From: Candidatus Thorarchaeota archaeon
Lineage (GTDB): Archaea; Asgardarchaeota; Thorarchaeia; Thorarchaeales; Thorarchaeaceae
Assembly: GCA_048884785.1 (NCBI GenBank)
Contig: JBHLQM010000016.1
Coordinates: 8,613 to 54,349, forward strand
Length of the DNA: 45,737 nucleotides
Direction of reading: 5' to 3'
Shown here: one piece after another, positions 1 to 45,737 of the stretch
Layout of the letters: the number at the start of each line of letters is the position of its first letter
Numbering within the stretch: the first letter of the stretch is position 1
Position numbers and translations under genes: made by a program
The notes under the pieces: model-generated
The model's database searches: none
Seen by the model: the letters and a program-made list of their open reading frames with translations, nothing else
What the model was told of the DNA's origin: nothing

Positions 1-512
1 ACTACAACCACATCACCAGGGGAAATTGGTGAGCGTTCTGCCACACAACGAACAACACAGGCAGCAGGTTCTGAAAGCGCTGCTTCCTCCAAGGTAAGAG
101 ATTGAGGTATCTTATGCAGAATATACTCGGGCACGACAAGATACTTCGCAAATCCACCATTTGCTAGAGATACCCCCAGTATCTTCTTCTTTTCAGTTGT
201 GCATCTGTTGAAATGACCAGTCTTGCACTGGTAGCATTGTCCACAATATTGGGTTGCCGGGGAAGATACTCTATCCCCAATCTTGATATTTCGAATTTCA
301 TCTCCAAGCTCAACTACAGTGCCTGCATATTCATGCCCCATAACCACAGGAGGTGTATAGAATGAATGATTCTGACGGATATGCATATCCGTGCCACAGA
401 GACCTGCAGCTGCCACTTCTATCAGTGCTTCTCCTTTGCCCGGAGTTGGAGGCTCGACATCGCGAAGCTCGATATTACCAACGCCCCGGGCCAACTTGAT
501 TAATGCTTTCAA
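1..512 (-). CDS. Zn-dependent alcohol/sugar dehydrogenase (MDR family), 3' end outside window
   Basis: Not in the ORF track. Manual translation from TTG at 510-512 gives MKALIKLARGVGNIELRDVEPPTPGKGEALIEVAAAGLCGTDMH...MGHEYAG...CGQCYQCKTGHFNRC...EPAAC, with the catalytic Zn motifs (CGTD, GHE) and structural Zn cysteines. Confidence 0.9.
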   Translation of the reverse strand, partial: MKALIKLARGVGNIELRDVEPPTPGKGEALIEVAAAGLCGTDMHIRQNHSFYTPPVVMGHEYAGTVVELGDEIRNIKIGDRVSSPATQYCGQCYQCKTGHFNRCTTEKKKILGVSLANGGFAKYLVVPEYILHKIPQSLTLEEAALSEPAACVVRCVAERSPISPGDVVV

Positions 513-578
513 TGGGAAGACCTCTACTTCGAAGACATGTTGAGGTGTTATAGAATGTTATGGAGTGTATACGAAATA

Positions 579-851
579 TCAATCAGATGACAAAAAGTCA
601 GAAGGTTCTTCCCCTTCATCAAGAGGGAGCACTCTGAAACCAGTGCCTTGTTCATTTCGCAGGCGAGATGCCATATGCGCGCCTGCAAACTTCTTCCGTA
701 CATGTGACTCGCGGCCTTTCCACAGGATGATGTTCTTATTCGAATCATCAATGATACAATAGACGCCATTGGAAGACAGGGTTTCTCTGGTAACCTCTAT
801 CTCTTGGGAGGTGCCATCCTCACTTATTTCGTAAGCGTTTGCCATTCCCAT
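579..851 (-). CDS. Single-domain gelsolin-like protein (Asgard 1DGel/ProGel type)
   Basis: Gelsolin repeat pattern: LSSNGVYCIIDD..IILWKGRES..RKKFAGA..ASRLRNE..LDEGEEPSDF. Confidence 0.85.
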   Translation of the reverse strand: MGMANAYEISEDGTSQEIEVTRETLSSNGVYCIIDDSNKNIILWKGRESHVRKKFAGAHMASRLRNEQGTGFRVLPLDEGEEPSDFLSSD

Positions 852-916
852 TTCCTTCCATTATTGATTAAAGGACTTACAGAAAAGTCTCTATAATTCG
901 TGAGTAATACATTATT

Positions 917-1276
917 CTAGACAGTTTCGAATCGTGCTTTTACAGTTCCGCCACAATAATTACATCTAGCCTCCAATGGTCCAATCCAATCAATGCCCTC
1001 ATGTGAGAGAGCTGCACCACAAGAAGGGCACCTCTCAGGCAATCTTACAGTTTTGATCTCCGTTCCATCAGTTCTACGACGGCCTTGATAGCCTTCCGGA
1101 ATTACAAAGGTGGGTGGTTCAATCACAAATCCTCCTCTCCTCGATGTGCCTTGCTGACACGACTTCACGATCACAACCACAATTACAATGAAGACAATAA
1201 CAGGCACAAGAAAGAATAGAAGAAAGAATGACCCAAAGAGAGATCCAAAAATATCAAAGAAATCGAATAGCTGCAA
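917..1276 (-). CDS. Membrane-anchored zinc-ribbon protein
   Basis: Long N-terminal hydrophobic segment; C-terminal CPSCG...CNYCG. Confidence 0.7.
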   Translation of the reverse strand: MQLFDFFDIFGSLFGSFFLLFFLVPVIVFIVIVVVIVKSCQQGTSRRGGFVIEPPTFVIPEGYQGRRRTDGTEIKTVRLPERCPSCGAALSHEGIDWIGPLEARCNYCGGTVKARFETV

Positions 1277-1435
1277 CTACCATTCTCCTCGAAACTCGTT
1301 CGTTTTCTCAAACTAAGGTGACCCTTAGCGCTTATTACCTTTACCTGAAATTTAAAGAAAGTTGTGCGTTCGTAACAAATAAATGCTAAGCAAGCACCTT
1401 CTCGTTAGCACTTCCATAAGGAGGAAGAAAAAACA

Positions 1436-1795
1436 ATGCAAATTCCATCATTCCTGTTGAAGAAGCTGTATGTGAAGGGAAGTCTAGAAAACGTCGATGA
1501 CGGATTTCAGTTCAAACTGAAGAATTCACTCTCCCCTGGGACAGCCATTGGAATGGACCCATTCAAAATCAATGACACCGAATATCCCCTTGATGTGACA
1601 ACTATCACATCTGGCGATGAGGTCGTTAATGCCGCTGATATCGTAGGTGGGGCCTCGTTTCCAATAAAGGTTGGCGTTGACATTATAATTCACATCAAGG
1701 GAGCTCAGCTTCCGGAAGGCGAACACAAAATCGCTGTGTCACTCACGACCAAAGAAGTAGGCAAGCTAGCATTCGATGTTAGTGATGCTTTGTAA
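1436..1795 (+). CDS. Conserved small beta-sandwich protein of unknown function (IPSFLLKKLYVKGSL family)
   Basis: Strong SD (AAGGAGG) upstream; typical codon usage; hairpin downstream; the N-terminal motif resembles a conserved archaeal hypothetical family (recalled, not searched). Confidence 0.7.
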   Translation: MQIPSFLLKKLYVKGSLENVDDGFQFKLKNSLSPGTAIGMDPFKINDTEYPLDVTTITSGDEVVNAADIVGGASFPIKVGVDIIIHIKGAQLPEGEHKIAVSLTTKEVGKLAFDVSDAL

Positions 1796-1803
1796 GAAAA
1801 GGA

Positions 1804-1830
1804 GTGCAAGGGGTCATCGGCCCTTTGCAC
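1804..1830 (+). terminator. GC-rich hairpin downstream of 1436-1795
   Basis: GTGCAAGGGGTC-ATC-GGCCCTTTGCAC: 12-bp stem with 2 GU pairs, followed by T-rich sequence. Confidence 0.55.
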
Positions 1831-1980
1831 AATCAATTTTGTGTGTTTGATGGTCAGGATATTATACATTCGGAGTTACGGGGCATATCAAAATCACAGA
1901 TTATATTATCGATACCTAATTCCTCATTTTTTGCGATTTCATCGCCGGAATAGTTTTGAGCATTCAAGATACCTCAAAAT

Positions 1981-2892
1981 ATGGTGGTTCGTGTGTACGT
2001 AAAGATTAGGAGAGACGGTGCACTTGGAATTGGCCGCGGAACCGAAGGGTTGCAGGAAATCACAATCGGGTACGGCGAGGCACACATGGTTGCCGCAGCC
2101 TTGGACAAACTTGCCCAGACTGCAAGAAGCTACAGACAGACTTACAAGAAAACAACTGGCAAGGATAAGATCGATTTTGAGAGATCTGATGATGGCTCAA
2201 TAGCAATTATTGGCGATGGTCAGAGATATGTTTGTACTGAAGAAGAGATTAGGGTTCTTTCAGAGATGCTCAAACACCTGCCTCCAGTTGAAGTTGCCCC
2301 ACCTTCGGATTATGTACAAAAAATGAAACCTGAACAGGGAGTTTGCCTAGTTCTGAAGAGTGCTGGTAAGGCGATTCCTCTAAAGCTCCATGAAGCGGCT
2401 CTTCTCAGGACAGCTGTTCAGTCAAGTGTTGATAGTCGGTACTACATGCAGAAAATCACAATCGGTGGAAACACCCTTACACTCCACAGAAGTAGCGATT
2501 TGAAGTGGAGCGTTCAATCAGCCGGAGAAGAGGTTAAGTTTACGGCATACGAGGTAGAGGCGCTTATTGGGGGCCTCCACAATGGAGTCTTGGATGTACT
2601 GATGGATTTGGTCAAGTCCTTTGGCAGTGACAAGCTTTCTGACATTAGAGTGAAGAGCCAGATTCAGCATGTGGAACAGGAAGCTACTGTCCTCTTTGAA
2701 GAAGACAAGGCTGGAAAACTAATAGTTCGCAATATTATGAAATCTACAAGGAAAATCATAGGCATTGGAGAGGATGCGGAGTCAAGAACCGAGGAGTTCA
2801 TCGCACTATGTAATTATGTTTTTGGAGAAGTGAATCCTGTACATCACCAGAAACTCTTCAAACTGTTCTCCGCGGTATTTGTCCTCGGATGA
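1981..2892 (+). CDS. Hypothetical protein with apparent repeated beta-beta-beta-alpha modules and a helical C-terminus
   Basis: 303-aa ORF with protein-like composition; no recognisable enzyme motif. Confidence 0.75.
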   Translation: MVVRVYVKIRRDGALGIGRGTEGLQEITIGYGEAHMVAAALDKLAQTARSYRQTYKKTTGKDKIDFERSDDGSIAIIGDGQRYVCTEEEIRVLSEMLKHLPPVEVAPPSDYVQKMKPEQGVCLVLKSAGKAIPLKLHEAALLRTAVQSSVDSRYYMQKITIGGNTLTLHRSSDLKWSVQSAGEEVKFTAYEVEALIGGLHNGVLDVLMDLVKSFGSDKLSDIRVKSQIQHVEQEATVLFEEDKAGKLIVRNIMKSTRKIIGIGEDAESRTEEFIALCNYVFGEVNPVHHQKLFKLFSAVFVLG

Positions 2893-2912
2893 CGGGTCGA
2901 GCAGACCTGAAT

Positions 2913-4385
2913 TTAGAACTCCAAAGTCGGAGCCATCACTGCAGTTGACCATGGGTATCTTTCAAGGATTCTTTGCATCAGGCGATTCACTTTCAATTCT
3001 TCAGAGGTCCCTGAGTATGCTAGGAGAATCACTAGGCCTCCCCGAGTGCGTTTGATCTTTTGGTACATTGTCTTGCTGGTGTTGATAGTGTCGCAGATTA
3101 CCATAACCTCAGCCTGAGGGATATCAAGATCTCGCTCACCAACAGGCGAGAGAACAAGGACGGAAATGTCTGCGTCCTCTCTAAATCTCTGCAAAATCCT
3201 TCCTTTGTCCCGCACCTGTCCGGTGACCGTTAGGACTGAAAGACCTGCCTTTTCAAGCGCCTCCTGTATCTGGTTGACCATTTCCAGATATGAGGTTAAA
3301 ACCAATGTTTTCTTGTGTTTCTTGGCTATTTGAAGGACGCGCGATGTCTTTGCCGATGTTTCAGGGAGAATTCGTCTGAGCTCTGCAACATTAAAGAACT
3401 TCTTGACGTGTTTTCCATAGAACATCTTGATGAATTGCTTTGGGGGCATTGCATACACATACTTGCGAAGCATGAGAAAGCTGGAATATCTAGCTTTGAG
3501 TTCATCTGAAACAGGAAGTCGTTCAAGGAGTAAGTGAATCCTTCTCGTATCTCCCTCAATAAGTTCAAGATTATCACCTGATTGCAGCTCCGATGCAATC
3601 TCACTACGCGCGTTGCGAATTAACTCATCCAAGACTATTGAGATTGATTTTATTCTTTGGTCGAACACCGTGCTCATGGTAAGAAATGTAGGCTCCAAAT
3701 AGTCTTCAATATCAGTGCTATACAGGTCCTCCATTGATATGAGCAATGTATCGGGGATGTGCTTCTGAAGAGTCTGGAGCTCTTTCCTTATATCCAGTTG
3801 TTCTTTTGTAAACACTGCATGGTCGTCCCGTAGTGTACCACTCATTCCGATGAGCCATTTCTTTCGGAATAGCATAAGAAGAGTCGGCCATGGAAAGATA
3901 AGATTCGTTGACCCGCTAGAACGACGTACAAGAGTATCGACTTCGTTGATGAGCACTGCATCAAATGAATCAAAAAGACTTGCATCTTTTCGAGCCATGG
4001 ATGCAAGGACCTGTGGTGTGGCCACTACTACCCTCTTCTCTTTCAAGATGTAGGGTCGCCGGCCGGATGGCACTCTTGACGAAATCTCGCCAAGCTCGCT
4101 TTCTAGACCTCCATATTCACCTCGCAGATAGTCAACGGTTTCAGCCAATGAAGATGAGGAATGAACCACTATTATGAATCGTTTATTTGGAAACCTGGCA
4201 GTGACAATCTGATGTGTTAAGTAGCGCTTTCCAAGTCCACAATCCAGCTCGATTAGTAGATTTGTATTCGGTTTTGAACTGACCTCATCGAGAATGTATG
4301 TTTGATATCCCCGAGGGGTATATGTTTGAGGCTTTTTTGACATCGCATCAGCTCGTTGTTCTGACTGGTTATGAATCCATATCAT
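2913..4385 (-). CDS. SF2 (Hef/FANCM-like) helicase with degenerate motifs and no nuclease domain; start may be 4343
   Basis: Q-like PRGYQ; motif I LDCGLGKR; Ib VATPQV; II INEVD; III GMSGT; V SPVGERDLDIP; VI YQKIKRTRG. Confidence 0.8.
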   Translation of the reverse strand: MIWIHNQSEQRADAMSKKPQTYTPRGYQTYILDEVSSKPNTNLLIELDCGLGKRYLTHQIVTARFPNKRFIIVVHSSSSLAETVDYLRGEYGGLESELGEISSRVPSGRRPYILKEKRVVVATPQVLASMARKDASLFDSFDAVLINEVDTLVRRSSGSTNLIFPWPTLLMLFRKKWLIGMSGTLRDDHAVFTKEQLDIRKELQTLQKHIPDTLLISMEDLYSTDIEDYLEPTFLTMSTVFDQRIKSISIVLDELIRNARSEIASELQSGDNLELIEGDTRRIHLLLERLPVSDELKARYSSFLMLRKYVYAMPPKQFIKMFYGKHVKKFFNVAELRRILPETSAKTSRVLQIAKKHKKTLVLTSYLEMVNQIQEALEKAGLSVLTVTGQVRDKGRILQRFREDADISVLVLSPVGERDLDIPQAEVMVICDTINTSKTMYQKIKRTRGGLVILLAYSGTSEELKVNRLMQRILERYPWSTAVMAPTLEF

Positions 4386-4797
4386 ATTTTATTCAGAGGA
4401 TCATCTTCTTCCTCGAGTACGTCCATCCTCGTCTTCCGATTCTTGCTTCTTTCGTCAAGCATCATCCGATGAGTTTCTTTATACTCTAAACGGTGGATCG
4501 CGCTAGTGCTTCCATTCTGGGTTCAAGTCAGAGGATTACATCACCAGATACAAGAAGTTACTCGAGGAAGTAAAAGCTTCAGTTCTTATGAAAATAGCGG
4601 AACGTGGCAATATATATGAAAAGGCATTTACGTTGCTGAATAGACATCAGGTCATGCTCACTGTGACAATTGCTGATGCATTCTCAGGGTTATGAGATCG
4701 TTTGTTTACCGAAGTGGTTGCCATGTATGCGTCTAGTTACAGATAATGCAGAAAGATAGAAATTGGAGGATAGCAACCGAATAAGGGAGGTTTTTAA

Positions 4798-5823
4798 TTG
4801 TCTTCTGAGAGGGTTTCTGGGTATGCAGCAAAAGGACAGGGAAAACCGCTGGAGCCATTCACTTACACAACACCCAAATTGGGAGAGTATGATGTGAGGG
4901 TTTCAGTTACACACTGCGGTTTGTGCCATACCGACATCCACGCCATTGACAATTACTATGGAATAACCACCTATCCCTTTGTCCCTGGTCATGAGATTGT
5001 TGGTCACGTTTCAGCTATAGGTCAAGAGGTATCTGACCTGAAGGTAGGAGATAGGGTCGGAGTCGGTTGGCTGGGCCGTTCTTGCATGAAATGTGAATGG
5101 TGCTTGCAGGGTGAAGAGCAGCTCTGCATGGACATTGTTCAATCAGGAACTTGGGTCCCCTATGGCGGATTTTCGTCCTCTATAATAGCGGATAGTCGTT
5201 TTACCTACCCATTGCCTGAATCAATGCCTTCCGAGGTGGCTGCAGTACTCATGTGCGCGGGGATTACAGTCTTTTCTCCACTCCGTTTTTACGCAACGCG
5301 AGAGCAGCAAAAAATTGGCATCATCGGTGTAGGAGGTTTAGGCCATATCGCACTACAATTCGCACGTGCCCTAGATTATGAGGTCACTGCAATTTCCTCA
5401 TCTCTGGAGAAGAAGAAGGAGGCGCTTGCCTTCGGTGCAGACCACTTCATTGTTTCGAATAATAACGATAGTCTGCGGCAGGCTGCATTCAGTTTTGACT
5501 ATTTATTATGCACTGCCAGCGACAAGATCAACTGGGAGATGCTGTTGAACACTCTTAAGAAAAATGGGCGGTTAATCCTTGTTGGTTTCCCAGATGTGGA
5601 GTTTAATTCTACGGACCTGGTAGCACACCAACTATCGATCACAGGTTCCTTTTTGGGCAATCGGGCAACAATGCCTGAAATGCTCTCGTTCGCTCAAGAG
5701 CATGGCATCGTGCCCAAGGTGGAGTTGATGCCCATGACAGAGGTTAACAATGCCATTCGGAAAGTGAAGGAGAACAAGGCTCGATACAGAATCGTTCTAG
5801 TCAACAACACTACTAAGATGTAA
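4798..5823 (+). CDS. NAD(P)-dependent alcohol dehydrogenase / aldehyde reductase (CAD/Ahr-like)
   Basis: CHTD, GHE, CMKCEWC...C, MCAGIT, GVGGLG and C-terminal RYRIVL; SD GGAGG before the TTG start. Confidence 0.93.
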   Translation: MSSERVSGYAAKGQGKPLEPFTYTTPKLGEYDVRVSVTHCGLCHTDIHAIDNYYGITTYPFVPGHEIVGHVSAIGQEVSDLKVGDRVGVGWLGRSCMKCEWCLQGEEQLCMDIVQSGTWVPYGGFSSSIIADSRFTYPLPESMPSEVAAVLMCAGITVFSPLRFYATREQQKIGIIGVGGLGHIALQFARALDYEVTAISSSLEKKKEALAFGADHFIVSNNNDSLRQAAFSFDYLLCTASDKINWEMLLNTLKKNGRLILVGFPDVEFNSTDLVAHQLSITGSFLGNRATMPEMLSFAQEHGIVPKVELMPMTEVNNAIRKVKENKARYRIVLVNNTTKM

Positions 5824-5948
5824 TATGAAGTTCATGACGGTATAAAGAACCTAAGTCCTGCGGATGCTGCTGACAAACGTCGTGAGCAAGGTAGAACACT
5901 GGAGTTTCTCACTGTTCCCTCACAATTGCAAGATTCAAGTGTTTCACA

Positions 5949-6344
5949 TCAAAACTGCTTGAATACTTTCGCCAGGGAGGGCCCCTTTACATGCACTCTG
6001 AATTCGGTGAAGAATCCATACGGTACAATGTGCACGACATAGCCACGGTCCTTCAGTTTCCTGAATACTTCTTCAATTAGCGCCTCGGCAAATTTGGAAT
6101 CCGATTTACTGTCCCCCAAGTGTGCAAAGGGGTGCAGGATTATTGATACAATTTCATTCTTGTTTGCTATCCAACGGATATTCTTCACCAGCTTTCTCAG
6201 GACGCCAATTCTATCAACTTCATCTTCTGCTTCAGAATGGATCCAAACAAGAATTGACTCTCCAAATGACTCACCCCTCTCGCTGGGATCATCTTCATTC
6301 ACTCTATACCAGAAATCTGCAACATGGAACATAAGAAGCCTCAT
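5949..6344 (-). CDS. Free-standing archaeal threonyl-tRNA synthetase editing-domain protein
   Basis: MRLLMFH..FWY; EAEDE; IILHPFAHL; PYGFF..F.VHVKGPSLA match the archaeal ThrRS editing domain. Confidence 0.85.
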   Translation of the reverse strand: MRLLMFHVADFWYRVNEDDPSERGESFGESILVWIHSEAEDEVDRIGVLRKLVKNIRWIANKNEIVSIILHPFAHLGDSKSDSKFAEALIEEVFRKLKDRGYVVHIVPYGFFTEFRVHVKGPSLAKVFKQF

Positions 6345-6374
6345 TCATTAACGCCTCTTGCAGGAGGAGTGAAT

Positions 6375-7205
6375 CTAAAATCGTTCACCATTCTCAGGGG
6401 TATACCCTTCCTCATCGGTCGTTTCCGTATCAGTAGGCTTGCGGGGGATTGCTTTTCCATGCACCCATATTGTATTGGGTGGAATTACTTCGTCTTTTGG
6501 AACAACTGTATTTGCACCAACAATAACATTGTCTCCAATATCAGCTCCTGGAAGTACGACTGCATTAGCACCTATAGTGACATTGTTACCCAGCTTCACA
6601 GTCTTCAGATACAGCCTGTTACTTTCATAGACATGACCACTTAAAATTGCATCATAGCCAAACTTGCAGTTCTCTCCCATGATGGTTCTCTCAGGATTAA
6701 AGAGCCGCCCATTGCCAACTATCGTACCAGCACCTATTTTTGCTCCAAAGAGCTGATGTCTCGGCTTTGTGTCAAGAAAGACTGTAAAGAACCATGTAAA
6801 GTGGGGCAGCATGATGTAGTATATCTCTGTATACTCGTAGATAATCATCATATCCTTGTCGTAATATCCGTCCTCAAGATGGGGCATTCCCTTATGGAAG
6901 ATCTTGAACATAGCAACAAGAAATGCCAGGAAAACACTGTAGCATATGAAGAAAATGGGAATGATGAGAATAATAAACCAGAACTTGTCGATAAAGAACG
7001 TGGGAAAGAGAGAACCAAAATTAACTGAAACCCAATTGACAATGCTGGAGAATGGCCAACCTAATCCCACTACGAATGGATCAATACTCTCCATAAAAAA
7101 CAGCAGAAGAACAATCGCAGGTATCGCCGCCAGACTTAGGCTAGTTAAAATGGAGAATACCATGTAAATGGAATATGCTACCAGCTTTGTATTCATAATG
7201 AACAC
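6375..7205 (-). CDS. Membrane-bound hexapeptide-repeat (LbH) acyltransferase-like protein
   Basis: Two to three N-terminal TM segments, then FGAKIGAG, VKLGNNVTIGANAVVLPGADIGDNVIVGANTVVPK. Confidence 0.85.
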   Translation of the reverse strand: MFIMNTKLVAYSIYMVFSILTSLSLAAIPAIVLLLFFMESIDPFVVGLGWPFSSIVNWVSVNFGSLFPTFFIDKFWFIILIIPIFFICYSVFLAFLVAMFKIFHKGMPHLEDGYYDKDMMIIYEYTEIYYIMLPHFTWFFTVFLDTKPRHQLFGAKIGAGTIVGNGRLFNPERTIMGENCKFGYDAILSGHVYESNRLYLKTVKLGNNVTIGANAVVLPGADIGDNVIVGANTVVPKDEVIPPNTIWVHGKAIPRKPTDTETTDEEGYTPENGERF

Positions 7206-7336
7206 ACCGTTTTAATCTTAGACAAAAGAGAATGTGCTCTTCAATTTGAAACTATCTAAATGACAGAGTATTCCCTAGAGAAACAGATATAGAGGATACG
7301 TTGACCGAATTTGCGAGCACAACATGAGCTGACCAG

Positions 7337-8584
7337 GTGTCGACTATGAACAACGATGCAGATATTGTAATTGCAGGTACAGGGCCAGCTGGCCTTATGA
7401 CGGCAGAGCAAGCCGCTGCTAGAGGGCTCAAGACCATTGTACTTGAGAAGAGAGCGAAAGTGACTGACAGTCTAATGGGAGAGCTAGTCACAGATAAAGC
7501 ATTGAGATTCCTTCGAATAAAACGAGATTCGGAATATGTAGGCAACAAGTACACACGAATTATTGGCGAAAGCCTCGACACTGGTGCCAACATTGTTGTG
7601 GATAGAACCCATCTTGGTAACTCCTATCTCCTTGATGAGGACAATTGTCAAGAATTGATGAGAAACCGTGCTCTCTCCGATGGCGCAGAGTTCCGCTACA
7701 AATCCAGGGTTTCATCAGTCATCAAGGACGGAAAGCAAGTCGTTGGTGTGAAATACAATAGTGATCAAGAAGTCAGGGCATCACTCACCGTTGGTGCAGA
7801 TGGCTCTTTCAGCAGGATTTCTGAAACTGCCGGATTCACTCATCCAAAATGGCTCCTATCATACGGATACAGGTTTAAGCTCGAAAAGTGTAAAGACGTT
7901 GATCCAAATACGGCGTATTTCTACGTTGGAAAAGACGTTGGTCTTGGATATCTATGGCTGTACCCCCGGTCAGAGAGTGAGGTCAATCTGGGAATAGGCC
8001 GAGTCCCATCGTCAAAATTCAACTGGGAGAAACTTCCGCCAATGCGAGATGTCCTTCATAAGTATATGAAGACTCATCCGGAAACTCAGAATGCGCGAAT
8101 AGCATCTGTCAATGGGGGTGTGGTCCCTTGTGCTGGACTAATACCACGGTTTACTGATGCTGGTGTTTCCCTCTGTGGAAACGCCGCCGGTCAGGTATCC
8201 TCAATAGTTGGCGGCGGCGTCACAACATGTTTTCATGCGGGTATACTACTAGCAAAGCATGCTAAGCGAATGGCCGACGAGGGGGACTATTCAGCCAAGA
8301 GTGTGTACAAGTATGAGAAAGAGTATAGGGGCACCAAACTCGCGAGCAACATCACTAATACAGGCAAGGGAATGTGGGCTGTATCAAAGTACGCCATGCA
8401 TAATGACCCTATAGCTGCAGCAGAGATTGTTCTAGGCGGAAAACTGGATGCTGAAACTCTCAACGCACTCATTCAGGGACATGCAGGAGTCAGCACATAC
8501 ATGAACCTCATCTCGGGTTTTCTCCCGATGGTCATGAAGATTGGGATTGGTTATATGAAAGCGGTTGCTGTTAGTGGATTGTAG
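7337..8584 (+). CDS. Geranylgeranyl reductase family FAD-dependent oxidoreductase
   Basis: IAGTGPAG Rossmann motif; GADG; GYLWLYP (YxWxFP-like); GNAAGQV..GGG. Confidence 0.9.
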   Translation: MSTMNNDADIVIAGTGPAGLMTAEQAAARGLKTIVLEKRAKVTDSLMGELVTDKALRFLRIKRDSEYVGNKYTRIIGESLDTGANIVVDRTHLGNSYLLDEDNCQELMRNRALSDGAEFRYKSRVSSVIKDGKQVVGVKYNSDQEVRASLTVGADGSFSRISETAGFTHPKWLLSYGYRFKLEKCKDVDPNTAYFYVGKDVGLGYLWLYPRSESEVNLGIGRVPSSKFNWEKLPPMRDVLHKYMKTHPETQNARIASVNGGVVPCAGLIPRFTDAGVSLCGNAAGQVSSIVGGGVTTCFHAGILLAKHAKRMADEGDYSAKSVYKYEKEYRGTKLASNITNTGKGMWAVSKYAMHNDPIAAAEIVLGGKLDAETLNALIQGHAGVSTYMNLISGFLPMVMKIGIGYMKAVAVSGL

Positions 8585-8633
8585 AGTCTTCAAAAAAAGG
8601 AGTGGGGTGTCGAGGAGAGAGTAAAAAGAGTGC

Positions 8634-8665
8634 GAAGCAGGGTCTCACCCCCATGACCCTGCTTC
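8634..8665. other. Perfect 11-bp hairpin (element A)
   Basis: GAAGCAGGGTC-TCACCCCCAT-GACCCTGCTTC; followed by pyrimidine/T tracts on the minus strand. Confidence 0.6.
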
Positions 8666-8925
8666 TGGTTCTGTTCCCAGTTCTGAACATGCCCGCTAGC
8701 AATCCCGTTCAGTCGTTAGTTTTAACGTCTTTACGGAATTTCCTAACATCCAACTCGGACAGATAGAATGTGTCACGGCCCATTATTAAATGTATAGAGA
8801 TTCAATAGATATGAAGCTATCAAGAATGAATAGCGGCTCGGAAATTCGATTTTTGAAGGACTGTTTCTGAAAAAGGAATGATGGGACCAGAGATGGAACT
8901 TAATCGCATAAATAAAGAAAACCTC

Positions 8926-8965
8926 ACAGAAGGGGGGAGAGAAAGGTCCCCCCCGCTCCATCTGT
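8926..8965. other. G/C-run hairpin (element B)
   Basis: ACAGA-A-GGGGGGA..TCCCCCC..TCTGT; followed by a T-rich tract on the minus strand. Confidence 0.45.
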
Positions 8966-9144
8966 CAGTTTTCGAAGCATGCCAACTTGTGTCCTAGGTC
9001 AAGCATCACACAGAGGATTGCCTGTGATACACATGATATATAGAATCAAAAGAGATTAAAAAGGAGTAAGGTTTTCAATATTTATACAGCTAGCTTCAGC
9101 TACTATCAAATGAATTGGCTGTAAATTAGTCGGGATGCTAGTAC

Positions 9145-19158: not shown

Positions 19159-20010
19159 TTATACCGCAATTTCCTCACGATATTTCAAGAGATATCGTTC
19201 CACACTAAGAAATAGATAGCTAAAAACAAAACCAATGAGGCCAATGACAAGCATTGCTGAGATGGTCTGTCCGACTAATCCCAACTGTTCTGTGATAATG
19301 ACAAGATACCCCAAACCCAGCCCTCCGCCTATCATCTCTGCTGCAACAAGACACATCCAGCCAATGCCGAATCCAATGCGCAATCCTGCAAAGATTTCTG
19401 GTGCCGCGGAAGGCAGGATTATTCTTTTTAATATCTGAAATTCTGAGGCTCCAAAGGTACTTGCTACATCAAGATGAACTGTCTTGGTTCGCCTGACACC
19501 GGCTGTTGTGTTTATAAGAATGGGAAAGAATGCGCCCACCCAAATTATGAAGACCTGTGCCCCAGTGAAGTTTGATTGGAATAGCAAGATGGAGATTGGA
19601 ATCCACGCTATAGGGGGGATGGGTCTCATTGCTTCGACTACAGGACCCAGAATAGAATCAACTACTCTATATCTTCCTATAGCAATTCCAATGGGACATG
19701 CTGTTAGGATAGCAGCGGCAAATCCCAGCACCACACGATAGAGACTTAGACTCGCGTGTACTAGGAGAGTTTGACCTTCAGTATCGCCTTCCAAAACAAG
19801 TTTGACAAAAGACCGAGCGACTTCATCCAGCCCGATTGGACCATACAACTGATTCCGTGTGGCAATCAGGGTTATTGCCTGCCAAATTATCAGAAGAATA
19901 ATGAGAGGCAGGATGCCTTTCAAAAGAATATCTCGAGGACTAGGAAATATCCTATTCTTCTTGCGAGAATCTGGTTCATTAGGAATTGAGTCCTTCGTGT
20001 CCTGTTCCAT
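19159..20010 (-). CDS. ABC transporter permease (NitT/TauT family)
   Basis: RPIPPIAWIP; EAA-like loop ASTFGAS; WMCLVAAEM; multiple TM segments. Confidence 0.93.
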   Translation of the reverse strand: MEQDTKDSIPNEPDSRKKNRIFPSPRDILLKGILPLIILLIIWQAITLIATRNQLYGPIGLDEVARSFVKLVLEGDTEGQTLLVHASLSLYRVVLGFAAAILTACPIGIAIGRYRVVDSILGPVVEAMRPIPPIAWIPISILLFQSNFTGAQVFIIWVGAFFPILINTTAGVRRTKTVHLDVASTFGASEFQILKRIILPSAAPEIFAGLRIGFGIGWMCLVAAEMIGGGLGLGYLVIITEQLGLVGQTISAMLVIGLIGFVFSYLFLSVERYLLKYREEIAV

Positions 20011-20058
20011 AGTCCTCGAAATTTCGAATCTCTCAATGCTTTTGTGTCTGTCGCTTTA

Positions 20059-21039
20059 CTAATGACCTTCTATGAAAGAGAGGTCAATTAAGGTGCTCAG
20101 GTAATTCTGCATTTGACTCATGTCAAGAGTAACAATTTCCTCGTCAATCAGAAACTCAAGGTATGCCTCTACTCCCGAAACATCTAGAGAATAATTGAAA
20201 GTTATTCGATTGAATGCCGTGTCAACAGGAGTTTCGTCAATACCAAGCCAATCCACAGCAATAGAGAGAGCCTGTGCAGGATTGTTGAGAATCCACTCTT
20301 CAGCGCGAATGTGAATATCTACTACTTTATGAACAATCTCAGGTTTTGCGTTCATGAAATCATTACTTGCAGCAAGTACACAACACGGATGTCCGGGCCA
20401 GATTGCCTCAGATAATATCAGCGGAACTGTCAATCCCTGGTATGCAGATAGAGACGGAAATGGTTCCCATGCAATGAATGCTGGTGCTTCAGCTGTTAAT
20501 GAGTCAGCCATATCTTGCACACGTGCAACCTGCAGAGAGACGTCCTCAACCGTCATATCAGATTGATTCAATGCCAATCTGAGAAGGAAGTTCTGGACTG
20601 TTGATGGTCCTGGGTGGTATATTGTTTTCCCAGCCAAGTCTGCAACTGTAGTAACTCTTCCTGCGTCGTATTCTGATTTCAAAACCTCAATTGAAGATCC
20701 TTCTGCATTTGCCTGCGCGAGTATAGTAATTCCGATACCCGAATTAATACTTTTAACAAGCGCAGGTGCTACTCCCAAATAGCCCATATCGATTTGTCCG
20801 GCTTGAAAGCCATCCATCTCATAGGCTCCATTCTGATACTGCTGTAATTCTACACGAAGCCCTTCGTCCTCAAACCAGCCATTGACAATAGCTACTCTGA
20901 GTGCCAACTGATGAAGGTCCTGTGAAAGGTAACCAATTCTGACATCCGGCACTGTTGTGGGATACCAAAGAGCAATAATCCCGGCTGATGATATTACTAC
21001 AACGGCAATGACTAAAGCGGCGCCTTTGTTTCTATCCAT
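20059..21039 (-). CDS. ABC transporter substrate-binding protein (SsuA/NrtA-like)
   Basis: N-terminal membrane anchor; RIGYL; AWEPF; WPGHPCC. Confidence 0.9.
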   Translation of the reverse strand: MDRNKGAALVIAVVVISSAGIIALWYPTTVPDVRIGYLSQDLHQLALRVAIVNGWFEDEGLRVELQQYQNGAYEMDGFQAGQIDMGYLGVAPALVKSINSGIGITILAQANAEGSSIEVLKSEYDAGRVTTVADLAGKTIYHPGPSTVQNFLLRLALNQSDMTVEDVSLQVARVQDMADSLTAEAPAFIAWEPFPSLSAYQGLTVPLILSEAIWPGHPCCVLAASNDFMNAKPEIVHKVVDIHIRAEEWILNNPAQALSIAVDWLGIDETPVDTAFNRITFNYSLDVSGVEAYLEFLIDEEIVTLDMSQMQNYLSTLIDLSFIEGH

Positions 21040-21143
21040 TAGTGGTAGCTCCTATCTATGCTCAGGCGATTTTCACATATGAGGGTTCGGATAGGTACCT
21101 TATACAGAGAAGTTATTACGCGGAATTAATCAAAACAGAGTCC

Positions 21144-21518
21144 ATGTCCCTCCACGAAAGAATACCCGAACAGCTTAGGTTGAGTGATGCACTGATTGCA
21201 ATTTCTTTGGAGGAAGATGTAGGGGTTTTTCAGACAAGTGATTACGTGCTAATCGAAGTTTCACACAAAGCAGGGAAGATTAATGTTCCCAAAATAGCTC
21301 AGACTGTTAACAGTCTTGTGAGAAAAGAAAAGAAGATGGTTGCCATCCGTGGCTATGGATTCAAAGGAGTGGGACTTGGAATCAGAATAGCGCATGAATT
21401 AAAGAAACTAGAGAATAGGTTCCAATATCTAATGGCATTTGATACCTTTGAGGCGTCAGAGAGTGGGAACCAACAGCCCCTCACAAGTGTTCAAATTGTG
21501 ATAATGCCCCCAGAATAA
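21144..21518 (+). CDS. Divergent Alba-fold nucleic-acid-binding protein (putative)
   Basis: VAIRGYGFKGVGLGIRIAHELK and the terminal LTSVQIVI resemble the Alba beta-alpha core and last strand. ATG 21144 preferred over 21042, which abuts the divergent gene. Confidence 0.55.
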   Translation: MSLHERIPEQLRLSDALIAISLEEDVGVFQTSDYVLIEVSHKAGKINVPKIAQTVNSLVRKEKKMVAIRGYGFKGVGLGIRIAHELKKLENRFQYLMAFDTFEASESGNQQPLTSVQIVIMPPE

Positions 21519-21538
21519 GAACCTCCGGAGTCCTAAAT

Positions 21539-22186
21539 ATGGACACTCAGACCATAAGAATACGAGAGAAAGACAAGACTCAGGTCGTGCGAGCAAGTAT
21601 TTCAAAATCAGTTTTTCCAGAAATATGTCCTGTATGCACCGAGGATGCAGAGGATCTTGTTGCTCTTACAATCATGGAAACCAAAGAACGCTGGAGTGGA
21701 ACTGGTAGCCTTGCGAGCGCATGGGTACAACCTCAAGATAAGGCGGAACTGAGTTTATCAGATGCAAGAGGAGGAATCACATTTTGGATACCCACTTGTA
21801 TGATGCACGGCAGTAGTTCTGTAAGCTCCCCAAAGAAGAAAGTGCTCTCCATAGTGGGATTCATGATTCTCTTCTATCCACTACTCTATTTTGCACTTGG
21901 AACTCTCACCGCGCTACAATACTCGCGGCCCATAGAAGCTTCAGTTATCCCCTTTTTTGCAATGGGGATATTCATCGCTCTTGACTTGATCTATGGCTTT
22001 TACCCTCGTGCTCTTGAAAGGAAAATTAGATTCTTAGGAATTAATAGAGCTAAGGATGAGACGTTGATATTGCTTAGAAATGCGGTATATAGGAAACTCT
22101 TCCTTGAAAAAAACCCAATGCATGCTGCATTATTAGAAAAGATGAAAACAGATGGTAAAGAACAGGATAGTCTAGGAGGCAAGTAA
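21539..22186 (+). CDS. Hypothetical membrane protein with a possible Zn site
   Basis: FPEICPVC ... IPTCMMH, followed by two TM helices. Confidence 0.7.
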   Translation: MDTQTIRIREKDKTQVVRASISKSVFPEICPVCTEDAEDLVALTIMETKERWSGTGSLASAWVQPQDKAELSLSDARGGITFWIPTCMMHGSSSVSSPKKKVLSIVGFMILFYPLLYFALGTLTALQYSRPIEASVIPFFAMGIFIALDLIYGFYPRALERKIRFLGINRAKDETLILLRNAVYRKLFLEKNPMHAALLEKMKTDGKEQDSLGGK

Positions 22187-22211
22187 GATTCAGAAACCAT
22201 TCTTCGCAGGG

Positions 22212-23387
22212 ATGCTGGCATTATGGCTTTTGGTTTCAGGCATGGTCGGTTTTCAATGGCTTCCTGATATTCTTACATCAGACCCTGCAGATGGTGGATT
22301 CATTACCATGCAATACAATCAGCACAATAATGTTGTGATTGAAAGTGAACAGGATTTCATAGAACAGGGTTTTCTGGGTTCTGGTACTCAGAATGATCCA
22401 TATGTTCTTGAGGGCGTAAATATCACAAGTGAGTTTTATCCTATCAGAATATCAGGAACAACTTCAGTCTGCATAATCAGAGATAGCTACATCGAATCCA
22501 ATAGTGGTGGAATAGGTCTCTACAATGTCAGTAATATTGTCATTGAGAATAGCTCTATAGTCGGAGGCACTATTGGCATTTTCGCAGAAAATGCAACCAA
22601 TATTACGATTAGCAGGAGTGATTTCAGGTTAAGTGAAAACGGAATATATGCAGTGAATCTTAGAAACAGTAGGATTGTGAACAGCAGCTTCCATCACAAT
22701 GAGTATGGGATTCGCATTATTGTAGGATATGATATCGAGATTTCGCAATGCAGAATTTATGTCAATTACAATACGGGTTTATACCTTGATAATGATACGG
22801 CCAATGTAACTGTTTTTGCCTGTGATATAGGATGGAATGGAGAACGTGTTCTTCACAATCTAGGTCTAGTGAGAAATGCTCATGATGCCGGTAATAGATC
22901 GTTAGGGAATAATTCCTGGATTTCAAATCGCTGGAGCGATTATGAAGGTGAGAATAGCTATCAAGTAGATGGTTCGGCTCGTTCTGAAGATAGCTTCGCA
23001 AGTCTACTGGTTGATTTGCAAGCGCCCAACATTAGTGGTCCAGATGATCTTCGTTATGATGAAGGTGAAACTGGCAATTGGTTAATCTGGAATATAACGG
23101 AGTTATACCCCGCATTTTATGGGCTATTGGTCAATGGCTTTCAAATCATATCAGGTGAATGGTATGACGATTCCATTAGATTTCTAGTAGACGGATTTGC
23201 TCTCGGTTCGCATAATCTCACACTGTACTGCATTGACTCAGCAGGCAACTCTGTTTCGGATGAAGTTTGGGTGTCAGTAATGATAAGTATGTTTGGCAGC
23301 GAAGGGACAGAGATCATTCTTTACTCATCATTGGTCAGTGTACTAGCAATCGTAATTCTACTAGTCTTTATCAAGAGAATGCGCTGA
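22212..23387 (+). CDS. Cell-surface right-handed beta-helix (NosD/CASH-like) protein with an Ig-like domain and C-terminal TM anchor
   Basis: GSGTQNDPYVLEG; Asn-rich GI.h repeats; NRWSDY; GSHNLTL..DSAGN; hydrophobic tail + KRMR. Confidence 0.85.
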   Translation: MLALWLLVSGMVGFQWLPDILTSDPADGGFITMQYNQHNNVVIESEQDFIEQGFLGSGTQNDPYVLEGVNITSEFYPIRISGTTSVCIIRDSYIESNSGGIGLYNVSNIVIENSSIVGGTIGIFAENATNITISRSDFRLSENGIYAVNLRNSRIVNSSFHHNEYGIRIIVGYDIEISQCRIYVNYNTGLYLDNDTANVTVFACDIGWNGERVLHNLGLVRNAHDAGNRSLGNNSWISNRWSDYEGENSYQVDGSARSEDSFASLLVDLQAPNISGPDDLRYDEGETGNWLIWNITELYPAFYGLLVNGFQIISGEWYDDSIRFLVDGFALGSHNLTLYCIDSAGNSVSDEVWVSVMISMFGSEGTEIILYSSLVSVLAIVILLVFIKRMR

Positions 23388-23402
23388 CTGGAAGCTTTTA
23401 CA

Positions 23403-24734
23403 TTGCTATATGGAGGGTATGTTAGAGATGAATGGCAAATGCAGAAGGTTTTTGGTATCACAGGATTGCTCATTCTAGTTGTGTCGACACTATTGTTGCC
23501 GACTGAAATTGGTTTCATAGATGGAGAACAATTCAAAAACGTCCAATTAGGGGCAGAAGCTATAGACTATGTCGATAGAAATGCCATCGCAGTCATGGGC
23601 AACACTGATTTCCTTTTGCAGGCTGCCACTGAAGGTTGGATTGGGACAGGAACCAAAGAAGATCCAATCATTATTGAAGGATTCAGAATAGAAGGATCAA
23701 AGCATCTCTTCAGAATGGTAAACACAGATTTACATTTCATATTCAGGAATAGTATTTTGAATGGCATCGACAAAGCCTGGTGCGGATTATACTTGGCCAA
23801 TATGTCAAATGGTGTGATAACAAATGTGGTAGTAAAGAATTCAGCAACTGCTTTTCATACTGTTGCGATAGCAAACTGCACAATTTCGCAAAACGAGATA
23901 TATGACAGTAAGAATGAGGCTATTGCGCTTGAATTACCTTGCTCTGGTAATATTATTTCTGAGAATCTAATACATGACAATTTAGGGGGTGGTATTTGGT
24001 TTGATTATGGCTGTAAAGACAACATCATATCTCGAAATCAGATATACGATAACGGGGGGAATGGCATCTATATCTGGCAAAACACTCAGGAGCTTTGGAT
24101 TTCCGGGAATGTCGTGGTTGAGAATAATATCACCAGACAGGTAAATGGTATCAGTATTCAATCGACTGGTAATCTGATTAAGAATAATACCATAACTGAC
24201 TCTCACTCGGCAGGTATTCTATGCAAAGGTTATGAGAATACCTTCGAAAATAACATTATTACAAATACTAGAGGCATTGGAATTCAGATGTATTTATACG
24301 GAACAGGAAATGTCTTCTCATTTAACTCAATACAAAATAGCACTGAATATGGAATGCGAATCAGAACGCTATGTAATGATAACATAGTGACCAATAATGA
24401 CTTCATTAATAATAATCTCACATCGCAAGTGAGCGATGACGGCGATGGGAATATATTCTCTCATAATTATTTCAGCTCTTGGAACGCTCCAGATACTGAT
24501 GCCAATGGAGAAGTGGACATTGGATATCCTATCTCAGGAGTTTCTAACAATACTGACCAACAGCCGCTCACGTATCCAAATTGCGAACTTCCCGATTGGT
24601 ATGAGCACTCTATTGTTAGTGCAACTATAGTAGACGATTGGCAAATCGAACAAGTAAATATCATCATTGCGCTTTCATTAATGCTAGTTGTAACCGTGGG
24701 AGTTGTTCTGTTTCTATCTAGGAAGAGGTCATAG
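23403..24734 (+). CDS. Cell-surface right-handed beta-helix (NosD/CASH-like) protein
   Basis: GTGTKEDPIIIEG; many N.I..N..GI repeats; signal peptide (start probably the later Met); C-terminal TM + RKRS. Confidence 0.85.
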   Translation: MLYGGYVRDEWQMQKVFGITGLLILVVSTLLLPTEIGFIDGEQFKNVQLGAEAIDYVDRNAIAVMGNTDFLLQAATEGWIGTGTKEDPIIIEGFRIEGSKHLFRMVNTDLHFIFRNSILNGIDKAWCGLYLANMSNGVITNVVVKNSATAFHTVAIANCTISQNEIYDSKNEAIALELPCSGNIISENLIHDNLGGGIWFDYGCKDNIISRNQIYDNGGNGIYIWQNTQELWISGNVVVENNITRQVNGISIQSTGNLIKNNTITDSHSAGILCKGYENTFENNIITNTRGIGIQMYLYGTGNVFSFNSIQNSTEYGMRIRTLCNDNIVTNNDFINNNLTSQVSDDGDGNIFSHNYFSSWNAPDTDANGEVDIGYPISGVSNNTDQQPLTYPNCELPDWYEHSIVSATIVDDWQIEQVNIIIALSLMLVVTVGVVLFLSRKRS

Positions 24735-24833
24735 AACAGAAAGCGTATAATCCCTCTAGATGAATGCCTCGTGAACAGTCCAGTAAATACATAAGCACCC
24801 TGCATCGCGCTTGCCTGTGTATCTTCTCCCTAG

Positions 24834-25421
24834 GTGAGATATAAAATGGCACTAGACTTTTCAAAAGGCATTACAGAGTTCCGGTGGCATGGAAGAGGCG
24901 GCCAAGGTGTCGTGACATCCAACCAGATGCTGGGCAAGGCAGCCCTCGCAGAGGGAAATTATATCCAGGCCTTTCCAGAATTTGGTCCGGAGCGCACAGG
25001 AGCCCCAGTCAGGGCGTTCCTCAGAATTAGTAAGAAGCCCATTCAGGTCTATGCTCAGGTTTACGCTCCAGATGTTGTTGTCTGTATAGACCCAACGCTA
25101 TTGGATGTAGTAGATCCTGCAGAGGGACTCAAACCCAAGGGCACTCTCGTTGTGAATAGCGGCAACGAACCAGCAGCTATTCGAAAGAAATTCCATTTCG
25201 AAACGGGAACTGTTGTTACAGTGGATGCAAGCAAGATCGCAATGGAAGTAATGGGTAGACCCTTCTACAACATGCCTACAATGGCTGCTGCCGTAAAGGC
25301 AACAGGAATTGTTGAGGTCAAGACGGTTATTGATGAAGTTCTTAGCCGATATCCGGGCAAAGTTGGCGAACTGAACAAGACTGCAATGGAGAGAGCGATG
25401 TCGGAGGCGAAGGTAGGATGA
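24834..25421 (+). CDS. porC: 2-oxoacid (pyruvate/ketoisovalerate):ferredoxin oxidoreductase gamma subunit
   Basis: WHGRGGQGVVT; FGPERTGAPV. Confidence 0.93.
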   Translation: MRYKMALDFSKGITEFRWHGRGGQGVVTSNQMLGKAALAEGNYIQAFPEFGPERTGAPVRAFLRISKKPIQVYAQVYAPDVVVCIDPTLLDVVDPAEGLKPKGTLVVNSGNEPAAIRKKFHFETGTVVTVDASKIAMEVMGRPFYNMPTMAAAVKATGIVEVKTVIDEVLSRYPGKVGELNKTAMERAMSEAKVG

Positions 25422-25714
25422 GCAAGAAATACAACGAAATTCCAATCGCAGGCAACATTGTTGAACCAGGAAATGCAATGGAATACAAGACCGGTGGTTG
25501 GCGGGCTAGAAAGCCAATCCATAGGGATGAGACCTGTCTCTGGATAAAGAATGGCACATGTGGCCTATGTTGGATATACTGTCCAGATAATTCAGTCAAG
25601 TTGATTGAGGAGGATGGAAAGTACTCCTACGAATATGATTATGATTATTGTAAGGGATGCGGTATTTGCGCTAACCAATGCCCAACAGAGAGCATCCATA
25701 TGGAGGATGAGTAA
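25418..25714 (+). CDS. porD: 2-oxoacid:ferredoxin oxidoreductase delta subunit
   Basis: KTGGWR..P; CGLCWIYCPD; DYCKGCGICANQCP. Confidence 0.93.
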   Translation: MSKKYNEIPIAGNIVEPGNAMEYKTGGWRARKPIHRDETCLWIKNGTCGLCWIYCPDNSVKLIEEDGKYSYEYDYDYCKGCGICANQCPTESIHMEDE

Positions 25715-25715
25715 T

Positions 25716-26921
25716 GTGACGACCGTTGAACGTGTACCAAAGGACCAGATTCAGATTGAAGGGCTGACCGGAGATGCTGCAATTGCTCATGCACTCAAGC
25801 AAGCAGATCTCGATGTTCTAGCAGCATATCCAATCACTCCACAGACCATTATTGTAGAGGATTATCAGAAATTCGCTGCAGATGGTGAGATCAAGGCTAG
25901 AGTCATTCCTGTTGAATCGGAACACAGCGCGATGTCGGCCTGTGTTGGTGCATCGGCTGTAGGGGCTAGAGTTGCAACTGCATCAGCTTCTGCGGGATTA
26001 GCTCTGATGTGGGAAATCCTCTACTGTGCCTCAGGCATGAGAATGCCCATTGTTTTCACCGTGGCAAATCGTGCGCTATCTGCTCCAATCAACATCCATA
26101 ATGACTGGAGCGATACATACGGTGCACGGGACAGTGGTTTCATCCAGATTTACTGTCAGAGCAGTCAGGAAGCATATGACACCACTATCATGGCATTCAA
26201 GATTGCTGAGGATCATGATGTTCTCTTGCCGATTATAGTTGCCATAGATGGATTCATTGTGAGTCATAATGTGGAACGTGTTGAGATGCTACCATCTGAG
26301 GCCGTAACGAAGTTTCTCGGAGTAAGAAAACCATTCATCACACTCGATCCAGATAAACCCATTACTATGGGTCCACTCGCACTCACCGATTATTATTATG
26401 AATTCAAACAGCAACAGGTGGATGCAATGAACGCCGTCCCTGAGGTCTTCCATAAAGTCGAGGCAGAATTTGAGAAGATGACAGGGCGAAAATACGGATT
26501 ATTCGAGACCTACCGTACTGACGATGCAGACATCATTCTCTTCACACACAGCAGTCCAGGTGGCACTGCAAAAGCAGTAGTGGATGTACTTCGAGAGCTA
26601 GGTGAAAAGGTTGGAGTAGTAAGACTCCGGATGTTCAGACCATTTCCAGCAAAAGAGGTTGCCAAAGCCCTTCAGAAGGCAAAAGCAGTCGCGGTATTTG
26701 AGAAGTGTATCTCGTTTGGTTCTCCAACAAATCCACTGGCACTTGAAGTCAGAACAGCGTTATATGATCTGGAGAAGCGACCTTTGGTGACTGACTTTGT
26801 GATTGGACTTGGAGGCAGAGATGTTCCACCAGAAACAATTGTTGAGGGATATGAGAAGACAAAACAGTATCTCAAGAAAGGGAAAGCTCCATTTTTTGAA
26901 ACATTGGGGGTGCGTAAGTAA
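25716..26921 (+). CDS. porA: 2-oxoacid:ferredoxin oxidoreductase alpha subunit
   Basis: AYPITPQT; ESEHSAMS; NRALSAP; GLGGRD. GTG 25716 is correctly spaced from GGAGG (the track start overlaps porD). Confidence 0.93.
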   Translation: MTTVERVPKDQIQIEGLTGDAAIAHALKQADLDVLAAYPITPQTIIVEDYQKFAADGEIKARVIPVESEHSAMSACVGASAVGARVATASASAGLALMWEILYCASGMRMPIVFTVANRALSAPINIHNDWSDTYGARDSGFIQIYCQSSQEAYDTTIMAFKIAEDHDVLLPIIVAIDGFIVSHNVERVEMLPSEAVTKFLGVRKPFITLDPDKPITMGPLALTDYYYEFKQQQVDAMNAVPEVFHKVEAEFEKMTGRKYGLFETYRTDDADIILFTHSSPGGTAKAVVDVLRELGEKVGVVRLRMFRPFPAKEVAKALQKAKAVAVFEKCISFGSPTNPLALEVRTALYDLEKRPLVTDFVIGLGGRDVPPETIVEGYEKTKQYLKKGKAPFFETLGVRK

Positions 26922-27880
26922 TGACTGAAGCAGACAAACCAGCAGTCGCAATCAAAGACATGCTCAAGAAGGCTCCAATCCTCACATCAGGACATAGGAT
27001 GTGTGCAGGATGCGCGGCACCTACTGTCGTAAAATTGATGGGCATGGCACTTCGCGGGCCAACCATTGTCTGTGAGGCTACCGGCTGTCTTGAAGTGGCA
27101 ACCACAATCTATCCATATACAGCCTGGAACATCCCTTGGATACATGTAGCATTTGAGAATGCAGCAGCAGTGGCCTCAGGAGTAATTGAGGCTACAAAAG
27201 CCATGTATGAGAAGGGCAACTACAAGCATGAACACGTAGATGTCATTGCTATTGGTGGCGATGGTGGGACATTCGATATTGGCTTTGGTGCAATAAGTGG
27301 TATGCTTGAGAGAGGACATGACATTGTGTATATGGTTTATGACAACGGTGCATACCAGAACACTGGAATCCAGAGGTCAGGCGGCACACTCCCGGGTCAG
27401 GAAACTACAACCTCCTGGGCAGGGAAGGTTGAGCCCGGAAAGAGGGAACGAAAGAAACCTCTAACTGAGATTGTCGCGGCTCACAAGATTCCGTATGTAG
27501 CTACTGTGACACCCGGATATCAGCGGGATTTTATCACCAAGTTTCGCAAGGCGCTTGAAGTTGAGGGCCCAGCATTCATTCACGCCTACTCCCCATGTCC
27601 GAGAGGGTGGAGATCTGAAACAGGCATAAGTATAGAACTCTCCAAGATGGCGGTTGAAACTGGAATTCACCCACTCTACGAGGTCATAGATGGTGAGCAA
27701 TACATCATGTCGGGGCCAAGCAAGAATCTCAAAGAGCTCACACCAATTGAGGACTACTGGAAGACTCAAGGCCAGTTCAAACACCTCTTCAAACCAGAGT
27801 GGGCAGACTTCCGCAAGAAGATTCAGCAGGATATAAACCACGAATGGGAACTCTTGAAGAAGAAATGTGGCGTCGAATAG
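26921..27880 (+). CDS. porB: 2-oxoacid:ferredoxin oxidoreductase beta subunit
   Basis: GHRMCAGC; TPP motif GGDGG..DN; SPCPRGW. Confidence 0.93.
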   Translation: MTEADKPAVAIKDMLKKAPILTSGHRMCAGCAAPTVVKLMGMALRGPTIVCEATGCLEVATTIYPYTAWNIPWIHVAFENAAAVASGVIEATKAMYEKGNYKHEHVDVIAIGGDGGTFDIGFGAISGMLERGHDIVYMVYDNGAYQNTGIQRSGGTLPGQETTTSWAGKVEPGKRERKKPLTEIVAAHKIPYVATVTPGYQRDFITKFRKALEVEGPAFIHAYSPCPRGWRSETGISIELSKMAVETGIHPLYEVIDGEQYIMSGPSKNLKELTPIEDYWKTQGQFKHLFKPEWADFRKKIQQDINHEWELLKKKCGVE

Positions 27881-27894
27881 ACACCATGTGATTG

Positions 27895-27928
27895 CTGGGG
27901 CACTATGCCCCAGTTGCATCTTTTTTTT
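27895..27928 (+). terminator. Hairpin + T8 terminator of the por operon
   Basis: CTGGGGCA-CTA-TGCCCCAG followed by TTTTTTTT. Confidence 0.75.
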
Positions 27929-27969
27929 CTCTCATTTGGAAAGATAGATTTGGTTCCATGGGGTTTCCG

Positions 27970-28009
27970 ATCAAAGCTTGATTGCTATATGCATCAGGTT
28001 TATATAAAC
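27970..28009 (+). promoter_or_regulatory. Probable promoter/operator of the arsR-hgcAB-like operon
   Basis: TATA-like TTTATATA inside the perfect palindrome GTTTATATAAAC (27998-28009), about 26 nt before ATG 28028; a further inverted repeat ATCAA-AGC-TTGAT at 27970-27982. Confidence 0.5.
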
Positions 28010-28018
28010 TAGATTGAT

Positions 28019-28417
28019 ATGAAATTTATGGCGCATGAGCATGTTGAACGTCTTGAGAACCTCGAGAGGTACTGCAAGACCGTTCCCGACAAGGCACCGT
28101 GTTGCGAACCCTTTGATATAAGGAGAGCCACAATCGAGGGTTTTAGACAATCCTTCTCTTCAGTAAGTCCAGAGATCTTTACGGCCTCCTTGAGAACAGG
28201 TATTGTCATGCTGCTACTCAAGATTGAAGAAGCGTGTGTGTGTGAATTTCAATATGCTCTGAATGAACCAAGGCAGCCACTAATGTCGCATCATCTTCGC
28301 AAGATGCATAGCGCAGGATGGCTCCGAAGTGAGCGTCGAGGTCGTTGGACCTACTATGCACTTAACAACAACAAGAGAGAATCCATGCTTCAATTGATTG
28401 ATTTTCTTGGAGAATAA
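28019..28417 (+). CDS. ArsR/SmtB family metal(loid)-responsive repressor
   Basis: EACVCEF (ELCVCDL-like), QPLMSHHL and RRGRWTYY; extra N-terminal C...CC. Start may be 28028. Confidence 0.9.
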   Translation: MKFMAHEHVERLENLERYCKTVPDKAPCCEPFDIRRATIEGFRQSFSSVSPEIFTASLRTGIVMLLLKIEEACVCEFQYALNEPRQPLMSHHLRKMHSAGWLRSERRGRWTYYALNNNKRESMLQLIDFLGE

Positions 28418-28422
28418 CAACG

Positions 28423-30174
28423 ATGGCTGTTGCATTTATGGCGGCGCTAGAAAAAACTCCTGAGAGCTATGACAAGGAGTTTGATGATGTTCTTGATGGA
28501 CGAGCTAGCAAGATAAGAAATAGAATCCTCGAGATGGTAGAATCTGGAATGAAGGTTCTTGATCTCGGATGTGGGCCCGGGGCATTTGCAATCGAAGCTT
28601 CAAAGAAAGGAGCAGATGTTGTTGCCATGGATGCTGACGCAGGAATGATTCAGGTTGCCAGGGAAAGATCATCAGTCCTGCAAAAACCCCCGGAGTTCAT
28701 TTACGGAGATATTCTGCAACTGGGGGAATTTAGCGATTATGAAATCTCGAACGCCCGTAGAGAGTCTGACTTTGACACAACGATTTTGCCCAAGGGAGAA
28801 TATGACCTAGTGGTGAGCACGTTTCTTTTGTCTGAGTTGAAACCACACCAAAGACAGCTGTTCATGCATATTGTAATGACAGTTCTCAAGGACGGGGGCT
28901 CTTTTGCATTCGCGTCCGAAGTCCTTCCTGAAGATAAGTCCGAGGTCAAACGATTTTGGAAGAACCGATCAATAGCAGAAAAAGAGGCAAGACGTCGGTT
29001 TCCACCTCCAATAGCGGATCTTCAGTCCTTGATAAAAGATTCAGGCCTTGAAATAGCCCAGGAAAATCACTATGGCCCAGAAATCTTGCTTGCAATTGGA
29101 TATAGAGGAAAATCGATTGGCACTAATCAGTATCAAAATAGAATACTAAAGTTTCATGGAGCGAGAGCAAGAGCACGCATATGGTATAACCACATTACTG
29201 GTGGGTGGAGAGGAATTCCTATTAAACCCGGGCTCTACAAAGCAGGAAATCCGACACAAGAGAGCCCTGTTGTGGTTACTGCAAATTACGAACTGACATA
29301 TTATACAGTAATGAGAGCATTGGCCAAGGATAAAGTAGATGCGTGGGTGCTTGTATGTGATACTGCTGGGATTAATGTCTGGTGCGCAGCCCGCGGAATT
29401 CACTTCGAAACAGAAGATGTAGTTCAGATGATCAGAGTCACAAGATTATCTGAATTCGTTTCTCATAGAGAGATTCTGTTGCCGCAGTTGGCTGCTGCTG
29501 GAATCAATCCAACTGAGATACGCGAGCGTACGGGTTTTAGAGCTCGTTATGGACCAGTTAAAATCCAAGATTTGGCAAGATGGTTGGAGCTCGGAAAACC
29601 GAGACCTAAACCAAGAGAAATGGCGATCGTAACCTTCAATCTGAGAGAGAGAATGGAGCAAACTGTTGCGCATATTCCATTCTTGTATGCTGCAATCTTG
29701 GCAAAACCGATTCTGGCAATATTAGTAATAACCCTGTTCGGAAGTCTAGGAGCCCTTGTCATCTTTCCTGCTTTCTTCAATGAAATCATATCAACTGCTT
29801 TTAGCGTCCTACTCCTAATAGGAGAATTCAACCTCGCACTCTTTGGAAATGCATTCATCTTGGGAGTTTTCTTCCCCGTTCTGCCTGCTAAAGGCAACTC
29901 CTTCTGGCGGAGAGGCATTGCACTCGCCTTAGGAACACTGCCCTTCGCCGCACTGCTAATGTATATGCTTCAATCTCACTGGACCACCTTCATTACGTGG
30001 ATGATAATTCAATTTGTAATGGCAACATCACTGACAATGGACTGGTCAGGTATGACATCTGTCAGTGACCCAAAGGTGATAAGAAGAGAATACCCATATA
30101 TGGTGACGATGCTCAAAGTTGGCGGTGCCCTGGTAGTAATCTTCAATCTCATAATGATATTCCTAGGATGGTGA
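28423..30174 (+). CDS. Class I SAM methyltransferase fused to an HgcA-like corrinoid membrane protein
   Basis: N-terminal VLDLGCGPG..VAMDAD..YGDI..YDLVVSTFLLSEL; then KPGLY..GNP..SPVVVTANY..DTAGINVWCAARG..SHREILLPQLAA.G..GF...GPV; several TM helices ending MDWSGMTS....IRRE. Confidence 0.88.
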   Translation: MAVAFMAALEKTPESYDKEFDDVLDGRASKIRNRILEMVESGMKVLDLGCGPGAFAIEASKKGADVVAMDADAGMIQVARERSSVLQKPPEFIYGDILQLGEFSDYEISNARRESDFDTTILPKGEYDLVVSTFLLSELKPHQRQLFMHIVMTVLKDGGSFAFASEVLPEDKSEVKRFWKNRSIAEKEARRRFPPPIADLQSLIKDSGLEIAQENHYGPEILLAIGYRGKSIGTNQYQNRILKFHGARARARIWYNHITGGWRGIPIKPGLYKAGNPTQESPVVVTANYELTYYTVMRALAKDKVDAWVLVCDTAGINVWCAARGIHFETEDVVQMIRVTRLSEFVSHREILLPQLAAAGINPTEIRERTGFRARYGPVKIQDLARWLELGKPRPKPREMAIVTFNLRERMEQTVAHIPFLYAAILAKPILAILVITLFGSLGALVIFPAFFNEIISTAFSVLLLIGEFNLALFGNAFILGVFFPVLPAKGNSFWRRGIALALGTLPFAALLMYMLQSHWTTFITWMIIQFVMATSLTMDWSGMTSVSDPKVIRREYPYMVTMLKVGGALVVIFNLIMIFLGW

Positions 30175-30180
30175 TAGAAC

Positions 30181-30510
30181 ATGACACTCGTTGTAGAAAA
30201 ACCAGTACTCGATATTTCATATGACCCATCAAAGTGCAATCGATGTGGCCTTTGCCTTGAAGTGTGCCCCTTCAACGTCTGGGATTTTCCTGATGAGGGA
30301 CCTGCAGTATTGGCACGACCACATGACTGTACAAACTGCACTGCATGCGCTCAGAATTGCCTAGGAAACGCCATTTCTGTATTGAACATTGGCTGCGGTT
30401 GCATATGGAATGAATCAGCTCGACGCCAGGGGCGGCAGCAGGATAAGTTGGTAGGCCCAGATAACAATGCGGATAGTACGTGCACCGGCAATTCATCTTG
30501 TTGCGGCTGA
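30181..30510 (+). CDS. HgcB-like 2[4Fe-4S] ferredoxin
   Basis: CNRCGLCLEVCP and CTNCTACAQNC; IGCGC; C-terminal C..SSCCG; 6 nt after the HgcA-like gene. Confidence 0.85.
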   Translation: MTLVVEKPVLDISYDPSKCNRCGLCLEVCPFNVWDFPDEGPAVLARPHDCTNCTACAQNCLGNAISVLNIGCGCIWNESARRQGRQQDKLVGPDNNADSTCTGNSSCCG

Positions 30511-30568
30511 GGTTGCACCGAAAGGTTCCATTCAATACTTAAGTAGGTCTGGCGTATCTTGAAGAGAT

Positions 30569-31813
30569 ATGAAGGGAATTTTCTACGACCTGAAAATTCG
30601 AAAGGCGCTTCTCAAGAAAATGGGAATAGCCAGAAGATACTCGATGATCAAGTACCGAGATGATTGGCCAATTCCAGAGATAAGCCATCCAAATCAGGTT
30701 ATGATAAAGACGCTTCTTGGAGGGATATGTGCTGGAGACCTCCATCAGATAAATGTCACACTGCCCTTTTGTGCGACAATCATTGCTAGGAAAGACAACC
30801 CATTCCAAATGGGGCATGAATTGGTAGGTGAAGTTGTGAAGATTGGCGAGGGTGTGAAGAATATCAAAATAGGGGACCATGTGACCTTCTCACCTATCAT
30901 TAATTGCGAAGCCTATGGATTTGAGCCCTGTCCTAGCTGCCGAGAAGGACACTATAATACATGTCAAGCAAATGCAGGAATAGGGGACGGTTCTGGTCTC
31001 GAGGAAACATATGGTGGCGAGGGTGGGTTTGGAGGGTTTTCTGGAGGAGGGTTCAGTGAGTTTTTTGTTGCATTTGAAAGGCAATTGACACAAGTGTCGA
31101 AGGAGATACCAGATGAAATCACTGTCCTTGCCGAGCCTTTCTCAATCGGGATTCATGCAGCATTGCGGAAGTTACCCAGAGATGATGAAACGGCATTGAT
31201 AATTGGTGGGGGCATAATTAGTCTGATGACCATTGCAGCCATTCGCGCCTTAAACTCAAAGTGCAGGGTTATTGCATTAGTAAGATATCCATTCCAGGCA
31301 TCAATGGCCAAACAACTTGGGGCAGATGATGTCATTCTTGAACGCGATACGGATGCAATCTACAGCAAAGTTGCACAATTGACCAATGCTGCTCTTGTGA
31401 AACCGCTCAGAGGGAAACGGATAATATATGGCCGTGGAGGACCAGACATCATTTTTGATGCTATTGGGACAGACTCAACCATTGATGATTCGCTTCGACT
31501 CATCAGGTGCAATGGCACAATAGTCTTGATAGGCATGGCATTTGGGACAACCAAGAAGACCGAATGGGCGCTACAGATCTACAAAGAGATTAGCATCTTG
31601 GGTTCTATGAATAGTGGTCTAGAGGAATTCAATGGCGAGAAAGTTGATGCCTTTGAGTTGGCGGCAAGGTTTTTGGAAAAGGAGCCCCATAAATACAAAG
31701 GCCTCGTAACACATCAATTTCAAATCGAAGACTACAAACAGGCATTCTCACTTGCCATGAACAAGAGCAGGGATGGAGCAATAAAAATAGCATTTTCATT
31801 CAAAATTAGCTAG
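30569..31813 (+). CDS. Zn-binding dehydrogenase (MDR family)
   Basis: GICAGD, MGHE, C..CPSC..C, EPFS, GGGIIS. Confidence 0.9.
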   Translation: MKGIFYDLKIRKALLKKMGIARRYSMIKYRDDWPIPEISHPNQVMIKTLLGGICAGDLHQINVTLPFCATIIARKDNPFQMGHELVGEVVKIGEGVKNIKIGDHVTFSPIINCEAYGFEPCPSCREGHYNTCQANAGIGDGSGLEETYGGEGGFGGFSGGGFSEFFVAFERQLTQVSKEIPDEITVLAEPFSIGIHAALRKLPRDDETALIIGGGIISLMTIAAIRALNSKCRVIALVRYPFQASMAKQLGADDVILERDTDAIYSKVAQLTNAALVKPLRGKRIIYGRGGPDIIFDAIGTDSTIDDSLRLIRCNGTIVLIGMAFGTTKKTEWALQIYKEISILGSMNSGLEEFNGEKVDAFELAARFLEKEPHKYKGLVTHQFQIEDYKQAFSLAMNKSRDGAIKIAFSFKIS

Positions 31814-31834
31814 AATTGGCTTAGTAAGTTGGAT

Positions 31835-32311
31835 TCACTTGGAAAGCGATTCCCTAAGGACTTCTGCAAGAGCTTCGCGGCTATTTCTATATTCTAATGC
31901 CGCTTCAGCTCCCAAGAACTCATCGACATCTGAAAGATTGTCTTGTATGTCCAGTAACTTTATTCTCCTTGCATCTTCCGGCCCACTCAAGAGTTGGGCT
32001 TGATAGATTTGATTCCTGTTGGATGTCCCTCTCTTTGGTTTTGTTAGCGCTTTTACAATTTCTGCAACTTCTAAACCAAATGCCGAAGAGATATCTGAGA
32101 GAGAGGTGTCAGTGTCTTCAACTACATCATGAAGTACTGCAGCTATGGTGGCATTCGAGTTCATCCCCAGACTTAATGCGTGAAGTGCAACCCGTATAGG
32201 ATGAGATACATATGGCACACCGTTTGTTCTGAAACTCCCTTTGTGGGCGTTCATTGCAAAAACAAATCCTGCAGAAATGCGTTCGAGTTCTTCTTGGGTC
32301 AATTCACTCAT
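31835..32311 (-). CDS. HD-domain hydrolase, Mesh1/small alarmone hydrolase-like
   Basis: AH.G..R..G.PY.SHP..VA; AVLHDVVEDT; ALTK; KLLD..DN. Start chosen by the GGAGGT SD. Confidence 0.88.
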   Translation of the reverse strand: MSELTQEELERISAGFVFAMNAHKGSFRTNGVPYVSHPIRVALHALSLGMNSNATIAAVLHDVVEDTDTSLSDISSAFGLEVAEIVKALTKPKRGTSNRNQIYQAQLLSGPEDARRIKLLDIQDNLSDVDEFLGAEAALEYRNSREALAEVLRESLSK

Positions 32312-32372
32312 AGTCATACCTCCGGATTTTCTGTCCAAGAACTTAAGGGAAGGAATGCATGTGTTCAATATA

Positions 32373-33185
32373 ATGGTTGATTTAGAAATTTTTGGGAGTA
32401 AACGACCTCTCATTATGGCTCATAGAGGTGATTCTGGTAAAACGCCGGAAAACACCCTTATAGGACTGAAAAGTGCGGTCGAAATTGGAGTAGATTTTCT
32501 CGAAACAGATGTTAGATTGACCAAAGATGACGAACTAGTCTTGTTTCATGATGATGACTTGATCAGAACAAGTGGTGAACAAGGAGCAATTCGTGATATG
32601 ACTCTAAATGATCTGCGACTGATTGACTTTGGATACAATTTTACTATGGATAACGGGAACTCATATCCATATCGAGGAAAGGGACATTCGATTGTGACAC
32701 TTCGAGAGGCATTTGATACATTTCCTGATCACTACATCAATCTGGATATAAAAGACAAGGAACCGCATGCTCCTGAACTACTTGCATCAGTTGTCAAGGA
32801 GTGTGGTCGACAAAGAACTGTCATGGTTGGTTCATTTCATGATAGCCAGATTTACAGATTCAGAAAGATAATGCCCGAGGTTAGAACATCTGCATCTCCA
32901 TCAGAGGTTTCACGATTCGTCTTTGCACTCAAGACAAAGGTTCTCGGCTTTAGGGGAAAAGATTACCCATATCAAGCGTTTCAAGTTCCCCTAAAGTATG
33001 GGAGAATACAAGTCATTAATGAGAGGTTTGTTAAAGCCGCACATGATAGGAAGATTGCAGTTCACGTATGGACGATTAACGAACGTGATGACATGGAGCA
33101 GCTCATTGACCTGGGTGTTGATGGAATATTCACTGATGAACCAGCCCTTCTAAAAGGAATATTAATGGAACGAGGTCTTCTCTAG
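32373..33185 (+). CDS. Glycerophosphodiester phosphodiesterase
   Basis: AHRG; PENT; ETDV..TKD..LFHD; WTIN..GVDGIFTD. Track start 32241 overlaps the divergent gene. Confidence 0.93.
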   Translation: MVDLEIFGSKRPLIMAHRGDSGKTPENTLIGLKSAVEIGVDFLETDVRLTKDDELVLFHDDDLIRTSGEQGAIRDMTLNDLRLIDFGYNFTMDNGNSYPYRGKGHSIVTLREAFDTFPDHYINLDIKDKEPHAPELLASVVKECGRQRTVMVGSFHDSQIYRFRKIMPEVRTSASPSEVSRFVFALKTKVLGFRGKDYPYQAFQVPLKYGRIQVINERFVKAAHDRKIAVHVWTINERDDMEQLIDLGVDGIFTDEPALLKGILMERGLL

Positions 33186-33321
33186 TAAACTCTCTCTCCA
33201 TTTTATTGTGAAACAAGCCGAAATAGCTTAATATGCGACTTAAGAACACTCGTTCTTAGAAGCCGGTTTGCCCAAGATGGTTAAGCAGGCTTTGTAAGTA
33301 GACCATTGCGGAGTGTAACAA

Positions 33322-33459
33322 ATGACCTGCCCAGAATACAATGCAGCCGATCGAAAATGTGGTGTTGACGGATTCAAATTTTATGAGGGCATGAATAAGC
33401 CCTGTGAGAGCCCAGGCATCAATAAGGAAAAGTGTCCTCGATTTGCCATGCAGGGCTAG
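33322..33459 (+). CDS. 45-aa four-cysteine mini-protein (putative Zn-binding)
   Basis: Manual translation MTCPEYNAADRKCGVDGFKFYEGMNKPCESPGINKEKCPRFAMQG; GGAGTG SD upstream; hairpin downstream; below the ORF-track length cutoff. Confidence 0.7.
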   Translation: MTCPEYNAADRKCGVDGFKFYEGMNKPCESPGINKEKCPRFAMQG

Positions 33460-33488
33460 CAATCCTCAGCCAGCATTCGATAGTATTA

Positions 33489-33511
33489 TGGTGCAGCAAA
33501 GTGCTGCACCA
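33489..33511. terminator. Perfect 10-bp hairpin between convergent genes
   Basis: TGGTGCAGCA-AAG-TGCTGCACCA, followed by TTTTT shortly after. Confidence 0.65.
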
Positions 33512-33549
33512 CATTCGATATTTTTCAATAGACCCCCTATCTAAAACTC

Positions 33550-33870
33550 CTAGTTCCCAGTCATTCGTTCAATATTGCTGAGTATAGTATTCTCTCCAGA
33601 AGACTGAGATCCCCAGCTGATGTTGAATACGCCTCCTCCCCCTCCACTTCCAACTACAGTCACAGTGCATCTATTACTATTTCCTTCAGATTCAACAACT
33701 GTGGTAAGAGTTTGGTATGACCCGGTGCGGAAAACGTACTCTTCATGAATAAAGAGACCAATTGTAATTTGATCTGTTCGCCATACCTTCCTTGCAACTT
33801 TTGAATAGTTGCGAGTAAGGTAGTCAATGACCATCTGTGTATACTCACCATCAATAACAAGCTGCTTCAT
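33550..33870 (-). CDS. Hypothetical protein (DUF6054-like)
   Basis: 106-aa ORF; LTTVVE..VTVVGSGGGGG..WGS pattern; family resemblance recalled, not searched. Confidence 0.6.
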   Translation of the reverse strand: MKQLVIDGEYTQMVIDYLTRNYSKVARKVWRTDQITIGLFIHEEYVFRTGSYQTLTTVVESEGNSNRCTVTVVGSGGGGGVFNISWGSQSSGENTILSNIERMTGN

Positions 33871-34146
33871 TTCGCTTTCAGCTCAAGATTAGCATGGGAA
33901 TGAACAAATAAAGGGTCTTCCACTTAGTATTTCTAAATCAGGAAACAAAAGTCGAAGGAATCCTCAGGAAAGAGAATGTTTCGCTAATCTCAGATTGATT
34001 GCAAGCTCGGTATCTTTAGACTCCAACGCAGCCAGAGGTGGTGAAACTGAGAAATATAAATTCAATAGGATAAGTCGATTATAGGTAGTAAGAGTTATCA
34101 ATCTGCATTTACCCTCGAAGCCGTAGTAGTTCACTGGTGATCCGCG

Positions 34147-34413
34147 ATGGTTAAGGCCTACATCCTGATTAAAACCGAAAGTGGAAAGGAAGACGCGGTA
34201 TTGCGAAAGATCCTAGAGCTTTCTGTAACAGAGGAAGCACACAAGGTCTTTGGTCCATTTGATATCATCGCAGAGGTTCGAGGTAGAGACATGGAAACCC
34301 TTGTTGAGATCATTACGCAGAAGATTCGCACAATTGAAGGGACCACTGATACTCAGTCCCTTATGGCAATTGACATTGAGATAGATATGACATCAACGAG
34401 CTTGGCTAATTGA
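34147..34413 (+). CDS. Stand-alone Lrp/AsnC ligand-binding (RAM) domain protein
   Basis: AYILIKTESG; VFGPFDIIA; IRTIEG..T. Confidence 0.9.
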   Translation: MVKAYILIKTESGKEDAVLRKILELSVTEEAHKVFGPFDIIAEVRGRDMETLVEIITQKIRTIEGTTDTQSLMAIDIEIDMTSTSLAN

Positions 34414-34526
34414 TACCTCTGTATGGACCCAAACTCCCTGCTTTCGCAGGTCTGTCGAGAATTTAGTTAAAAAGGGAGTTGGGGAGTCTTATAGTAATTG
34501 GGACCATAATTATGGAGGTAAATTGT

Positions 34527-35315
34527 ATGAAACCTCTCTCACGTAAACCATATGTATTGTTTCTTCAAGATGATAACGGGGATCTTTTTCATGTAAGACT
34601 TGACCCCTCCCTGATTTCTAGCCAAAATGCTATCATCGTTCTTGATGAAATAAACGACACATGCTGGGTATGGATCGGAAGGGATGTCAACATGCCAACG
34701 AGAATGCATGCCCTCAGAATGAGCAAGAGTGTCCAGAAATCGGGCTATGCGGTGGGGGCAACGACAATTGGGATGTCTCTATCACATCTTATTGAGATGA
34801 TGGAAAAGGATGACAGCGACCCCGACGTTGCAACAAACATTGCCAGCTTCAGAAATACTATCGGAAAGAAGTGGAACTTTGACGATAGTGTCCTCGCATT
34901 TGATGCTGCCAAAGCATCAACATACGAAGCAAAGCCGCCCACAATCGTGGACCATGCGGCACCTGCAACCAAGTCGACATCGAAGCCACCGAAGGTAAAG
35001 AGACCAATAGAGATTATAGCAAAGACGGTTGAAGACGAGCCAATGCCAGCTGCAGTTTCAACTGAACCTGGCCTAGCGGCTGAAAAGAAAGCAGCATTCC
35101 TTTTGTATTCAGCAATTAAGAACACAGATATTGTTTATACTGAACGCTTTGAGCGAGATGGAAACAACGGTCTTAAAATCGAAGCTCCCGGCATCTTGGT
35201 AATAGAAGCGCTCATGAAAGGAAATGATCTATTGATTACACCGCCAGAATTCGGTGATAGTGAGCAAGCCCATGAAATCAAGAAAACATATGAGAGCTGG
35301 CTTAGGAAAATCTAA
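34527..35315 (+). CDS. Gelsolin-domain protein with a Pro/Ala/Lys linker and extra C-terminal domain
   Basis: LISSQNAIIVLDE..CWVWIGRD..RMHALR; GGAGGT SD before ATG 34527. Confidence 0.75.
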   Translation: MKPLSRKPYVLFLQDDNGDLFHVRLDPSLISSQNAIIVLDEINDTCWVWIGRDVNMPTRMHALRMSKSVQKSGYAVGATTIGMSLSHLIEMMEKDDSDPDVATNIASFRNTIGKKWNFDDSVLAFDAAKASTYEAKPPTIVDHAAPATKSTSKPPKVKRPIEIIAKTVEDEPMPAAVSTEPGLAAEKKAAFLLYSAIKNTDIVYTERFERDGNNGLKIEAPGILVIEALMKGNDLLITPPEFGDSEQAHEIKKTYESWLRKI

Positions 35316-35336
35316 TGTGATACAGATGTGAGATGC

Positions 35337-35355
35337 TGATGGGCTTTGCCCATCA
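35337..35355. terminator. Hairpin between convergent genes
   Basis: TGATGGGC-TTT-GCCCATCA, extendable by GATG/CATC. Confidence 0.55.
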
Positions 35356-35367
35356 CATCACACAATT

Positions 35368-36144
35368 CTACTCCGTATCATCAAGTAATTCTCGATACCA
35401 GTATTTGTAAGAGTGATTGAGACCTAGACGTGAGTACATTCTTTTTGCACACGAATTGTTTGTTTCCACCTGCAGGTAGACATGGCTTGCACCATGTTCT
35501 CGTCCCCATGCCGCAATATTCTGACTTATTGCAGTTGCAATCCCATGCGCTCGATGTTCCTCCATTGTAGCGATACTGAAGAGACCCAGCCAATCACCGC
35601 TGAGAACACCTAAGCCAACTCCTGCTATTGTGCCGCTAGCTCTTGAAGCTGCAAAGACTTTCTTCAGGGGAGTCCGCAACATTAGCTGCTCTCGTACTGC
35701 CGGTGTTTTGTCGCTATGTTGAGCAGCAGCCAAGTATGCATTAATCCAATCTTTAGGGGGAGTTGGATAAATCTCGACTGGATAGGAGTTCATGTTCTTC
35801 AGCATGATATCAATATCTGCAATTTCTACATCCACCTGCAATCCAATTTTCCAATCTAGTTCTTCAAGGTAAATATCAAGACCAGCGGGCTGGCTGACTT
35901 CCGTCATCTGAAAACGAGGAATGAGTGAACGAGAGTGATAGAATCTGATACACTCTTGTACCGCTGAACCCAAATCAATCGACGGTATTCCACGTGGAAA
36001 CACACTATTAGCTCTTCGTGTGACACCGCGATTAGCTCTGAGAAGCCAACCTCCCATGTGCTGAATCTCAGCTGCAAGCCAAGACTCATGAGCCAAATCC
36101 TCAAGTTTCTGGACGAGATTGCTATTTTTCAATTCACTAAGCAA
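35368..36144 (-). CDS. GNAT family N-acetyltransferase
   Basis: GWLLRA..G.TRRANSV; motif A HRAHGIAT; YLQVETNN..A..Y..LG. Confidence 0.9.
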   Translation of the reverse strand: MLSELKNSNLVQKLEDLAHESWLAAEIQHMGGWLLRANRGVTRRANSVFPRGIPSIDLGSAVQECIRFYHSRSLIPRFQMTEVSQPAGLDIYLEELDWKIGLQVDVEIADIDIMLKNMNSYPVEIYPTPPKDWINAYLAAAQHSDKTPAVREQLMLRTPLKKVFAASRASGTIAGVGLGVLSGDWLGLFSIATMEEHRAHGIATAISQNIAAWGREHGASHVYLQVETNNSCAKRMYSRLGLNHSYKYWYRELLDDTE

Positions 36145-36194
36145 AGCGAGAATTTGACTTATAGACTAGCTGCCTTTTTTGACCTGTCGGACTA

Positions 36195-37184
36195 ATGCGT
36201 CACCTTAATCAGAGAGCGTACGCCATCCTCCACTGTGGTGAATTCTTGAACGAACTCCGCTGGAATGCCTTACTTGGTGAATGGGTCATTGTTACACCAA
36301 TGAGAGCTTCCAGACCATTTCAGGAAAAAGACATTCAATGTCCATTCTGTCCGGATCAAGAGGAAACAAAAGGGGACTGGACGGTTTTGACTCTAGATAA
36401 CCGATTTGCCCCCTTGCAGCCGGATTCAGCTCCAATGTTTTTTGATTCCCAGCTCGTTATTGGAGCTCCTGCTCACGGCTATTGCAAGGTGATTATTGAA
36501 TCAAGAGACCATAATCAGCAAATTGAACATATGGGCTCTAAACAGCTAAAGTATGTCTTTTTGGAATTCATTAGGGTGTTCAATGAGCTGAGTTCTGAAA
36601 ACGGAGTCAAGTATGTTTTACAGTTTGAGAATAGAGGAAAGTCTATTGGTGTTAGCATGAATCATCCCCATGCGCAGGTCTATGCGTTACCTTTCGTTCC
36701 ACCTAGAATTGAAAGAGAACTGACACAGTTCAAGAAATACAAAGAGGAATACGGTAAATGTCTCATTTGTGACGCAGTTGACAAGGAATGCAAGGTGCAG
36801 GAGCGAGTCATTAATGAGAGTGACAACTTTGTGACACTCATACCGTATGGCGCTAGGCTTCCGTATGAAGTTCATCTCTATCCCAAGAACCATGTAGCAA
36901 GCATCGCTAAATTGGAAGATGTGATTGAAGAGTTTGGTCTGATGGTATCAGACATTGTGAAACGCTACGCTGCTGTCTTTGAAGAGAATGCCTATGTCAT
37001 GGTATTCCACGCCCCGCCATCCAATCAAGAAGACGTCCTCTGGCACTTTCACGTTGAGTTTTATCCACCATGGAGAGATCGTACAAGACTCAAGTACCTT
37101 GCAGGTGTTGAAACAGGTGCCTGGATCTATACCAATGATTCGTCCCCTGAGGAGAAGGCGCGTGAACTTAGGGAGGCGCTCTAG
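36195..37184 (+). CDS. galT: Galactose-1-phosphate uridylyltransferase
   Basis: ELRWNALLGEWV..R..RP; CPFCP; FENRG..G.S..HPHAQ. True start may be about 15 codons later. Confidence 0.93.
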   Translation: MRHLNQRAYAILHCGEFLNELRWNALLGEWVIVTPMRASRPFQEKDIQCPFCPDQEETKGDWTVLTLDNRFAPLQPDSAPMFFDSQLVIGAPAHGYCKVIIESRDHNQQIEHMGSKQLKYVFLEFIRVFNELSSENGVKYVLQFENRGKSIGVSMNHPHAQVYALPFVPPRIERELTQFKKYKEEYGKCLICDAVDKECKVQERVINESDNFVTLIPYGARLPYEVHLYPKNHVASIAKLEDVIEEFGLMVSDIVKRYAAVFEENAYVMVFHAPPSNQEDVLWHFHVEFYPPWRDRTRLKYLAGVETGAWIYTNDSSPEEKARELREAL

Positions 37185-37186
37185 CA

Positions 37187-38344
37187 ATGGATGTACCTCA
37201 GGGAATGCTACAAAAACTGAGGGAAATGGCGGGACACAACGAGATCAAACCAACTCTATCCAAGGCGCCCGGACGCATTGAGGTCTTGGGAAATCATACA
37301 GATTATAATTCAGGAATGGTATTAGCTGCATCAATCGACAAGTTCGTTTGGATTTTGGGAATCCCTGATCATGAGGTACATATCTACGCAGCGGACTATG
37401 ATGAGGAAATTAGATTCAATCTAAATAGCAATGAGCCATCAAATCAATCTTCATGGGAAATGTATGTGCGGGGTGTATTTTGGGCATTCAAGAGGAGGAA
37501 ACACAACATAAAGGGGCTCATTGCCGTCATCCATGGAGATGTTCCCAAGGGTGGAGGGCTAAGTTCTTCAGCAGCACTTGAGGTGTCTCTTGCCAATTTG
37601 ATCCATTCAGTAAGCGAGCTATCTTTGCAGCCAAAACCAATAGCAATGATTGCATTTGAGGCAGAAAGACTCTATTGTGGGATTTCGTGCGGAATTATGG
37701 ACCAGTTCACATCCCAGTTAGGAGAACCAAACGCCTTAGTTTCAATCAATTGCAGGAACCTTCAGACCCAATCGATACCCATGGACAACGATGCCCAGTT
37801 TGTGGCGATTGATTCCAAAGTGACACGATCTGCAAGCGACCCATTGAATAAGCGAAGACATGAATGCGTAAACGCGGTGGAAACCCTTCGAGACAGTGGA
37901 TGGTCGATACAGAATCTGAGTGACATCACACCTCAGTATCTTGTTCAGGCCCAAGAGGTTTTAGATGAAACGGCATTCAATCGAGTGAGTCATGTTGTCA
38001 ATGAGAATGCCAGAGTGCTGGAGGGAATGTCTGCTCTTGTTAACCACAATCTGGTCAGATTTGGGGAATTGATGTTTGAATCTCACACAAGTTCCCGTGA
38101 TTTGTATGAGGTTTCTCACCCTCGTCTTGATCTCCTAGTTGAACTCTCGAATCAAGTAGAGGGTGTACTTGGTAGTAGACTTACAGGAGCTGGCTTTGGT
38201 GGTAGTGTCTTGGCTCTTGTAAGAAGGGGACATGTTGATGATTTCTGTAGGAGAATATCTGCTAATTATGAGAGTGGCACTGGTGTGGCGCCAGAGGTGA
38301 CTCCCATAAGCATTCCCGGCGGAGTTAAGATTAGAAGGGCATAA
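37187..38344 (+). CDS. galK: Galactokinase
   Basis: APGRIEVLGNHTDYN; GLSSSAALE; CGIMDQ; GSRLTGAGFGG. Confidence 0.93.
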   Translation: MDVPQGMLQKLREMAGHNEIKPTLSKAPGRIEVLGNHTDYNSGMVLAASIDKFVWILGIPDHEVHIYAADYDEEIRFNLNSNEPSNQSSWEMYVRGVFWAFKRRKHNIKGLIAVIHGDVPKGGGLSSSAALEVSLANLIHSVSELSLQPKPIAMIAFEAERLYCGISCGIMDQFTSQLGEPNALVSINCRNLQTQSIPMDNDAQFVAIDSKVTRSASDPLNKRRHECVNAVETLRDSGWSIQNLSDITPQYLVQAQEVLDETAFNRVSHVVNENARVLEGMSALVNHNLVRFGELMFESHTSSRDLYEVSHPRLDLLVELSNQVEGVLGSRLTGAGFGGSVLALVRRGHVDDFCRRISANYESGTGVAPEVTPISIPGGVKIRRA

Positions 38345-38420
38345 TGCATCACTAAGAATCGATGCAAATAACTGAGCTTCTGCTATCTGAAAAAGTGGCT
38401 TAGCAAGAGTGGTGTGACTA

Positions 38421-41351
38421 ATGGTTGATGAGAACTTCAATGCCGTGATTATCAGTGAAACGCATTGGGACAGAGCATGGTATCAGACCTTTGAGGAGTT
38501 TAGGCTCCGACTTGTAAAGCTTGTTGATAGCCTTCTGGATATTCTGAACAATAATCCTGATTTTGCCCACTATACATTTGATGGGCAGACTGTAGTGCTT
38601 GAAGACTATTTGAATGTCAAACCTCAGATGAGAGAAATGCTTCAGAAGCTTGTAAAGGAAGGCAGAATTGATGTGGGACCATGGTATGTCCTTCCCGATG
38701 TGTATCTTGTTTCTGGAGAGAGTCTTATTCGAAATCTTCTCCTCGGCAGACAGGTAGCCAATGAATTCGGAAGATGTATGGACGTTGGATATATTCCAGA
38801 TCCCTTTGGGCATATCAGTCAACTTCCTCAGATACTCTCGCAATTCGGATATGATTCAATCATCTTTGCGCGAGGAACAGGAGAAGAATCAGAGACCCTT
38901 GGGTCCGAGTTCATTTGGGAGGCGTCTGATGGAAGTGAGGTCTTGGCACATTGGCTTCCTCTTTCTTATGGCAACGCGGCTAATCTTCCAGAAGATGTTC
39001 AGGATGCAGTATATGTCATTGAAGATGTGCTAGAAAGGCTGAAACCTTGGTCACGTATTGGAACCTATCTATTGATGAATGGGTCTGATCACCTCGAACC
39101 TCAGAAACATCTTCCTGATATTATCAGACGTTTCAATGAGAGCCATGATGATAAGTTGGTAATTGGAACACTGCCAATGTTTGTCAAGAGAATCAGAGAG
39201 GAGAAGAGTCAGCTTTCTAGATTCAGCGGAGAATTCAGACGCTCGAAATATCATAACCTTCTTTCAGGTGTATACTCAGCAAGAGTCTATATCAAACAGG
39301 CAAATGAGTACTCGCAAAGGCTCTTGGAAAGAATAACCGAACCCTGGTGTGTTTCAGCTTGGCTATTGGGCAAGAAGTATCCACTCCACGAGATTAGACA
39401 GGCTTGGAAGTACCTCCTTCTAAATCATCCACATGATGACATCTGTGGATGCAGTATCGATGATGTGCATGAAGACAATATGCAGAGGTACAGATGGGTG
39501 GATGAAATCTCGGGTGGGCTCTTAGAAGAGAGCTATCAGACGCTCATAGGGCAACTACAATCAGAGAAACCCGGAATTGCCATTCTAAATCCATCTCCAA
39601 AGGACCGAAGTGGAATAGTGATCTTTGAGTTTCCAGCTTCAAACTATAGATATTCGCGGCTAGCCGATATCTCGCTAATAGATCCCAACCTAGTCCCACA
39701 GAGCCAACTCGAGGCAGCCAAAAATGAGATTCATATTGCGTATGTACGCCAGAATGGATTCGACTTGGATCCTACCAATGAAAGAGAGATAGTTAAAGGC
39801 TCTGAGAAGTTGCGAGAATTTGAGTTCGATTACAGTCATCTTGCCATGCTCGACCCGCCGCTGAGACGGGTTCTTCGACATGTTTCCACCGCGTATAAGA
39901 TTGTAGTCAACTCTAGAAACAAAGTAGTGGACGTGTGGGCAAGAAAGTTCGATGCTGGCGAAGATGCAGATAGCCTGCTGTGTCTTGCTGACCAAGATCA
40001 AAACCCAATTCCAATTCAGCTCCTAGACTATGAGATGAGAAAGGATCCACTCAACCATCTAATCGCTGACAGAGAGGAGCACCTTAGATTCGCAGTTGCT
40101 GCAGAAGATGTCCCAGCCTTGGGAGCAAAACGTTATGATATGATATTCTCACATAGCGAATCTGACATGGACATTAGCTCGAAGGTAATGGTATCCGGCA
40201 ATAGGCTCGAGAATGAAGTGGTTTCAGTTGAAGTTGAGGAAAACGGAACACTAACAATCACCGATAAGAGGTCATCACAGATCTACAAAGGGGTCCTCAA
40301 ATTCGAAGATTCCGCAGATTCTGGAGACTCCTACGACTACTGCCCTATCGCCAATGGAACTACAGTTTTTGAGAATATTGAAGTGGAGATTGAGGAGGGC
40401 TACACTGGGCCTCTTGTAGGTTCACTGCTCATCAGTGGCACAATAGAACTTCCAATAGGATTAAACTCCAACTCAATTGAGAGAACGGATGAGAAAGTAG
40501 ATTGTGAGTTCGTTACAGAAATCACTCTCACACGTGGAAGTCCAACAGTCCAGGTCCTCACTGTGTTCAACAATCTGGCGGAGGACCATAGATTGAGGGT
40601 GTTGCTCCCTGTGGGCACTGAAACAACGGAATGTTCAGCAGACTCGACATTCGATGTCCTCGATAGACCAAATAGACCCAAACAGGAAACAGACTGGGCG
40701 CAGCCTCTGGCTCCAACCTATCCAATGAGATCATTCATGAGCCTGGGCGGGAACGGTAGAGGACTTTCGGTAACAACCAAAGGGCTTCTAGAGTTTGAGA
40801 TCTTGAAACCTGAGGGCGGCACAATTGCGCTCACTTTAGTACGTTCTGTTGGCTGGCTCTCAAAGATGGGATTTGCCACACGGAGAGGCAATGCAGGCCC
40901 CATAGTCGAGACTCCTGATGCTCAGTGTCAAGGCATAAACACGGTAGAGTTTGCAATTACGCCTCACACAGGGAACTGGCTTCAAGACGAAACATATCTA
41001 GAGTCTGAGGAGTATCTGCTTCCGCTGCAATCATTGTTTATTCCCAAGAGTGAGGGGAATGGAGAGAAAACACAGCTCGAAGGCATCACCCTCGCTCCAT
41101 CTTGCATGAGGCTGTCTGCACTCAAGCAATCTGAAGATGGAAAACATGGTGTTCTCAGATTCTGGAATATAGCCGACACTAATGAGGTATGTACGGTCAA
41201 GTTTGGCTTTGATGTCAAGGCAGTATTTGGTGCCCGAATGGATGAATCAGTTGAAAACTCCATCAAACCAAAAAGAGTAGGCGAAAATGAGTATACCATT
41301 CCAGTCCCTCCAAAACGTGTCGTGACAATCCTATTTGAACCAACGAGATGA
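38421..41351 (+). CDS. Glycoside hydrolase family 38 (alpha-mannosidase/MngB-like)
   Basis: THWDRAWY; DGQT..LEDY; GPWY..D; PDPFGH; HDDICGCS; LTLVRSVG. Confidence 0.92.
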   Translation: MVDENFNAVIISETHWDRAWYQTFEEFRLRLVKLVDSLLDILNNNPDFAHYTFDGQTVVLEDYLNVKPQMREMLQKLVKEGRIDVGPWYVLPDVYLVSGESLIRNLLLGRQVANEFGRCMDVGYIPDPFGHISQLPQILSQFGYDSIIFARGTGEESETLGSEFIWEASDGSEVLAHWLPLSYGNAANLPEDVQDAVYVIEDVLERLKPWSRIGTYLLMNGSDHLEPQKHLPDIIRRFNESHDDKLVIGTLPMFVKRIREEKSQLSRFSGEFRRSKYHNLLSGVYSARVYIKQANEYSQRLLERITEPWCVSAWLLGKKYPLHEIRQAWKYLLLNHPHDDICGCSIDDVHEDNMQRYRWVDEISGGLLEESYQTLIGQLQSEKPGIAILNPSPKDRSGIVIFEFPASNYRYSRLADISLIDPNLVPQSQLEAAKNEIHIAYVRQNGFDLDPTNEREIVKGSEKLREFEFDYSHLAMLDPPLRRVLRHVSTAYKIVVNSRNKVVDVWARKFDAGEDADSLLCLADQDQNPIPIQLLDYEMRKDPLNHLIADREEHLRFAVAAEDVPALGAKRYDMIFSHSESDMDISSKVMVSGNRLENEVVSVEVEENGTLTITDKRSSQIYKGVLKFEDSADSGDSYDYCPIANGTTVFENIEVEIEEGYTGPLVGSLLISGTIELPIGLNSNSIERTDEKVDCEFVTEITLTRGSPTVQVLTVFNNLAEDHRLRVLLPVGTETTECSADSTFDVLDRPNRPKQETDWAQPLAPTYPMRSFMSLGGNGRGLSVTTKGLLEFEILKPEGGTIALTLVRSVGWLSKMGFATRRGNAGPIVETPDAQCQGINTVEFAITPHTGNWLQDETYLESEEYLLPLQSLFIPKSEGNGEKTQLEGITLAPSCMRLSALKQSEDGKHGVLRFWNIADTNEVCTVKFGFDVKAVFGARMDESVENSIKPKRVGENEYTIPVPPKRVVTILFEPTR

Positions 41352-41360
41352 GGTTGCGAA

Positions 41361-42068
41361 ATGTCGGATGAAGACGTGCCAGGCATCATAAAAGCCCATG
41401 CACCTATCCTGCATTTCCATCCTGATGAGGGAGAGTATTGTTGCTACCCAACCAGCGCAGAAGAGATCTACAAGAATTATGGCCAGAGGTGGCATGAATA
41501 TCGGAAAATCCTCACACCGAGCATTCTAGACCAAGATGCTCCGTGCTACTTTGAGTTGTGGGAGGATGAGAAACTGACGCATCTTCGCTACTGGTTCTAC
41601 TACAATTACAACCGCTTTCCAAAGGCACCGCTGGGACTTGGTGAACATGCAGGCGACTGGGAGCATGTTGAATTGCGAATCTATAAAGAGGGCACAATTT
41701 GGTTACTCTCAAATCATCTGAAATGCAGACTTGCATCGCTCCCCAGAAACATGACATTTCCGGGCTATGCGACTACAGAGCCAATCCTAACAGGGAACCA
41801 GATTCACATATGGGTCGCGTTGGGGTCACACGCGTGTTACCCCTCTCCCGACTCGCGACCATATTGTTTCGCAAAGATTCTCTGCGATGTGATCGAGGAT
41901 GGCGGAGCAGTATATGACTCATCCAGAAATCTGGTGGACTTGACACGGACCAATTTCTATTCCTTCACCGGGCGATGGGGTGATTCAGGGTCTCCAAGAA
42001 GTCCCACAAATGACTACAATAATCGATGGCGCAATATACCGAATCATAGACCAGTCAGAACGGAGTAG
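41361..42068 (+). CDS. Vps62/NPP1-like domain protein
   Basis: HAPILHFHPDE; YWFYYNYN; HAGDWEHV; GSHACY; FTGRWG..SP.SP. Confidence 0.7.
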   Translation: MSDEDVPGIIKAHAPILHFHPDEGEYCCYPTSAEEIYKNYGQRWHEYRKILTPSILDQDAPCYFELWEDEKLTHLRYWFYYNYNRFPKAPLGLGEHAGDWEHVELRIYKEGTIWLLSNHLKCRLASLPRNMTFPGYATTEPILTGNQIHIWVALGSHACYPSPDSRPYCFAKILCDVIEDGGAVYDSSRNLVDLTRTNFYSFTGRWGDSGSPRSPTNDYNNRWRNIPNHRPVRTE

Positions 42069-42094
42069 GGAATAGGAAACACATTTGATGGCAA

Positions 42095-42871
42095 ATGCGT
42101 GACTTTAATTCAGTTGAGGCATTGAATAGACCTGTGGTGTGGTGGGAATACATGCTGAGGCGAATTACTGTTTTCTGTTTGATACTAGCGATACTCTGGA
42201 GTCCAGCACTTGTATCAGCACAGGCTTCATATGGCCTTAGTTGGGGTGTTTCTGTTAGTGACAAAATTCCCTATACTGTTGAAGTTGCTAGTAGCGGCAC
42301 AGGTTTTGGTTTTGTCAACAGGACCTACAGTGAAGATGTCATTTTAACGGTGGTCGATCTCCCAGACCTCTCAGAATACCAGACCTATGATATTTTTCCA
42401 CCCATGGCTCGGACTAATATTACATATGCGAATGGCACTATAATTCATTATTTTGAGCCACTTTTCGGCAACGTTGTTTCCATTGTTATTTTCCCTATCG
42501 GAAACTGGACTCATTATAGGTATCTCACTGAGCTTGGGACTGACAGCGTGTTCTCTGAAGATCTATTTACATGGTCAATGTATTTTGAGTATTCTCCAGA
42601 TAATGGTCAGAGCTATCAAAACGCAACGTATCAATTCTCAAAAGCAGATGGTGCATTAAGCTTTCACGTTTCGTATTTTCATACAGAGTTTGACTATGAA
42701 GGCGGTTATACATACACTCTGACCACGACTGCAAAAATAAGCCGTAGCGATTTCGGACTATCTGTTCCTCTGCTCACTTTGTCAGCAGTCATCATCATAG
42801 TAGGGGTAGTCATTGGAATTGAGATAGTCCGAAGGTATAGGGGGAGGCATGCGACTGCAGTGTCTGTATAG
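42095..42871 (+). CDS. Secreted membrane-anchored hypothetical protein
   Basis: Signal peptide (likely from MLRRIT); L.WGV..GD-like N-terminus; C-terminal TM + RRYR. Confidence 0.75.
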   Translation: MRDFNSVEALNRPVVWWEYMLRRITVFCLILAILWSPALVSAQASYGLSWGVSVSDKIPYTVEVASSGTGFGFVNRTYSEDVILTVVDLPDLSEYQTYDIFPPMARTNITYANGTIIHYFEPLFGNVVSIVIFPIGNWTHYRYLTELGTDSVFSEDLFTWSMYFEYSPDNGQSYQNATYQFSKADGALSFHVSYFHTEFDYEGGYTYTLTTTAKISRSDFGLSVPLLTLSAVIIIVGVVIGIEIVRRYRGRHATAVSV

Positions 42872-43440
42872 TGGATCCGTCATTCAACATGGCTTCTCCA
42901 ACGAGAAACCGGAGTGGTATCGTTGATGAGTACACGGAGCGGCTCCGGCAAATGAACAATTCTGATTTGACACAGTTAATTCTCTCGACAGAGAGGGCAA
43001 CATGGTAAGCAATAACTCTGATTCGACATGGTTAAATGAATGTTGTACCCTGCCTCAGAAATCAAGGAGCCAAAGCAGTTGCTGTATAAAGTGATCTTTG
43101 CCAACTCTGGTTCACTATGTTTCCTGTTATATTCCGCGGAAAGTCCCCTATGCCAACATAATATTCTTCGGAGCGCCTTGAAACGCTTCTGGTTCAGAAT
43201 GTTTAACCAGAGTTGTCGGCAACCGTACGTCCTTGTATCACGTCTACGAATTGTCCCTATATACCGGTAACGAGTATTAAACTCCCCTAGTGATTACTCA
43301 TATTTGCACCATTGGTGATAATGCAGATTAGCGGACAACTTATAGGAAACCTGTGGTCTATTTCCATGTAGCAGTTCTGTGTGGTGGACTTGTGTCATTT
43401 CATATTTGCAGTTACACAAGTTTGCAGGGTTCGATTGAAA

Positions 43441-45737
43441 ATGAAAAAGAGGAAAGGAGAGAATCCATCAGAGAGGGAAATGGTAGAGGAGATAAAAACC
43501 AATTGGACAGAAATGATTAAGCTTCACAAAAAGGCGGCAGAGTCCTATTTGGAAATGAAGAAGGTGAGAGAGGCCGCAGGAGAATACAAGAAGCTTGGAT
43601 ATGCCTATGCACAGTTTGCAGAAACAGTTGATACTTCAGCTGAATATATAGACCAAACCAGAAATGCTATTGATGCTTTCAGAAAAGCTGCGACTCTCTA
43701 TAAGCAGACAGGCAACAAGAAGGAGGAATTGGAATGCATTGGAGAAGCCTTCTTCTTCAGCGGGTCTGTAGCAGGGTCCAATATGAAGCTAAAGGAGGCG
43801 CTTATTAAATCTCATGACCACTTCATTAAATCAAGCGAACTCTGTACCAAGGAGACTGATCAAGAGGGTCGAGCGCGGACTTTGAGTCGTGCTGCATGGG
43901 TTTCATTCTGCCTAATTCTTCAATCTAAAAACAAAGAAGAGGCTGTACCAATTTCTCATGAAGGCATAGCGTTTGCAGGAGAATCTTGGGAGATTTCAAA
44001 GGATGTTGGAAATGTTAAATCTCTTGCTGAATCATTGTTTGCTGAATTTTGTCTATGTGTGGCTCATATGTTTGTTGCACCATATAGAGGGGATGAGAAT
44101 TGGAAGGAATATAACAAGAAGCTCCTATGGAGGTGTGATGAAAGTATAAAAGCTACCGAGGATTGTAACAATTCTCTTTTCATTAGTATGGTTCACCTTG
44201 CGGCCGGGACCATATACACGCTCTTTGGATTTAATTTCATTATGCATGAAAGAGAACAGAGAGAATACACTGAGAAGGGTTTTCAATTATTGGAGAAGGC
44301 TGTAATCTTCGCAAAGAGAGCAAATAATAAAATCTTGATATTAGATTCGCTATGGTGGTTGAACTGGAATGCTCTTAATACAGCAAGATACGAGCACATC
44401 CAGAAACGAATTTTCGAAGACATCTGGCTTATGGAAGAGGCCGGAAGAATATTTGCAGAATCATACACCTTTTGGTTTCATCTTGGAAAAGCCATGCCAG
44501 GTTACTCTTATGCAAATTTGGCTCGGGGGAGTTTATACACTACTGCTCAGAGGAAGGCTCTTGCTGAGAAAGGAATTGAATATACAATGGAGTCCTTGAA
44601 GAAGGGAGAAACTGGCCCAATAGCTGTATTGCAATATCAGTCATTAACATGGTCACATTCACTACTAGCTATTTTCGCTGAAACGAAAGATGAGCGGAAT
44701 CAACACGCTCAGAAAATGCTTCAATACGCTCGAAGGGCTGAAGAAATCTGTGAGGAATTTGATGGAGATTGGAATCGAGCTGCAGGTTATTCTTCCACCT
44801 ATGGAGCATACAAGACACTCGCAGATCTTGCAGAAAGTGAGAAAGAAAGAATCAAGAATCTATCAGCTGCAATTGATGCCGCCAGAAAGTACAATCAACA
44901 TTCAGTGGAAAGCCGTACTGGTATAATAGCAGCTGAAGTGCGGCTAGGGCTTCTCTACGAAGAGCTAGGTATTTTGACGACAAAGATCGAACCGCTTAGA
45001 AAGGCTAAAGATACATTCCTAAGTGTAATCAAGGAGAGTCGTGATAGGGGATATCATTTCTATGAAGCTGCGGGTCACGAATATGCTGCACATATAGAAG
45101 ATCGACTTGGCAATCATATTGCTTCCGCTGAACATTACGAAAAGGCTCAGGAGGCTCATACAGAGTCGTTGAGGGCCATTGACTTCGAACCTTTGAGAGA
45201 GAGAGTAGAGGAGAAAATAAACTACGCCAGTGCATGGAACATGATTGAGAAGGCTAAGGCCTTTCACAGGATGTCAAATTACCAAGAGGCTAAGGAAAAC
45301 TATGAGAATGCATGCAAAATTTTGAAAGAACTACCGAGCTTTGATTATGAAGCATATTACTACTCTGCTTGGGCTATGCAGGAAGACGCAGAACAACTCA
45401 GTAGGCAGGAAGAACATGAGTATGCTTTAGAGAGATATGAAGCAACTAGGAAGAGCTTCGATAGCGCGATAAAATTACTGGAAGAAACCTCCACTTCTTT
45501 GAAAAAGAGATATGAGAGAGAAAGAATTGGGAAACTCAATAAAGCAGCAAAGGTGAGAATGAAGTACTGCTCCGGTAGAGCAGATATCGAAAGAGCAAGA
45601 ATACTAGGAAAGCAGGGCGAACACCTAGCAGCTGCAGAGAGATTTGCTTCGGCGGCTTCCGAGTTCAAGGATGTTCTTACTCAATTCAAAATCAAGACAG
45701 AACGTCTGGAATTAGAAGCTGTATACAACCTCTGCAG
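43441..45737 (+). CDS. Large TPR-like alpha-solenoid protein, 3' end outside window
   Basis: Missing from the ORF track because it has no stop in the window. Starts MKKRKGENPSEREMVEE..LHKKAAESY..AAGEYKKLGYAY..AFRKAATLYKQTG and appears open to the window end (>765 aa), with helical A..Y..A repeats. Confidence 0.85.
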   Translation, partial: MKKRKGENPSEREMVEEIKTNWTEMIKLHKKAAESYLEMKKVREAAGEYKKLGYAYAQFAETVDTSAEYIDQTRNAIDAFRKAATLYKQTGNKKEELECIGEAFFFSGSVAGSNMKLKEALIKSHDHFIKSSELCTKETDQEGRARTLSRAAWVSFCLILQSKNKEEAVPISHEGIAFAGESWEISKDVGNVKSLAESLFAEFCLCVAHMFVAPYRGDENWKEYNKKLLWRCDESIKATEDCNNSLFISMVHLAAGTIYTLFGFNFIMHEREQREYTEKGFQLLEKAVIFAKRANNKILILDSLWWLNWNALNTARYEHIQKRIFEDIWLMEEAGRIFAESYTFWFHLGKAMPGYSYANLARGSLYTTAQRKALAEKGIEYTMESLKKGETGPIAVLQYQSLTWSHSLLAIFAETKDERNQHAQKMLQYARRAEEICEEFDGDWNRAAGYSSTYGAYKTLADLAESEKERIKNLSAAIDAARKYNQHSVESRTGIIAAEVRLGLLYEELGILTTKIEPLRKAKDTFLSVIKESRDRGYHFYEAAGHEYAAHIEDRLGNHIASAEHYEKAQEAHTESLRAIDFEPLRERVEEKINYASAWNMIEKAKAFHRMSNYQEAKENYENACKILKELPSFDYEAYYYSAWAMQEDAEQLSRQEEHEYALERYEATRKSFDSAIKLLEETSTSLKKRYERERIGKLNKAAKVRMKYCSGRADIERARILGKQGEHLAAAERFASAASEFKDVLTQFKIKTERLELEAVYNLC

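Follow-up and report, generated by a model that had tools for sequence, protein, structure and literature searches.

A CpaM-like methyltransferase fused to an HgcA-like corrinoid protein beside an HgcB-like ferredoxin in Thorarchaeia: a candidate cobalamin-dependent metalloid methylation unit

We analysed a window of 45,737 nt from a Candidatus Thorarchaeota genome, in which an arsR gene, a gene fusion and a ferredoxin gene follow one another on the forward strand (Table 1). The fusion ORF runs from 28423 to 30174(+) and encodes 583 aa, without any internal stop in the translation of the window. It starts 5 nt after arsR and ends 6 nt before the ferredoxin gene; the end coordinate 30510, given in an earlier note on this DNA, is that of the ferredoxin gene and not of the fusion ORF. 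The protein consists, in order, of a CpaM-like class I SAM methyltransferase, a corrinoid domain with a cap-helix cysteine (Cys321) and a membrane domain. What the earlier note had read at the locus was recovered, that is the uninterrupted 583-aa frame, the class I methyltransferase N-terminus (DLGCGPG at aa 47-53; Pfam methyltransferase families at aa 27-213), the cap helix GINVWCAARG with Cys321 (codon TGC, nt 29383-29385), a TM domain (about five hydrophobic segments in aa 415-583) and the operon with arsR and the ferredoxin gene. The Pfam family PF03599 matched aa 268-377.

Table 1. Features of the locus, with positions in the window and the basis of each assignment.
Feature	Position	Strand	Basis
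Promoter and probable ArsR operator (putative)	27987..28020	+	imperfect inverted repeat around perfect 12-bp palindrome
ArsR/SmtB metalloregulator, CxC site (CVCE), N-terminal Cys pair	28019..28417	+	NF033788, PF01022
CpaM-like class I SAM methyltransferase domain, aa 1-228	28423..29106	+	NF043040, fold, motifs
HgcA-like corrinoid-binding domain, aa 262-400	29206..29622	+	PF03599, NF043039, NF040863, 2ycl superposition
HgcA-like membrane domain, aa 401-583, about 5 helices	29623..30174	+	AlphaFold helices, hydropathy
HgcB-like 2[4Fe-4S] ferredoxin, 109 aa	30181..30510	+	two CxxCxxCxxxC motifs, NF040864

The junction between the methyltransferase and the corrinoid domain was bridged by one contig in each of two other runs from the same study (28477-30099 and 27900-30099) and by a contig of a related strain from another study (29007-29708). 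These contigs, together with more than 50 full-length orthologs of the same architecture, ruled out an assembly artefact or a chance fusion, so that the fusion has the backing of independent contigs and of other genomes. The runs containing the locus DNA were sediment metagenomes; there were no RNA data sets among the sequencing runs matching it, and a plasmid search with the locus gave no match. The AlphaFold model of the whole fusion chain was well packed (pLDDT 89, pTM 0.83) and its best Foldseek match was the HgcAB model 9a0b (E 9e-13); no solved structure of a close relative was returned by sequence search.

The best family for the N-terminal domain was, by far, CpaM (NF043040; 121.2 bits, E 4e-35, below the cut-off of 180 bits), on which relatives of the fusion scored 117-247 bits. 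The link that characterises CpaM, the association of a class I methyltransferase with a gene for an HgcA-like corrinoid protein, takes here the form of an in-frame fusion, and the CpaM-like reading proposed from the sequence alone was thus upheld. Among the corrinoid genes sampled, every non-canonical branch had a CpaM-like gene fused or adjacent, vs 0 of the 41 canonical loci. The fold of the domain is of class I (Z about 21 to CmoA and ChlM), with small-molecule methyltransferases as its closest neighbours, and the fold search gave no clue to the substrate. The GxGxG and TFxLSEL motifs are conserved in the Thorarchaeia and Lokiarchaeia fusions. The sole conserved cysteine of the domain, C50, lies within the SAM motif, and As-binding cysteines are absent from it in the alignment of homologs. 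In a quick tree of methyltransferases the ArsM clade (99) excluded the fusion domain, and the node joining it to stand-alone CpaM was left open. We considered an ArsM-type domain as ruled out by the absent As-binding cysteines, by this placement and by NF008823 (cut-off 263 bits) not being among the top families. The domain very likely binds SAM, and transfer of the methyl group from it to cobalt appears, on balance, somewhat favoured. Since canonical HgcAB already takes its methyl group from SAM with no methyltransferase domain (PMC11588087), the fusion adds nothing that mercury methylation would otherwise lack.

In the corrinoid domain, the cap helix reads N318-V-W-C321-A-A-R324-G. The Asn, Trp and Cys required of canonical HgcA are all present; N318, W320 and Cys321 were invariant, Cys321 in 52 of 52 aligned homologs. 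The full canonical motif, N(V/I)WCA(A/G)GK, is absent, and all the close orthologs have NVWCAARG. The change from GK to RG, which in the earlier note may alter the substrate, is not special to the fusion as regards the loss of Lys, as nearly all CpaM-associated branches carry Gly at that position; Arg before Gly (Arg324) is mainly a mark of Asgard branches. On the NCBIfam models the fusion scored 210.6 bits as HgcAB-like (NF043039, cut-off 285), 191.3 as HgcA (NF040863, cut-off 275) and 88.5 as CdhE (NF003195, cut-off 306), and a control canonical HgcA (locus L016) scored 436.4 on the HgcA model and 216 on the HgcAB-like one. The domain superposed on the CFeSP structure 2ycl with an rmsd of 1.4 Å over 127 aa (Z 19.5).

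In a corrinoid-domain tree of 62 sequences, canonical HgcA (100/99) and CdhE (100/100) each formed one clade and the fusion fell in neither, grouping with Lokiarchaeia fusions with moderate support (93/84); a larger corrinoid tree agreed in leaving it outside the canonical HgcA clade. A CdhE identity was ruled out by the score on the CdhE model and by the 100/100 branch, and the expectation that the domain does not group with CdhE/AcsC was borne out. The designation "complete HgcA" could not be kept: the protein is HgcA-like over its full length, including a C-terminal membrane domain of about five helices, which is a feature of canonical HgcA, yet it lies below the HgcA cut-off and outside the canonical clade. 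Judged from its sequence, the fusion is a relative of mercury-methylating HgcA and not a true HgcA. Precisely, it is HgcAB-like in anatomy, its relation to the CpaM and HgcAB-like families being a divergent one, and by the same comparisons the fusion and its ferredoxin are members of none of HgcA, HgcB, ArsM and CdhE. The tree also suggested that canonical HgcA is nested among CpaM-bearing lineages (94/88); this is unproven, because the AU tests rejected neither a single clade of all CpaM-bearing lineages (p 0.54) nor the fusion as sister to canonical HgcA (p 0.37). Lin et al. found some Thorarchaeota and Lokiarchaeota sequences in a fused-HgcAB subtree (PMC10083202).

The ferredoxin has CxxCxxCxxxC motifs at C19-C29 and C50-C60, followed by C74 and a terminal Cys-Cys. 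C74 lies in a GCGC loop and corresponds to Cys73 of HgcB, C72 being extra. The features of HgcB found here are therefore the two cluster motifs, the Cys73 equivalent and the C-terminal Cys; in place of the HgcB motif C(M/I)ECGAC the protein has CTNCTAC, and it scored 50.4 bits on the HgcB model (NF040864, cut-off 99) and 51 bits on NF043039. HgcB cannot do without Cys73 and requires one or more of its terminal Cys residues, and these cysteines are proposed to shuttle the metal (PMC7305189). The GCGC loop and the Cys-rich tail are conserved in all the Thorarchaeia and Lokiarchaeia ferredoxin copies, and the ferredoxins of Chloroflexota and of the Hdr-linked paralogs are without the Cys73 equivalent and the terminal Cys pair. 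We rejected a selenocysteine read-through of the ferredoxin TGA because the orthologs stop with TAA, TAG or TGA at the same place.

The model of the fusion-ferredoxin complex scored 0.74, vs 0.00 for the best control, where the mark adopted for such models is reached by 58 of 80 solved pairs and by 2 of 110 mismatched pairs. The runs agreed in at least 73% of contacts, with a partner pLDDT of at least 72. In the model, the ferredoxin contacts the corrinoid and membrane domains, the interface including Arg324 and ferredoxin aa 69-79, with zero methyltransferase residues among the contacts listed. The pass of the modelled complex may stem from likeness to the HgcAB model. That the HgcB-like ferredoxin is the partner of the fusion, as the earlier note had it, we regard as highly probable.

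ArsR scored 53.4 bits on NF033788 (cut-off 55) and matched PF01022; the true start of its gene is probably the ATG at 28028, which would be leaderless. The gene is present at half of the Thorarchaeia loci, where the CxC site occurs in all the copies examined and the N-terminal Cys pair is usual. A CxC ArsR accompanies both the Thorarchaeia and the Lokiarchaeia lineages, though the two ArsR groups are separate clades. In the ArsR of R773, Cys32 and Cys34 are sufficient for As(III) binding (10.1101/2022.10.17.512643). Upstream of arsR, the perfect palindrome (27998-28009) overlaps a TATA box and is conserved in 9 of 9 aligned Thorarchaeia loci, the flanks of which diverge. A weight matrix built without the local copy retrieved, in the 3.6-Mb genome, the site in Table 1 as the only one (score 56.3, others <=14). 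Overlapping the TATA box and unique in the genome, the palindrome fits autoregulation of this operon only, and probably acts as the ArsR operator. The same scan found no copy before arsM, acr3 or merB, and a regulon shared with these genes was not found.

Both the architecture and the NVWCAARG motif recur in more than 50 full-length Thorarchaeia orthologs (49-77% identity), and the homologs go by the name Candidatus Thorarchaeota. A second group with this motif, at about 30% identity, is common in Lokiarchaeia and relatives; this sister clade counts among its members the two Asgard archaea that have been cultured (P. syntrophicum QEE17993; Ca. L. ossiferum WP_371804651). Matches at E 1e-60 or better, some paralogs included, occurred in 121 of the 301 genomes of the phylum and, again with paralogs, in 26 of the 77 genomes of the host's family and 56 of the 68 of one Lokiarchaeia-type family. 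Similar methyltransferase-corrinoid fusions were also present in Hodarchaeales, Chloroflexota and Poribacteria; triple fusions with ferredoxin occur in Thorarchaeia, and in several lineages CpaM is a separate gene. The architecture had been taken as rare, which this distribution contradicts: the orthologs and their wide spread make it an established, though undescribed, set of lineages and no one-off. Among the papers searched, none describing the fusion was found, and its component families, CpaM and HgcAB-like, are already named by NCBI and themselves uncharacterised. The fusion is thus real, conserved and uncharacterised.

To describe the neighbourhoods we counted acr3, arsC or arsM within 6 kb of each locus, a count that includes short contigs and related loci that are not independent of one another. 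Such genes lay by 16 of 34 loci of the Lokiarchaeia clade and 2 of 41 of canonical hgcA, and by none of 22 loci in Thorarchaeia (host locus included), 10 in Hodarchaeales, 13 in Chloroflexota and 16 of HgcAB-like genes; the family identities of acr3, arsC and arsM were confirmed. The Lokiarchaeia neighbours frequently share one orientation, at intervals not exceeding about 50 nt. One locus has the order acr3-arsM-fusion-ferredoxin, arsM is directly upstream of the fusion at loci L175 and L182, and both cultured Asgard archaea have a divergent arsR and then acr3, fusion and ferredoxin. The Lokiarchaeia loci are kin and may represent one ancestral linkage. Given these counts, arsenic is strongly linked to the sister clade and no more than indirectly to the locus here. 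The claim of metal(loid) methylation made in the earlier note is retained in part: a metal(loid) context is likely from the CxC site of ArsR, the Cys-rich ferredoxin and the Lokiarchaeia ars operons, and the ars-free Thorarchaeia loci speak against a metalloid acceptor. The context fails to separate As from Hg, because canonical mercury-methylating hgcAB is often beside arsR and ars genes (PMC7438021; 10.1101/2022.10.17.512643); deletion of hgcAB in ND132 lowered resistance to As(V), not to As(III) (10.1101/2022.10.17.512643).

Other neighbours were a CDF pump and a heavy-metal P-type ATPase, and no mer genes were seen beside any fusion or relative locus. A fixed link to the upstream por operon was discarded, as no more than 3 Thorarchaeia loci showed it and in two of these other genes intervened. 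Orthologous-looking CpaM/corrinoid pairs stand amid hdrABC genes in Thorarchaeia, without a metal signal, and the Chloroflexota CpaM/corrinoid loci have TetR-type neighbours. On other contigs, the host genome encodes a canonical ArsM, two Acr3, an ArsC-like protein and a MerB-domain protein; it also has CdhE. Since the fusion and ArsM occur in the same genomes, replacement of ArsM by the fusion found no support. In the host genome (91% complete) canonical HgcA was not found, MerA gave nothing above cut-off, and CobS was not found, therefore cobalamin would have to be salvaged.

Our best explanation, put forward tentatively and at slightly less than an even chance, is an ArsR-repressed unit of three genes for a membrane-anchored, SAM-fed, ferredoxin-reduced cobalamin methylase, whose substrate would be a metalloid bound to thiols, in the first place probably As(III) (or Sb(III)). 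A soft metal(loid) bound at the CxC site of ArsR would lift repression at the palindromic operator. The ferredoxin would dock on the corrinoid and membrane domains, as modelled, and bring cobalamin to Co(I), by analogy with HgcAB. The CpaM domain, with SAM bound in the fold observed, would then hand its methyl group over to Co(I), so that methyl-Co(III) with Cys321 as ligand is formed, and the GCGC loop and C-terminal Cys pair of the ferredoxin would offer the thiol-bound acceptor, to be methylated there. The product would leave via Acr3-type or other export encoded elsewhere. In HgcAB, Co(I) is produced via HgcB and receives the SAM methyl, and the resulting Cys-ligated methyl-Co(III) methylates thiol-bound mercury, which is a precedent for transfer from SAM to Co(I) (PMC11588087); for arsenic methylation that depends on methylcobalamin, MtaA provides one (PMC13262295). 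Within this scheme, cobalamin with a Cys ligand in the corrinoid domain is very probable, and for a metalloid as the methyl acceptor we see the chances as about even. As the fusion is not a true HgcA and its sister lineage has ars operons, its substrate may be arsenic or a different soft metal(loid).

In favour of a metalloid are the invariant cap helix with Cys321, the fold match to CFeSP and HgcAB, the HgcB-type cysteines of the ferredoxin and its modelled docking, as well as the ars linkage in Lokiarchaeia, the operons of both cultured species and the CxC ArsR in both lineages. Against it are the ArsM and two Acr3 elsewhere in the genome without a shared operator, the 22 Thorarchaeia loci free of ars genes, a methyltransferase domain without As-binding cysteines, the CpaM/corrinoid pairs amid hdrABC, and an ArsR whose CxC and N-terminal Cys would also fit Cd/Pb/Zn sensors. 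An extension of the metalloid reading, namely a cobalamin-dependent and ArsM-independent route of As (or Sb) methylation or demethylation, widespread in Asgard archaea, of which the CpaM-partnered form is the older, canonical HgcA being a lineage from which the methyltransferase has been lost, we consider possible and somewhat unlikely.

Several alternatives share part of this evidence. The acceptor could be non-metal, that is an organic, membrane-associated or sulfur substrate methylated via methylcobalamin, with ArsR and the ferredoxin sensing redox or sulfur and the Lokiarchaeia ars linkage arising later. The modules beside hdrABC and TetR-type genes, the absence of ars genes by the Thorarchaeia loci, the ArsM already in the genome and the nearest folds, all small-molecule methyltransferases, are consistent with this; however, the pairing of a CxC ArsR with a ferredoxin of the GCGC and CC type is peculiar to this branch, whose sister clade lies within ars operons, both cultured species included, so we rate such an acceptor as rather improbable. 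A divergent mercury methylase, functionally equivalent to HgcAB and missed by motif screens, is quite improbable. In fact, Asn, Trp and Cys of the cap helix are retained, as are the membrane domain and counterparts of HgcB Cys73 and terminal Cys, features shown to be necessary (PMC7305189), and the protein passes the looser N(V/I)WC(A/S) filter of PMC10083202; a position as sister to canonical HgcA was not rejected, and the host has a MerB-domain gene. Nevertheless, it lies outside the canonical clade, far below the control score, mer genes were seen beside no locus, canonical HgcAB needs no methyltransferase domain (PMC11588087), and a non-canonical homolog that was assayed, the Pyrococcus furiosus HgcAB fusion protein, fails to methylate Hg (PMC10083202). 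Trace Hg methylation as a side activity, which would not make Hg the natural substrate, is unlikely, though less so.

Methionine synthase is reactivated by means of a SAM domain, and on that model the SAM domain of the fusion could be a repair module, the main methyl flow being otherwise, e.g. from methylated arsenicals to Co(I) and one-carbon metabolism; the reactivation domain of MetH, however, has a fold unrelated to class I methyltransferases. Co-occurrence with ArsM without replacing it, as where arsM is directly upstream, fits a different step, the genome has CdhE, and anaerobic demethylation of dimethylarsenate is known (PMC13262295). A second methyltransferase able to accept the methyl group is, however, not linked to the locus, and ligation by Cys favours donation of the methyl group to electrophiles that are soft (PMC7305189), which leaves this reading with a small probability. 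Finally, the two halves might work on separate steps, with the methyltransferase acting directly on a small molecule (thiol, selenide, telluride or a methylated intermediate) and the fusion merely co-localising them. The resemblance of the domain to ordinary small-molecule class I enzymes, its lower conservation (54% vs 77% identity for the corrinoid domain) and its existence as a separate gene in several lineages would agree with it, but all the non-canonical corrinoid branches sampled have CpaM, as a fusion or as a neighbouring gene, and the whole chain is modelled as well packed; we hold it very improbable.

The natural job and the origin of the HgcA family are an open question (10.1101/2022.10.17.512643; PMC10083202), on which this branch offers a handle through its built-in SAM module, its regulator with a putative operator, its ars-linked sister clade and its two cultured Asgard carriers, in which the natural role of the HgcA superfamily becomes testable. 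If the arsenic or antimony route is true, it would show the job of the superfamily before, or apart from, mercury. In hgcA surveys, loose motif filters would count the fusion as hgcA and strict ones drop it; with a match in 56 of 68 genomes of one family, the effect on counts of sediment methylators could be large.

Among known systems, HgcA/HgcB (NF040863/NF040864; Pseudodesulfovibrio mercurii ND132) have in common with the locus the corrinoid domain with its cap-helix Cys, the five or so membrane helices, an upstream ArsR, a 2[4Fe-4S] ferredoxin encoded downstream that has the terminal Cys pair as well as a counterpart of Cys73, and the likely use of SAM as methyl donor. Unlike HgcA, the fusion has an N-terminal methyltransferase where HgcA has a Cys/Sec-rich extension, reads AARG instead of A(A/G)GK and falls outside the canonical clade; the ferredoxin differs from HgcB in CTNCTAC vs C(M/I)ECGAC and GCGC vs GVGC. 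Both proteins score below the respective HMM cut-offs, and their activity is here predicted from sequence. With CpaM (NF043040) and HgcAB-like proteins (NF043039), the best-scoring families for the two halves, the locus shares the same three modules, and CpaM-HgcAB triple fusions and split pairs are present in the same class of archaea. In contrast to these families, here the methyltransferase is fused and the ferredoxin free, whereas HgcAB-like proteins have a ferredoxin fused at the C-terminus that lacks the HgcB-type extra cysteines; moreover, both halves are below cut-off and on a separate tree branch. ArsM (NF008823) has the class I SAM fold in common with the fusion and, in the sister clade, the ars-operon context, but the fusion domain is without As-binding cysteines and outside the ArsM clade, has cobalamin and ferredoxin modules attached, and occurs in a genome with a separate true ArsM. 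CdhE/AcsC (CFeSP) has the same corrinoid-binding fold; unlike it, the fusion has no TIM barrel or N-terminal Fe-S domain, carries a cap-helix Cys and a membrane domain, and is separated from it by the 100/100 branch.

Soft-metal genes lie beside two of the fusion loci. A copper-type heavy-metal P-type ATPase is encoded together with YHS/TRASH genes upstream of one Thorarchaeia locus, and the last gene of the Ca. L. ossiferum cassette is a CDF cation pump; because of these genes, the context points to soft metals more widely than to arsenic alone. The window's own genome (G000) holds a separate ars-type cluster, in which acr3 is followed by small Cys-rich genes and a ferredoxin and then by an ArsR with CQCD, as well as a MerB-domain protein, and no MerA above the cut-off was found in this genome.

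In the Lokiarchaeia cassette, which carries the sister-clade fusion, conserved extra genes are found 3′ of the ferredoxin (L168, L171, L175, L179, L180, L184). The cassette's extra proteins are one of 90-130 aa with a CACE/CTCE motif, a possible selenoprotein of 80-120 aa that ends in GC (or HAD), always with a TGA codon next, and a ~315-aa membrane protein. A further conserved gene, on the upstream side, encodes a protein of ~245 aa that contains Cys. These proteins matched none of the Pfam or NCBIfam models tried.

Elsewhere in the window, the oxidoreductase operon is a possible source of low-potential electrons, and such an operon is close to the locus in just 3 of the 15 Thorarchaeia loci. 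The joining of FG-GAP/BBS7-like beta-propeller repeats to a Ras-family GTPase is an Asgard eukaryote-like architecture. On visual inspection, the conserved 278-aa protein resembles the gelsolin-domain proteins of Asgard archaea.

Features and their coordinates
Feature	Location	Details
Pyruvate/2-oxoacid:ferredoxin oxidoreductase operon	window 24834-27880	four genes, same strand, directly upstream of cassette
Beta-propeller/GTPase protein	window 15865-18315 (-)	816 aa, GTPase C-terminal
Candidate gelsolin-domain protein	window 34479-35315	
ars-type cluster, G000	L187 (G000:C26 33855-38187)	
MerB-domain protein, G000	L189:1147-1998	283 aa, Cys-Cys motif
P-type ATPase and YHS/TRASH genes	L192:2001-7722	
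CDF cation pump	L190:8028-9497	
Canonical hgcAB, G060	L016:1067-2092 and 732-1070	436 bits
Bacterial CpaM fusions	L060:8001-9590, L061:8001-9587, L073:802-2385, L075:2370-3953	Poribacteria among them

Further corrinoid systems occur in Asgard genomes. A second Thorarchaeia paralog (L039, L133, L134, L135), with a split cpaM, a corrinoid gene with NVWCGSRG and a ferredoxin without the extra Cys, is set among hdrABC genes, and this placement gives a hint of a function in methyl or sulfur metabolism. Another Asgard-phylum genome (G060, 9% contamination) has both canonical hgcAB and a cpaM + HgcAB-like pair.

Four bacterial CpaM fusions are placed closest to canonical HgcA in the corrinoid-domain tree (support 94/88). 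The cap helix of one of these (L060) has GK, and the ferredoxins at the other three loci carry the canonical CMECGAC motif. If a self-contained mercury methylase is sought, these bacterial proteins are stronger candidates than the fusion encoded in the window.
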